Positions 1 through 64,000 of a stretch of DNA of 64,000 nt are shown here, piece by piece; the first letter of the stretch is position 1, and each line of letters starts with the position of its first letter. Where the stretch lies: assembly GCA_943787795.1 (NCBI GenBank), contig CALSNU010000001.1:1088001-1152000 (forward strand), in the 5' to 3' direction. Source of the stretch: an uncultured bacterium (GTDB lineage: Bacteria; Planctomycetota; UBA1135; GCA-002686595). A program made the translations under genes and the position numbers. The notes beneath the pieces were generated by a model. It was not told the origin of the DNA and searched no databases. It saw only the letters and a list, made by a program, of their open reading frames with translations.

Positions 1-1281
1 GGGGCGGTTCGCGGCGCGCTCTCCGCGGCGCTCGCAGAGTCGTGGCGGCGCTCCACGCACGCGGCGATCCGCGCGAGGCTCCGTGAGACGGAGCTCCTTG
101 ACATGGTGCTCGATCGCGCGGCGGTGGCCATCGAAGCGCGTGCAGGGAAGCCCTTCGAATTCCACTTCGAGCGGATCCCCGTACGGGGTCGAATCGATGC
201 CCGCCCGGCCACTGTGGGTCGCCTTGGATTCGGCCTGACGGTCGGGCGCGAGCAGCGCATACCCGTCTACCTGACGCCCGCTCAGCGGGCGGGCGGCGAG
301 GGGCGTTTGGTGGAGGGGACGGACATTCTGCGTCTCGCCGAGCTCCTCGACCCTGACTCGCTCTCTCCGGTGGATCGCCTCGCCGCGGCCGCGTTCTTGG
401 CGGCAGAGGGTGACTCCGAGGCGGCGCGACGGCGGATACGCTTGCAGGACTACCCGAGCAACGAGCTGCTCCCCGCGGACCTGGAGCGGCGTGTCCGGAG
501 GGTGACGGATGCGCGCCCCGAGCGGGCGAAGCCCCTCGCGCCGGAGCCGTTCTCTGGGGCCGCTCTGGCCGAGCCGACCGCTTCGATACCGGAGGTCTTC
601 GGCGTCCCCAATCAGGCGTCGATCGGCCGACAGGTGCGCCTCGTCTGGGACATGGTGGAGGTCGCGGATGGAGCGCGAGACCTGGGCCTCTCGCGGCCAC
701 TGCCGCAAGGGATCAAGCGCCTTGGAGCCTGGAGCCCTGGCCGCTGGGCTCTCGTTCCGGAGGGCCTCTCCCTCATGTCAGAGCTGGACGAGCGGGCTGA
801 CTTCATGGGGCGAACGACCGGGCCGCACCTCGGGCTGCTGGACCCCCTCAACCTCGAGAAACCCCTGACCGTTCGGCTGCGGCTGCGACCCGGGGACCAC
901 CGGCCGGAGGGGCACCTGGTGGCCGTTTCTCTGCGTGGCTACCACTTCTTGCTGGCGTGCGACCCCTTCAAGCCCAGGGCCTGGTTCGGGCCGGGTGACC
1001 TGGGGGCGCTCATCCGTCACGTCCAGGGAGGCTCCCCTGAGGCCCCCGGGACGTTCCGGGAGCGGCCCTTCAAGGGGATCGTGGACGGCGAGGAGCTGCT
1101 CATCGAGGTGAAGCTCGGCCCGTCCTCTCTGGAAGGAGCCCTCGTCAACGGCGTGGCCCTCGACTTCCCACGCTTCCTGGAGAAGCCGACGGGGGTCGAG
1201 GATGTCCTCCGCCTCCGATCGGCCAAGCCCATGACGCTGCTGGATGCGGAGCTGCGAGGTTCGCGCCGCGCGGGGCTCTGA
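1..1281 (+). CDS. Hypothetical protein, C-terminal part (5' end outside window)
   Basis: Frame is open from base 1 to TGA at 1279-1281 with GC-rich third positions; no recognisable motif. Confidence 0.7.
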   Translation, partial: GAVRGALSAALAESWRRSTHAAIRARLRETELLDMVLDRAAVAIEARAGKPFEFHFERIPVRGRIDARPATVGRLGFGLTVGREQRIPVYLTPAQRAGGEGRLVEGTDILRLAELLDPDSLSPVDRLAAAAFLAAEGDSEAARRRIRLQDYPSNELLPADLERRVRRVTDARPERAKPLAPEPFSGAALAEPTASIPEVFGVPNQASIGRQVRLVWDMVEVADGARDLGLSRPLPQGIKRLGAWSPGRWALVPEGLSLMSELDERADFMGRTTGPHLGLLDPLNLEKPLTVRLRLRPGDHRPEGHLVAVSLRGYHFLLACDPFKPRAWFGPGDLGALIRHVQGGSPEAPGTFRERPFKGIVDGEELLIEVKLGPSSLEGALVNGVALDFPRFLEKPTGVEDVLRLRSAKPMTLLDAELRGSRRAGL

Positions 1282-1407
1282 GCAGCGCCAGGGGCGGCGC
1301 GCCTGCGCAGGCGCCTGCGTTGGCGCTTGCGGAGGCGCCCTCGGCGCGGGGTGCCGGACCCGTCAGCGACCAGGCGGTCCCTGTGGCTCCCTTCGGCCTC
1401 CCCCGCG

Positions 1408-2052
1408 TCAGCCCGGCTGGGTGAAGCGCGCGGCGACGTCCCGCGCACGCTCCATGTCCTCGGGGCGCACGAGGTCCTCGACCGCGTCCAGCGCGGCTTC
1501 GACCTCCATCGGGGCCGCGCCGCAACGGACGGCACCTCGCACGTGGCTGGCGAGCTGGCGGTCGTGGCCGGTGGCGGCGAGCATCACCACGGCGAGGAGC
1601 TCCCGGGACGAAGCGTCAAGCCCACCTCTGGACAGCACTGCGCCGTACGCATGCTCAGCCACGAGCGCTGCCAGGTCTGGATCGAGGGACTGGAGGTGCT
1701 CGCGCACCCCCTGGGCACCGTCGCCGTAAATCCGATCGAAGAGCTCGCGTCCGGCTGCAGGGGACGCCTGCGGGAAGACCGGACCGCCAGGGGTGCCAGG
1801 GGTGCCAGGGGTGCCAGGGGTAGGGCCAGGGGTAGGGCCAGGGGGGATGCCGGCATTGCGGAGATGGTCGAGCGCCGCGATCGTCCTCGGGAAGCCACAG
1901 AACAGATGGCACTGGATCAGCACCTCTCTGGCCTCCGCGGTCAGGGGGCGAGGGCCGGCCTCGGCTGCGAATTCATCCAGCGCGGACGGAAGAAAGCGGA
2001 CCACCGCGACGGCGAGCCTGAAGAGCGAGCGGGAGGACGGAGCCTTCATCAC
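1408..2052 (-). CDS. Carboxymuconolactone decarboxylase / AhpD-like family protein
   Basis: 'EHAYGAVLSRGGLDASSRELLAV..L...QLASHVRGA.RCGA' and 'LFCGFPR' are CMD-family patterns; overlaps the psd stop (ATGA). Confidence 0.75.
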   Translation of the reverse strand: MMKAPSSRSLFRLAVAVVRFLPSALDEFAAEAGPRPLTAEAREVLIQCHLFCGFPRTIAALDHLRNAGIPPGPTPGPTPGTPGTPGTPGGPVFPQASPAAGRELFDRIYGDGAQGVREHLQSLDPDLAALVAEHAYGAVLSRGGLDASSRELLAVVMLAATGHDRQLASHVRGAVRCGAAPMEVEAALDAVEDLVRPEDMERARDVAARFTQPG

Positions 2053-2852
2053 GGCCTGTGGCTGGCGAGGTCCGCGATGGGCTCGCCCATGCGGATCGTG
2101 GCGCCTTGCGCCGCGGTGGGGGTGTGGAAGCCGGGCGGCGTCACGAGGACGACGGTCGAGCCCATCTCGAAGCGGCCAAACTCCTCGCCGCGGGCGAAGG
2201 TGCGGGGGGGCTGGATCGCGCCGCGGTGGAGCGGGTCGACGCCGACCACCCGGATCCGGCCCACCACCACGGCGCCGACCAGCACCATGAAGAAGGGGCC
2301 GCGCTCGGACTCGAGGCGACAGACGACCCGCTCGTTGATCGAGAGGACCCTGCGGCGCTCGAGTACGCTGGGCTGAACGCTGTGGCGGTCCCCCGGGACG
2401 TGGACCACCTCGGTGAGCTCGGCATCCACCGGGCAGTGGATCCGGTGGTAGTCCTTCGGGCCGAGGTAGAGGGTGTACTGGTGCCCGCCATCCAGGTCCA
2501 CGTCGTCACCGACGCCGGCCAGGAGGTTGCGGATCGGGTAGAGCCGCTCCTTCGCTTCGACCACCATCCCGTTCGTCACGCGGGAGCTGGCCTGGACCAT
2601 GCAGTCCACCGGAGAGGGCAGGCGTGAGGGGTCGTCGTCCACCGACCGCGCCCCGTCGGCGAGTCGCCGGACAAAGAACGCTCCCAGGCTCGGGTAGTCC
2701 CGCGGCTGCCCCCGCATCTCGCTGAGGTCCGCGCCGGTGAAGGCGGCGTAGGCCTTGTAGAGCGGGGCCCTCAGGGGGCCGGGGACGCGCCGGTCCGCAG
2801 CCCAGCCGATGAGGAGAGAGAGCCGTCGTTTCACCTGGAGGGGAGAAGCCAT
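2049..2852 (-). CDS. psd: Phosphatidylserine decarboxylase proenzyme
   Basis: Motifs 'FFVRRL', 'SPVD', 'YLGPKDYHRIHCP', 'NERV' and autocleavage motif 'FEMGSTV'. Confidence 0.93.
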   Translation of the reverse strand: MASPLQVKRRLSLLIGWAADRRVPGPLRAPLYKAYAAFTGADLSEMRGQPRDYPSLGAFFVRRLADGARSVDDDPSRLPSPVDCMVQASSRVTNGMVVEAKERLYPIRNLLAGVGDDVDLDGGHQYTLYLGPKDYHRIHCPVDAELTEVVHVPGDRHSVQPSVLERRRVLSINERVVCRLESERGPFFMVLVGAVVVGRIRVVGVDPLHRGAIQPPRTFARGEEFGRFEMGSTVVLVTPPGFHTPTAAQGATIRMGEPIADLASHRP

Positions 2853-3047
2853 GGCCGGACACTATCCGGCGAGCTGTCCCGGGGGGAAGTCTCCGATTGA
2901 ACGCTGTGCGCCTTGAAAAGGCCCGGAGGCCCAGCATCATGTGCCGCCAGGCTCCCGCAGACGCGCGCTTCACGCGCTGCGGCCGGGGGCCCGGGTCCCC
3001 TGCCACCGCCCTGCTCCGAGGGCACCCCAGCCCCAAGGAAACGCCAG

Positions 3048-4325
3048 ATGACTTCCGGAACCACCGTCGTGATCCTCGCCGCAGGCAAGGGCACGCGCAT
3101 GAAGAGCGAGACGCCCAAGTGCCTCCATGAACTCTGCGGGCGGTCCATGCTCGGCTGGGTCCTCGGCGCGGCGCAGGGCCTGGCCCCGGACCGGATCGTG
3201 GTCGTTGTCGGCCACGGAGCCGCCGAGGTCGAGGCTGCAGCGCGGCGTGAGCTGCCGGATGTGGACCTTCAGTTTGTGCTGCAGGAGCCGCAGCTCGGCA
3301 CGGGGCACGCGCTTCAGGTCGCGGCGCCAGCCCTGGGAGAGACGGAGCGTGTCGTGGTCACCTATGGCGACATGCCGCTCCTCTCGACCGAGAGCATGCA
3401 GTCTCTGGTGGACGCCCAGGTGGAGGCCGGCGCGCCCGGCGCCGTGTCGATCCTCACCGCGATGATCGAGGACCCCACGGGCTACGGCCGGATCCTCCGC
3501 CGCGAGGACGGCTCGTTCGAGCGGATCGTCGAGCACAAGGACGCCACCGAAGAGGAGCGCATGGTCAACGAGACTAACCTCGGTGTGTACTGCTTCGACC
3601 GGGCGACGCTGGGCGACGATCTCGCGCGGCTCGACAACGACAACGCTCAGGGCGAGTACTACATCACCGACCTGGCTGGCATGGCCGAGGCGGGCGGCCG
3701 CCCCGTGCTCCCGTTGGTGCTCGAGGACGCGGGAGAGGCCCAGGGGGTGAACGACCTGGGGCAGCTGGCAGAGGTCCGCTGGCAGATCCAGATGCGCATC
3801 CTGGAGCAGCACATGGCCGCCGGCGTGCGGATCATGGACCCGGCCACCACGTTCATTGATCACGGCGTGGAGATCGGCTGCGGCACGGAGATCCTGCCCT
3901 GCACGGTGATTCGATCGGGCGTCCAGGTCGGCGAGGGCTGCGAGGTGGGCCCCTTCACGCACCTGCGCGCAGGGGCCGTCCTGGAGGACACCGCGGAGGT
4001 CGGAAACTTCACCGAGATGAAGAACTCGACCCTGGGGAGCGGCTCCAAGGCGAAGCACCTCAGCTACCTCGGCGACGCGCGCATCGGCGCCAAGACGAAC
4101 ATCGGGGCCGGGACGATCTTCGCCAACTACGACGGGAAGGAGAAGCACCCGACCGTGGTGGGGGATCGGGCCTTCGTGGGCAGCGGCTCGATCATCGTCG
4201 CGCCCAATGAGGTCCCCGCGGGGGCGACGACGGGCGCCGGAGCCGTGATCACCCGCTCAGCGGAGATGCAAGAAGGCGAGACCTGGGTGGGGATGCCCGC
4301 CCGTAAGCTGAAGCCGAAGGCGTAA
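3048..4325 (+). CDS. glmU: Bifunctional UDP-GlcNAc pyrophosphorylase / glucosamine-1-phosphate N-acetyltransferase
   Basis: 'ILAAGKGTRMKS', 'QLGTGHA', 'NAQGEYYITD', 'HLSYLGDA', hexapeptide repeats; ATG 3048 follows AAGGA. Confidence 0.97.
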   Translation: MTSGTTVVILAAGKGTRMKSETPKCLHELCGRSMLGWVLGAAQGLAPDRIVVVVGHGAAEVEAAARRELPDVDLQFVLQEPQLGTGHALQVAAPALGETERVVVTYGDMPLLSTESMQSLVDAQVEAGAPGAVSILTAMIEDPTGYGRILRREDGSFERIVEHKDATEEERMVNETNLGVYCFDRATLGDDLARLDNDNAQGEYYITDLAGMAEAGGRPVLPLVLEDAGEAQGVNDLGQLAEVRWQIQMRILEQHMAAGVRIMDPATTFIDHGVEIGCGTEILPCTVIRSGVQVGEGCEVGPFTHLRAGAVLEDTAEVGNFTEMKNSTLGSGSKAKHLSYLGDARIGAKTNIGAGTIFANYDGKEKHPTVVGDRAFVGSGSIIVAPNEVPAGATTGAGAVITRSAEMQEGETWVGMPARKLKPKA

Positions 4326-4455
4326 GCTCCCCGTTCCAACGTTCGCCCCCGGCGGACGTCACTCCCCCCGGGCGCGAGCGCGATGCGCTGCCCCTCCTCT
4401 CGACTCCCCCCCAACCCCACCCTCTGCGGCCGCGGCAAGACGCGACCTTCGTTCC

Positions 4456-5400
4456 ATGAGCAGCGCCTACGGTGACATCACACTCATCTCGGGGAACGCC
4501 CACGTCGAGCTCTCGAAGGCCATCTCGGAGTGCCTCGATCAGCCGCTGGCCTCCGCCCGTGTCGCGCGCTTCACGGACGGGGAAGTGGACATCAAGCTCG
4601 ATGAGGACATCCGCGGCCGGGACGTCTTCGTGCTTCAGCCGACCTGCCCGCCGGTCAACGAGAACTGGGTGGAGCTCCTCCTGCTGCTGGACACCCTGCG
4701 GCGCGCCAGCGCCGGGCGGATCACCGCTGTGATGCCCTACTACGGCTACGCGCGAAAGGACCGCAAGGACGAGGGCCGCGTCCCGATCAGCGCGAAGGTC
4801 GTGGCGAACACGCTGGTGGCCTGCGGGGCGGATCGAGTGGTCACCCTCGACATGCACGCGGCCCAGATCCAGGGCTTCTACGACATCCCCGTGGACCACC
4901 TCTACGCGCGCCCGGTGTTGCTGGACGAGGTGGAGTCGATGGGCCTCGAGAACCCCGTGGTGGTGACGCCGGACGTGGGGGGGACCAAGATGGCTCGGGC
5001 CTATGCCAAGCGCCTCCACGCGGACCTCGCCATCGTGGACAAGCGCCGAATCTCGGGTTCCGAGACCATGATCGAACACGTCATCGGTGAGGTCGAGGGG
5101 CGCAACTGCATCATCGTCGACGACATGATCTCGACGGGTGGTTCCATCACCCAGGCCGCGGCGGTCCTGAAGTCCAAGGGGGCGAAGGCGATCGTCATCG
5201 CGGTGAGCCACGCAGTCTTCTGCGGTCCAGCGGTGGACCGGCTCGACGCCGCTCCGGTGGACGCGATCCTCGTCACCGACTCGATCCCCCAGGGCGAGCG
5301 TCGGCCGAAGAAGCTCAAGGTCTGCAGCATCGCCCCGCTGGTGGCGCAGACGATCCGGAGCATTCATACCTCCGAGTCGGTCAGCTCCCTCTTCGAGTGA
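4456..5400 (+). CDS. prs: Ribose-phosphate pyrophosphokinase
   Basis: 'FTDGE', 'PYYGYARKDRK', 'DMHAAQIQGF', 'VDDMISTGGS'. Confidence 0.97.
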   Translation: MSSAYGDITLISGNAHVELSKAISECLDQPLASARVARFTDGEVDIKLDEDIRGRDVFVLQPTCPPVNENWVELLLLLDTLRRASAGRITAVMPYYGYARKDRKDEGRVPISAKVVANTLVACGADRVVTLDMHAAQIQGFYDIPVDHLYARPVLLDEVESMGLENPVVVTPDVGGTKMARAYAKRLHADLAIVDKRRISGSETMIEHVIGEVEGRNCIIVDDMISTGGSITQAAAVLKSKGAKAIVIAVSHAVFCGPAVDRLDAAPVDAILVTDSIPQGERRPKKLKVCSIAPLVAQTIRSIHTSESVSSLFE

Positions 5401-5423
5401 GGGCCTGCCCGGCGGCCAGCGTG

Positions 5424-5618
5424 GCGACTGGGTCCAGCGACTGAGTCCAGCGACTGAGTCCAGCGGCTGAGTCCAGCGGCTGAGTCCAGCGGCTGAGTCC
5501 AGCGGCTGGGTCCAGCGACTGAGTCCAGCGGCTGAGTCCAGCGGCTGAGTCCAGCGGCTGAGTCCAGCGGCTGGGTCCCGCGGCTGGGTCCAGCGGCTGG
5601 GTCCAGCGGCTGGGTCCC
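5424..5618. repeat. 13-bp minisatellite GCGRCTGRGTCCA, ~15 copies
   Basis: Head-to-tail tandem copies without spacers, downstream of prs. Confidence 0.95.
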
Positions 5619-5952
5619 CGGAGCGGGCCCGCCCGACCGCGCGGGTCTCGCTCGCCCGGCCCCCTGGGCCCACCCGGCCCGCTCACCGCGGCACTCCCGA
5701 CGAGCCCCCCGGGGGTCGCGGCCTGGGACCTGGCTGTGGGCCTGACGGAGGGTCTGCCGGAGGGTCTGCCGGGGTCTGACAAAAGGTCTGATGGGGGGGC
5801 TGCCGAGGCTGCCGGGTCAGATTTATGGCCGGAGAGGGGCCCCGAGACGTGGGCGGGGTGTCTATCCTCTCGGCCTTCAAATCCTGTGCGCCACTCCGGT
5901 TCGGGCTCCGCCCGACGGTCCCGGGGGGCGACGAACCACCCAGGAAACCGAT

Positions 5953-6552
5953 ATGACCGACGCCAAGATCAGCTGCGCCGTCCGTGAATCCCTCGGCAGC
6001 CGCGCCTCTCGCCGCCTCCGCGCCATGGGGCGCGCCATCGCCAGCCTTCAGGCCGACAGTGACCACGCTCACGTCGACCTGCACTTCGACGAGGCTGAGT
6101 TCCACGCCGCCCGACGCGCTCATGCGCACCTCTTCGACCTCGAGTTCAATGGCGCGACAGAGTCCGCCATCGTCCGCGAGCTCCAGTGGGACGCCCTCGG
6201 TGACACCCTGCTCCACGTGGAGTTCAAGCGGGTCATCCGTGGCCAGAAGACCGAGTCCAGCGTGCCCCTCGCCTTCACCGGTACCCCGGCCGGCGTCCTG
6301 AACCACGACCTCGACGCGGTGACTGTGTCCTGCATCCCGTCGCTCATCCCGGACGCCATCAAGGTCTCCGTGGACGGCCTCGAGCCGGGCAGCCACGTGA
6401 AGGCCTCGGACGTGACGATGCCCGAGGGCATCGACCTGCTCCTTGATCCTGACACCGAGATCGCCGTCATCAGCGAGATGAGGGCGTCCGCCTCCACGGC
6501 CGATGAGGCCGAAGAGGCTGATGCTGAGGACGGCGAAGCCGCCGCTGACTGA
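5953..6552 (+). CDS. rplY: 50S ribosomal protein bL25 (Ctc form)
   Basis: 'GSRASRRLRA.G', 'IVRELQWD....LLHVEF', C-terminal TL5 domain and acidic tail; prs-rplY-pth synteny. Confidence 0.93.
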   Translation: MTDAKISCAVRESLGSRASRRLRAMGRAIASLQADSDHAHVDLHFDEAEFHAARRAHAHLFDLEFNGATESAIVRELQWDALGDTLLHVEFKRVIRGQKTESSVPLAFTGTPAGVLNHDLDAVTVSCIPSLIPDAIKVSVDGLEPGSHVKASDVTMPEGIDLLLDPDTEIAVISEMRASASTADEAEEADAEDGEAAAD

Positions 6553-6726
6553 CCCACGCACGGCTCCGATGGGGGCCCGGTCGCCCGCTGCAGCCTTCTG
6601 GCGCAGCGGGGGTTCCGGGGCCGCTCGGCCGCCGTTACGCTCTTTCGCCGCTTCCGGGACTCTCCGGGAGCGGACCCCCGCGCCCTCCCCGGGCTGACCG
6701 CCGCGTCCTCCGCGATCGACATCACG

Positions 6727-7416
6727 ATGGCAAGACTGGTTGTTGGCCTTGGAAACCCCGGTACCGAATACGACGGCACCCGACATAACGTCGGGTTCGC
6801 CGTACTCGACCACCTGGCGGAGACGCGCGGATCGCTCTTTCGCGGACCGTCTCGCCTTGATGGCTGGACGGGGCCCCGCGGCTTCGAATGGGCGCGCTGC
6901 TCCGCTGATGGCGGGGAGGCGTTCCTGCTCAAGCCCGGAACATTCATGAACCGCTCCGGTGACATCGTCGCCCCGGTAGCGCGCTGGCTGGCCCGGCGCG
7001 GGGAACTCCCCGCCCTGGACGCCGCGCTCGACCCGGGTGATGGGGCCGCCGAGCCGCAAGTGGACATGCCCCCCCAGCCCTCACCGGACTCCATCCTCGT
7101 GGTCTATGACGACATGGACCTCGACGTGGGCAAGCTCCGTCTCCGCCCGCATGGGGGACACGGAGGGCAGAACGGGATGCGTTCCATCATCCACCGCCTG
7201 GCGACCGACAGGTTTTCTCGACTCAGGGTCGGGATCGGTCGTGCGGGCACCGACGCGGCGCGTCATGTGCTGAGTGCGTTCTCCGGACCGGAGAGGCAGG
7301 AGATCGAGGTCTCGATCGCGGAAGCGACCGAGGCCATCGAGGCCTGGCTCGATGGCGAGGCGTTCGCCGATGTCATGACGCGGTTCCACAGCCGCTGGAA
7401 CCTGCGTGATTCTTGA
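6727..7416 (+). CDS. pth: Peptidyl-tRNA hydrolase
   Basis: 'LVVGLGNPG.EY.GTRHNVGF', 'KPGTFMNRSG', 'YDDMDL', 'RLRVGIG'. Confidence 0.96.
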   Translation: MARLVVGLGNPGTEYDGTRHNVGFAVLDHLAETRGSLFRGPSRLDGWTGPRGFEWARCSADGGEAFLLKPGTFMNRSGDIVAPVARWLARRGELPALDAALDPGDGAAEPQVDMPPQPSPDSILVVYDDMDLDVGKLRLRPHGGHGGQNGMRSIIHRLATDRFSRLRVGIGRAGTDAARHVLSAFSGPERQEIEVSIAEATEAIEAWLDGEAFADVMTRFHSRWNLRDS

Positions 7417-7451
7417 TCGCGCACGACGTCACCTAACCCCGGAGAAGACCC

Positions 7452-7931
7452 TTGACTCAGACTTACGAGACCATGGTCCTGCTCGACAACGATGTCGTGC
7501 GACTGGACTGGAAGAAGGCGAAAGCCATCGTGACCGATACGGTCGCGAAGTACGGAGGCAGCCTTGATAGCTGCCGGCGGTGGGACGAGCGCAGGCTCGC
7601 CTATCCCATGAAGCGCAAGAACCGCGCGACGTTCTATCTCGCCTACCACGACATGCCGGGCGACATGATCCCGGGGTTCTTGCGGGACCTCGAGCTCAAC
7701 GAGTCTGTGCTCCGCTACCTGATGGTGCGCGTGGACGAGACCCCCGAGGAGGAGCGCAAGCTCGCCGCCGAGGAGGACGGCGCGGAGTACACCGTGCCCG
7801 AGCCGCCCGATGACGACCTGATCGAGATCCCGGAAGAGGAGGAGACCGACCCCCTCATGGACGTCGACATTCCCGTGGACATTCCCGCCGAGGCGTCCGC
7901 CACGGCCCCTGAACCCGCCAAGGAGGGCTGA
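7452..7931 (+). CDS. rpsF: 30S ribosomal protein bS6
   Basis: 'YETM', 'WDERRLAYP', 'VLRYLMV'; TTG start after GGAG; acidic tail. Confidence 0.93.
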   Translation: MTQTYETMVLLDNDVVRLDWKKAKAIVTDTVAKYGGSLDSCRRWDERRLAYPMKRKNRATFYLAYHDMPGDMIPGFLRDLELNESVLRYLMVRVDETPEEERKLAAEEDGAEYTVPEPPDDDLIEIPEEEETDPLMDVDIPVDIPAEASATAPEPAKEG

Positions 7932-7935
7932 TCCA

Positions 7936-8148
7936 ATGAAGCGACGCGTCAAGACCATGATCGGATCGACGAACTGCGACGATCCCATCATCGATTACAA
8001 GAGCACCGAGTACCTCGAGAAGTTCCTGACCCCTCAGGGGCAGATCCTCTCCCGCCGCCGTTCGGGCTTCTGCACTCAGTGCCAGAAGCAGCTCAAGTCG
8101 GCCATCAAGCGTGCACGTCACGTCGGACTTCTCCCCTTCGTGGGCTGA
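7936..8148 (+). CDS. rpsR: 30S ribosomal protein bS18
   Basis: 'IDYK...L.KFLT.QGQILSRRRSG...Q.QL..AIKRAR..GLLPF'. Confidence 0.93.
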   Translation: MKRRVKTMIGSTNCDDPIIDYKSTEYLEKFLTPQGQILSRRRSGFCTQCQKQLKSAIKRARHVGLLPFVG

Positions 8149-8176
8149 TCGTCGTTCTGACGACAGGAGCACAGTT

Positions 8177-8728
8177 ATGAGCGACGTAGAAGTCCTACTG
8201 CAACAGAGCGTGAAGCACCTCGGCCTCGTCGGAGACGTGGTCAAGGTCAAGCCGGGCTACGCCCGGAACTACCTCTATCCCAAGCGCCTCGGCATTCCGG
8301 CCACGGAAGACGCCAAGCGCCAGATCGCCCGCCGCGCCGCCAAGGTGCGTGAGGCTGAGGCCGTGCGCCTCCAGGAGATCGCTGAGCTGGTCGGGCGCCT
8401 CGCGGGCCTCGAGTTCAAGATCACCATGAAGTCCGACCCCAACGGCAACCTTTACGGCTCGGTCAACAGCGCCAAGATCGTCGAGCTCGCCGGCGAGCAG
8501 GGCGTGACGATCGCCGAGAAGGAAGTCCGCCTCGACGCTCCCATCAAGACCGTCGGCCAGCACAAGGTGAAGATCCATGTGAAGGACGACGAGTTTGGCG
8601 AGGTCCTCGTGGACGTCGAGGCTGAAGGCAAGTCGCAGGAGGCCCTCGACGCCGAGGCCGCCGCTGAGGCCGCCCTCGATGCCGAGGCCAGCGCCGAGGG
8701 CCCCAGCGGCCCGCCGTCCGAAGACTGA
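8177..8728 (+). CDS. rplI: 50S ribosomal protein bL9
   Basis: 'LG.VGDVVKVKPGYARNYLYP', 'LYGSV', 'PIKTVG'; ATG 8177 follows AGGAG. Confidence 0.96.
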   Translation: MSDVEVLLQQSVKHLGLVGDVVKVKPGYARNYLYPKRLGIPATEDAKRQIARRAAKVREAEAVRLQEIAELVGRLAGLEFKITMKSDPNGNLYGSVNSAKIVELAGEQGVTIAEKEVRLDAPIKTVGQHKVKIHVKDDEFGEVLVDVEAEGKSQEALDAEAAAEAALDAEASAEGPSGPPSED

Positions 8729-8906
8729 GTCGACGCGACCCCGCCCGGTGCGCCCCTGGGGGTGCTCACGAGCATGGGGACGACGATCGATCGAACAGTG
8801 GAGCCCGGGGGGACGACCCTCCGGGCTCCGCTCGTTATCCTCCAGCCAGGCCCGCGCGCGCAGCGCTGGGCCGTCAACCTTGGATCAGCAGCACGAACAG
8901 AGCGGT

Positions 8907-10793
8907 ATGGGACCTGGACCGGATGAGGGGGAGGGGCCTGACCCGACGCAGGACGTCGGGGATGTGCCGGACCACGGGGACGCGTTCGCCGGTAGCGGCT
9001 TCAACCCCGGCCGGTGGTCGTCGGATGATGACCTGCCCTCGATCGGCGCCGACTCGGCCGAGAGCGGCCAGTGGGACAGCGAGGACGGCTGGGACCCCGC
9101 GCCCATCGACGAGGGGGACGGCGGCTCCGCCGAGGCGGAGGAGAGCGCGGCGGACGTCGACGCCTCCGAGCTTCATTCTGAAGCGGCGGCGGTGAGCGCC
9201 GCCGAGCCGGCGGAAGCGTCGACCGCGAGTCGCGCAGATGGACCCGCGGCGGCGAGCGCCTCCGCGGCTGGAGCGGGCGTCGGCGGTGCGGCCAGTCCGC
9301 CCGCGTCGATCACCCAGCCTGCCCCGGGAACGCAAATGCCCGCCGCGGCCGCGGCCGGGCCGGGGGAGGAGTTCCGCTCCTTCGATCTCCCGCGTGAGGG
9401 CGGGCAGGATTCTCGCAGGGGGCGCTCTGCCGGTGGGAACCGTGTCGTGCCCCATGACCTGGGAGCGGAGCGGAGCGTCCTCGGCGCACTGATGATGAGC
9501 CCGGACCGCCTCGTGGAGGTGTCCGAGGTCTGCAAGCCAGCGAACTTCTTCGAGCGCCGGCACCGCCTCCTCTACGAGACGATGATCGAGCTGGACGCTC
9601 GCGGGCAGGTCGTCGATGGCGTCACGCTCACCTCCACGCTGCGCGCGACGCAGAAGCTCGGCGAGGTCGGGGGGATCTCCTATCTCGGCGACGTCGCCAG
9701 CTCGGTGAGCACGTCGGCGCACGTGAAGCACCACGCGTCCCTTGTCGCAGAGACCGCGAAGCTCCGGGGCCTCATCGAGGCGTCGAACGAGATCGTCGCG
9801 AAGGCCATGGAGACCCCGCCGGACCGGGACGAGGTCCAGACCCTGATCGACGAGTCGGAGTCCGCCATCTTCAGCGTCGCGGCCAGCGGTGAGACGCGGG
9901 GCGCGGCGGGGGTGAGCTCCATCCTCGACGAGGTCTTCCACGGCCTCGAGGCGCAGCGCGACCGCGGCGAGTTCACGGGCATCCCGAGCGGCTTCTATGA
10001 CCTCGATGAGATGCTCGGCGGGTTCAACCCGGGCGAGATGACGGTCATCGCGGCCCGCCCGGCCATGGGCAAGACCGCGTTCGTACTCAACCTGATGGAC
10101 CACGCCTCCACGCACGTGGCGGACAGCCTCGGGTACGCGCCGTCGGTGCTCTTCTTCAGCCTCGAGATGGGTCGGGCCTCCATCGTCCAGCGCATGCTCG
10201 TGGCGCGGGCCCAGGTGGAGGCCCACCGGCTCCGTTCTGGTCGCCTCCATGACCGGGAGTACGCTGACCTCGTGGAGGCCGCCGGGGTGCTGAAGAGCGC
10301 TCGCCTCTTCATCGATGACACCCCCGGACTCTCGATCATGGCGCTCCGTAGCCGGGCGCGCAGGCTCAAGGCGGAGCACGGCCTCGACATGATCGTGATC
10401 GACTACCTCCAGCTGCTCTCGGCCAAGGCGGAGAGCCGCCAGCAGGAGATCAGCATGATCTCGCGCTCGCTGAAGGAGCTGGCCCGTGAGCTTGAGATCC
10501 CGCTGATCACGCTCGCCCAGCTGTCCCGGAGCGTGGAGTCCAGGGAGGAGAAGCGCCCCCAGCTCTCCGACCTGCGCGAATCTGGCTCGATCGAGCAGGA
10601 CGCCGACGTCGTGGCCATGCTGTACCGCCCGGAGTACTACTTCCCGATCGACGAGAACAAGGGCAAGGCGGAGGTGCTGATCGTCAAGCACAGGAACGGC
10701 GCGACGGGCACGGTCGAGCTCCAGTTCCAGGGAGCGATGCTGCGCTTCTCCAACCGCGAGCCCTCGATGGCAGAGCCCATCACTGGGCTGTAG
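8907..10793 (+). CDS. dnaB: Replicative DNA helicase with long acidic N-terminal extension (start uncertain)
   Basis: 'PHDLGAERSVLG', Walker A 'AARPAMGKT', 'FSLEM', 'IDYLQL', 'SDLRESGSIEQDAD', 'KHRNG'; follows rplI. Confidence 0.95.
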   Translation: MGPGPDEGEGPDPTQDVGDVPDHGDAFAGSGFNPGRWSSDDDLPSIGADSAESGQWDSEDGWDPAPIDEGDGGSAEAEESAADVDASELHSEAAAVSAAEPAEASTASRADGPAAASASAAGAGVGGAASPPASITQPAPGTQMPAAAAAGPGEEFRSFDLPREGGQDSRRGRSAGGNRVVPHDLGAERSVLGALMMSPDRLVEVSEVCKPANFFERRHRLLYETMIELDARGQVVDGVTLTSTLRATQKLGEVGGISYLGDVASSVSTSAHVKHHASLVAETAKLRGLIEASNEIVAKAMETPPDRDEVQTLIDESESAIFSVAASGETRGAAGVSSILDEVFHGLEAQRDRGEFTGIPSGFYDLDEMLGGFNPGEMTVIAARPAMGKTAFVLNLMDHASTHVADSLGYAPSVLFFSLEMGRASIVQRMLVARAQVEAHRLRSGRLHDREYADLVEAAGVLKSARLFIDDTPGLSIMALRSRARRLKAEHGLDMIVIDYLQLLSAKAESRQQEISMISRSLKELARELEIPLITLAQLSRSVESREEKRPQLSDLRESGSIEQDADVVAMLYRPEYYFPIDENKGKAEVLIVKHRNGATGTVELQFQGAMLRFSNREPSMAEPITGL

Positions 10794-10883
10794 CCATCGG
10801 CAGCGCTGGCTTTGTACGCTCCCAGCCCCCCTGGCCCCAGATCCGCCCCAGGATCGTCGCCGGGGGCCCAGCCCAACCCCAAC

Positions 10884-13451
10884 GTGCGCCTCGTCCACCT
10901 CCTCCTCATCCTCCTGGTCGGGGCGTTCACGCTCTCTGAGGGCGCGGCGGCGAGGCAGCTCACAGAGCGTGCCCAGCTTGATTGGGACCGACCGCTCGTC
11001 ATGGACGTGGCCGTCTCCGGGCTCACGGCGCACGACGCCGAGCAGGTCGTGGGGCGCCTGGGGGTCCGTGTGGGAAAGCCCATCCCGAGGTCGATCAGCC
11101 TCGCTCAGAAGAGGCTCTGGGAGGACTTCCGAATCCTGATCGCGAGAGACGGGTATCTCTTCGAGGAGGTCGAGGGCGGCGTCCGCGTGCGCCTCAAGTT
11201 CATCGAGTCCCCGGTGGACCTTGACCCACGCTTCGTGGGTAACAACAACTTCGACGTCGCAAGGCTCCGTGAGTGGGCGCAGCTGGATGACCGCGTGGAG
11301 GTGTACGCCGACGAGGCGCCGAAGGTCGCGGAGCGCATCCGGACGGCCTATCGCCGGCAGGGGTACTACTTCGTAGAGGTTGAGCCGAGGATCCGGGGCG
11401 ATGGGGGCGTCCGCTATGAGGAGATCATCTTCGAGATCCGCGAGGGTCCAAAGGTCTATGTGAAGGGCGTCGAGGTTGTCGGCAACGAGTCGATCCCGGA
11501 GATCGGAATCCTCTTCTGGAAGCAGAGCCTTCTGAAGACCGCGCAGCTGGGCACCAAGGGGCGGGGCCTGTTCGCGTGGTGGGGGCACCGCTTCGTGGAG
11601 CAGGTCGTCCAGGAGGACGTGCTCGCCATCGCCGGCGTCTACCGAGATCGTGGTTATCTCGACGCGGTGGTCGGCTACGAGCTCGACTTCAACGACGACA
11701 GAAGCGGGGTGCGTGTGACCTTCAACATTGACGAGGGCGAGCCTTACCGCGTTTCGAAGGTGAGCTTCCAGGCCCTTGAGAAGGAGCTCGTCGAGGTCAC
11801 GCCCGGCGGGCGCCGGGAGGCGGAGTTCCGGGAGGTGGAGCTCTCCATCCCGGAGGAGGAGCTTCGCTCGCTCCTCTCCCTCGAGCCAGGCGTCATCTAC
11901 GAGGCGGTCCGGATCGCGCTCGACGCTCAATCCTTCAGGGACCGGTATGGGGAGGAAGGCTATATCGATGCCGGCTCCTTTGACGACCCCACGGGTGTCG
12001 CGGGCTGGAGCTTCCTCAACCCCAGTCTCGTCTACGACGTCGAGAACAAGACCGTCGCCGTCACCTATCGCATCCAGGAGGGCCGCCGGTTCTTCCTGCG
12101 CTTCCTCGAGATCGAGGGCAACGAACACACCAAGGACCACGTCATCCGGCGCCGCTTTGCCCAGCTGGAGGGGGAGCGCGTGGACTCGAAGGAGCTCCGA
12201 GCTGGGCTGCGCCGGGTCACGGCAACGGGATACTTCAACGACGACTATGCACAGGGGGGCCACCCGCCGCCGTCGCTCCGCTACCGCCCTGTGGAGGGCG
12301 AGCCCGACCTCGTGGACGCCGTCGTCGAGGTCAAGGAAGGCCGGACGATCAACGCGAACGTCTCAGGCGGCGTCGCGAGCGACCAGGGGCTCATCGGAAT
12401 CATCTCCCTGTCGATCGGCAACTTCGACGCGAAGAAGCTGCCGTCCAGCCTGCTTGGAACCTTCGGCGAGGTGTACCGCAAGGAGGCCTTCACAGGCAAC
12501 GACGAGCGGTTTGGGGTCGACCTCTCGCCGGGTTCCGAGGTCAGCTCCTGGCGTGTCATCTACAGTCACCCGGACTTCCTGAAGCGCTACTTCGACCCGC
12601 TGGGTCTGACCTTCGAGGTGGTGGCAAGGGACCGGATCTTCCGTTCGCACGACGAGAATCGAAAGTTCTTCCGGGCCGCCCTGACCCGAGCCTTTGGCCA
12701 GGGCGATTACAGCGCAAGCGTCGGGTTCCGGACCGAGTCCATCCGGATCGATGATCTGGACACGTCCGTTGAGCTGCCCCGGACACTGGTGGACTCCGTG
12801 GGGACCGAGGACTACGTCGGGCTGACCGCCTCGCTCAGCGCGAACTTCCTCGACAACCCGCGCCTGCCACGCTTCGGCTGGTCGGCCCGCTGGACGAACA
12901 CGCTGTACCCGACCGCCTTCGGGAGTGACGCGAACCTGTTCAAGTCCGAGGCCTCGTACGACAAGTACTTCTATCTCTCCCCTGACCGGGAGTCGGCGGC
13001 ACCTGGCATCTACGTCGGCCTCGGCGCCGGGCTCGCGGTGCCCTTCAATGAGGAGGAGGGCAGCGTGAACTACGGCGAGCGCTTCTTCTTCGGCGGCTCT
13101 CGCTTCGGTCGGGGCTTCCGCTTCCGCGGGGTCGGGCCCTACGAGGGCGCCTACCCCCTGGGAGGGGAGACCTTCCTCAGGGCGACCACCGAGTACCGGG
13201 TTCCGCTCTACACCCAGCCGGTACCGGGCACGGCACGACGCAGAGAGGTCTTCCGGGGCTCCCTCTTCGTGGATGCCGGAGTGCTCGACCCCGAGGCCTA
13301 CCAGGTCGACTTCAACGAGACGCGGGTCTCCGCTGGCTTCGCCCTCGGCATGATCCAGCCGTTCCCGGTCACCTTCAGCTTCGGGTGGCCCCTCAAGTCC
13401 GACGCGGCGGACGAGACCCAGGTCTTTGCGTTCAGCCTGACGCTCCGTTGA
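10884..13451 (+). CDS. bamA: Outer membrane protein assembly factor BamA (Omp85)
   Basis: Signal peptide from GTG 10884; POTRA patterns ('Y...GY', 'IEGNEHTKDHVIRR'); 'FFGG...RGF....GP'; terminal beta-signal 'FAFSLTLR'; upstream of lpxD. Confidence 0.88.
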   Translation: MRLVHLLLILLVGAFTLSEGAAARQLTERAQLDWDRPLVMDVAVSGLTAHDAEQVVGRLGVRVGKPIPRSISLAQKRLWEDFRILIARDGYLFEEVEGGVRVRLKFIESPVDLDPRFVGNNNFDVARLREWAQLDDRVEVYADEAPKVAERIRTAYRRQGYYFVEVEPRIRGDGGVRYEEIIFEIREGPKVYVKGVEVVGNESIPEIGILFWKQSLLKTAQLGTKGRGLFAWWGHRFVEQVVQEDVLAIAGVYRDRGYLDAVVGYELDFNDDRSGVRVTFNIDEGEPYRVSKVSFQALEKELVEVTPGGRREAEFREVELSIPEEELRSLLSLEPGVIYEAVRIALDAQSFRDRYGEEGYIDAGSFDDPTGVAGWSFLNPSLVYDVENKTVAVTYRIQEGRRFFLRFLEIEGNEHTKDHVIRRRFAQLEGERVDSKELRAGLRRVTATGYFNDDYAQGGHPPPSLRYRPVEGEPDLVDAVVEVKEGRTINANVSGGVASDQGLIGIISLSIGNFDAKKLPSSLLGTFGEVYRKEAFTGNDERFGVDLSPGSEVSSWRVIYSHPDFLKRYFDPLGLTFEVVARDRIFRSHDENRKFFRAALTRAFGQGDYSASVGFRTESIRIDDLDTSVELPRTLVDSVGTEDYVGLTASLSANFLDNPRLPRFGWSARWTNTLYPTAFGSDANLFKSEASYDKYFYLSPDRESAAPGIYVGLGAGLAVPFNEEEGSVNYGERFFFGGSRFGRGFRFRGVGPYEGAYPLGGETFLRATTEYRVPLYTQPVPGTARRREVFRGSLFVDAGVLDPEAYQVDFNETRVSAGFALGMIQPFPVTFSFGWPLKSDAADETQVFAFSLTLR

Positions 13452-13578
13452 TCGCGTCGCTCGGGCTCCTCGAAGAGCCGGCCTCACTTGGTTTGACTTG
13501 GCGGGTGCCTGGGGGCACCCTCTGGCCAACGGACGGCCTCCCTGGGAGGTCCCGAGCCCAATGCTGCCCAAGCGTCTC

Positions 13579-14697
13579 ATGAGTGCACGAAGCCTGGACG
13601 AACTCGCCGCCCTGTGCGGCGCTGATCTTGAAGGGGACGGCACAAGGCAGATCTCCGGCCCCTGTGGTCTGGCGGAGGCCGTGGAGGGACAGATCTCTTT
13701 TCTGACCCAGGCCGCCTACGCGCCCCTCGTCGAGAGCACGGGGGCGAGCGCTGTGGTGTTGGCCCGCGACGTGGTGGTCGAGCGAGGAGACCTCGCGCTG
13801 CTCCGCTGCGACGACCCTGAGGAGGCCTTCACCCAGGTGATCCTCGCCTTCGCGCCCGAGGTCCCCCCCGTCCCGCAGGGCGTGGACCCCAGCGCGGTCA
13901 TTCACCCGACCGCTCAGCTGGGCGAGGGCGTCAGGGTCGGCCCCCTGGTCAGCGTGGGGCTCGGCGCGACGGTCGGGCCTCGGGCGGTCCTGCATGCGGG
14001 GGTGCAGGTCGGCGCTCACGCGGAGGTCGGCGGGGACACGGAGCTCCACCCCAACGTCGTGCTCTACCCGCACACCCGGGTCGGGGAGCGCTGCGTCATC
14101 CACGCGAACTCGGTCCTTGGATCGGACGGGTTCGGGTTCCTGTTCAATGGCGCGCGGTGGGCGAAGACTCCCCAGGTGGGGAACGTCGTCCTGGGGGATG
14201 ACGTCGAGATCGGCGCGGGCTGCACCGTGGACTGCGCGCGGTTTGGCTCCACCACGATCTCGGAGGGCTGCAGGCTCGACAACCTCGTTCACGTGGGGCA
14301 CAACGTCACCGTGGGGAAGCACTCGCTGCTGCTTGCGCAGGTGGGGGTCGCAGGCTCCACCCATATCGGGGAGGGAGTGATCCTCGCCGGGCAGTCCGGT
14401 GTGGCCGGGCACCTCTCCATCGGGGACGGCGTGCAGGTGGCCGCGCGGGCCGGAGTGACCAAGGACCTCGCCGCTGGGGGGCAGTTCTACGGGTACCCCG
14501 CGGGGCCTCGACGGGAGCGCCTGCGCTCCATCGCTCGCACCCAGCGCCTCCCTGGCGAGCTGGAGTCGCTTCGGGGCGAGGTCCAGGATCTCCGCGAGAG
14601 GCTCGAATCGGCGCTCGTACGGCTGGAATCAGCAGGGGAGGGTGCGCTGGAAGCAGCCATCGACGACACTCCCCCCGAGGAGGATCAGAGCTCATGA
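13579..14697 (+). CDS. lpxD: UDP-3-O-acylglucosamine N-acyltransferase
   Basis: 'GSDGFGF', 'PQVGNV.LGDDVEIGA', 'LDNLVHVGHN', 'AQVGVAGS', hexapeptide repeats; alternative ATG at 13561. Confidence 0.95.
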   Translation: MSARSLDELAALCGADLEGDGTRQISGPCGLAEAVEGQISFLTQAAYAPLVESTGASAVVLARDVVVERGDLALLRCDDPEEAFTQVILAFAPEVPPVPQGVDPSAVIHPTAQLGEGVRVGPLVSVGLGATVGPRAVLHAGVQVGAHAEVGGDTELHPNVVLYPHTRVGERCVIHANSVLGSDGFGFLFNGARWAKTPQVGNVVLGDDVEIGAGCTVDCARFGSTTISEGCRLDNLVHVGHNVTVGKHSLLLAQVGVAGSTHIGEGVILAGQSGVAGHLSIGDGVQVAARAGVTKDLAAGGQFYGYPAGPRRERLRSIARTQRLPGELESLRGEVQDLRERLESALVRLESAGEGALEAAIDDTPPEEDQSS

Positions 14698-15986
14698 GTC
14701 GCAGGCAGTACACGCTCCGCACTCCGGTCGAGGTGACCGGGGTCGGGCTGCACACAGGGGAGGAGACCCAGGTCAGGGTGGCGCCGGCGCCGCCGGACCA
14801 TGGGATCGAGTTCGTGCGAACGGACATCGACGACGCGCCCTCCGTGCCGGCCCTCATCGGCAACCAGTCCCCGAAGGATCGCCGGACACGCCTGGTGCGA
14901 GACCGGGTCGAGGTGGAGACCGTCGAGCACTTCCTCGCGGCCTGCAAGGGGCTGGGGGTGGACAACCTCCGGGTCGAGATGTCGGGGTCGGAGTTCCCTG
15001 GCGTTGACGGGAGCGCGGCGCCCTTTGTTGAGCTTCTGGAGAGCGGCGGCCTCGTCGAGCAGAAGCCCGCCGCCAAGGTCTTCCGCCTCGAGGAGCCGGT
15101 CTTCGTGCGTGACGGCAACGCGACGCTGGTCGCGCTGCCCACGGAGAAAGACGTCCTCACGCTTCAGTACGTCGCCTCCTTCGAGGAGCCGGGGGTGGAG
15201 TCGGGCAGCTACCAGTTCGACGTGGACCCCGAGACGTTCAAGGCGGAGATCGCCTCGGCTCGCACGTTCTGCCTCGCGTCCGAGGTGGAGGCGCTCCAGG
15301 CGGCAGGCCTCGGGAAGGGGGCGACGCGCGACAACACCCTGGTGCTCGGCGACCCCGACACCGAGATGCGCATGGAGGGCGAGCCCGTTCGGCACAAGAT
15401 GCTGGACCTGGTCGGCGACCTCTCGCTCCTCGGGTCCGACTTGATCGCCCACGTGATCGCGACCCGCAGCGGTCACGCCACCAACGCAGAGCTGGTGCGC
15501 CGGCTCCTGGCGATCATCGAGGCGAAGGAGGCCAGTGGGCTCGTGGAGCGCGAGTCGGGGATGGATATCCGGCGCATCCTCGAGCAGCTTCCGCACCGCT
15601 ATCCGTTCCTCTTGATTGACCGGGTCATCGAGGTCCAGGGCTTCCAGCGGGCCGTGGGGATCAAGAACGTCACGATCAACGAGCCCTACTTCCAGGGGCA
15701 CTTCCCCGACATCCCCCTCATGCCAGGGGTGCTCCAGCTCGAGGCGATGGCCCAGCTCTCGGGGATGCTGCTGCTGCGCAAGCTCGAATTCAGCGGGAAG
15801 CTCGCCGTCCTCTGGTCCATGGACAAGGTCAAGCTGCGCGGCGGCGTGACCCCCGGAGACCAGCTCCGCCTGGAGGTGGAGACGGTCCGCATCAAGGGCG
15901 ACACCATCAAGGTCCGCGGCTCCGGCTCCGTGGCGGGCAGGCCCGTCTGCGAAGCCGAGCTCATGTTCACCATGCTGGAGGCCTGA
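14694..15986 (+). CDS. lpxC-fabZ: Bifunctional LpxC deacetylase / FabZ dehydratase fusion
   Basis: N-terminal 'GVGLHTG', 'TVEHFLAA', 'DGSA', 'ARTF', 'HKMLDLVGDL'; C-terminal 'LPHRYPFLLIDR', 'FQGHFP..P.MPGVLQLEAMAQ'. Confidence 0.96.
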   Translation: MSRRQYTLRTPVEVTGVGLHTGEETQVRVAPAPPDHGIEFVRTDIDDAPSVPALIGNQSPKDRRTRLVRDRVEVETVEHFLAACKGLGVDNLRVEMSGSEFPGVDGSAAPFVELLESGGLVEQKPAAKVFRLEEPVFVRDGNATLVALPTEKDVLTLQYVASFEEPGVESGSYQFDVDPETFKAEIASARTFCLASEVEALQAAGLGKGATRDNTLVLGDPDTEMRMEGEPVRHKMLDLVGDLSLLGSDLIAHVIATRSGHATNAELVRRLLAIIEAKEASGLVERESGMDIRRILEQLPHRYPFLLIDRVIEVQGFQRAVGIKNVTINEPYFQGHFPDIPLMPGVLQLEAMAQLSGMLLLRKLEFSGKLAVLWSMDKVKLRGGVTPGDQLRLEVETVRIKGDTIKVRGSGSVAGRPVCEAELMFTMLEA

Positions 15987-16005
15987 TCAGCAGTTGTCGA
16001 AGACC

Positions 16006-16869
16006 ATGTCCCAGCAGATCCACCATACCGCGCAGATCGCGGACGGCGCCGAGCTCGGCGACGGCGTCGTGATTGGCCCCTCGGCCATCGTCGGGCCCCA
16101 CGTCAAGATCGGCGACCGAACGCGCATCGGTCCCCTGGTCGTCGTGGACGGCCACACCACCATCGGCGAGGACAACGTCATCGTCGGCCAGGCGAGCCTC
16201 GGAGCGGCGCCTCAGGACCTCTCGTATCGCGGCGAGCCGACGATGCTCGAGATCGGTGACCGGAACACGATCCGCGAGTTCGTGAGCATCAACCGCGGCA
16301 CCGTGAAGGGGGGCGGGGTGACCCGGGTCGGCTCCGACAACCTCATCATGGCCTGCTGTCACGTGGCCCATGACTGCGAGCTGGAGGACAACATCGTCCT
16401 CTCGAACAGCACGGGCCTCGCGGGCCACGTGAAGGTCGGGCGCAACGCCAACCTGTCCGGGATGTGCGGGATCGTCCACTTCGTCTCCATCGGAGAGTTC
16501 GCCTTCCTGGCGGGCATGACGCGCCTCGCGCGGGACGTGCCCCCCTACATGATCATCGAGGGGCACGAGGGCCGCGTGCGCGGGGTCAACGCGGTCGGGC
16601 TCGCCCGCGGGGGCGTCGAGGAGCCCGACCAGATGGCCCTCCGAGGGGCTTACAAGCGGATCTTCCGCGGCGACGAGCCCCAGAGCGCCGTCCTCGAGAA
16701 GATGCGGGGCGAGGACCACGAGTCCGCGCTCGTACAGCAGCTGGTCGCCGCCATGAGCCAGATGGAAGGGGCCCTCCGGGGCCGCGTCCGGGAGGGTCAG
16801 CGGGAGGACTTCATGGAAGTGGGCCGCAAGCTGATGCGCGAGATGGGCGTGCCGGGCTTCGAAGACTGA
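16006..16869 (+). CDS. lpxA: Acyl-ACP--UDP-GlcNAc O-acyltransferase
   Basis: 'PQDLSY.GE', 'IRE.VSINRGT', 'HVAHDC', 'LAGHV', 'GVNAVGL.R'. Confidence 0.96.
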   Translation: MSQQIHHTAQIADGAELGDGVVIGPSAIVGPHVKIGDRTRIGPLVVVDGHTTIGEDNVIVGQASLGAAPQDLSYRGEPTMLEIGDRNTIREFVSINRGTVKGGGVTRVGSDNLIMACCHVAHDCELEDNIVLSNSTGLAGHVKVGRNANLSGMCGIVHFVSIGEFAFLAGMTRLARDVPPYMIIEGHEGRVRGVNAVGLARGGVEEPDQMALRGAYKRIFRGDEPQSAVLEKMRGEDHESALVQQLVAAMSQMEGALRGRVREGQREDFMEVGRKLMREMGVPGFED

Positions 16870-16905
16870 CCCGGCGGCCGCGGGTCGTTATGCTCCGCCG
16901 CAGCC

Positions 16906-19900
16906 ATGAAGCTGCGACCCGTCAGGCCCGAAGTCGACTTCCCCGCCCTCGAGGCCCGCGTCCTGGATCACTGGGACGCCACCGACGCGTTCCGCAAGAG
17001 CGTGGAGCAGCGTCCCGAGGAGGACCGCTTCGTCTTCTATGACGGGCCGCCCTTCGCGACCGGGCTCCCGCACTACGGGCACTTCGTTGCCAGCGTCCTG
17101 AAGGACATTGTCCCGCGCTACTGGGCCATGAAGGGCAAGCGCGTGGAGCGCCGCTGGGGCTGGGACTGCCACGGGTTGCCGGTGGAGAACGAGACCCAGA
17201 AGGAGCTCGGGCTGGACTCCAAGGCCGACATCGACGAGCTGGGGATCGAGCGCTTCAACGAGGCCTGCCGCAGCATCGTGCTGCGATACACCGGCGAGTG
17301 GCAGCAGTCGATCCGTCGCCTGGGGCGCTGGGTCGATCACGACAGCGGCTACAAGACCATGGACGCCGACTTCATGGAGTCGGTGTGGTGGGTCTTCTCG
17401 GAGCTCTGGGAGAAGGGGCGGATCTATGAGGGGTACCGCGTGCAGCCGGTATCCCCGGCGCTCGGGACGCCCCTCTCCAACTTCGAGGTCGCCCAGGGAC
17501 CCCAGGAGCGAGACCCCGTCACGAAGAAGGACGGACACAAGCGCCGCCAGGATCCGAGCCTGACCGTCCGGTTCCAGCTCGAGGACGAGGACGCGAGCCT
17601 GTGGGCCTGGACCACCACGCCCTGGACGTTGCCGTCCAACCTCGCACTCGCCGTGAATCCGGGCGTGGAGTACGTGCGCTTCAAGGTCGTCGAGACCGGC
17701 GAGGTCGCCTACGCCGAGCCGAGCCGGCTCGCGGACTATCAGTCACGCGGCCGCGTGGGGGAGACGGAGGAGCTCGGCAGGCTGCCGGGCGCCGACTTGG
17801 TCGGGCGCCGCTATCGACCGCTCCTGCCGTACTTTGAACAGTACGCCGAGGGGGAGGGGGACGCGCGCCAGGCCTTCTTCGTCGTCTCTGCGGATTACGT
17901 CGAGACGTCCAGCGGTACGGGGATCGTTCACCAGGCGCCCGCGTTCGGTGAGGACGACTTCCAGACGGGCAAGGCGAACGGCTTGCCCCTCGTGAATCCC
18001 CTCTCGCTCACGGGGCACTTTGGGCCCGAGGTGGGCGACTTCGAGGGCCAGTTCGCCAAGGACGCGGACAAGGCCATCACCGTGCACCTCCGCGGGCTGG
18101 GGTCCGTGGTGGACCAGGACACCTACGTTCACCCCTATCCGCACTGCTATCGGACAGGGACCCCGCTGCTCTACATGGCGCTCTCCACCTGGTTCATGGA
18201 GGTGGAGCCCATGCGGGACGAGCTCGTCTCGAACAATCAGAAGACCCACTGGGTCCCCGAGGCCGTCGGCACGGGGCGCTTCGGAAACTGGCTCGCCTCG
18301 GCGCGGGACTGGAACCTCTCGCGGAACCGTTTCTGGGGGACGCCGCTCCCCATCTGGCGCTGCGACGAGGACCCCTCGGACATGGTCTGCGTGGGGAGCC
18401 GCGAACGCCTGGAGGAGCTCTGCGGGCTCGAGAAGGGGTCCGTCACGGACCTGCACCGCGACCGCATCGACCACCTCACCTTCCCGTCCGAGAGGACTCC
18501 CGGCGGCACCATGCGCCGCATCCCCGAGGTCTTCGACTGCTGGTTCGAGTCTGGCTCCATGCCCTACGCGGAGCACCACTACCCCTTCGAGAACCGCGAG
18601 CTGGTGGAGCAGAACCTCCCGGCGGACTTCATCGCGGAGGGGCTCGATCAGACCCGCGGGTGGTTCTACACGCTGACCGTGCTCTCCACGGCGCTCTTCG
18701 GCCGCCCTGCCTTCAAGAACGTGATCGTCAACGGCATCGTGCTCGCCGAGGACGGCGAGAAGATGTCGAAGTCGAAGCGCAACTTCCCCGACCCCAACCT
18801 CGTGCTGGAGAAGCTCGGGGCGGACGCCCTGCGTATCTACCTCGCGAGCTCGCCGGTGGTGAACGCCAAGTCCCTGCGCTTCGCAGAGGACGGGGTGCGC
18901 GAGCAGGTCCGGAGCGTGCTGCTGCCGCTTTGGAATGCCTACTCGTTCCTGACCCGCTACGCCGACGTCGATGGCTGGGAGCCGGATGGGCAGGCACCCT
19001 CGACCGATGTCAACGAGCTCGACGCGTGGATTCTCTCGCGGCTCCAGACGCTCCTCGCGGACGTCGAGGACCGGATGTCCCGCTACGAGCTCTTCCGGGT
19101 CGTCCCGGCCCTCCTCGAGTTCATCGACGACCTCACCAACTGGTACATCCGCCGCAGCCGCCGCCGCTTCTGGCGCGGCGCCTCGGACGCCCACGCAGAG
19201 GACAAGGGGAACGCGTACAGGACGCTCTACCACGTGCTCCTGACGCTCTCGAAGGTCCTGGCCCCTTTCGTGCCGTTCATCACCGAGGAGATCCACGGCA
19301 ACCTGTCGGACGGCGGGCGTGAGTCGGTCCACCTCGAGGACTACCCCGTTGCGGATCGGTCGCTCCAGGACGCCGGCCTTGAGCGCCGCATGGGCCTCGC
19401 TCGGACCGCCGTGAGCCTGGGTCGCGGCCTGCGGGCCAAGCACGACGTGCGGATCCGGCAGCCGCTGCCCTCGATGACGGTGGTGATGGCGGATCCTGAG
19501 GATCGCGCCTCCCTCGAGCGCATGGCCGAGATCGTGAGGGATGAGCTCAACGTAAAGGAGCTGCGGGTGTCCTCCGAGGAGGCGGACTTCGTGAGCTACT
19601 CGGCGAGGCCCAACCTCAAGGTGCTCGGGCCTCGATATGGCAAGAGCATCGGGGCCATCCGAGCGGAGATCGGGCGCTTCACAGGTGATCAGCTGGCCCT
19701 GGTCGTCGCGGGTGGCAGCCTCCAGAGCGAGGCCATCGCCGAGCTTCGATACGACGAGACGACCCTCCTGGTGGACCGCGCGTCCCGGGAGGGCACGGTG
19801 GTCGACACCCTGGACGGCGTCACCGTGGCGCTCGACGTCACGCTCGATGACGCTCTGCGTTTGGAGGGGCTCGCGCGCGAGCTGGTGAATCGGATCCAGG

Positions 19901-33948: not shown

Positions 33949-34856
33949 AGGGCGACGGTCCATGCGAGGGCGATGATCGAGAACGTCGCGGCCGCGAGGC
34001 CCGCCTGGGCGCGCGACCCAAGGCGCTCGGCGAGGTCCAACCTGCTGACGGCGACACCGATCAGCGCTCCGGCCGTGAAGCCGGTGGCGTGGGCGAGGAC
34101 ATCGACCCGCCCGGAGCCATCTCCCGCGCCGAGCCACCCGAAGAGCACCGCCCCGCCGAAGAGCGGCGCGACGCGGCGGACCCAGGGGGCGCGTGCCTTC
34201 CCCCGCCGCGCCCACTCGGAGGTCACCATCACTCCGAGCGTGCCGAAGATCGCCGTCGAGGCGCCCACGGCGGTGTGAGTCGGCGAGGTCAGGTAGGACT
34301 CGGTGAAGTTCCCGAGCGCGCCCGCTGCAAGCGTGCAGAACCATGCCAGCCCCGCACCGAGGGATTGAGCGGCGAGGATGCCGAAGAGGGAGCCGAACAC
34401 GAGGTTACCCACGAGGTGCTGCGCATCCACGTGGAGTGTCAGCGCAGTGACCGCCCTCCAAACCTCTCCGGTGCGTACCTGAGCTGCGCTCATGAGGCCC
34501 TCATCCCACCAGTTCAATCCGAACGCCCCCTTCTGTCCGATGGGGAAGAACAGCACGCAGAGCAGACCGAAGGAGAGCGCGGCCACAACGCCCTTGCTGC
34601 GAATCGGCGGGGGAGGTGGGGAGGGGTGGCCCCACGTGGCGGCCTCGGCCGCGAAGTCGACGAGCTCTGCGCTTGCGCCTGGCGCGTCGTGTGCGAGCAC
34701 GAGGACTCGGGCGCCAGCCCCGTTCACCTGGACCGAGTGCTGGATGCCCCGCGCCTGCAGGGCGAGGGCGCTGTCCCTGACCGCGCGCCGGGACCGGCCG
34801 CGGAGGACCTCCACATGGCCCGGAGGTAGTGGGCCGAAGGAGTCGGCCTGATTCAT
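33933..34856 (-). CDS. Rhomboid family intramembrane serine protease with N-terminal soluble domain
   Basis: 'WRAVTALTLH...HLVGN', catalytic 'GASTAIFG' Ser and 'AHATGF..G' His; several TM helices; ATG at 34856. Confidence 0.92.
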   Translation of the reverse strand: MNQADSFGPLPPGHVEVLRGRSRRAVRDSALALQARGIQHSVQVNGAGARVLVLAHDAPGASAELVDFAAEAATWGHPSPPPPPIRSKGVVAALSFGLLCVLFFPIGQKGAFGLNWWDEGLMSAAQVRTGEVWRAVTALTLHVDAQHLVGNLVFGSLFGILAAQSLGAGLAWFCTLAAGALGNFTESYLTSPTHTAVGASTAIFGTLGVMVTSEWARRGKARAPWVRRVAPLFGGAVLFGWLGAGDGSGRVDVLAHATGFTAGALIGVAVSRLDLAERLGSRAQAGLAAATFSIIALAWTVALWPMP

Positions 34857-34894
34857 GGCTTGGAGGGCATCTTGTCCCGCTCGTTCCTCGACTC

Positions 34895-35263
34895 TCAGCC
34901 CAGGCGCAGCAGGCAGTCGGGGCAGCGCTGGGCGCCTCGGGGAATCTCGGCCATGCACGCGGGGCACTGCGAGGACTCCGCGTCGAGGTCGATCACGTGC
35001 TGAGACGCCTCGAGGGCCACGCCCTCGGGATCGAGGCGCATGAGCTCCTCGTTAGCGTCGCGTTGGATGAGCTCGGCTGCTTGTTGAATGTCAGGCTTCG
35101 CGACCGCGAGCCAGAGGGCCGCGCCTCAGCCGTTGGGGTCGACTCCAGGCGGACAGATCACGCGGGCCTCAAGGCCCGCCTTCTCTAGGCGCACTCGCTG
35201 GTCGTTGACGGCCTTGAACTTGCCCTGGCTCAGGACGGCCATGTGTTCGGGGAGCTCGGTCAT
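34895..35263 (-). CDS. Putative selenoprotein, 122 aa, in-frame UGA at codon 46, C-terminal double-CxxC zinc ribbon
   Basis: Manual translation: MTELPEHMAVLSQGKFKAVNDQRVRLEKAGLEARVICPPGVDPNG-UGA-GAALWLAVAKPDIQQAAELIQRDANEELMRLDPEGVALEASQHVIDLDAESSQCPACMAEIPRGAQRCPDCLLRLG-stop. It fills the yciB-rhomboid gap and a SECIS-like hairpin follows the UGA. Confidence 0.8.
35094..35128 (-). promoter_or_regulatory. Candidate bacterial SECIS element
   Basis: mRNA reads UGA-GGCGCGGCCCUCU-GGC-UCGC-GGUC-GCGA-A-GCC; the GGUC apical loop starts 21 nt after the UGA. Confidence 0.72.
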
Positions 35264-35284
35264 GATCGTGGAGGGAGTGAGCCC

Positions 35285-35902
35285 TCAGTCTTCGGTCGGA
35301 GATTGGGGGCTGTGCCGGTGGATCAACGGCTGCTGCAGGAGCATGAACAGGAAGGTCAGTCCAAGGATCCCGAACAGCTTGAAGTTCAGCCACACCGATG
35401 TGGTCGTGGATCGCCACACCAGCTCGTTCAAGCCTGCAATCACGAGGAAGAACAATCCCCAGCGCAGAGACAGCGTACGCCAGCCCTTCTCATCGAGCTC
35501 CAAGGTGGCCCCGAGCAGGGGCTTGATCAGCGCCTTACCCAGAGCCCAGCCAATGAGGAGGGTCGAGCCCATGAGCCCGCTGACGATGGTGGGCTTGTAC
35601 TTGATGAAGCGCTCGTCGTTGAAATAGACGGTCAGGCCTCCCATCACGAGCACCACGGCGCCGGTAATGAGTGGCATGGCGTGGATCTTGCGCTCGATGG
35701 CGTAGGAGATGGCCAGAGCGATCGCGGTCACCGCCACGAAGATCCCAGTGGCCCAGATCAACCCCTGGGTGTCGTCCTCGACGATCCGCTTGGCGACGAA
35801 GAAGGTCCCGAAGAAGACCACCAGCGGGCCCATATCGAGGACGAGCTTCAGCTGGGGGGACAGGGTCGGGGCTGCCGGATCTGAGTCAGGGGAGGTCGCC
35901 AA
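35285..35902 (-). CDS. yciB: Inner membrane-spanning protein YciB (septation protein A / IspZ); start uncertain
   Basis: 'LDMGPLVVFF', 'GGLTVYFNDERFIKYKPTIV', 'W..LS.RW..FF', 'LNELVW', 'WLNFKLFG'. Confidence 0.93.
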   Translation of the reverse strand: MATSPDSDPAAPTLSPQLKLVLDMGPLVVFFGTFFVAKRIVEDDTQGLIWATGIFVAVTAIALAISYAIERKIHAMPLITGAVVLVMGGLTVYFNDERFIKYKPTIVSGLMGSTLLIGWALGKALIKPLLGATLELDEKGWRTLSLRWGLFFLVIAGLNELVWRSTTTSVWLNFKLFGILGLTFLFMLLQQPLIHRHSPQSPTED

Positions 35903-36565
35903 GAGAAGGTGGCACGAGGGGTTGGGGCGGTTGGACGTGGAAGACGAGGCGCTCGAGCGTCCGGGGTCGAGGGGCCCCAAAGGCTACCCCGATCATGGAC
36001 GCAAGCGAGGGCTCGATCTCCGTGTCTGCTCTCGGATGAAGCTCGGCGCGAGCTCGAAGTCATAGCTCGTGGTCGCGCTGGGCCACGGTCCACGCCGATG
36101 CGCCCCTCCGTCGAAAGGGGGCCAGCACGAGGCCTCGCACCGACGCGGAGGTCCCGTCCCAGGGGGGCAGCAGTGGGAGCTGCCGGAGAGGTTCAGCGTG
36201 AAGCTCACCTGGTGCCAGGTGTCCGGTGACAGGTCACGGATCACCGGGGCTGGTCGCAAGAAGGTGGGGGGCCCTCATTCTTCCGGGAAGCACGAGTCTC
36301 CCAAGGATCGGACACGGGACCCGACGGTCGATCGGGCCCATTCTCGTTCAGGCCCGGCGTCCGGACAGGCCCAGCGTCCGGACAGGCCCAGCGGCCGGGC
36401 AGACCCAGCGGCCGGGCAGACCCAGCGGCCCGGAAGGCCCGGTGTCCTGTCAGGCTCAGTTCCTGATCCGCTTCAGTCTCCGATCAGGTCTGGTCTCCGG
36501 TCGGACCCCCGCACCATCGAGCTCGGCGCCCATGGGGACCCGTCAGCACCGGGCCTGTTCGCCCC

Positions 36566-36721
36566 GGGCCCGTCAATGCAGAGCCCGTCAACGCAGAGCC
36601 CGTTAACGCAGAGCCCATCAACGCAGAGCCCATCAACATCGGGCCCATCAACGCAGAGCCCATCAACATCGGGCCCATCAACACAGAGCCCATCAACACA
36701 GAGCCCATCAACACAGAGCCC
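36566..36721. repeat. 15-bp minisatellite GAGCCCATCAACRCA, 10 copies
   Basis: Tandem copies ending ~15 nt from the lexA stop codon. Confidence 0.93.
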
Positions 36722-36736
36722 GCCTGAAGCTCCCGC

Positions 36737-37345
36737 TCAGTACTTCCGCACCACGCCGATCACGACCCCGCGAATCTCCACCTCGTCGACGATGATCGGG
36801 CTCATGGTGGAGTTGGCGGGCTGAAGGCGGAACTGATCTCCCTCGCGGTAGAAGCGCTTCAGCGTCGCGTCCCCGTCTGGAAGGACCGCCACCACCGTCT
36901 CTCCGTCACGTGCGGATTGCCGGCGCTCGATGAGGACAATGTCCCCGTCCGCGATGGCGTCCTCGATCATCGACTCCCCCTGGACCTCGAGGGCATAGAC
37001 GTCCTTACCCTCAGGTACGAGGTCCGCGAAGTCGAGCTGCTCGGGCTCCTCAATGGTCTCGATCGGAGCGCCCGCCGCGATCTTGCCAAGCACCGGGAGT
37101 GAGACCCCGCTCCCTGACTCGTCCTCGTCGTCGACGAGTTCAAGGCTCCGGCTCACTCCCTTGGCCCGTCGTCGAATCACGCCCTTGCGCTCCATCTCGG
37201 CCACGTGTCCGAAGATCGTGACCTTGTTGACGCCAAACTGGGCCGCGATCTCCTCAAGGGTCGGGCTGATGCCGTGCTCCTCGACATACGAGCGGAGGAA
37301 CTGGATGATGTCCTGCTGTCGGCGGGTCAGGGGTAGGGTGCTCAT
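36737..37345 (-). CDS. lexA: SOS repressor LexA
   Basis: 'LTRRQ..I..F......G.SPT..EI', cleavage site 'IAAGAP', catalytic Ser 'GESM' and Lys 'ATLKRF', 'LQPAN'. Confidence 0.97.
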   Translation of the reverse strand: MSTLPLTRRQQDIIQFLRSYVEEHGISPTLEEIAAQFGVNKVTIFGHVAEMERKGVIRRRAKGVSRSLELVDDEDESGSGVSLPVLGKIAAGAPIETIEEPEQLDFADLVPEGKDVYALEVQGESMIEDAIADGDIVLIERRQSARDGETVVAVLPDGDATLKRFYREGDQFRLQPANSTMSPIIVDEVEIRGVVIGVVRKY

Positions 37346-37734
37346 GGCGTTGGAATAGGGTCGTGGGGGTGTGCGTGGCAGAGCGCCAGCAAACGAGTAG
37401 ATGGGAGCTACCCCCGAGCGAACTCGTGGGCAGCTCCCGGGGAGTCACTCCGATCGCTGAGGAGGGCGATGCGACGCGGAGTGGGGTGAGGGGGATCCTG
37501 GCGGCGACCAAGCTCGCCGCGGTGATCCTGGCCTCGGCGTTGCCGAGGCTCGGACCCTTTGCAGGAGTGCTTGGGGCTGCGCTGGAGTGATCATTGAATG
37601 AATCGGTCGGTTGCCGTCACTTCGGATCTTCGGAGTCTCTGAAGGGACGGGTTGGACCCTTGGTCCCGATCGGTCCATCGGAGATAGAGACCGCCGAGAT
37701 AGAGGCCGCAAAAAATAGAGACAACGGGAGAGGG

Positions 37735-38517
37735 TCAGATGACAAAGGTGAAGGCCAGCATTGCCGCGACAAACATGTACGAGGCAGCAGCCGTCACCTG
37801 GTGCATCGAGCCCTCTCCCGAGGCCTCAGCCGATCGCAACCAGGTCGTTGCGCAGCTCCACTCAGGCTGCGCCTGAGTGGGGGTCGCCATGGGGAGAGTC
37901 TCGAGAGAGATCCGGCCCGTGGCTTCGATCATCTCGGCCGTCGCGTTCCGCACGTCGGCGGCGACCGGAGCGGCATGACGCGCCTCGACGCGCCGCCGCC
38001 GGATGATGATCGGCCGCTTACGGGCGACGGAGCGACTGCTCCGATCCTTGGCGGATCTGCCCGCGGCGGCGCGATGACCCGCAGCACGTCCGCACGACGT
38101 CGCTTCGGGGGTGCTGAGGAGAGCGGCGGCCCTGGGGGGGTGGGTCCGCAGCGTCCTGTCGAGGATGGCGAGCTCGCGGTCCTGGGAGGCGTTGAGATTG
38201 CGACCTCCGTTGGAGTGGCCGGGCCTCGAGAGCTGGCCGGGCCGGGAACCGTGCCGTTCGGCGCTCAGTTCGTTGGATGCGCCCTGGGCCCAGGCTCGAT
38301 CCGTGAAGGCCGGCTCTTCGCTTTGCCCCGCAACTCCAGCGTCCGCTGCCTCGTCGTCCGTGATGCCAATCTCGCACCAGCGTCGCATCGCCGGGGTCGA
38401 GGGAGTGGAGTCATCCGCAGCATCCAGGGCCACCGGCGGGCCTCCAAAGAGGTCGTGCTGGAGGAGGGACGGTGCCTTGGGGGCGACGGGGAACGGTGAG
38501 CGAAGGAGGCGTGTCAT
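37735..38517 (-). CDS. Hypothetical low-complexity protein with C-terminal hydrophobic helix
   Basis: 260-codon ORF co-oriented with and upstream of lexA; gccATG start context as in neighbouring genes; ends 'ASYMFVAAMLAFTFVI'; no recognised domain. Confidence 0.45.
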   Translation of the reverse strand: MTRLLRSPFPVAPKAPSLLQHDLFGGPPVALDAADDSTPSTPAMRRWCEIGITDDEAADAGVAGQSEEPAFTDRAWAQGASNELSAERHGSRPGQLSRPGHSNGGRNLNASQDRELAILDRTLRTHPPRAAALLSTPEATSCGRAAGHRAAAGRSAKDRSSRSVARKRPIIIRRRRVEARHAAPVAADVRNATAEMIEATGRISLETLPMATPTQAQPEWSCATTWLRSAEASGEGSMHQVTAAASYMFVAAMLAFTFVI

Positions 38518-38560
38518 GGCGGTTCGGGGCTGGAGTCGTCGGGAGCGGTTGAGCGCTCCC

Positions 38561-38670
38561 GAACGGGTGCCTAACCTAACCGAACCCTGAACCCGAACGG
38601 GTGCCGAACCTTGGTGTTTTGACTGACAGATACCTAACCGGCGGCAGGGGGAGGGGTTAGGTGGGCGTTA
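38561..38670. promoter_or_regulatory. Cluster of four direct-repeat boxes KAAC-N7-KAAC (candidate LexA operators)
   Basis: GAAC-gggtgcc-TAAC 38561-38575; GAAC-gggtgcc-GAAC 38595-38609; TGAC-agatacc-TAAC 38624-38638 (one mismatch); inverted GTTA-ggtgggc-GTTA 38656-38670. Confidence 0.55.
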
Positions 38671-38838
38671 GGTGTCTCTCGCGCGACCTTGATCTGGCCG
38701 TAATGGGGTAGAAACTGCTCGGATTCGTCTCGGTTGGACGCGATCCGGGGGCGGTGCGGGTCCAACGAGGCGGCACCCGAACTAGACTGTCGGGCCGCTT
38801 CTCCGTCGCCTCGTCGCTCGTCGAGGCGCCCGCACCTC

Positions 38839-40540
38839 TTGGAACAGCTCCGCCGCCTCGATCTAGACCGCTACCTGGTTCCGTTCTCACTGCGCCAGGT
38901 CCCGCAGTACCGCTATGACGTGGTGGTCCTCGGTACGGGGGTGGCGGGTTGTGTCACCGCTCTGGCCGCCGCGCGGGCGGGGGCCTCGGTGGCCGTGCTC
39001 GCCAAGGACAGCGTGGGGGTCACCAATACCTCCTGGGCCAGGGGCGGGGGTGGCAGCGGTCCTCGGGGACGACGACACCTTCGGTGCCCACCTCGCAGAC
39101 ACCGTGGACGTGGGGTGCGGCCTCGTGGATGAGGGGGTGGCCCGCCGGGTCATCGAGGGAGGCCCGGGTTCGGTGGCGCGGCTCGAGGCGCTCGGCGCCA
39201 GGTTCGACCGGGGGGAAGATGGCCGCCCTGACCTGTCCATGGAGGGCGGCCATAGCCACGCCCGGATCCTCCATGCCCGGGGCGACTCCACCGGCAAGGA
39301 GATCCAGGGCACGCTCGGCCAGGCCATCGAGGACGCGCCGGGCATTGACGTGTTCACAGAGATGTTCGGGATCGACGTCTTGAGTGACGATTCCGGGCGC
39401 ACCGTGGGGGTCCTCTGTCGCAATCACCGGGGGGAGCTCACGGCCTATGGCGCGTCCCAGGTGGTGCTGGCGACTGGCGGTGGCGGGCAGATCTATCGAG
39501 AGACGACCAACCCGACCATCGCGACGGGGGACGGCATGGCGATGGGGTTCCGTGCCGGCGCCGCCGTGCGGGACATGGAGTTCATCCAGTTTCACCCGAC
39601 CTGCTTGTACATCGCCGGCGCGGCGCGCGTCCTGATCTCCGAGATCGTGCGGGGCGCTGGCGGCGTGCTCCGTGACAAGGACGGCGTTCGGTTCATGCCG
39701 GAGGTCCATCCCGAGGCCGAACTGGCCCCGCGGGACACGGTCAGCCGTGCGGTGTCGCGGCGGATGGCCGAGACCGGATCAACGAGCGTCGGGCTCGACC
39801 TGACGGACGTGGACCGGGACCCTCACCTGGCCTTCCCCAGCATCAGTCGGATCTGTCGCTTCTTCGGGATCGACATCGCGAAGGACCCGATCCCCGTCCG
39901 CCCCGGCGCGCACTACATGATCGGGGGCCTTGCCGTCGACCCGTCCGGGCAGACGTCGGTCCCCGGACTCTGGGCTGTCGGGGAGTCTGCGAGCACGGGC
40001 CTACACGGGGCGAATCGAATGGGCTCGAACTCTCTGCTGGAGGGCATGGTCCTGGGCGAGACGGTCGGCCGTTCCGCGGCGGTTGCAGCGGAGGTCGCCG
40101 GTCGACCGGAGATCCAGAGCGCCTCTCAACGCATCCGAGAGGACGCACCGTCGGGAGTGCAGGTGAACATCGCTGACCTGACCTATTCGCTGAAGTCACT
40201 CATGTGGCGTCAGATGGGAGTCGAGCGGTCCGCCGCTGGGATGGAGGGTGCGCTGGAGACGTTCGACTTCTGGGCCCGGGCGGTTCGATCGCTCCGCCTC
40301 GACGACGACCGATCCGTCGAGCTCGTCAACATGCTCACCGTGGCGCGCCTGTCGACCCTTGGCGCCTGCCACCGAACCGAGTCTCGCGGGACTCACTTCC
40401 GGAGCGACTATCCGTCCAGGGACGACGCTGACTGGCGCGTTCACATCGAGCAGGTACCCGAACGCATGGTTGAGATCATTCGCTCTGTCGAGCTGAAGCA
40501 GACCCCGGTGCAAACCACCGAGGGCGTCCCGGCACCTTGA
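38839..40540 (+). pseudogene. nadB: L-aspartate oxidase split by a single-base frameshift near 39041-39050 (sequencing error or true lesion)
   Basis: First frame has 'DVVVLGTGVAG...TNTSWA'; next frame continues 'GVAAVL', 'EGGHSHARILH', 'QFHPT', 'ELAPRD', 'AHYMIGG', 'GLHGANRMGSNSLLEG', 'ESRGTHFRSD'. Confidence 0.9.
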
Positions 40541-40553
40541 AGGAGCGCATCTG

Positions 40554-41927
40554 ATGGGCGGCTCAGGATTCAGCACGGACCGCGCCAAGGAACGCCTGTT
40601 CACGTGTGGTGTTCTCCTCCCGGACCAGCCGCCGGAGAGCGACGGCCCGCTCTCCGAGGTCAAGGCCCTCGTCGAAGCGGCTGAAGCAGAGGTCGTGGGT
40701 GATGGGTTCACCCAGACGCGCAGCCGCCAGCACCCCGCCACGCTCTTCGGCAAGGGCAAGGTGGAGGAGATCGGAGAGGAGGCGAAGCGCCTCGAGGCCG
40801 ACGGCATCGTTGTCGACAACGACCTCACTCCAGCCCAGGGACGCAACCTCGAGAAGGCGTGGTGCACGCGCGTGATCGATCGCTCGGAGCTGATCCTCGA
40901 CATCTTCTCCCGTCGAGCCCAGACCCAGCAGGCGCGTCTGCAGGTGGAGCTGGCCCAGAACATCTACCTCATGCCGCGTCTGCGCCGCATGTGGACGCAC
41001 CTCGAGCGCATGGAGGGGGCCATCGGCACCCGCGGCCCCGGCGAGACGCAGCTGGAGACGGACAAGCGGCTCTTGAACAAGCGCATCACGGACCTGAAGC
41101 GAGAGCTTGGGGTCATCGAGCGCCGCAAGCAGCGCGAGGTGAGCGCCCGGGGCAGCGAGTTCGTGATCGGGCTCGTGGGGTACACGAATGCCGGCAAGTC
41201 GACCCTGCTGAACCGCCTCACGGGCTCCACCGAGTTTGCGGCGGACATGCCCTTCGCGACCCTGGATACCCGCACCCGCCGCTGGATCCTCCCGGACCGG
41301 CGAACGGTCCTGCTCTCCGACACCGTCGGCTTCCTCCAGCGCCTCCCTCACCACCTCGTCGCGTCCTTCCATGCGACGCTCGAGGAGACCCTCCACGCGG
41401 ACCTGATCCTGCACGTGGTGGACGCCTCCAATCCGGACGCGCGTCACCAGATGAACGCGGTGGACGAGGTCCTCGGGGACGTCTCCGGTCACCTCGCCCC
41501 TGACATCATCGTGCTCAACAAGGTGGACCGCGTCGGCGACCGTCTCGGGCTGGCGCTGCTCGACGGCGAGCTGCGCGATCGAGGGATCGAGGTGGTGCAC
41601 GTGAGCGCTCACTCCGGCGAGGGCCTCGAGGGGCTGACCGACCTGGTGCGTCGGCGCCTGGACGATCGTTCGGGCCTCGTGGACGTGACCGCGCCGCCGG
41701 GGGACGGCCGTACCGTGGCGGTGGTCCGGGGGGCGGGGGCGGTCCTCGAGGAGGAGATCTCGGACGACGGGACCATCCGCATGCGGGTCCGCATGAGCCC
41801 GGGGGCTCTCGGGCTCATGAGGCGCAAGGCGGGCCCCGAGGCGACCTTCGCCGCCGCTGACGAGGCCGCAGGCGCGTGGCTCGGGTTGGCACAGGACTCC
41901 GAGAGTGACCAGATCGGTTCAAGCTGA
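40554..41927 (+). CDS. hflX: Ribosome-splitting GTPase HflX
   Basis: 'LILDIFSRRA', 'LQVELAQ', 'RGPGETQLETDKR', 'GYTNAGKST', 'FATLD', 'DTVGF', 'NKVD'. Confidence 0.97.
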   Translation: MGGSGFSTDRAKERLFTCGVLLPDQPPESDGPLSEVKALVEAAEAEVVGDGFTQTRSRQHPATLFGKGKVEEIGEEAKRLEADGIVVDNDLTPAQGRNLEKAWCTRVIDRSELILDIFSRRAQTQQARLQVELAQNIYLMPRLRRMWTHLERMEGAIGTRGPGETQLETDKRLLNKRITDLKRELGVIERRKQREVSARGSEFVIGLVGYTNAGKSTLLNRLTGSTEFAADMPFATLDTRTRRWILPDRRTVLLSDTVGFLQRLPHHLVASFHATLEETLHADLILHVVDASNPDARHQMNAVDEVLGDVSGHLAPDIIVLNKVDRVGDRLGLALLDGELRDRGIEVVHVSAHSGEGLEGLTDLVRRRLDDRSGLVDVTAPPGDGRTVAVVRGAGAVLEEEISDDGTIRMRVRMSPGALGLMRRKAGPEATFAAADEAAGAWLGLAQDSESDQIGSS

Positions 41928-41985
41928 GACGGAGGGACGTGTCGACCAATGACGGACGCGCCGAGCTTCACGGCGGGTGCCTGTC

Positions 41986-44900
41986 ATGCCTTTCCCCGAC
42001 CCAGCCATACCCTCCAGGGGTCACCAGCCTCTGGGTGGTCCTCTGGGTGATCCTCTGGGTCAGCCTCCGGGCCAGCCTCCGTGCCAGCCTCACCCTCTGT
42101 CGGTGGGGGATGCCCAGCCCGGGCCCGGGGCGTCGGCTCGGCAGCCCTCAGGCGAGGAGGCCGAGGGCCCTCCTCTAGAGGACCACTCGGCCAGCAGCGA
42201 GGCCGCGGAGAACCAGCCACCGGAGGCAGAGGCCTCGGGGTCGGGATCCATGGCGACCGGCCTGACCCTGGCGACATTCGCCACGGTGATGGCCTTTGTC
42301 CTGGTCACCGTTTGCACCTTTGTGCTCAGCGAGAAGAGCGCCCTGCGGCGAGCGGATGCCGCGCACTTTGGCGCGCTCGTGGACCAGGCCACGCTCTCCA
42401 TGTCCGAGGACCTGGTCGGGGCCGCGATGGGGGATGAGCTGGTGGCGGACCGTCTCCGCCGATCCCTGCGGCAGGTCGCAGGCATCAGCGGCGTCCGCCG
42501 TGCTTCACTCATGGTGCCCGGGGTGGAGGAGGCGTGGACAGAACTCAGCCCCGAGTTCGAGGGCCGCCAGGGCGCCGAGCCGATCGCGCTGGATGGTCCT
42601 CAACGTCAGCTTGATCCGGACCGCCTGATCGTCAAGCGGACCTTCCGCGCGGCAGGGCAGGACCGGATCCAGGCGACGCTCTTCCTCGAGGCCGGTTATC
42701 CCGGCGTAGATCGCCGGATGCGCGATCTCATCGGGCTAGCGGGGCGCATCGTCGGGCTCTCGGCTCTCTTCCTCGCCTTCCTCCTCCCTGTGCTGACGAG
42801 GGTCTGCTTCCGTCCCCTGACCGAGATCGCCGAGGCCGCGCGGGTCGGGCTGGTCCCGGTTGAACCGACGCTCCCCAGCGAGCTACAGGCCATCGGCCGG
42901 CGTCTCGAGGACGACGCTGCGCTGATGTCGCAGCTCGCGGGAGAGCGTGATGAGGCCATGCGCGCGGCCCGGGCGGAGGTCGAGGAGAGTGAGTTCGCGG
43001 CAGCCCAGCTGCAGTCCCGGCTCACCGACGCGGTGAAGGAGGGGCGCCGTGGGCATCGCGCCAAGGAGGCGTTCGTGGCGAACATGAGCCATGAGGTGCG
43101 GACCCCCCTCCACTCGATTCTGGGGACGACCAGTCTGCTCGCGGAGACCGAGCTGGACGCGGAGCAGCAGGCCCTCGCGGATCGAGCGCTGGGTTCATCC
43201 AGGGCGCTCCTCTCGCTGGTCGACGACATCATGGAGCTGACCAGGTTCGACACCCGATCGATCGAGCTGGAGTCCGCCGCCCTTGATGCCGGGAGCCTCC
43301 TAGAGGAGGTCGCCGAGCTGTCTGCCGACCTGGCGGCGGCGAAGGGGCTGAGCGTGACCACCTACGTGGACCCCGATGTCCCGTATCGCCTCATGGGGGA
43401 TGAGGTTCGGATCCGTCAGGCCCTCATGCGCCTGGTCGATAACGCGATCAAGTTCACGGACTCTGGCGAGGTCACGCTCCAGGTGGCGACATCAACGGGC
43501 GAGGGTGGCTTCCCTGTCACCGTATTCAAGGTCTCGGATACGGGACTTGGGATCGATGACCGGGAGCGTGCGCGTCTCTTCCAGGCGTTCGAGCAGCTGG
43601 ACAAGTCGGACACCCGCAAGCACGGCGGCGTCGGCCTCGGGCTGGCCCTGGTGGCGCGGATCGCCCGCGCTGCGGGTGGTGAGATCAGGCTCGAGAGCCG
43701 CCAAGGGCATGGCTCGACCTTCACGCTGGCGCTGCCGCTGGAGCTGGGACCCCAGGCTGGGGACGGGGCGAGTCGCCGGCTCGAACCACGTCATCAGGGG
43801 GTCCGCGTGATGCTCGTGGACTCGAACCAGGAGGGCGCCGCGCTGCTTGCGCGAATGCTCGAGGAGAGCGGCGCCGAGGTTCAGATCGAGCACAGCGCAT
43901 ACAGCGCGTTCGAGTCGCTCCTTCAAGAGGGGCGTGACGTGGTGCTGGTCGACCCGCGTGTCACGGGGAGCGAGGCGCTGTTCGAAGCCGTGGAGCAGGG
44001 CGACGCGCGGGTCGAGATCAAGGTCGGCCTGATCACGCCTCCCAACGCGATCAGGAGCCAACTTCAACCAGCGTTCCGCGGCGCGCGCGCCTCGGCGCGG
44101 CGCCCGCTTTCACGGGGCGGGCTGCTCGAGCTGGTGGACAAGGCGCTGGGCCGGGAAGCTCAGGCGGAGAGCCCCAAGGCGACTGCCAAGCCCGAGAGCC
44201 TCATCAACACCGACATTCGCGGCCGCCTCCGGATCCTCCTCGTGGAGGACAACCAGGCGAACCAGCAGCTGGTGCAGTACCTGCTCGGCCGACGTGGCTA
44301 CAACGTTGACGTCGCGTCCAACGGGATGATCGCGGTGGAGGCCGCGACTCGAGTTCGCTACGACGCCATCTTGATGGACTGCCAGATGCCGGAGATGGAC
44401 GGGTATGAGGCCACCCGACGGATCCGTACGATCGAGAGAATGGACCGCCGCCGGACCCCGATCCTGGCCATGACGGCGAGCATCCTCGAGGGGGATCGCG
44501 ACAAGTGCCTTGAGGTTGGCATGGACGACACGATCGGCAAGCCCTTCCAGCCGAAGGAGATGATGGCCTGGCTTGAGCACTGGCTGCTCGCCGCATCGCG
44601 GGCGCGCCAGTCCGACGACCACGACGAGGACTTCGGTGTCCCCGTGGAGTCGAGGCCCAAGCCTCTCTCGGTGATGGAGGTCTTCGGCGCCACCGATGAG
44701 TCCGTGCTCGATGACGAGGGGGCCGAGGCTAGCGAGGATCAGGATCCGGCCCAGGATCCGGCCCAGGAGCCAGCCCAGGAGCCTGTCGGAGCGCTCCCCG
44801 GAGAGGGCGGCCCGGATGCGTCAGCGGGCAGCGGCCACTCATCGGTCACGTCCGGGGCTGCCGATGCCGCGTCTGGAAGCCTCGCCCCGGAGCGCAAGAC

Positions 44901-45282
44901 GCCCAACTTTACGGCGGTGACCGACATCCTTGATGTGAGCATCCTGGAGCCGCTCTTCGAGGACGAAGACGGTCGGGACCTGGCGCTCGAGCTCGTGGGG
45001 TCATTCCTCGACATGGCGCCAGCGCTGGTGAAGGACATGGAGGACGCCCTGGAAGAGGACGACCTCGAGGCTTGCGCGAGCGTGGCTCATCGCTTCGTGT
45101 CCACCAGCGGCACGGTCGGAGCGGTTCATCTTGCTCGCCTCCTGAAGCAGATCGAGGAGCAGGCCAAGGCCGGCAGCGCGGGCGATGCCGCCACGCTGCT
45201 CGTCACGTGTCATCAGCAGGTCGATCTCGCTGGGGAGGCGCTCCGTACGGCGCTCGCCGGCGAAGCGTCGTCCTCTCCGTGA
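41986..45282 (+). CDS. Membrane hybrid sensor histidine kinase (HisKA-HATPase-REC-REC-HPt); start may be 42250
   Basis: Two TM segments, H-box 'ANMSHEVRTPL', 'NAIKFT', 'DTGLGI', 'GGVGLGL', receiver 'ILMDCQMPEMDG..KPF', HPt-like 'AHRFVSTSGTVGA'. Confidence 0.93.
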   Translation: MPFPDPAIPSRGHQPLGGPLGDPLGQPPGQPPCQPHPLSVGDAQPGPGASARQPSGEEAEGPPLEDHSASSEAAENQPPEAEASGSGSMATGLTLATFATVMAFVLVTVCTFVLSEKSALRRADAAHFGALVDQATLSMSEDLVGAAMGDELVADRLRRSLRQVAGISGVRRASLMVPGVEEAWTELSPEFEGRQGAEPIALDGPQRQLDPDRLIVKRTFRAAGQDRIQATLFLEAGYPGVDRRMRDLIGLAGRIVGLSALFLAFLLPVLTRVCFRPLTEIAEAARVGLVPVEPTLPSELQAIGRRLEDDAALMSQLAGERDEAMRAARAEVEESEFAAAQLQSRLTDAVKEGRRGHRAKEAFVANMSHEVRTPLHSILGTTSLLAETELDAEQQALADRALGSSRALLSLVDDIMELTRFDTRSIELESAALDAGSLLEEVAELSADLAAAKGLSVTTYVDPDVPYRLMGDEVRIRQALMRLVDNAIKFTDSGEVTLQVATSTGEGGFPVTVFKVSDTGLGIDDRERARLFQAFEQLDKSDTRKHGGVGLGLALVARIARAAGGEIRLESRQGHGSTFTLALPLELGPQAGDGASRRLEPRHQGVRVMLVDSNQEGAALLARMLEESGAEVQIEHSAYSAFESLLQEGRDVVLVDPRVTGSEALFEAVEQGDARVEIKVGLITPPNAIRSQLQPAFRGARASARRPLSRGGLLELVDKALGREAQAESPKATAKPESLINTDIRGRLRILLVEDNQANQQLVQYLLGRRGYNVDVASNGMIAVEAATRVRYDAILMDCQMPEMDGYEATRRIRTIERMDRRRTPILAMTASILEGDRDKCLEVGMDDTIGKPFQPKEMMAWLEHWLLAASRARQSDDHDEDFGVPVESRPKPLSVMEVFGATDESVLDDEGAEASEDQDPAQDPAQEPAQEPVGALPGEGGPDASAGSGHSSVTSGAADAASGSLAPERKTPNFTAVTDILDVSILEPLFEDEDGRDLALELVGSFLDMAPALVKDMEDALEEDDLEACASVAHRFVSTSGTVGAVHLARLLKQIEEQAKAGSAGDAATLLVTCHQQVDLAGEALRTALAGEASSSP

Positions 45283-45368
45283 GACTCCGGCGGAGACCCA
45301 CCCGACGTGACCGCCAGGCCGCGGCGCGGCCATTGACTTCAGTCAGTGGCTCCAGCCAGTGACTCCCG

Positions 45369-45857
45369 TCAGCGCCTCTGGAAAAGGACCGCGGGGTCGG
45401 GGAGCAGCAAGACGTCACCGCTCTTGATGGCGTCGACGCTCTTCAGGTCGTTGTAGTCCGCCACCGCCTTGACGACCGACGAGAGGGGTCGGACCTCGTA
45501 GTGCGTCTGGCAGATCAGGCCCAAAGCGTCGTTGGGCTGGACGATGTAGCGCGCGTCCGAGGGGACCGGCCGGGGCTCGGGCGCCGGCGGGGCATCGATG
45601 ATGGGAGGAGGTGCCGGGACCAATGTTTCGGGGCGTCGGAGCGGCTCAGCGCCGCTGGGGCGGCCCAGGACCAGGAGGTCCCAGGCCTCGCCCTCAACCG
45701 TCGCGTCTGTCCCGGAGCCTGATCCCTCCACGGCGCCCCAGGCGTCCTCTCGGTCGGTGCCCGCAGGCGGGCGCAGGGGCCCGCTATTTCGACTCTGCCA
45801 CTCGCCGGCGAGGATCAGCAGCGCGCCGAGGATCAGGAGGGGGATGAGGGTTCGCAT
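45369..45857 (-). CDS. Exported or membrane-anchored LysM-domain protein
   Basis: Hydrophobic N-terminus; 'YIVQPNDALGLI...Y.........N.L...D.IKSGDVLLLP'. Confidence 0.8.
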   Translation of the reverse strand: MRTLIPLLILGALLILAGEWQSRNSGPLRPPAGTDREDAWGAVEGSGSGTDATVEGEAWDLLVLGRPSGAEPLRRPETLVPAPPPIIDAPPAPEPRPVPSDARYIVQPNDALGLICQTHYEVRPLSSVVKAVADYNDLKSVDAIKSGDVLLLPDPAVLFQRR

Positions 45858-46034
45858 GGGGAGACCGCCCCATTGTGGCGGACGAGTTCATTGTGGCGGT
45901 CGGGTGGGGATCGAATCCAGCCCCCACCCTCGCATGCGGCGTCCCTCCAGCTTGCCCCGGCCCTCAAATGGCTGCGGGGCGCCCCCTCCATCAAGGAAGG
46001 GGCGCCCCGCTTGGCTCCTCGAGCAGGGCCGCGA

Positions 46035-48971
46035 TCAGCTGGCCTCTGCGGCCTCGGCATCGGCCTCGCGGGCCATCCGGCGCTCCTCAAAGAGCAGCAG
46101 CGCGGGGCTCGCGACGAACATCGACGAGTAGGTTCCGACCACGACGCCGATGATGACCGCGAACGCGAAGCCCTCGAGGTCGTTCCTGCTACCGACGTTG
46201 AGCGCGAAGAGGATCGCCACGGAGAGGAGGGTCGTGACCGACGTGAGCAGCGTGCGGGCCAGGGTCTGGTTGATCGACTTGTCGATGATCTCGGAGAGGG
46301 CCCCTTTCATGCGCGGCCGGTTCTCGCGGATCCGGTCGAACACGACGATCGTGTCGTTCAGGGAGTAGCCGATGATCGTGAGGAAGGCCGCGATCATGAC
46401 CAGGGAGATCTGCGCGTTGATCAGGTTCGACTGGATCGCGAGCGCGAGGAAGCCGAGGGTGATCAAGACGTCGTGCACCAGCGCCACGACCGCCGCGAAG
46501 CCGAAGCTGTACTCGGCGAAGCGGAAGCGGATGTACATGACGATCACGAAGAGCGAGAGGATGATCGCGAGGATCGCGTCATCGCGCAGCTCTTGCACGA
46601 CCTGGGGGCCGACCGCCTCAGACTGGGGGATAGGCTGCGCGAGCTCGAAGGGCCGGCCGCCGGCATCCTTCCGGTTGGCGAAGGCGTCCACGATTCGCTG
46701 ACCGATCTTGGAGTCCGTGTCGGTCGATGAGCAGGTGAACGCGAAGGTCCGGTCGGCGTTGGAGTCTCCGCTCGTCGCGGTGACGGTGACCTCACCGAGC
46801 GCGGCGCCCGTGAGGGCCGCCTCGACGTCGGCGGCGCTGTGCTGCCCTTCGAAGTAGACGGTGCCCGATACCGAGCCTTCGCCACGGGGGTCGAATGTGA
46901 AGCGGTTCGGTGAGAGGATGTCGGCGAGCCCGGTCGCGACGAGCTCGCGGTACTGACTCGTGACGTCACGATCGGTCTCCGTTCCCTCCGCCTTGAATTC
47001 GAGCTGGAACTTTCGATAGCCCTCGCCCTCCTTGGAGTTGAGGAGGGGCTGCACCTTGGCGTCCTGGAAGATGTCGCCGAGGCCGGTAATCGCAGCGAGC
47101 ACGGCCTCTTGGGACTCGGGCGCTCGGGTGACGATTTGCATCGAGTTTCCGCCGAGGAAGTCGATGCTGTACTTGTCCACCTTCGGGAGGCTGGAGAAGA
47201 ACGCGACGCCGCCGCAGATGAAGAGCAGCGACACAACCGCCGTCTTCTTAGCGAGCTTCATGAAGCCGATGCTCGTGTCGTTCACGAGGCGCAGCATCTT
47301 CCACTCATCGACACCCTTCTCGACCGCGAAGTGGACGAGGACGCGGGTGAAGACGAGCGCCGAGAACATCGAGGTGACGATTCCGACGGACAGCGTCGTC
47401 GCGAAGCCCTGCACGGGGCCAGAGCCGAACTGGTACAGGATGATCGCGGTGAGGAGCGTGGTGACGTTGGCGTCGACGATGGTCGAGGTCGCGTTCTTGA
47501 AGCCGTCCACAGCGGCCTGCGCCGCGCGGCGGCCTCGCAGGAGCTCCTCGCGGATACGCTCGTAGATGAGGATGTTCGCGTCGACCGCCATGCCGACGGT
47601 GAGGATGATCCCCGCCACGCCGGGCAGCGTGAGCGTTGCCTGGAGCATGGCCATGCTGCCCATGAGCAGGACGAGGTTGAAGACCAGGGAGAACGAGGCG
47701 AACACCCCGAGGCGCCGGTAGTAGGCCGAGATGAAGGCGAGCACGGCAGCGAGGCCGATGAGCACGCTCAGGAGCCCACTCCGGACGTACTCGGCGCCGA
47801 GGGAGGCGCCGACCGTGGCGCGGTCCTCGAAGCGAGGCTCCAGGTCGAGAGAGCCGGAGTTGATGACCTGGACGAGGTCGGTCACCTGCGCCTGGGTGAA
47901 CCCGAAAGTGCCCCCAGTGATGATGCCGCCGCTGGAGAGAGGGGAGTTGAGCTGCGGATCAGTCACGATCTCGTTGTCGATGACGATTGCCATCTGTTCG
48001 CCCTCGTGCTCCGTGGTGAAGGCCTCGAAGTCATTCTGGCGCAGGAGCGCGATGTCGAAACCGACGGCGGGGGCGCCGTACTCGTCGTACGAGGGGAACA
48101 CCCTCGGGAAGTCACCGCCCGAGAAGAGCCAGTCTTCATTCTCCTCGACCACAAGCGCGACCAGGCGCTCGGCCAGAGTTCGGTCAGCGCCTTGATCCTG
48201 CTCGGGGAAGAAGCGGAGACGCGACAGGGGCTGCCCCGCGTTCTCCGCAGCCAGCATTCCGTTGTACTCGCTGATCTTCGCGACAGGGTTCGCCGTGGCC
48301 CACTCGCGGGCCTTGTCGGTCTCGACGGCCAGGTCGTAGGTCCCCGCCGCGTCGAGCGTGCTGGCGTGCATCATCACCTCGAGCCGGCCGGTGTTCTCGA
48401 TGAGCGCGCGCCAGGGGTCGCTCGCCTCCAGCGAGACGGCGGCGCCCGCGGGGAATGACCTCGCGGTGCTCCCGTCGGCGAAGGTCACCTCCTTGAGGCT
48501 CGACGCACCACGCCGCTGGTAGGCCAGCAGCTCGCCGTCGATCTTGATGCGACCCCCCGTGGGGAACTCTCCCTCCGTCATCGCGGCATCCAGCTGGAGC
48601 GCGGTGTCGTTCAGGTGGTCAAAGGGGGCGCTGAGGACCGAGTCCGCGTTCTGGGCGACCAGCGAGAGGTTGCCCGGGAGCTCAACGATGATGCGTTGCG
48701 CGCCGGACTTGCGCAGCTTCACGTCTCGCACTCCGTCGGGGTCGAGGCGCTCCCGCCAGATCGAGATCACCTCGCCGATCGCCTGGGCGTCGGTCTGGCT
48801 GGCGGGGATCTGCTTCGCCGCGCGCGCCGCGGCCAGGTCCACCGTGTAGGTGAGGCGAGTGCCACCCTGCAGGTCGAGTCCCAGGCGGAACGGGAGCAGC
48901 ATGAGGGCGATCACGGCGACCGCGAGGAAGCCGAAGATCAGGGTGAGCTTGCGGTTGAGGTTGTCGACCAT
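46035..48971 (-). CDS. secDF: Protein translocase SecDF fusion
   Basis: 'LGLDLQGG', 'VGASLG', 'TLTLPGVAGIILTVGMAVDANILIYERIREE', 'IDFLGG', 'VGPQV', 'GYSLNDTIVVFDRIREN'. Confidence 0.97.
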   Translation of the reverse strand: MVDNLNRKLTLIFGFLAVAVIALMLLPFRLGLDLQGGTRLTYTVDLAAARAAKQIPASQTDAQAIGEVISIWRERLDPDGVRDVKLRKSGAQRIIVELPGNLSLVAQNADSVLSAPFDHLNDTALQLDAAMTEGEFPTGGRIKIDGELLAYQRRGASSLKEVTFADGSTARSFPAGAAVSLEASDPWRALIENTGRLEVMMHASTLDAAGTYDLAVETDKAREWATANPVAKISEYNGMLAAENAGQPLSRLRFFPEQDQGADRTLAERLVALVVEENEDWLFSGGDFPRVFPSYDEYGAPAVGFDIALLRQNDFEAFTTEHEGEQMAIVIDNEIVTDPQLNSPLSSGGIITGGTFGFTQAQVTDLVQVINSGSLDLEPRFEDRATVGASLGAEYVRSGLLSVLIGLAAVLAFISAYYRRLGVFASFSLVFNLVLLMGSMAMLQATLTLPGVAGIILTVGMAVDANILIYERIREELLRGRRAAQAAVDGFKNATSTIVDANVTTLLTAIILYQFGSGPVQGFATTLSVGIVTSMFSALVFTRVLVHFAVEKGVDEWKMLRLVNDTSIGFMKLAKKTAVVSLLFICGGVAFFSSLPKVDKYSIDFLGGNSMQIVTRAPESQEAVLAAITGLGDIFQDAKVQPLLNSKEGEGYRKFQLEFKAEGTETDRDVTSQYRELVATGLADILSPNRFTFDPRGEGSVSGTVYFEGQHSAADVEAALTGAALGEVTVTATSGDSNADRTFAFTCSSTDTDSKIGQRIVDAFANRKDAGGRPFELAQPIPQSEAVGPQVVQELRDDAILAIILSLFVIVMYIRFRFAEYSFGFAAVVALVHDVLITLGFLALAIQSNLINAQISLVMIAAFLTIIGYSLNDTIVVFDRIRENRPRMKGALSEIIDKSINQTLARTLLTSVTTLLSVAILFALNVGSRNDLEGFAFAVIIGVVVGTYSSMFVASPALLLFEERRMAREADAEAAEAS

Positions 48972-49077
48972 TGGATCGGCTGGGGCGTTGCTCTCTCGAG
49001 CGGGGCGGCGGCGCGATGGCTGCGCTGCCTGGGTGTCCCGCGCGGGGGACAGGGGAGGGGAGAGGCCTTGGGCCTCG

Positions 49078-49197
49078 GTCGTCGCGTCTGGGAGTCAGTC
49101 GTCGCGTCTGGACGTCCGTCGGCGCGTCTGAAGGTCAGTCGTCGCGTCCTGCAGCCAGTCGTCGCATCAGGCAGCCAGTCGTCGCATCAGGAAGGCC
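49078..49197. repeat. 20-bp minisatellite with GTCGTCGCRTC core, 6 copies
   Basis: Tandem copies between rplS and secDF. Confidence 0.85.
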
Positions 49198-49253
49198 AGA
49201 GCGGCGCCGCCTTCCCGCTGAAGGGGGGGGCGGCGCCGCTCCGGGCGTCGGCG

Positions 49254-49694
49254 TCACTCGCCGTCTTCGCTCGAGGAGTCCTTGGCCGTGGAGGCCTGGG
49301 CGGTCCGGCGGACCTTCTCGGCCTCGCGCTCTGCCCGGACCTTCTCGCCGAGACGCTCCTTCGTACGGGTGGACTTGCCGACCCGGTCACGCATGTAGAA
49401 CAGCTTCGAGCGGCGCACGCGGCCGCGCTTGGTCACGCGGATGTCGTGGACTCGCGGGCTGTGGAGCGGGAACGTCCGCTCGACGCCCTCGCCCTGCACA
49501 ATGCGGCGGACCACCATGGTCTTCCGGATGCCGCGGCCCTGGACGGCGAGGACCAGACCCTTGAAGGTCTGGATTCGCTCCTTGTCTCCCTCGCGGATGA
49601 GGTAGTCGACCTCGACGTCGTCTCCGACGTTGATTCTCGGGAGGGCGCCGGCGGGCTTGCCGAGCTCTGACTCGATTTGATGGATGATGTTCAT
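49254..49694 (-). CDS. rplS: 50S ribosomal protein bL19
   Basis: 'GD.V.V...I.EGDKERIQ.F.G', 'GEGVERTFPLHSP', 'GRVRRSKLFYMRD'. Confidence 0.97.
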   Translation of the reverse strand: MNIIHQIESELGKPAGALPRINVGDDVEVDYLIREGDKERIQTFKGLVLAVQGRGIRKTMVVRRIVQGEGVERTFPLHSPRVHDIRVTKRGRVRRSKLFYMRDRVGKSTRTKERLGEKVRAEREAEKVRRTAQASTAKDSSSEDGE

Positions 49695-49860
49695 GGCTCT
49701 CGATGCGCGCCGCGACGTTGCGTCCGGCGCCGGCTCCATGGTGTCGGGCCGGGCTCACACGAGCGAGGCCACGGTCCCAGAGGGAGCGCTTGGGGTTTCA
49801 GGTTGTCGGACCAGCGCGCGGGCTGCGCGCTGTGGGCTTTGGGGGGGGCGGCCCTGAAGG

Positions 49861-50580
49861 TCAGGGCCGGTCGCGGTCGTCGGAGAGGTCCGGGCGACGC
49901 GAGGCGGTTCGGTCTTCACGCTGAGCTCGGCGCCAGGCCGAGATCTTCGAGTGGTCCCCGTCGAGCAGGACCCCCGGGACTTCCAGGTCCCGGTACACGC
50001 GCGGCCGCGTGTAGTGGGGGTGATCGAGTCCGCCGTCGGCAGCGTCCGTGAAGGAGTCTTCGAGGGCGGAGCGGCCGTCTCCGAGGACCCCGGGGATCAG
50101 GCGCGACACCGACTCGAGCAGGACGAGCGCGGGGAGCTCACCGCCAGCGAGCACGTAGTCGCCGATGGAGAGCCGCTCGAACTTGTGCAGCTCGAGGATG
50201 CGTTCATCGAATCCTTCGTAGCGTCCGCAAAGCAGGAGCACGGGTCGTGGTTCGGCGCCGCCCTCGGGCGGCACGACGAACTCCTCGACCATGCCCTGGG
50301 AGAGGGGCGCTCCGTCGGGGGTCAGCGCGATTCGGCGGTGGGGGCCAAAGCGCTGCTCGATCCACTCGATGGCCTCCGTGATAGGCTCGGGCTTGAGGAC
50401 CATGCCGGGCCCGCCGCCGAAGGGGCGGTCGTCCACCGTGCGGTGCCGGTCGCGAGCGAAGTCACGGAAGTTCACCGTGCGCGTGGTCAGAAGACCGCGG
50501 GCACGGGCGATCCCGAGAATGCCAACGTCCTGGTAGGACTCGATGGCCTCGGGGAAGAGCGTGAGGATGGAAAAGAGCAC
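49861..50580 (-). CDS. trmD: tRNA (guanine37-N1)-methyltransferase
   Basis: 'ILTLFPE', 'VDDRPFGGGPGMVL', 'CGRYEGFDER', 'SIGDYVL.GGEL', 'HYTRP'; GTG start at 50580. Confidence 0.97.
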   Translation of the reverse strand: MLFSILTLFPEAIESYQDVGILGIARARGLLTTRTVNFRDFARDRHRTVDDRPFGGGPGMVLKPEPITEAIEWIEQRFGPHRRIALTPDGAPLSQGMVEEFVVPPEGGAEPRPVLLLCGRYEGFDERILELHKFERLSIGDYVLAGGELPALVLLESVSRLIPGVLGDGRSALEDSFTDAADGGLDHPHYTRPRVYRDLEVPGVLLDGDHSKISAWRRAQREDRTASRRPDLSDDRDRP

Positions 50581-50760
50581 CGGAAGGCTCGGATAAAGGC
50601 CCAGCAGGGTAGTGCCGGGGCTCGCAGAGGTCAATATTCCTCCCTATACATGGGGCGGGTTGAGAGCCTCGTCCGGCCGGCCCAACCGGGGCGGTTGGGC
50701 CGGCCCTGCCTCCAGCCCGCCGCCCACGTCCCGTTTCTCCGCCTCCTCCCCACCAGCGCC

Positions 50761-51438
50761 ATGTTCACCGGTCTCGTCGAAGCCGCCGTCCCGATCCGCT
50801 CCTACGAGGCCGTCGGGACCGGTGCCCGGCTGATCCTCCCATCACCGGGGGTGGCCGATCTGGCCTTGGAGGCGACCCCCGGGGGCTGGGGGGCGAGTTC
50901 CTCGGAGGTCTGGAGCGCGTCGATAGGAGATAGCATCGCGGTCTCCGGCGCCTGCCTGACGGTGGCCGAGCTGCTCGAGCCCCCGGACGAGGCCGGATCC
51001 GCCGGGCCGGACATGGCCTTTGATCTGACCGCCGAGACTCTCGAGCGGACCTGGTTCCGCGGCCGCGCCGGCGCCGGAGTGGCGGTCAACGTGGAGCGAG
51101 CCCTGCGGGTCGGGGATCGCCTCGGCGGCCACATGGTCAGCGGGCACGTGGACACCCTGGGGAGCGCTGTGGGCCGCCGCGACGTGGGGGACGGTGGGGC
51201 CGTCTTCTCCTTCGAGGTGCCCGAGGGCTTCGAGCGCTACCTCGTGGACAAGGGCAGCATCACGATCGACGGGATCAGCCTCACCGTCGTCGACCCCCGC
51301 GAACGCCACTTCGACGTCGCGGTCATTCCTCACACCCTCGCTCGCACTCACCTCGCCCATGTCGCTCCCGGGGACCCGACTCACCTTGAGGCGGACCTGG
51401 TCGCCAAGTGGGTTGAGCGGTTGACGCCCCAGCCCTGA
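50761..51438 (+). CDS. ribE: Riboflavin synthase (alpha-chain type; ribE/ribC)
   Basis: N-terminal 'MFTGLVE', 'GDSIAVSGACLTV', 'VNVERAL', 'GGHMVSGHVD', 'KGSITIDGISLTV'. Confidence 0.95.
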   Translation: MFTGLVEAAVPIRSYEAVGTGARLILPSPGVADLALEATPGGWGASSSEVWSASIGDSIAVSGACLTVAELLEPPDEAGSAGPDMAFDLTAETLERTWFRGRAGAGVAVNVERALRVGDRLGGHMVSGHVDTLGSAVGRRDVGDGGAVFSFEVPEGFERYLVDKGSITIDGISLTVVDPRERHFDVAVIPHTLARTHLAHVAPGDPTHLEADLVAKWVERLTPQP

Positions 51439-51557
51439 GCCGCGCGCGCGGCCCAGGCGGGCGGAGCCGCTTCAGGGACTCAGAGCCCGCGGCAGCCGGG
51501 GATCAGAAGCCGCGGGAGCCGGGCGGCAGGAGCTGAGGAGGCCGAGGAGGCCGGGGA

Positions 51558-52742
51558 TCAGAATCCCAGGAAGACCGTGGAGAGGAACGTCGCGATGGGC
51601 GCGGCCTCTCGTTGCTCTTCGAGGCCGCCGGTCAGCGTCCTGAGGGCTCGTTCGATATCCGTGGCGATGGTGTCGTCGTTGATCAGGATGCCGAGGGTGC
51701 CGCGCTGCTCCTTGATCGCCGCAGCCGCGTCGGCCGCGTCTGCGGAGAGGGCCAGCAGGTTCTCGTAGATATCCGGCTCGTTCAGGAGTCGGCCGACGGT
51801 GCCCTCGGGGTTATTGAAGCCCTTGAGCGCGACCTCTAGCTCGTTGGCGATGGCCGGGTCATTGATGAGCCTCGCCAGCGTCCCGTCACCGCGGTCGACC
51901 TTCTCGGACGCCGAGCGCACCGACTCGACGATCGCACGGGCGCTCGCCGCGACCTCCTCGTCATAGATCAGGGTCGAGAGCACTCCTTCCCCGTCCCTCG
52001 CGTCTGCCATGAGCTTGCGCGCATCAGCCACCGCCTCGTCGAGTCCGAGCACAAACGTCTCGATGTCGTTGTAGAGCTTCTCGTCGTAGATCAGCTTGCC
52101 GATGGTCCCCTGTCCGCCGCGCAGCTCCTCGGTGAGGGCCTCGATGTTATCGAAGGTGCCCTGGGCGGACTCGATCGTCGCGACCACCGTGTTGGCGGTC
52201 TGCTCGTCGTTGAGCAGGCGCCCGAAGGTCCCCTCGGCGCCGTTCAGGCTCGCCATCACCTGCTCGAGGCCGGCGACGGAGTTGCGGATGGACTCGCGGT
52301 TCTCGTCCACGAGCTCCCCGAGGGCGGCGAGCACGTCGGGCGCGCTCGAGGCGCGGAGGGGCGCGTCGAGGTCCACCGAGCCCGTGTCGCGCGAGCCGGG
52401 GTCGATGCTCAGCTGGACGCCGCCGAGCACAGACGCCGACTCGATCCGCACCACGTGATCCCCGAAGAGGACGATGGGCTGGTCGAGGGTGATGTCGACG
52501 CGGACTCGCTCGGCGCGCGGTCGCTCGAGGTCGGGCGCCACGGCCTCGACCTTGCCCCACCGGACGCCCGCGAAGAGCACCGGCGCCCCCTTCCGCAGCC
52601 CGCGCGCGTCCTCGGCGTAGGCGACGATGCTCTGCTTGCTCTCGAACAGCGAGAAGTCCGTCTTGAACAGGGTGTAGTACGAGAGGATCGAGATGGCGCT
52701 CAGGAAGAGCAGCCCGAGGGAGAGGTGTCGGCGGGGAGTCAT
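51558..52742 (-). CDS. MCE (MlaD-family) protein with long repeated helical tail
   Basis: N-terminal TM helix; MCE motif 'GL.KGAPV..AGV..GKV', 'LGG..L.I.PG'; six 'GT.G.L..D' repeats. Confidence 0.88.
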   Translation of the reverse strand: MTPRRHLSLGLLFLSAISILSYYTLFKTDFSLFESKQSIVAYAEDARGLRKGAPVLFAGVRWGKVEAVAPDLERPRAERVRVDITLDQPIVLFGDHVVRIESASVLGGVQLSIDPGSRDTGSVDLDAPLRASSAPDVLAALGELVDENRESIRNSVAGLEQVMASLNGAEGTFGRLLNDEQTANTVVATIESAQGTFDNIEALTEELRGGQGTIGKLIYDEKLYNDIETFVLGLDEAVADARKLMADARDGEGVLSTLIYDEEVAASARAIVESVRSASEKVDRGDGTLARLINDPAIANELEVALKGFNNPEGTVGRLLNEPDIYENLLALSADAADAAAAIKEQRGTLGILINDDTIATDIERALRTLTGGLEEQREAAPIATFLSTVFLGF

Positions 52743-52747
52743 GGCGG

Positions 52748-53527
52748 TCAGTTCAGGGCGTCCGGCCCGAGGAACTCGATCAGGCGGGGGTGCGAGGGGC
52801 GCAGGAACTCCTCGGTGGGTTGGTGCACGATGGCCTCGCCCTCGTGGAGGAAGACGACCTCGTCGCACACGGTGCGGATGCAGTCGACGCGGTGCTCGAC
52901 GACCAGCGCCGTGCTCTCGTGGCTCTCGGCGATCTCGCGCATGAGCTCGTTGATGGAGCGTGAGATCTCCGGGTCGAGGCCGGCGTTGGGCTCGTCGTAG
53001 AGGAGGATGTCCGGCTCGACGATGAGGGCTCGGGCGAGGCCGACGCGCTTCTTCATGCCGCCGGAGATCTCGGAGGGGAGCTTCTTGCCCGCATCGGGGA
53101 TGTGGACCATGGCCAGCTTCTCGGCGACGCGGTCGGCGATCTCGCCGCGGCCGAGCTCCGTGTTCTCCACGAGCGGCAGGGCCAGGTTCTCCTCGACCGT
53201 GAGCCAGTTGATGAGCGCGCCCTCCTGGAAGACGTAGCCCATGCGCTTGCGGAGCTCGCTGAGGTCGTGGCCGCTCAGGTCGGGGACGTTTCGGCCCTCC
53301 ACCTCCACGCGGCCCGAGTCGGGCTGGAGCAGGCCGATGACGTGGCGCAGGGCCACGGACTTGCCAGTGCCAGAGCCGCCCATGATCCCGAGGACCTTGC
53401 CCCGCTGGACGTCGAAGGACAGCCCCCGAAGCACCCGCTGGGCGCCGAAGGCCTTGTGGACGTCCTCGAAGCGCAGGATGACGTCCTGCGCGGCGGACCG
53501 CTCTGTGGTGGGGGCGGCGGTGGTCAT
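52748..53527 (-). CDS. mlaF: MlaF-type ABC transporter ATP-binding protein
   Basis: Walker A 'GGSGTGKS', 'VFQEGAL', 'PSEISGGMKKRVGLARA', 'LLYDEPNAGLDP'. Confidence 0.9.
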   Translation of the reverse strand: MTTAAPTTERSAAQDVILRFEDVHKAFGAQRVLRGLSFDVQRGKVLGIMGGSGTGKSVALRHVIGLLQPDSGRVEVEGRNVPDLSGHDLSELRKRMGYVFQEGALINWLTVEENLALPLVENTELGRGEIADRVAEKLAMVHIPDAGKKLPSEISGGMKKRVGLARALIVEPDILLYDEPNAGLDPEISRSINELMREIAESHESTALVVEHRVDCIRTVCDEVVFLHEGEAIVHQPTEEFLRPSHPRLIEFLGPDALN

Positions 53528-54432
53528 CGGTAAAGGAACCACGTGAGGAAGTAGTTGGCGACGATCACCGCGATGATCGAGTCCCGCACAGCGCGGCTCG
53601 TCGCTCGTCCCACGCCGAGCGCGCCGCCCCGAGCCACGAGGCCGCTGGCGCAGGAGATGATCGCGATGAGCCCGCCGAAGATGACCGACTTGAACAGGCC
53701 CGAGTAGACGTCCATGGGGACCGGGATGAGGGCCCCCTTCTCCTGGAGCGCATCCAGGGCGGTCTCGGTGTACTGGGCGAGGGGGACGCCGAGCTGGCTG
53801 GAGGCGACAAAGCCGCCACCGACGATGCCGATCGTGTCGCAGAGGACCGTCAGGACCGGCGCGATGATCATGAGCGCCGCCACGCGCGGCACCACCAGGA
53901 AGGAGACCCGGTCCACCGACATGACCTCCAGGGCCGAGAGCTCGTCGGAGACTGACATCGTTCCGAGCTCCGCGGCCAGCGCGCTGCCCGTCGTCGCGGC
54001 GAGGACGACCGAGGTGATGAACGGGCCCATCTCCCGGGTCATGCTCGCGGCGACGATCGTGCCGATCTGGTCCTGCTGGCCGAAGCGGGAGAGCTCGATC
54101 CCGGTCTGCAGGGACACGATCATCCCCATGAAGAGCCCCACCAGCAGCACCACGTGCATGTTCCGGACGCCTGCAGCGAAGAGCTGCTCCATCAGCCAGC
54201 GCGAGCGCCGCGGCAGGTGATGGAGGCGCATGGCCGTGGCGCCGGCCAGCTCCAGGATCGAGCCCATCTCGACCACGGTCGCGCGGAACCACGCGGCCTG
54301 CAGCAGGACGTACGCCAGCCCCGCCGCGAAGGCGAAGGGGAGGGCGTCCGCGAGCCACCCGGGAGGGGCGGCCAGGAGGTGGGCTGGCGGGGTCATCACG
54401 GGCACGATCAGGGCCTGGGGAGCCGGAATCAA
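53524..54432 (-). CDS. mlaE: MlaE-type ABC permease (start TTG 54432 or ATG 54396)
   Basis: 'REMGP..T...LA...GSA.AAELGTM.VSDELSALEVM', 'LVVPRV.A', 'GGALGVG.AT..AV'. Confidence 0.92.
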   Translation of the reverse strand: MIPAPQALIVPVMTPPAHLLAAPPGWLADALPFAFAAGLAYVLLQAAWFRATVVEMGSILELAGATAMRLHHLPRRSRWLMEQLFAAGVRNMHVVLLVGLFMGMIVSLQTGIELSRFGQQDQIGTIVAASMTREMGPFITSVVLAATTGSALAAELGTMSVSDELSALEVMSVDRVSFLVVPRVAALMIIAPVLTVLCDTIGIVGGGFVASSQLGVPLAQYTETALDALQEKGALIPVPMDVYSGLFKSVIFGGLIAIISCASGLVARGGALGVGRATSRAVRDSIIAVIVANYFLTWFLYR

Positions 54433-56192
54433 CGACTCGGCGGGGAATCGGCAGCCAAACCCAGCGGGGGGAGCGCCGCATCGACGTCAACCCTCGGCGC
54501 AGGTCCAAGGCTGGCGGCGGTCGGGCCAGGGGCCCCCTCTGATGGCGGCGCAGGCTCCAGCGCAGGCTCCAGCGCAGGGTCCAGCGCGGGGCCGAGAGTG
54601 GGGCCGAGAGCGGGGGCGGTGGATGACGGTGTCCTGCGCATGGGCCAGCCCGGGCCGGGGAAGGAGGGGCGGAGCAGCTCGAAGCCCCCGGCGTCGGTCG
54701 AGCGGTACCGGAGCAGCCCGAAGAGCAGCGACCGCTCGCGGGCGCGCTGGCCGGCGCGCGTGTAGTCCCTCGCGGACCACAGGAAGCTCAGGGACCGACG
54801 ATCCTCGTCCGCGTCCTTCTCGCGCCTCCACAGGCCGAGCCAGGAGCGAGAGCGGACCTCGTCGCCGTTCCGGCGCCGGGTGTAGAGCTCCCAGAGCCAG
54901 GCGTAGTGCTCGTCCACGAACTCGTAGTCGGGGAACGGATTGAGGTCAATGACGTGCACGTCGCTCTGTCCAGGCGCCGTCCGGACGCGGCCGAAGGGCC
55001 AGGCCTTGCGGTAGCGCTCGGTCCCCAGCGGCCCGGTGGACTCGGGCGTCACGAAGGTCCGCTCTCGCTCGTAGCTACGCCAGAGCGGGAAGGCCTTGAA
55101 GGTGTCCTTGGTTCCGTCGTCGTAGTCCTCATGGCGCCAGTTCACCAGCGGCCAGGCCACCCACTTGGAGGTCATGCCGTCGCCTTTGTAGGAGGAGTAG
55201 AAGGGCCACACACGCTTGCGCGTGGCGCGCTCGGGGTCGCCGCCCTGGAAGACCACGAGCGGCCAGGGGCCATCCCACGCCCAGAAGCCCGTGCGCTTGT
55301 CCTTGGCATAGCCGAAGAGCGGCCAGAGGAAGGAGGTGCTCGTGGCCTGCTCGCGGCGGGCCTGCCCTCCGAGGGGCCAGATCATCCACGACGAGCGCTG
55401 CTGCTCGTCCCCGAATTGGACATCGTTGCGCTGCCAGTGGAAGAACGGCCAGAGGAAGAACCAGCGGTCGTACCTGCCGTCCCAGCTCCGGTTGCCGATG
55501 AGGGGCCAGGCGCGCCAGGCGGTCCCGCCGGCTCCGTAGGAGTAGGAGAAGAACGGCCAGAGGAAGTGGTCGGTCGTCCGGCCGGAGCGCTCGGTCCGTA
55601 GCCAGAGCGGGAACAGCACGAAGGTGCCGCGGTCGAGGGAGAGGAACTTCTCCACCACCCCGCCGAACGGGAAGAAGGCGCGCTGGACCCGGCCGTCTTC
55701 ATGGGACGACAGGTAGATCCCCGGGAGGATGAGCAGGGACCACGTCTTGAAGCCGTTGTCCTCCACCTGGCTGGCGTATCGAACCAGCGGGATGAACTGG
55801 GACACCTCGGACTGCTGGGAGGCGTCCTTCTTGATCTGGCCGAACGGCGGGATGAACCACGCCCGCTCGTCGCCGTTCGCGTCCGTGCGGTTGGACAGGA
55901 TGGGCCGCACGGCCCAGTAGCGGCGGTCGCCGGAGTTGGGGTCCCGGCGGGTCACGACCGCGCCCCCGAGCGCCTCCACCTCCGGCACGCCACCTGCGGC
56001 GGAGTGCGAGGAGAAGAACGGAGACAGATTACGCTCGGTCGACGGGCCGGCGCAGGCGGCGCAGAGACTCAGCGCGGCGGCCAAGATGCCGCGACGCCAT
56101 GGCCGCGGACGTCCGGCCCGGCGGCTCCAAGGAGCGCGCCCCGCAGGGCTCCGGAAGCAGGAGCCAAGTTGGGATTCGTGAACGGCGGGCAT
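54429..56192 (-). CDS. Hypothetical lipoprotein with many W/F-P-F/L aromatic repeats (start uncertain)
   Basis: Lipobox-like 'ALSLCAAC'; recurring LWPFF/AWPL/IWPL/VWPF motifs; stop overlaps the mlaE TTG (TTGA). Confidence 0.8.
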   Translation of the reverse strand: MPAVHESQLGSCFRSPAGRAPWSRRAGRPRPWRRGILAAALSLCAACAGPSTERNLSPFFSSHSAAGGVPEVEALGGAVVTRRDPNSGDRRYWAVRPILSNRTDANGDERAWFIPPFGQIKKDASQQSEVSQFIPLVRYASQVEDNGFKTWSLLILPGIYLSSHEDGRVQRAFFPFGGVVEKFLSLDRGTFVLFPLWLRTERSGRTTDHFLWPFFSYSYGAGGTAWRAWPLIGNRSWDGRYDRWFFLWPFFHWQRNDVQFGDEQQRSSWMIWPLGGQARREQATSTSFLWPLFGYAKDKRTGFWAWDGPWPLVVFQGGDPERATRKRVWPFYSSYKGDGMTSKWVAWPLVNWRHEDYDDGTKDTFKAFPLWRSYERERTFVTPESTGPLGTERYRKAWPFGRVRTAPGQSDVHVIDLNPFPDYEFVDEHYAWLWELYTRRRNGDEVRSRSWLGLWRREKDADEDRRSLSFLWSARDYTRAGQRARERSLLFGLLRYRSTDAGGFELLRPSFPGPGWPMRRTPSSTAPALGPTLGPALDPALEPALEPAPPSEGAPGPTAASLGPAPRVDVDAALPPLGLAADSPPSR

Positions 56193-56450
56193 GGGGCTCC
56201 CGGAGATTCTGTCGGGCTCACGTGGGGGATACCACATGAACCGGTGGTGCCTTGGGCGGAAGCGGCTCCCTGACGGGCGAGATGTGGCTACCGGGCGATG
56301 GCGTGGGCGTGGAGAAGGGCAGCCGGTCGCGGGGCGGGGCGACGGGCGACCCCGGTCCGGCCCGGCTCACGACTCCGCGTCGCTGGCTGGCGGGATTCCT
56401 CCGCGGCGCGGGCTTGACGCGCCGGATCCGCGGGGCACGGTGTGGGCGAT

Positions 56451-57446
56451 ATGACCACAGCAACGCCGACCACCCTCTCGGGAATTCAGCCCAGCGGACT
56501 GCAGCACCTCGGCAACTACTTCGGTGCGATCCGGCAGCACGTGGCCTCCCAGGCCACCCCGGGCGAGCACTTCTTCTTCATCGCGGACTACCACGCGCTG
56601 ACGACCATCCACGACGCAGAGACGCTGCGTGGTCACGTGCGCGACCTGGCCGCGACCTACCTCGCGCTGGGGCTCGATCCGGAGCAGGCGGTGTTCTTCA
56701 GGCAATCGGATGTGCCCGAGGTGACCGAGCTGACGTGGCTGCTGTCCACCGTCACGGGCATGGGGCTGCTGGAGCGAGCGCACTCCTACAAGGACAAGAC
56801 CGCCAAGGGGATCAAGCCCTCGGTGGGGCTGTTCACCTATCCGATCCTGATGGCGGCGGACATCCTCGCGTACGACTCGACGGTGGTGCCGGTCGGGAAG
56901 GATCAGGTCCAGCACGTGGAGATGGCGCAGGACATGGCGACCCACTTCAACTCCCGGTTTGGAGAGGTCTTCACCCGGCCGGAGGCCCGGATCCCCGAGC
57001 GTGCAGACATGGCCAAGGTGCCTGGTCTGGACGGGCAGAAGATGTCCAAGTCGTACGGCAACCACCTGTGGATCTTCGAGGAGGGGAAGAAGCTGAAGAA
57101 GGCCATCGGACGGATCGCCACGGACAGCCGCCCGCCGGAGGAGCCGAAGGACCCGGCGAGCGTGGCGCTCTTTGACTTCCTGGCGCTCTTTCTCGACCAG
57201 ACCGAGTTGGACCAGTGGAAGGGGCGCGTTGAGCTTGGCGGCGAGGGCGCGCCGGGTTACGGCCACCTCAAGGTCCGTCTCGTGGAGGCCATGGACGCTC
57301 ACTTCGCCGAGCCCAGGGAGCGCCGCCGCGCCCTCCTGGATGACCCTGCCGAGCTGGACCGGATCCTCGCGAGGGGCGCGGAGCGCGCGCGCGAGCGGGC
57401 CACGGCGGTGCGGGATCGGGCCTACAGGGCCTGCGGGCTGCGCTGA
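56451..57446 (+). CDS. trpS: Tryptophan--tRNA ligase
   Basis: 'SGIQPSG..HLGNY.GA', 'ADYHALT', 'YPILMAADIL', 'VPVGKDQ.QH', 'KMSKSYGN'. Confidence 0.97.
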   Translation: MTTATPTTLSGIQPSGLQHLGNYFGAIRQHVASQATPGEHFFFIADYHALTTIHDAETLRGHVRDLAATYLALGLDPEQAVFFRQSDVPEVTELTWLLSTVTGMGLLERAHSYKDKTAKGIKPSVGLFTYPILMAADILAYDSTVVPVGKDQVQHVEMAQDMATHFNSRFGEVFTRPEARIPERADMAKVPGLDGQKMSKSYGNHLWIFEEGKKLKKAIGRIATDSRPPEEPKDPASVALFDFLALFLDQTELDQWKGRVELGGEGAPGYGHLKVRLVEAMDAHFAEPRERRRALLDDPAELDRILARGAERARERATAVRDRAYRACGLR

Positions 57447-57543
57447 TCGGTCGAGTCGGGGCGGCGATGGGAGGCTGGGCACAAGGACGTCGGTGATCCT
57501 GCCGATAGACCCCATGTCAGGCCCCTTGACCCCCTCGACCTCC

Positions 57544-58131
57544 ATGACGATTCGCTACATCGGCGCCCTGACGGCGCTTCTGCTCCTCACCCCCGGGTGC
57601 CGCTCGGCCGGCACCACCGCGCAGGAGCGGTTCACCGCTCCTGACGATGGTGCCGTCTCCGCCCAGGAGTCTTCAGGCGAGACAGACGGCTGGACGGAGC
57701 CCGAGGCCAACGTGCCCGCCCCGCCGCCCGAGTGGACCGGCGCCTTCGGGGAGACGGCGGTCCTCCTGGCGAACACGCTCCGCATCGAGGGGCCGGCGCC
57801 GCTCATCGAGCACGTGGTGGCGAGCTCCGACAAGGAGCTCTACGACCGCCGTGTGACCACCACGCCCCTCGGGTTTGTCCAGGTCATCAAGCGCCGCTCG
57901 ACCTCCAGCCGTGAGGTCCGCGTCCAGCTGGACGCCTGGAGCCTGGCAGCCATCGATGAGGTCACCATCGTGGAGACCGCAGCCCAGGGGCCGGTCAAGG
58001 TCATCGCCAACGGGAAGGCGATCTGGAGAGACCTCGACGCGCGCCTGATGCAGGGCGAGCGGCTACAGTTCACGGGTGCGATCGGAGACGAATCCCCATT
58101 CATGCCGCCTCCGAGCGGTGACACCCGCTGA
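57544..58131 (+). CDS. Hypothetical lipoprotein
   Basis: Signal peptide with lipobox-like Cys: 'MTIRYIGALTALLLLTPGC'; coding-like codon usage. Confidence 0.7.
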   Translation: MTIRYIGALTALLLLTPGCRSAGTTAQERFTAPDDGAVSAQESSGETDGWTEPEANVPAPPPEWTGAFGETAVLLANTLRIEGPAPLIEHVVASSDKELYDRRVTTTPLGFVQVIKRRSTSSREVRVQLDAWSLAAIDEVTIVETAAQGPVKVIANGKAIWRDLDARLMQGERLQFTGAIGDESPFMPPPSGDTR

Positions 58132-58180
58132 GGTGGACCCCGCTGAGGTGGACCCCGCTGAGGCCGGCTCTGCTGATGTC

Positions 58181-59383
58181 GTGACCCTCGCGTCCGATCC
58201 CCCCCGGGTCCGGCGTCGGCTGTCTCGCGTGAGCTCAGCGCTGGGCGAGAGGGTGCGGCTGCTGAGGCCCGCGCTCATGGCGGCGGGACTCGTCTTTTGG
58301 GGAGCGGGGTGCGCAGCCCGGACCGAGGTCTGGGAGGCGACCTGGGACGCGCCCTACGCGGCGTTCGGACCTGATGAGCGAGCCCAGTTTTCCCAGGTCC
58401 GGCAGCTCCTCGATCGAGGGCAGCGGCTGGACGGGTTGGGAGCTCTGCAGGTGCTCGTGAATGAGGATGGGGACAACCTGGAACTCGCCTGCTGGCTGCA
58501 GGACCTGGAGGCCGAGCTGCTCCTCGACGGGGTGGAGCCGCGTCGGGTCTTCCCGGAGGCCGATGAGCCCCTCGACCGCGCCGCGGCGGAAGTCGGTGAT
58601 CCGGCGGAGGATCTTCGGCGCGTCTACGCGGCCCGCGCCGCGGAGCTGCCCACGGTCCAGGCGTTGATCCTGGCCGCTCGGGTCGAGACCGATGGCCCCG
58701 CCGCGGAGTCCTTGCTCCGCCGGGCGCTCGAGCTGGATCCGGTTTGCTCCTGGGCCCACTATGGGCTCAGCCACGTCCTCCTCGAGAAGCGCTCGCAGCC
58801 AGACCGCTGGAGCCTGGCGAGGGACGCCCTGGACCGGGCTCTGGAGATCGAGCCGGGCAACCTTCGCGCCCGGCGACTGGAGGCCTGGATGCTGGCGGAG
58901 GAGGGGAGCCGTGACGTCGCGGAGAAGCAGCTTCGGCGTTGGCTGGAGGAGTCCGCCGAGGACCCGCGCGTCTCACGGGTGGAGGCGGTGGAGGCGCGCC
59001 TGGACCTCGCGCTCCTGTTGCTGCTGCGCGGGGAGGATCGTCGCGCGGCCAGGCTGCTCGAAGACCTCGAGGGTGAGCCCGTGGGGCGCGCGCGCCGCTG
59101 GATGCTGCTCACCGTCGCGCGCCAGGAGGGCGGTGACCTGCTCGGCGCTTTGGACGCGACGTTGCGCGCCCAGGGCGCGGCGGCGGGGGATGTGCTGCCG
59201 CTCGTCCAGGAGGCGCTGCTCAGTGAGGCGTTCCTGGATCGGCCAGAGGTCGCGAGTGCCCTCTGGGAAGAGGTGGCGGAGCTCGCGGAAGACGGGGCCA
59301 CGATTGGTGACCTCGTGCAGGGGCTCCGCGCGCGGGTTCGCATGGAGCGGAGCCGCTCAGCGGCGGAGGAGGAGACCCCTTGA
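58181..59383 (+). CDS. TPR-like helical-repeat lipoprotein (start uncertain)
   Basis: 'GLVFWGAGC' lipobox-like; TPR patterns 'LRRALELDP...AHYGL' and '[13 protein letters not shown]'; stop overlaps the dtd start. Confidence 0.75.
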
Positions 59384-59841
59384 GGGTGGTGCTCCAGAGA
59401 ACGCAGAGGGCTGCTGTGCGCGTGGAGGGCGAGGTGGTGGGCGCCATTGGCTCCGGGGTCCTCGTGCTGCTCGGCGTGATGGAGGGAGACGGAGCTGCCG
59501 AGGTCGAACGACTCGCCTCCAAGGTGGCGCAGTTTCGATTCTTCGGTGACGCCGAGGGGCGAATGAACCTGTCCGCGCTGGACCTGCTCGAGGCAGGGCA
59601 GGAGGTGGGCGTGCTGGTGGTCAGTCAGTTCACCCTCGCCGCCGACGGTCGGAAGGGGCGGCGCCCGTCCTTCGACAAGGCCGCGGCGCCCGCCCTCGCG
59701 GAGCCCCTCTACGAGCGCTTCTGCGCCTGCCTGAGGACTCAGGGACTTCCCGTGGAAACAGGCGTCTTCGGAGCCTCCATGGCGATTGAGCTCATCAACG
59801 ACGGCCCAGCGACCTTCGTCCTCGATGACCCTGCAGGCTGA
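59380..59841 (+). CDS. dtd: D-aminoacyl-tRNA deacylase
   Basis: 'MRVVLQR', 'G.MNLS', 'VSQFTL', 'KGRRPSF', 'G.FGA.M....NDGP'. Confidence 0.96.
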
Positions 59842-60002
59842 CGTTGATGAGTACGAGCGATCAGGAGGGGTTGCTGCGCTTGGGGCCTGCGGATTGTCCG
59901 TATGGTGCGGGTCCTTGACGCAGTGCCGGATCAGTGAGAGCATCAGGTAGACCCGTGCGCCGCGCCGCTGCACGTCGCACGCCGGTCTCGTCGACAGAGC
60001 CC

Positions 60003-60419
60003 ATGACGGAATCCCAGTCCAGAACCATCACCAAGCGCGAGCTGGTGAATCGCATTGCAGAGGAGACGGACCTGACCAAGGTCGCGGTGCGCGATGTGAT
60101 CCAGAGCTTCCTCGACTCCATCGTCGATGAACTCTCGCAGGGGAACCGGCTCGAGTTCCGCGAGTTCGGGGTCTTCGAGGTGCGGGAGCGCGCCGCCAGG
60201 CTGGCGCAAAACCCCAAGACCCTCGAGAAGGTCGAGGTGCCCGCCAAGCGCGTCGTCAAGTTCAAGGTGGGCCGGGTGATGCGTCAGCGCGTTTGCGACG
60301 AGATCGGTCCGGACGAGATCGAGGCGACCCCCGCGCCGGCCGAGCCGTCGAGCGAGGCCGCCGCGCCCCGTCCGCAGCCGCCGACCCCGCCGCCGACGAA
60401 GCCTGGCTCGCCGTTCTGA
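60003..60419 (+). CDS. HU/IHF family DNA-binding protein with Pro-rich tail
   Basis: 'TKRELV..IA', 'LEFREFGVFEVRERAAR.AQNPKT.E.V.VPAKRVVKFK.G'. Confidence 0.93.
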   Translation: MTESQSRTITKRELVNRIAEETDLTKVAVRDVIQSFLDSIVDELSQGNRLEFREFGVFEVRERAARLAQNPKTLEKVEVPAKRVVKFKVGRVMRQRVCDEIGPDEIEATPAPAEPSSEAAAPRPQPPTPPPTKPGSPF

Positions 60420-60828
60420 CGGCTCCTGACTGACGGCTCTCGGCTGCGGCTCTCGGCTGGCGGCTCCGGACTGACGGCTTCGGGCCGACGGTCCCTGGCC
60501 ACGGGGCCGGTTCGCATGTTCGCAGCTTCTCTTGTGGCGTCGGGCCTCGGGCCCGTGGGCGGCTGGGCCTCCGGCCCGGCCACGGCTTCGATCCCATGAG
60601 CCCAGCCGTGTCGCAGCTGGAGCTCGGGCCCTGCGTGGATCCTGGACCCCGCCTGGGCCTCGGACCTCGCGGAGCCCATGGTCACGCGAAGCCCATGGTC
60701 ACGCGGAGGGGGGGGCACGCGGAGGCGGGGGTCACCCGGAGGCGGGGGTCACTTGGCGGTGAGGGTCTGAGGCGTCGGGGCCGCGGGGCTCAGGGCGCAG
60801 TTGCGGCTCAGAATCAGACTCGGCCCCT

Positions 60829-60948
60829 TCGAGCGAGTGGACTCCTTCGAGCGAGTGGACTCCTTCGAGCGAGTGGACCCAGTCGAGCGAGTGGACCCAG
60901 TCGAGCGAGTGGACCCAGTCGAGCGAGTGGACCCAGTCGAGCGGGTGG
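60829..60948. repeat. 18-bp minisatellite with TCGAGCGAGTGGAC core, ~6.5 copies
   Basis: Tandem copies between the convergent HU/IHF and metB-like genes. Confidence 0.93.
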
Positions 60949-61017
60949 GGGCATGGGCCGGGCCGACTCAGAACTGCGGACCGCCGGCCGGTGGTTGCGG
61001 CCGGCGGTACGCGGGAG

Positions 61018-62217
61018 TCAGGCTCGGACGCCCGCGGACCGGGCGGCCTGTTCGAGGGCCTGGGCCACGTCGATGAGCAGGTCGTCGACGTTCTCGATGC
61101 CCACCGACAGCCTCACCAGTCCATCCGCGAGGCCAGCGGCGCGGCGAACCTCCGCCGGGATCGACGCGTGCGTCATGGACGGGGGGACCTCCACGAGAGA
61201 CTCCACGCCGCCAAGAGACTCGGCCAGGGTGAAGATCTTTGTGGCGGTGGCGAAGGCATTAGCGGCCTCGACGCCCCCCTTCAACTCGAAGGACACCATG
61301 CCTCCCGGCTGAGACATCTGGCGCTGGGCGATCGTGAGCTGCGGGTGATCGGGCAGGCCCGGATAGATCACGCGGTCCACCAGTTCATGCTCGGAGAGCG
61401 CCTCGGCGACGGCCTGGGCGTTGGAGCAGTGTCGGTCCATGCGGACGCCAAGGGTCTTCGTACCGCGTAGCACGAGGAAGGCGTCGAGCGGTGCGAGGCA
61501 TCCGCCGACCGCGTTTTGATAGAACGCGAGCTCCTCGCGGGTCTTCTCGTCGCGCCCGATCAGGGCGCCACCAATCAGGTCCGAGTGACCGCCGAGGTAC
61601 TTCGACAGCGAATGGAGGACGATATCCGCGCCGTGCTCAAGGGGGCGCTGGAGGTAGGGGGTCGCGAAGGTGTTGTCGACCACCAGCTGCGCGCCGCCAG
61701 CGTGGGCGATCTCCGCGGCAGCGGCGATGTCCGTCAGGCGCAGGAGCGGGTTCGAAGGGGTCTCGACGTAGACGTATCGAGTGTTCGACTTCATCGCCGC
61801 CTGGATGTTCGCGGCATCGGTGGTATCGACGAAGCTGAACTCGACTCCGTAGCGCTCGAAGACCTTGGTGAAGATGCGGTAGGTGCCGCCGTAGAGGTCA
61901 TTGCCCGCCACCACGTGATCCCCAGGATTCATCCGATCCATCAGGGCGTTCGTTGACGCGAGGCCCGACGCATAGCAGAGCCCCCAGTCGCCGCCCTCGA
62001 GGGAGGCCAGGTTGGCCTCGAGCGCCGTCCGGGTCGGGTTGGTCGTTCGCGAGTACTCGTACCCGTGGCGCGGGACCGCAGGGGCCTCCTGGGCGTAGGT
62101 GCTCGTCAGGTAGACGGGCGTCATCACGGCGCCATTGGTCGGGTCGGGCGACTGCCCGGCGTGGACCGCGCGGGTCTCGAACTTGGCGTCCTTGGGGATG
62201 TGATGCGAGTCAGTCAT
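61018..62217 (-). CDS. Cystathionine gamma-synthase / gamma-lyase (Cys/Met metabolism PLP family)
   Basis: 'YSRTTNPTR', 'YGGT.R', 'ETPSNP', 'DNTFATP', PLP lysine 'SLSKYLGGHSD', 'AESLGGVESL', 'RLSVGIE'. Confidence 0.93.
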   Translation of the reverse strand: MTDSHHIPKDAKFETRAVHAGQSPDPTNGAVMTPVYLTSTYAQEAPAVPRHGYEYSRTTNPTRTALEANLASLEGGDWGLCYASGLASTNALMDRMNPGDHVVAGNDLYGGTYRIFTKVFERYGVEFSFVDTTDAANIQAAMKSNTRYVYVETPSNPLLRLTDIAAAAEIAHAGGAQLVVDNTFATPYLQRPLEHGADIVLHSLSKYLGGHSDLIGGALIGRDEKTREELAFYQNAVGGCLAPLDAFLVLRGTKTLGVRMDRHCSNAQAVAEALSEHELVDRVIYPGLPDHPQLTIAQRQMSQPGGMVSFELKGGVEAANAFATATKIFTLAESLGGVESLVEVPPSMTHASIPAEVRRAAGLADGLVRLSVGIENVDDLLIDVAQALEQAARSAGVRA

Positions 62218-62398
62218 GGTGCTGGTGTTCCGGTCATCGGGCGCGATTATGGGGACGGAGTGTATCCGTTCAACGAGCCGTTCGACTCGCCGCTGCGCCG
62301 CTAGCTGACCCGGAGGGCAAAAGTGGTCCGTCCGGGACGCCCCCCGGAGGAGCGCTGGGCCTGCCGGCCCGGGCGTCGCCGACCGAGAGGGCCCCCGA

Positions 62399-62458
62399 CT
62401 CCAGCGGCCAGCGCGCCAGAGGCCAGCACGCCAGCGGCCAGCACTCCAGCGGCCAGCA
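62399..62458. repeat. 15-bp minisatellite with CCAGCGGCCAGCA core, 4 copies
   Basis: Tandem copies. Confidence 0.8.
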
Positions 62459-62552
62459 CTCCGGGGTCCCGCGCTCTCAGGACATCAAGGTCCCAAGGCG
62501 CCGAGAGCCCCGAGGTCCGCGGGGCGCCGCCGTCCTCCAGGGTGCAGCCCGC

Positions 62553-62841
62553 CCCAGAGGCCACGTGAACCCAGAGGCCACGTGAACTCAGAGACCACGT
62601 GAACTCAGAGACCACGTGAACCCAGAGACCACGTGAACCCAGAGACCACGTGAACCCAGAGGCCACGTGAACCCAGAGACCACGTGAACCCAGAGACCAC
62701 GTGAACCCAGAGACCACGTGAACCCAGAGACCACGTGAACCCAGAGGCCACGTGAACCCAGAGGCCACGTGAACCCAGAGGCCGGATGAACCCAGAGGTC
62801 ACATAAACCCAGAGGTCACATGAACCCAAAGGCCACATGAA
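62553..62841. repeat. 17-bp minisatellite CCCAGAGRCCACGTGAA, ~17 copies
   Basis: Head-to-tail copies without spacers; last ~4 copies degenerate. Confidence 0.95.
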
Positions 62842-62959
62842 TCCGGCTTCCAGACCAACTAAGAGGCCACGCTCTCTCCCGGGAACGACGCCTCGCTCGG
62901 TCGGACGACGTCGCCCCCGGTACCATGTCCAGCAGACCGCCAGGCGGCTCCAGCGAACG

Positions 62960-64000
62960 ATGACTTCCGACTCACCAGGCTCTGGATCGCTCTTCGCCGA
63001 GCGCGTGCTCGAGCTCGAGGGGGTGCTCTCCCTCATCGCCGAGCACGCCGTGAGCTCGCTCGGCCGGCGTCACATCGGGAGCCTCTCGCCGCGCGGAGAC
63101 GACGACGCCCGGGCGGCGCTCGTCCGCTGCGCCGAGATGGCAGCGCAGCTGGCCGCCGAGGACGCGCCCCCGATGGCCGGCGTCAGCGATCCGCTGCCCG
63201 AGGCGCCCGCCGGCCGGCTGACCGAGGACCGGATCGCGGCGCTGCGAGACTTTCTCGAGGCGAACCTGCGCCTGAAGAAGTGGGCCGCAGACCGCGAGGA
63301 AGTCGCGCCAGCGCTCGCGGCCCTGATGTCGGCGTCCCCCGAGACCTCCGCGCTCGTGGAGCGCATCGATCGGATCGTGGACGGGCGCGGCCGAGTGCGG
63401 GTGGAGGCGTCGGGGCGGCTCACCAACCTGCGTGACGCCATGTCCTCGGCGAGCGCGCGGATCGAGAGTCAGCTGAGGGTCGTGATGGCGCGCGGGGACG
63501 TCCGCGCCTCCCTGAGCGATGGCGGCGTCCACCGCCGAGCGGGGCGGCCTGTGCTGGCGGTCAAGGCCAAGATGTCAGGGCGGGTCAAGGGGCTCGTGCA
63601 TGACCGCTCGCAGACCGGCGAGTCGGTCTTCATCGAGCCCCAGGAGGTGGTCGAGCTCGGCAACCGGTTGGCCGAGGCACGCGCTGACGAGCGGCGCGAG
63701 GTGGAGCGCATCCTGGTGGAGCTCTCCCGCAATGTGCTCGCCGCGAGGTCGGTGATTGACGGCGCGTCGCAGCGTGTCGGGCAGCTGGAGGTGGCGCTCG
63801 CGAGCGCGATCTGGGCTGCCTCAGTGGGGGCCCGGCCGGCGCTCCTGCCCGGGGAAGAGGGCGCCTCCGAGGGGCTCCTGCTGCGGGGGGCGCGGCACCC
63901 GCTCCTGATTGATCAGGTGCAGCGTGGTGCGCTCGATGAGGTCGTGCCCATCGACCTCCGGCTCGGGGTGGACTTTGACATGCTGCTGATCACCGGACCG
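62960..64000 (+). CDS. mutS2: MutS2 family protein, N-terminal part (runs off window; absent from ORF track)
   Basis: Manual translation from ATG 62960: 'LEL..VL..IA.HA.S.LGR', 'GLVHDRSQTGESVFIEP', 'ARHPLL', 'VVPIDL', 'LLITGP' (start of Walker A). Confidence 0.92.
   Translation, partial: MTSDSPGSGSLFAERVLELEGVLSLIAEHAVSSLGRRHIGSLSPRGDDDARAALVRCAEMAAQLAAEDAPPMAGVSDPLPEAPAGRLTEDRIAALRDFLEANLRLKKWAADREEVAPALAALMSASPETSALVERIDRIVDGRGRVRVEASGRLTNLRDAMSSASARIESQLRVVMARGDVRASLSDGGVHRRAGRPVLAVKAKMSGRVKGLVHDRSQTGESVFIEPQEVVELGNRLAEARADERREVERILVELSRNVLAARSVIDGASQRVGQLEVALASAIWAASVGARPALLPGEEGASEGLLLRGARHPLLIDQVQRGALDEVVPIDLRLGVDFDMLLITGP

Follow-up and report, generated by a model that had tools for sequence, protein, structure and literature searches.

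Protein DG of Desulfosediminicola was predicted by deep-Sep in 2025, and the available part of that report, which calls it 'hypothetical protein DG', assigns it neither a conserved domain nor a function (PMC12013277). It underlies the NCBIfam family NF049953, 'zinc ribbon-containing (seleno)protein DG', and the available text of a 2026 review lists 'Hypothetical protein DG' with the motif GUxG (PMC13188914). The DG sequences in the published material at hand consist of an N-terminal zinc ribbon, a loop carrying selenocysteine (Sec) and a C-terminal ribbon. The main text of BSepDB and one supplement, its genome list, contain no mention of DG or of a zinc ribbon. A second family relevant here, DUF3343 (PF11823), has been proposed, without experiment, to be a Se/S-trafficking chaperone (available text of PMC5322559). 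For decoding, the closest described element is the SECIS of Escherichia coli fdhF, a hairpin inside the coding sequence just behind the UGA, with a GGUC apical loop at +19.

Here we describe a locus in a stretch of 64,000 nucleotides (the window) that very probably holds a real, conserved and unannotated gene making one 122-residue short DG-type selenoprotein. The kind of system is not new, the decoding mechanism being textbook and the family already named.

A short relative of protein DG in marine Planctomycetota

The coding sequence lies on the minus strand at 34895..35263, from an ATG at 35263 to a TGA stop at 34897-34895, and has a lone internal TGA, codon 46, at 35126..35128, which we read as Sec. 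This frame had been pointed out in the earlier note and was borne out on the sequence, together with the context ICPPGVDPNG-U-GAALWLAV, the Cys nine residues before the UGA (Cys37) and the C-terminal CPAC...CPDC (residues 100-117). The gene was indeed missed by the ORF track, as the standard ORF list has no ORF spanning the whole of it. It sits between yciB/ispZ (35285..35980, minus strand, 21 nt before the ATG) and a rhomboid protease gene (33933..34856, minus strand, 38 nt after the stop), mentioned for context only; the identification of these neighbours as IspA/YciB and rhomboid agrees with the note. Its view that both halves look coding also held: a dicodon model trained on this genome scored them 0.71 and 0.59, against -0.73 to -1.49 for shifted frames, and among 7 close relatives dN/dS was 0.104 for codons 1-45 and 0.105 for codons 47-122. 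Contigs from RNA libraries, which may be DNA, cover 34764-35119 and neighbouring pieces and leave the UGA uncovered.

Public protein sets store the gene in pieces (three of three matches start after the TGA, and more N- and C-terminal fragments are listed), as would be expected of a nonsense pseudogene or of two small genes. We give these readings, and that of a sequencing error, practically no weight. The same TGA is retained down to ~32% protein identity with dN/dS of 0.10 on both sides of it, the orthologues without TGA are single ORFs, and the modelled sheet described below spans codon 46. Contigs of two DNA runs (X11, X13) from two other marine studies span codon 46 and carry an unchanged TGA there; the agreement of these independent assemblies excludes assembly error as its source.

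The nearest named relatives of the protein are 86-90% identical to it and are labelled Planctomycetota/Planctomycetaceae in four of six records and 'uncultured bacterium' in the other two. Its only real NCBIfam match is NF049953 (E 3e-14), which it meets over positions 57-171 of 172 with 53.3 bits, against a cut-off of 130. The earlier note had held that the protein is not one of the classical selenoenzymes and had left open whether the family is catalogued; it is, as this DG family. The likeness lies in the Sec loop and in what follows it. In both proteins a G-U-G precedes an Lx[LA]V strand (G-U-G-A here, G-U-G-G in the central-domain loop of DG, whose context in the accessible supplement reads, by eye, CAKG-U-GGPDLQLVV), long Cys homologues align at the Sec column, giving a Sec/Cys pairing, and the C-terminus carries a CPAC...CPxCxLR ribbon. 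The differences are in length (122 residues against a 172-position model), in the host (Planctomycetota against what we take to be Desulfobacterota for Desulfosediminicola) and in the cysteine before the Sec, which forms CxxxU in the DG sequences available and is at -9 or absent here. Above all, the N-terminal ribbon of DG is missing. The CxxC...CxxC motif of profile positions ~5-55 was absent upstream in all 44 loci with TGA, and the upstream frame of the gene is closed by the stop codon of yciB. The NF049953 cut-off was reached by none of 32 homologues, the best of which scored 115 bits. Since both the cut-off score and the test for the N-terminal ribbon failed, we file the protein as a short variant and not as a member of NF049953; a score below the NCBIfam cut-off, with the storage of the gene in pieces, also explains why annotation misses it. 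In a search for longer or fused forms, 8000 candidates were scored and yielded one protein, apparently joined by a frameshift to a PF00962 partner (presumably of the adenosine-deaminase family); this is weak evidence that such forms are absent.

We found the gene in 40 of 61 related genomes, including 33 of 36 within the marine Planctomycetota family, and the best match has one TGA in 38 of the 40. In a sample of the phylum, 32 of 301 genomes have a match, 17 of them with TGA. Outside the phylum, Atlas clusters from Myxococcota and Bdellovibrionota hint at further NF049953-like genes. A second, weaker copy without TGA was seen at G026:C182:16904-17209, and at G020:C32:12208-12550 the gene matches in two pieces, possibly because of a frameshift.

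Among the first 30 loci, the rhomboid gene is a direct neighbour in 20 (17 of the same genus, the present one included, and 3 of other genera) and yciB in 18; in 27 later loci the rhomboid gene was never adjacent. Adjacency to yciB, lexA, VWA and rhomboid genes is mostly genus-level synteny, and beyond it recurrence is limited to ApaG, in 3 loci, and a TIM-barrel gene, in 4 loci of one family. Among the neighbours scanned there was no selenium-metabolism gene and no recurring metal-transport gene. The neighbourhood gives no functional lead.

Three further features of the window were noted around the gene. The rhomboid gene begins with a soluble N-terminal stretch (34593-34856, minus strand) that by eye resembles a DUF2007-type domain; a profile test against the DG alignment detected no significant homology to the N-domain of the studied protein (probability 2%). 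An ORF of 262 residues at 30502-31290 (plus strand) shows membrane segments, a zinc ribbon at its N-terminus and a weak similarity to DUF2500, none of them above cut-off. Short tandem repeats with ~24-nt and 15-nt units lie at ~33690-33850 and ~36480-36720 and appear as repeated peptides in the ORF list.

Probable selenocysteine at codon 46

The genome, which is 85% complete, has selA, selB and selD above curated cut-offs, selD with an in-frame TGA of its own, and a tRNA-Sec gene (selC), the only tRNA with a UCA anticodon that we found. All four genes that the earlier note had asked about are thus present. A coding-potential scan revealed many further in-frame TGAs at catalytic Cys positions. 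A comparison of 18 such candidates with NCBIfam placed 14 in Fdh or redox families across the part that bears the TGA, with Fdh, ArsC-like and SelW-like proteins above cut-off; of the other four, three have no match and one matches only away from its TGA. By its gene content the source organism is a heavy Sec user.

Several of these candidates deserve mention in their own right. The selenoproteome is large and comprises Fdh, SelD, DsbD-like, AhpD-like, six TlpA/ResA-like, two thioredoxin-like, ArsC-like, SelW-like and SelL-like proteins, with TGA at the catalytic site. A protein of 216 residues with a signal-peptide-like N-terminus (G000:C4:265186-265986, minus strand; locus L089/L137) has TGAs at GKG-U-SA and PGLT-U-SDT with a hairpin behind each, and both TGAs are retained in 19 of 20 matches from 41 related genomes; it belongs to no NCBIfam or Pfam family and is a candidate uncatalogued two-Sec protein. 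In-frame TGAs with a two-sided coding signal and downstream hairpins were also seen in G000 at C1:990334(+), C2:428135(-), C8:5572(-), C2:620327(-), C6:581711(+) and C8:38656(+). The contexts in this set are GSC-U-G and GCT-U-G in proteins without a family, FDT-U-STYWR in an FG-GAP/ASPIC and TlpA protein, NNW-U-CIG, GYI-U-ICM and VPV-U-PMC, the last in a protein that recalls, we assume, reductase selenoprotein B.

At the position of codon 46, 57 loci from different genomes, which are kin and so do not give independent counts, have TGA in 44 cases, Cys in 10 and Trp, Thr and Leu in one each, so that Cys makes up 10 of the 13 loci without TGA. (The count omits L072, two weaker matches and L043 and L044, which duplicate G000 and G044; L054, on a cut contig, is counted as Cys and stands outside the hairpin comparison.) The genomes with TGA have selA in 43 of 44 cases, the remaining one being 78% complete, and both near-complete genomes that have the gene and lack selA carry Cys, a residue that also occurs alongside selA. 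This co-occurrence says little, as selA is present in 219-221 of 301 sampled Planctomycetota genomes (219 over the cut-off). Sec use looks like the rule in the phylum. A set of 32 full-length representatives, picked from 68 phmmer matches, has Cys in 20, Trp in 3, Pro in 3, Ala in 2, Arg in 2 and Thr and Tyr in one each. The earlier note would have taken Trp or another non-Cys residue at the site as refuting Sec, and to the letter such residues are there, in 12 of the 32. They fail to refute it, because the Trp forms sit in a clade with TGA forms and TGA is the main stop codon of the genome. Having neither Cys nor Sec, these 12 suggest that several lineages can do without the reactive residue.

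Behind the TGA, inside the coding sequence, lies a SECIS-type hairpin (35094..35112, minus strand) of the sequence GGC-UCGC-[GGUC]-GCGA-A-GCC, with the GGUC loop at 35105-35102 (+21 to +24), a 4-bp core, a bulged A and three further pairs. It resembles the fdhF element in its place just behind the UGA and in its loop, and differs from it in the loop position (+21 against +19), in its GC-rich stem and in a bulge on the 3' side; the Fdh gene of this same genome has its GGUC loop at +19, like that of E. coli. The hairpin had been proposed from the single sequence as fdhF-like, and on that footing it did not stand: a 56-nt fold was not significant (z = +0.92, with 159 of 200 shuffles folding as well), the hairpin appeared in the centroid only, and a search of Rfam at E up to 10 returned no SECIS family and four chance matches. 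What backs it is comparison. GGTC occupies +21 to +24 in all 44 TGA loci, and an identical 12-mer, coding for L-A-V-A, is found in 40 of them; the same 12-mer is used at only 12 of 185 LAVA-coding sites genome-wide, and elsewhere in the gene invariant residues show free variation at third positions. The proportion of synonymous differences, pS, falls to 0.054 in codons 51-57 from 0.40-0.49 in the rest of the gene. Double-sided, compensatory changes occur in four of seven stem pairs. The covariation score of 0.218, which by the tool's own warning is inflated by the relatedness of the sequences, was higher than those of 500 out of 500 shuffles and of each of the six slid controls. The bulge in this genus leaves pair 19-32 open in 18 of the 43 rows.

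The hairpin was found in none of nine Cys orthologues tested. In the Thr orthologue (ACC) the loop is changed to CGUC, and in one TGG orthologue (L057) the hairpin is intact. Such a hairpin follows 56 of the 107,840 TGA triplets of the genome at +16 to +24, and only two of them at +21; the second of the two is a DsbD-like gene, at its UxxC site. On this comparison the hairpin appears tied to TGA rather than to Cys codons.

Could UGA46 be read as Trp or another standard residue, through a change of the code or leaky read-through? The three of 32 representatives that have Trp at the column, and the TGG of L057, would fit, yet TGA ends 1556 of the 1918 long ORFs in the genome, and the studied gene as well. 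As TGA is the usual stop, there is no altered genetic code; the sole UCA-anticodon tRNA found is tRNA-Sec, the hairpin follows TGA and not Cys, and the Trp forms nest among TGA forms. We regard such decoding as highly improbable. The Sec reading is supported by the full sel machinery, by the pairing of TGA and Cys at the column and by the conserved hairpin. Given the established mechanism of SelB, Sec is almost certainly inserted at UGA46: SelB with Sec-tRNA(Sec) would bind the GGUC-loop hairpin 21 nt behind the codon, and where insertion fails translation would stop and leave a 45-residue fragment.

The Trp forms offer a view of how the element may change. L057 (G045:C59) has TGG at the Sec column and has kept the GGUC hairpin, and its congener L058 has TGA. 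L057, two Trp representatives and two TGA genes, one of the latter from the genus of L057, form a clade with good support; the tree as a whole is poorly resolved (121 columns, bootstrap unsettled), and this Sec/Trp clade is the one part of it that we use. The simplest reading would be that UGA changed to UGG recently and that the hairpin still persists, in part because the LAVA peptide is conserved. In engineered E. coli, Sec has been shown to enter at UGG in a SECIS-dependent way (available text of PMC3834832).

The Sec loop and its possible functions

The N-domain (residues 8-77; 35033..35242, minus strand) has the order beta-alpha-beta-loop(U46)-beta-alpha. In an AlphaFold2 model with C in place of U (pLDDT 93.8, pTM 0.73), residue 46 lies in the loop between strands 2 and 3, and the domain is followed by a short helix and the ribbon. 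Among fold matches, PDB entry 2HFV (RPA1041), which we take to be a DUF2007 protein, gave a VIA Z of 6.0 (rmsd 4.2, 66 residues aligned) and a Foldseek E of 0.029, and no Foldseek match was significant; DUF2007 clusters also occur among the Atlas look-alikes of a natural homologue. PrgK/EscJ scored higher (Z 8.1-8.7), and a secretion role on that ground was rejected, the match being taken as one of a common small fold. A sequence search of the PDB gave weak matches only (best E 0.009).

By HHalign, the N-domain matches DUF3343/Se_S_carrier at 90% and DUF2007 at 89%, and the profiles of these two families match each other at just 6%. The profile match, and more loosely the fold matches, fit the suggestion of the earlier note of a possibly DUF2007-like N-domain; by profile the domain is about equally near DUF3343. 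The DUF3343 alignment scored 36, whereas 60 column shuffles reached no more than 16 and the reversed control 11 (control probabilities at most 2.5% and 0.3%, respectively). It sets U46 on C39, the invariant loop Cys of DUF3343 (20 of 20 sequences; P-x-P...C-G loop). DUF2007 (PF09413) probably shares the small alpha/beta fold and differs in that none of 20 DUF2007 domains compared has a loop Cys. Neither Pfam family claims the protein. The score to PF11823 is 13.5 bits (E 0.052) against a gathering cut-off of 25, and Sec and a zinc ribbon set the protein here apart from DUF3343; PF09413 (gathering 25.7 bits) gave no match for the 122-residue protein at E up to 1, with one of 33 alignment members matching weakly, and the PF09413 match that the genome does have is another gene. 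PF11823 itself had no match in this genome or in 7 genomes of the same family. Among the neighbours scanned within 1.5 kb (81 of 95 candidate ORFs, many without a family) there was no Sec lyase, YedF or selD, and the selA and selD of this genome lie on another contig. The literature searched, which included few subscription papers, showed no link between DG and DUF3343, and the available text of the 2026 review does not mention DUF3343 (PMC13188914).

The C-terminal part consists of a VIDLDAE linker and a C4 ribbon (C100, C103, C114, C117; 34898..34996, minus strand) whose four Cys are invariant in 30 of 30 loci. It gives weak DZR and zinc-ribbon Pfam matches, below cut-off, and probably binds zinc. 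Cys37 (35153..35155, minus strand) is present as the earlier note had remarked, and it is restricted to certain lineages: a Cys stands at -9 in 18 of 44 TGA loci and at other spacings in 9, and 17 have none within 12 residues. A homodimer prediction for a natural Cys homologue with zinc scored 0.00 and gave no answer, so it is evidence neither way.

The protein may accordingly be pictured as a DUF2007/DUF3343-like alpha/beta domain, whose loop from strand 2 to strand 3 bears the Sec, linked to the ribbon, which would be a structural or partner-binding module. Because U46 aligns with the invariant Cys of DUF3343, we tentatively favour, at somewhat less than even confidence, a reading in which the exposed selenol carries Se/S or senses redox state reversibly. 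Sec46 would close an Se-S bond with the upstream Cys where there is one (here Cys37, a possible resolving partner), and the oxidised form might be reduced again by the thioredoxin-fold selenoproteins of the genome. Several observations speak against a carrier or sensor. Non-Cys substitutions are common at the site, the domain is equally close to the Cys-less DUF2007, the carrier role of DUF3343 is itself a hypothesis, the neighbourhood is uninformative, and most Sec-using Planctomycetota are without the gene. As the gene occurs in 32 of 301 genomes of the phylum, and selA in 219-221, it is no core part of Sec synthesis.

The same selenoprotein could use Sec46, alone or with Cys37, as a ligand for a soft metal (Cu, Hg, Zn) and act as a metal chaperone or sensor. 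Its small size, the C4 ribbon and the loop-borne Sec or Cys, which in 27 of 44 TGA loci is preceded by another Cys at a distance of 3-10 residues, would suit this role, and metal-binding selenoprotein families are listed in the available text of the 2026 review (PMC13188914). We nevertheless consider it unlikely: the spacing of the second Cys varies and 17 of 44 loci have none, no metal-transport gene recurs among the scanned neighbours, and weak matches to CopA span residues 65-110 and not the Sec loop. Still less probable, in our estimate, is that Sec46 is mainly regulatory or near-neutral in a DUF2007-type adaptor with a ribbon, the UGA and SECIS serving to tie its synthesis, and perhaps that of the rhomboid protease, to selenium. 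The Trp, Thr, Pro, Ala, Arg and Tyr found at the site in intact genes point that way, as do the equal profile similarity to the Cys-less DUF2007 and the adjacent rhomboid gene in 20 of the first 30 loci, but Cys is the commonest residue where TGA is absent (20 of 32), as at catalytic Sec sites, and the rhomboid link is confined to part of the family.

Implications for the DG group

Returning to the favoured carrier or redox-sensor reading, the alignment of Sec46 with the DUF3343 Cys is the first testable functional lead found for the DG group. A bolder and rather doubtful extension would make DG-type proteins a Sec-bearing branch of a DUF3343 Se/S-carrier superfamily, shuttling Se/S on the exposed Sec, and would have the UGG of genes like L057 decoded as a Trp/Sec mixture through SelB wobble. 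If this were true, an L057-type gene would be a natural selenoprotein gene without UGA, invisible to TGA-based searches.

The hairpin accompanies TGA and TGG, is lacking with TGC and has a broken loop with ACC; this natural series forms a compact test set, which serves the study both of SECIS evolution and of Sec insertion at UGG. For the family itself, the gene adds to the DG selenoprotein group, a prediction no older than 2025, a short form that has no N-terminal ribbon and occurs in nearly all genomes of one marine Planctomycetota family.
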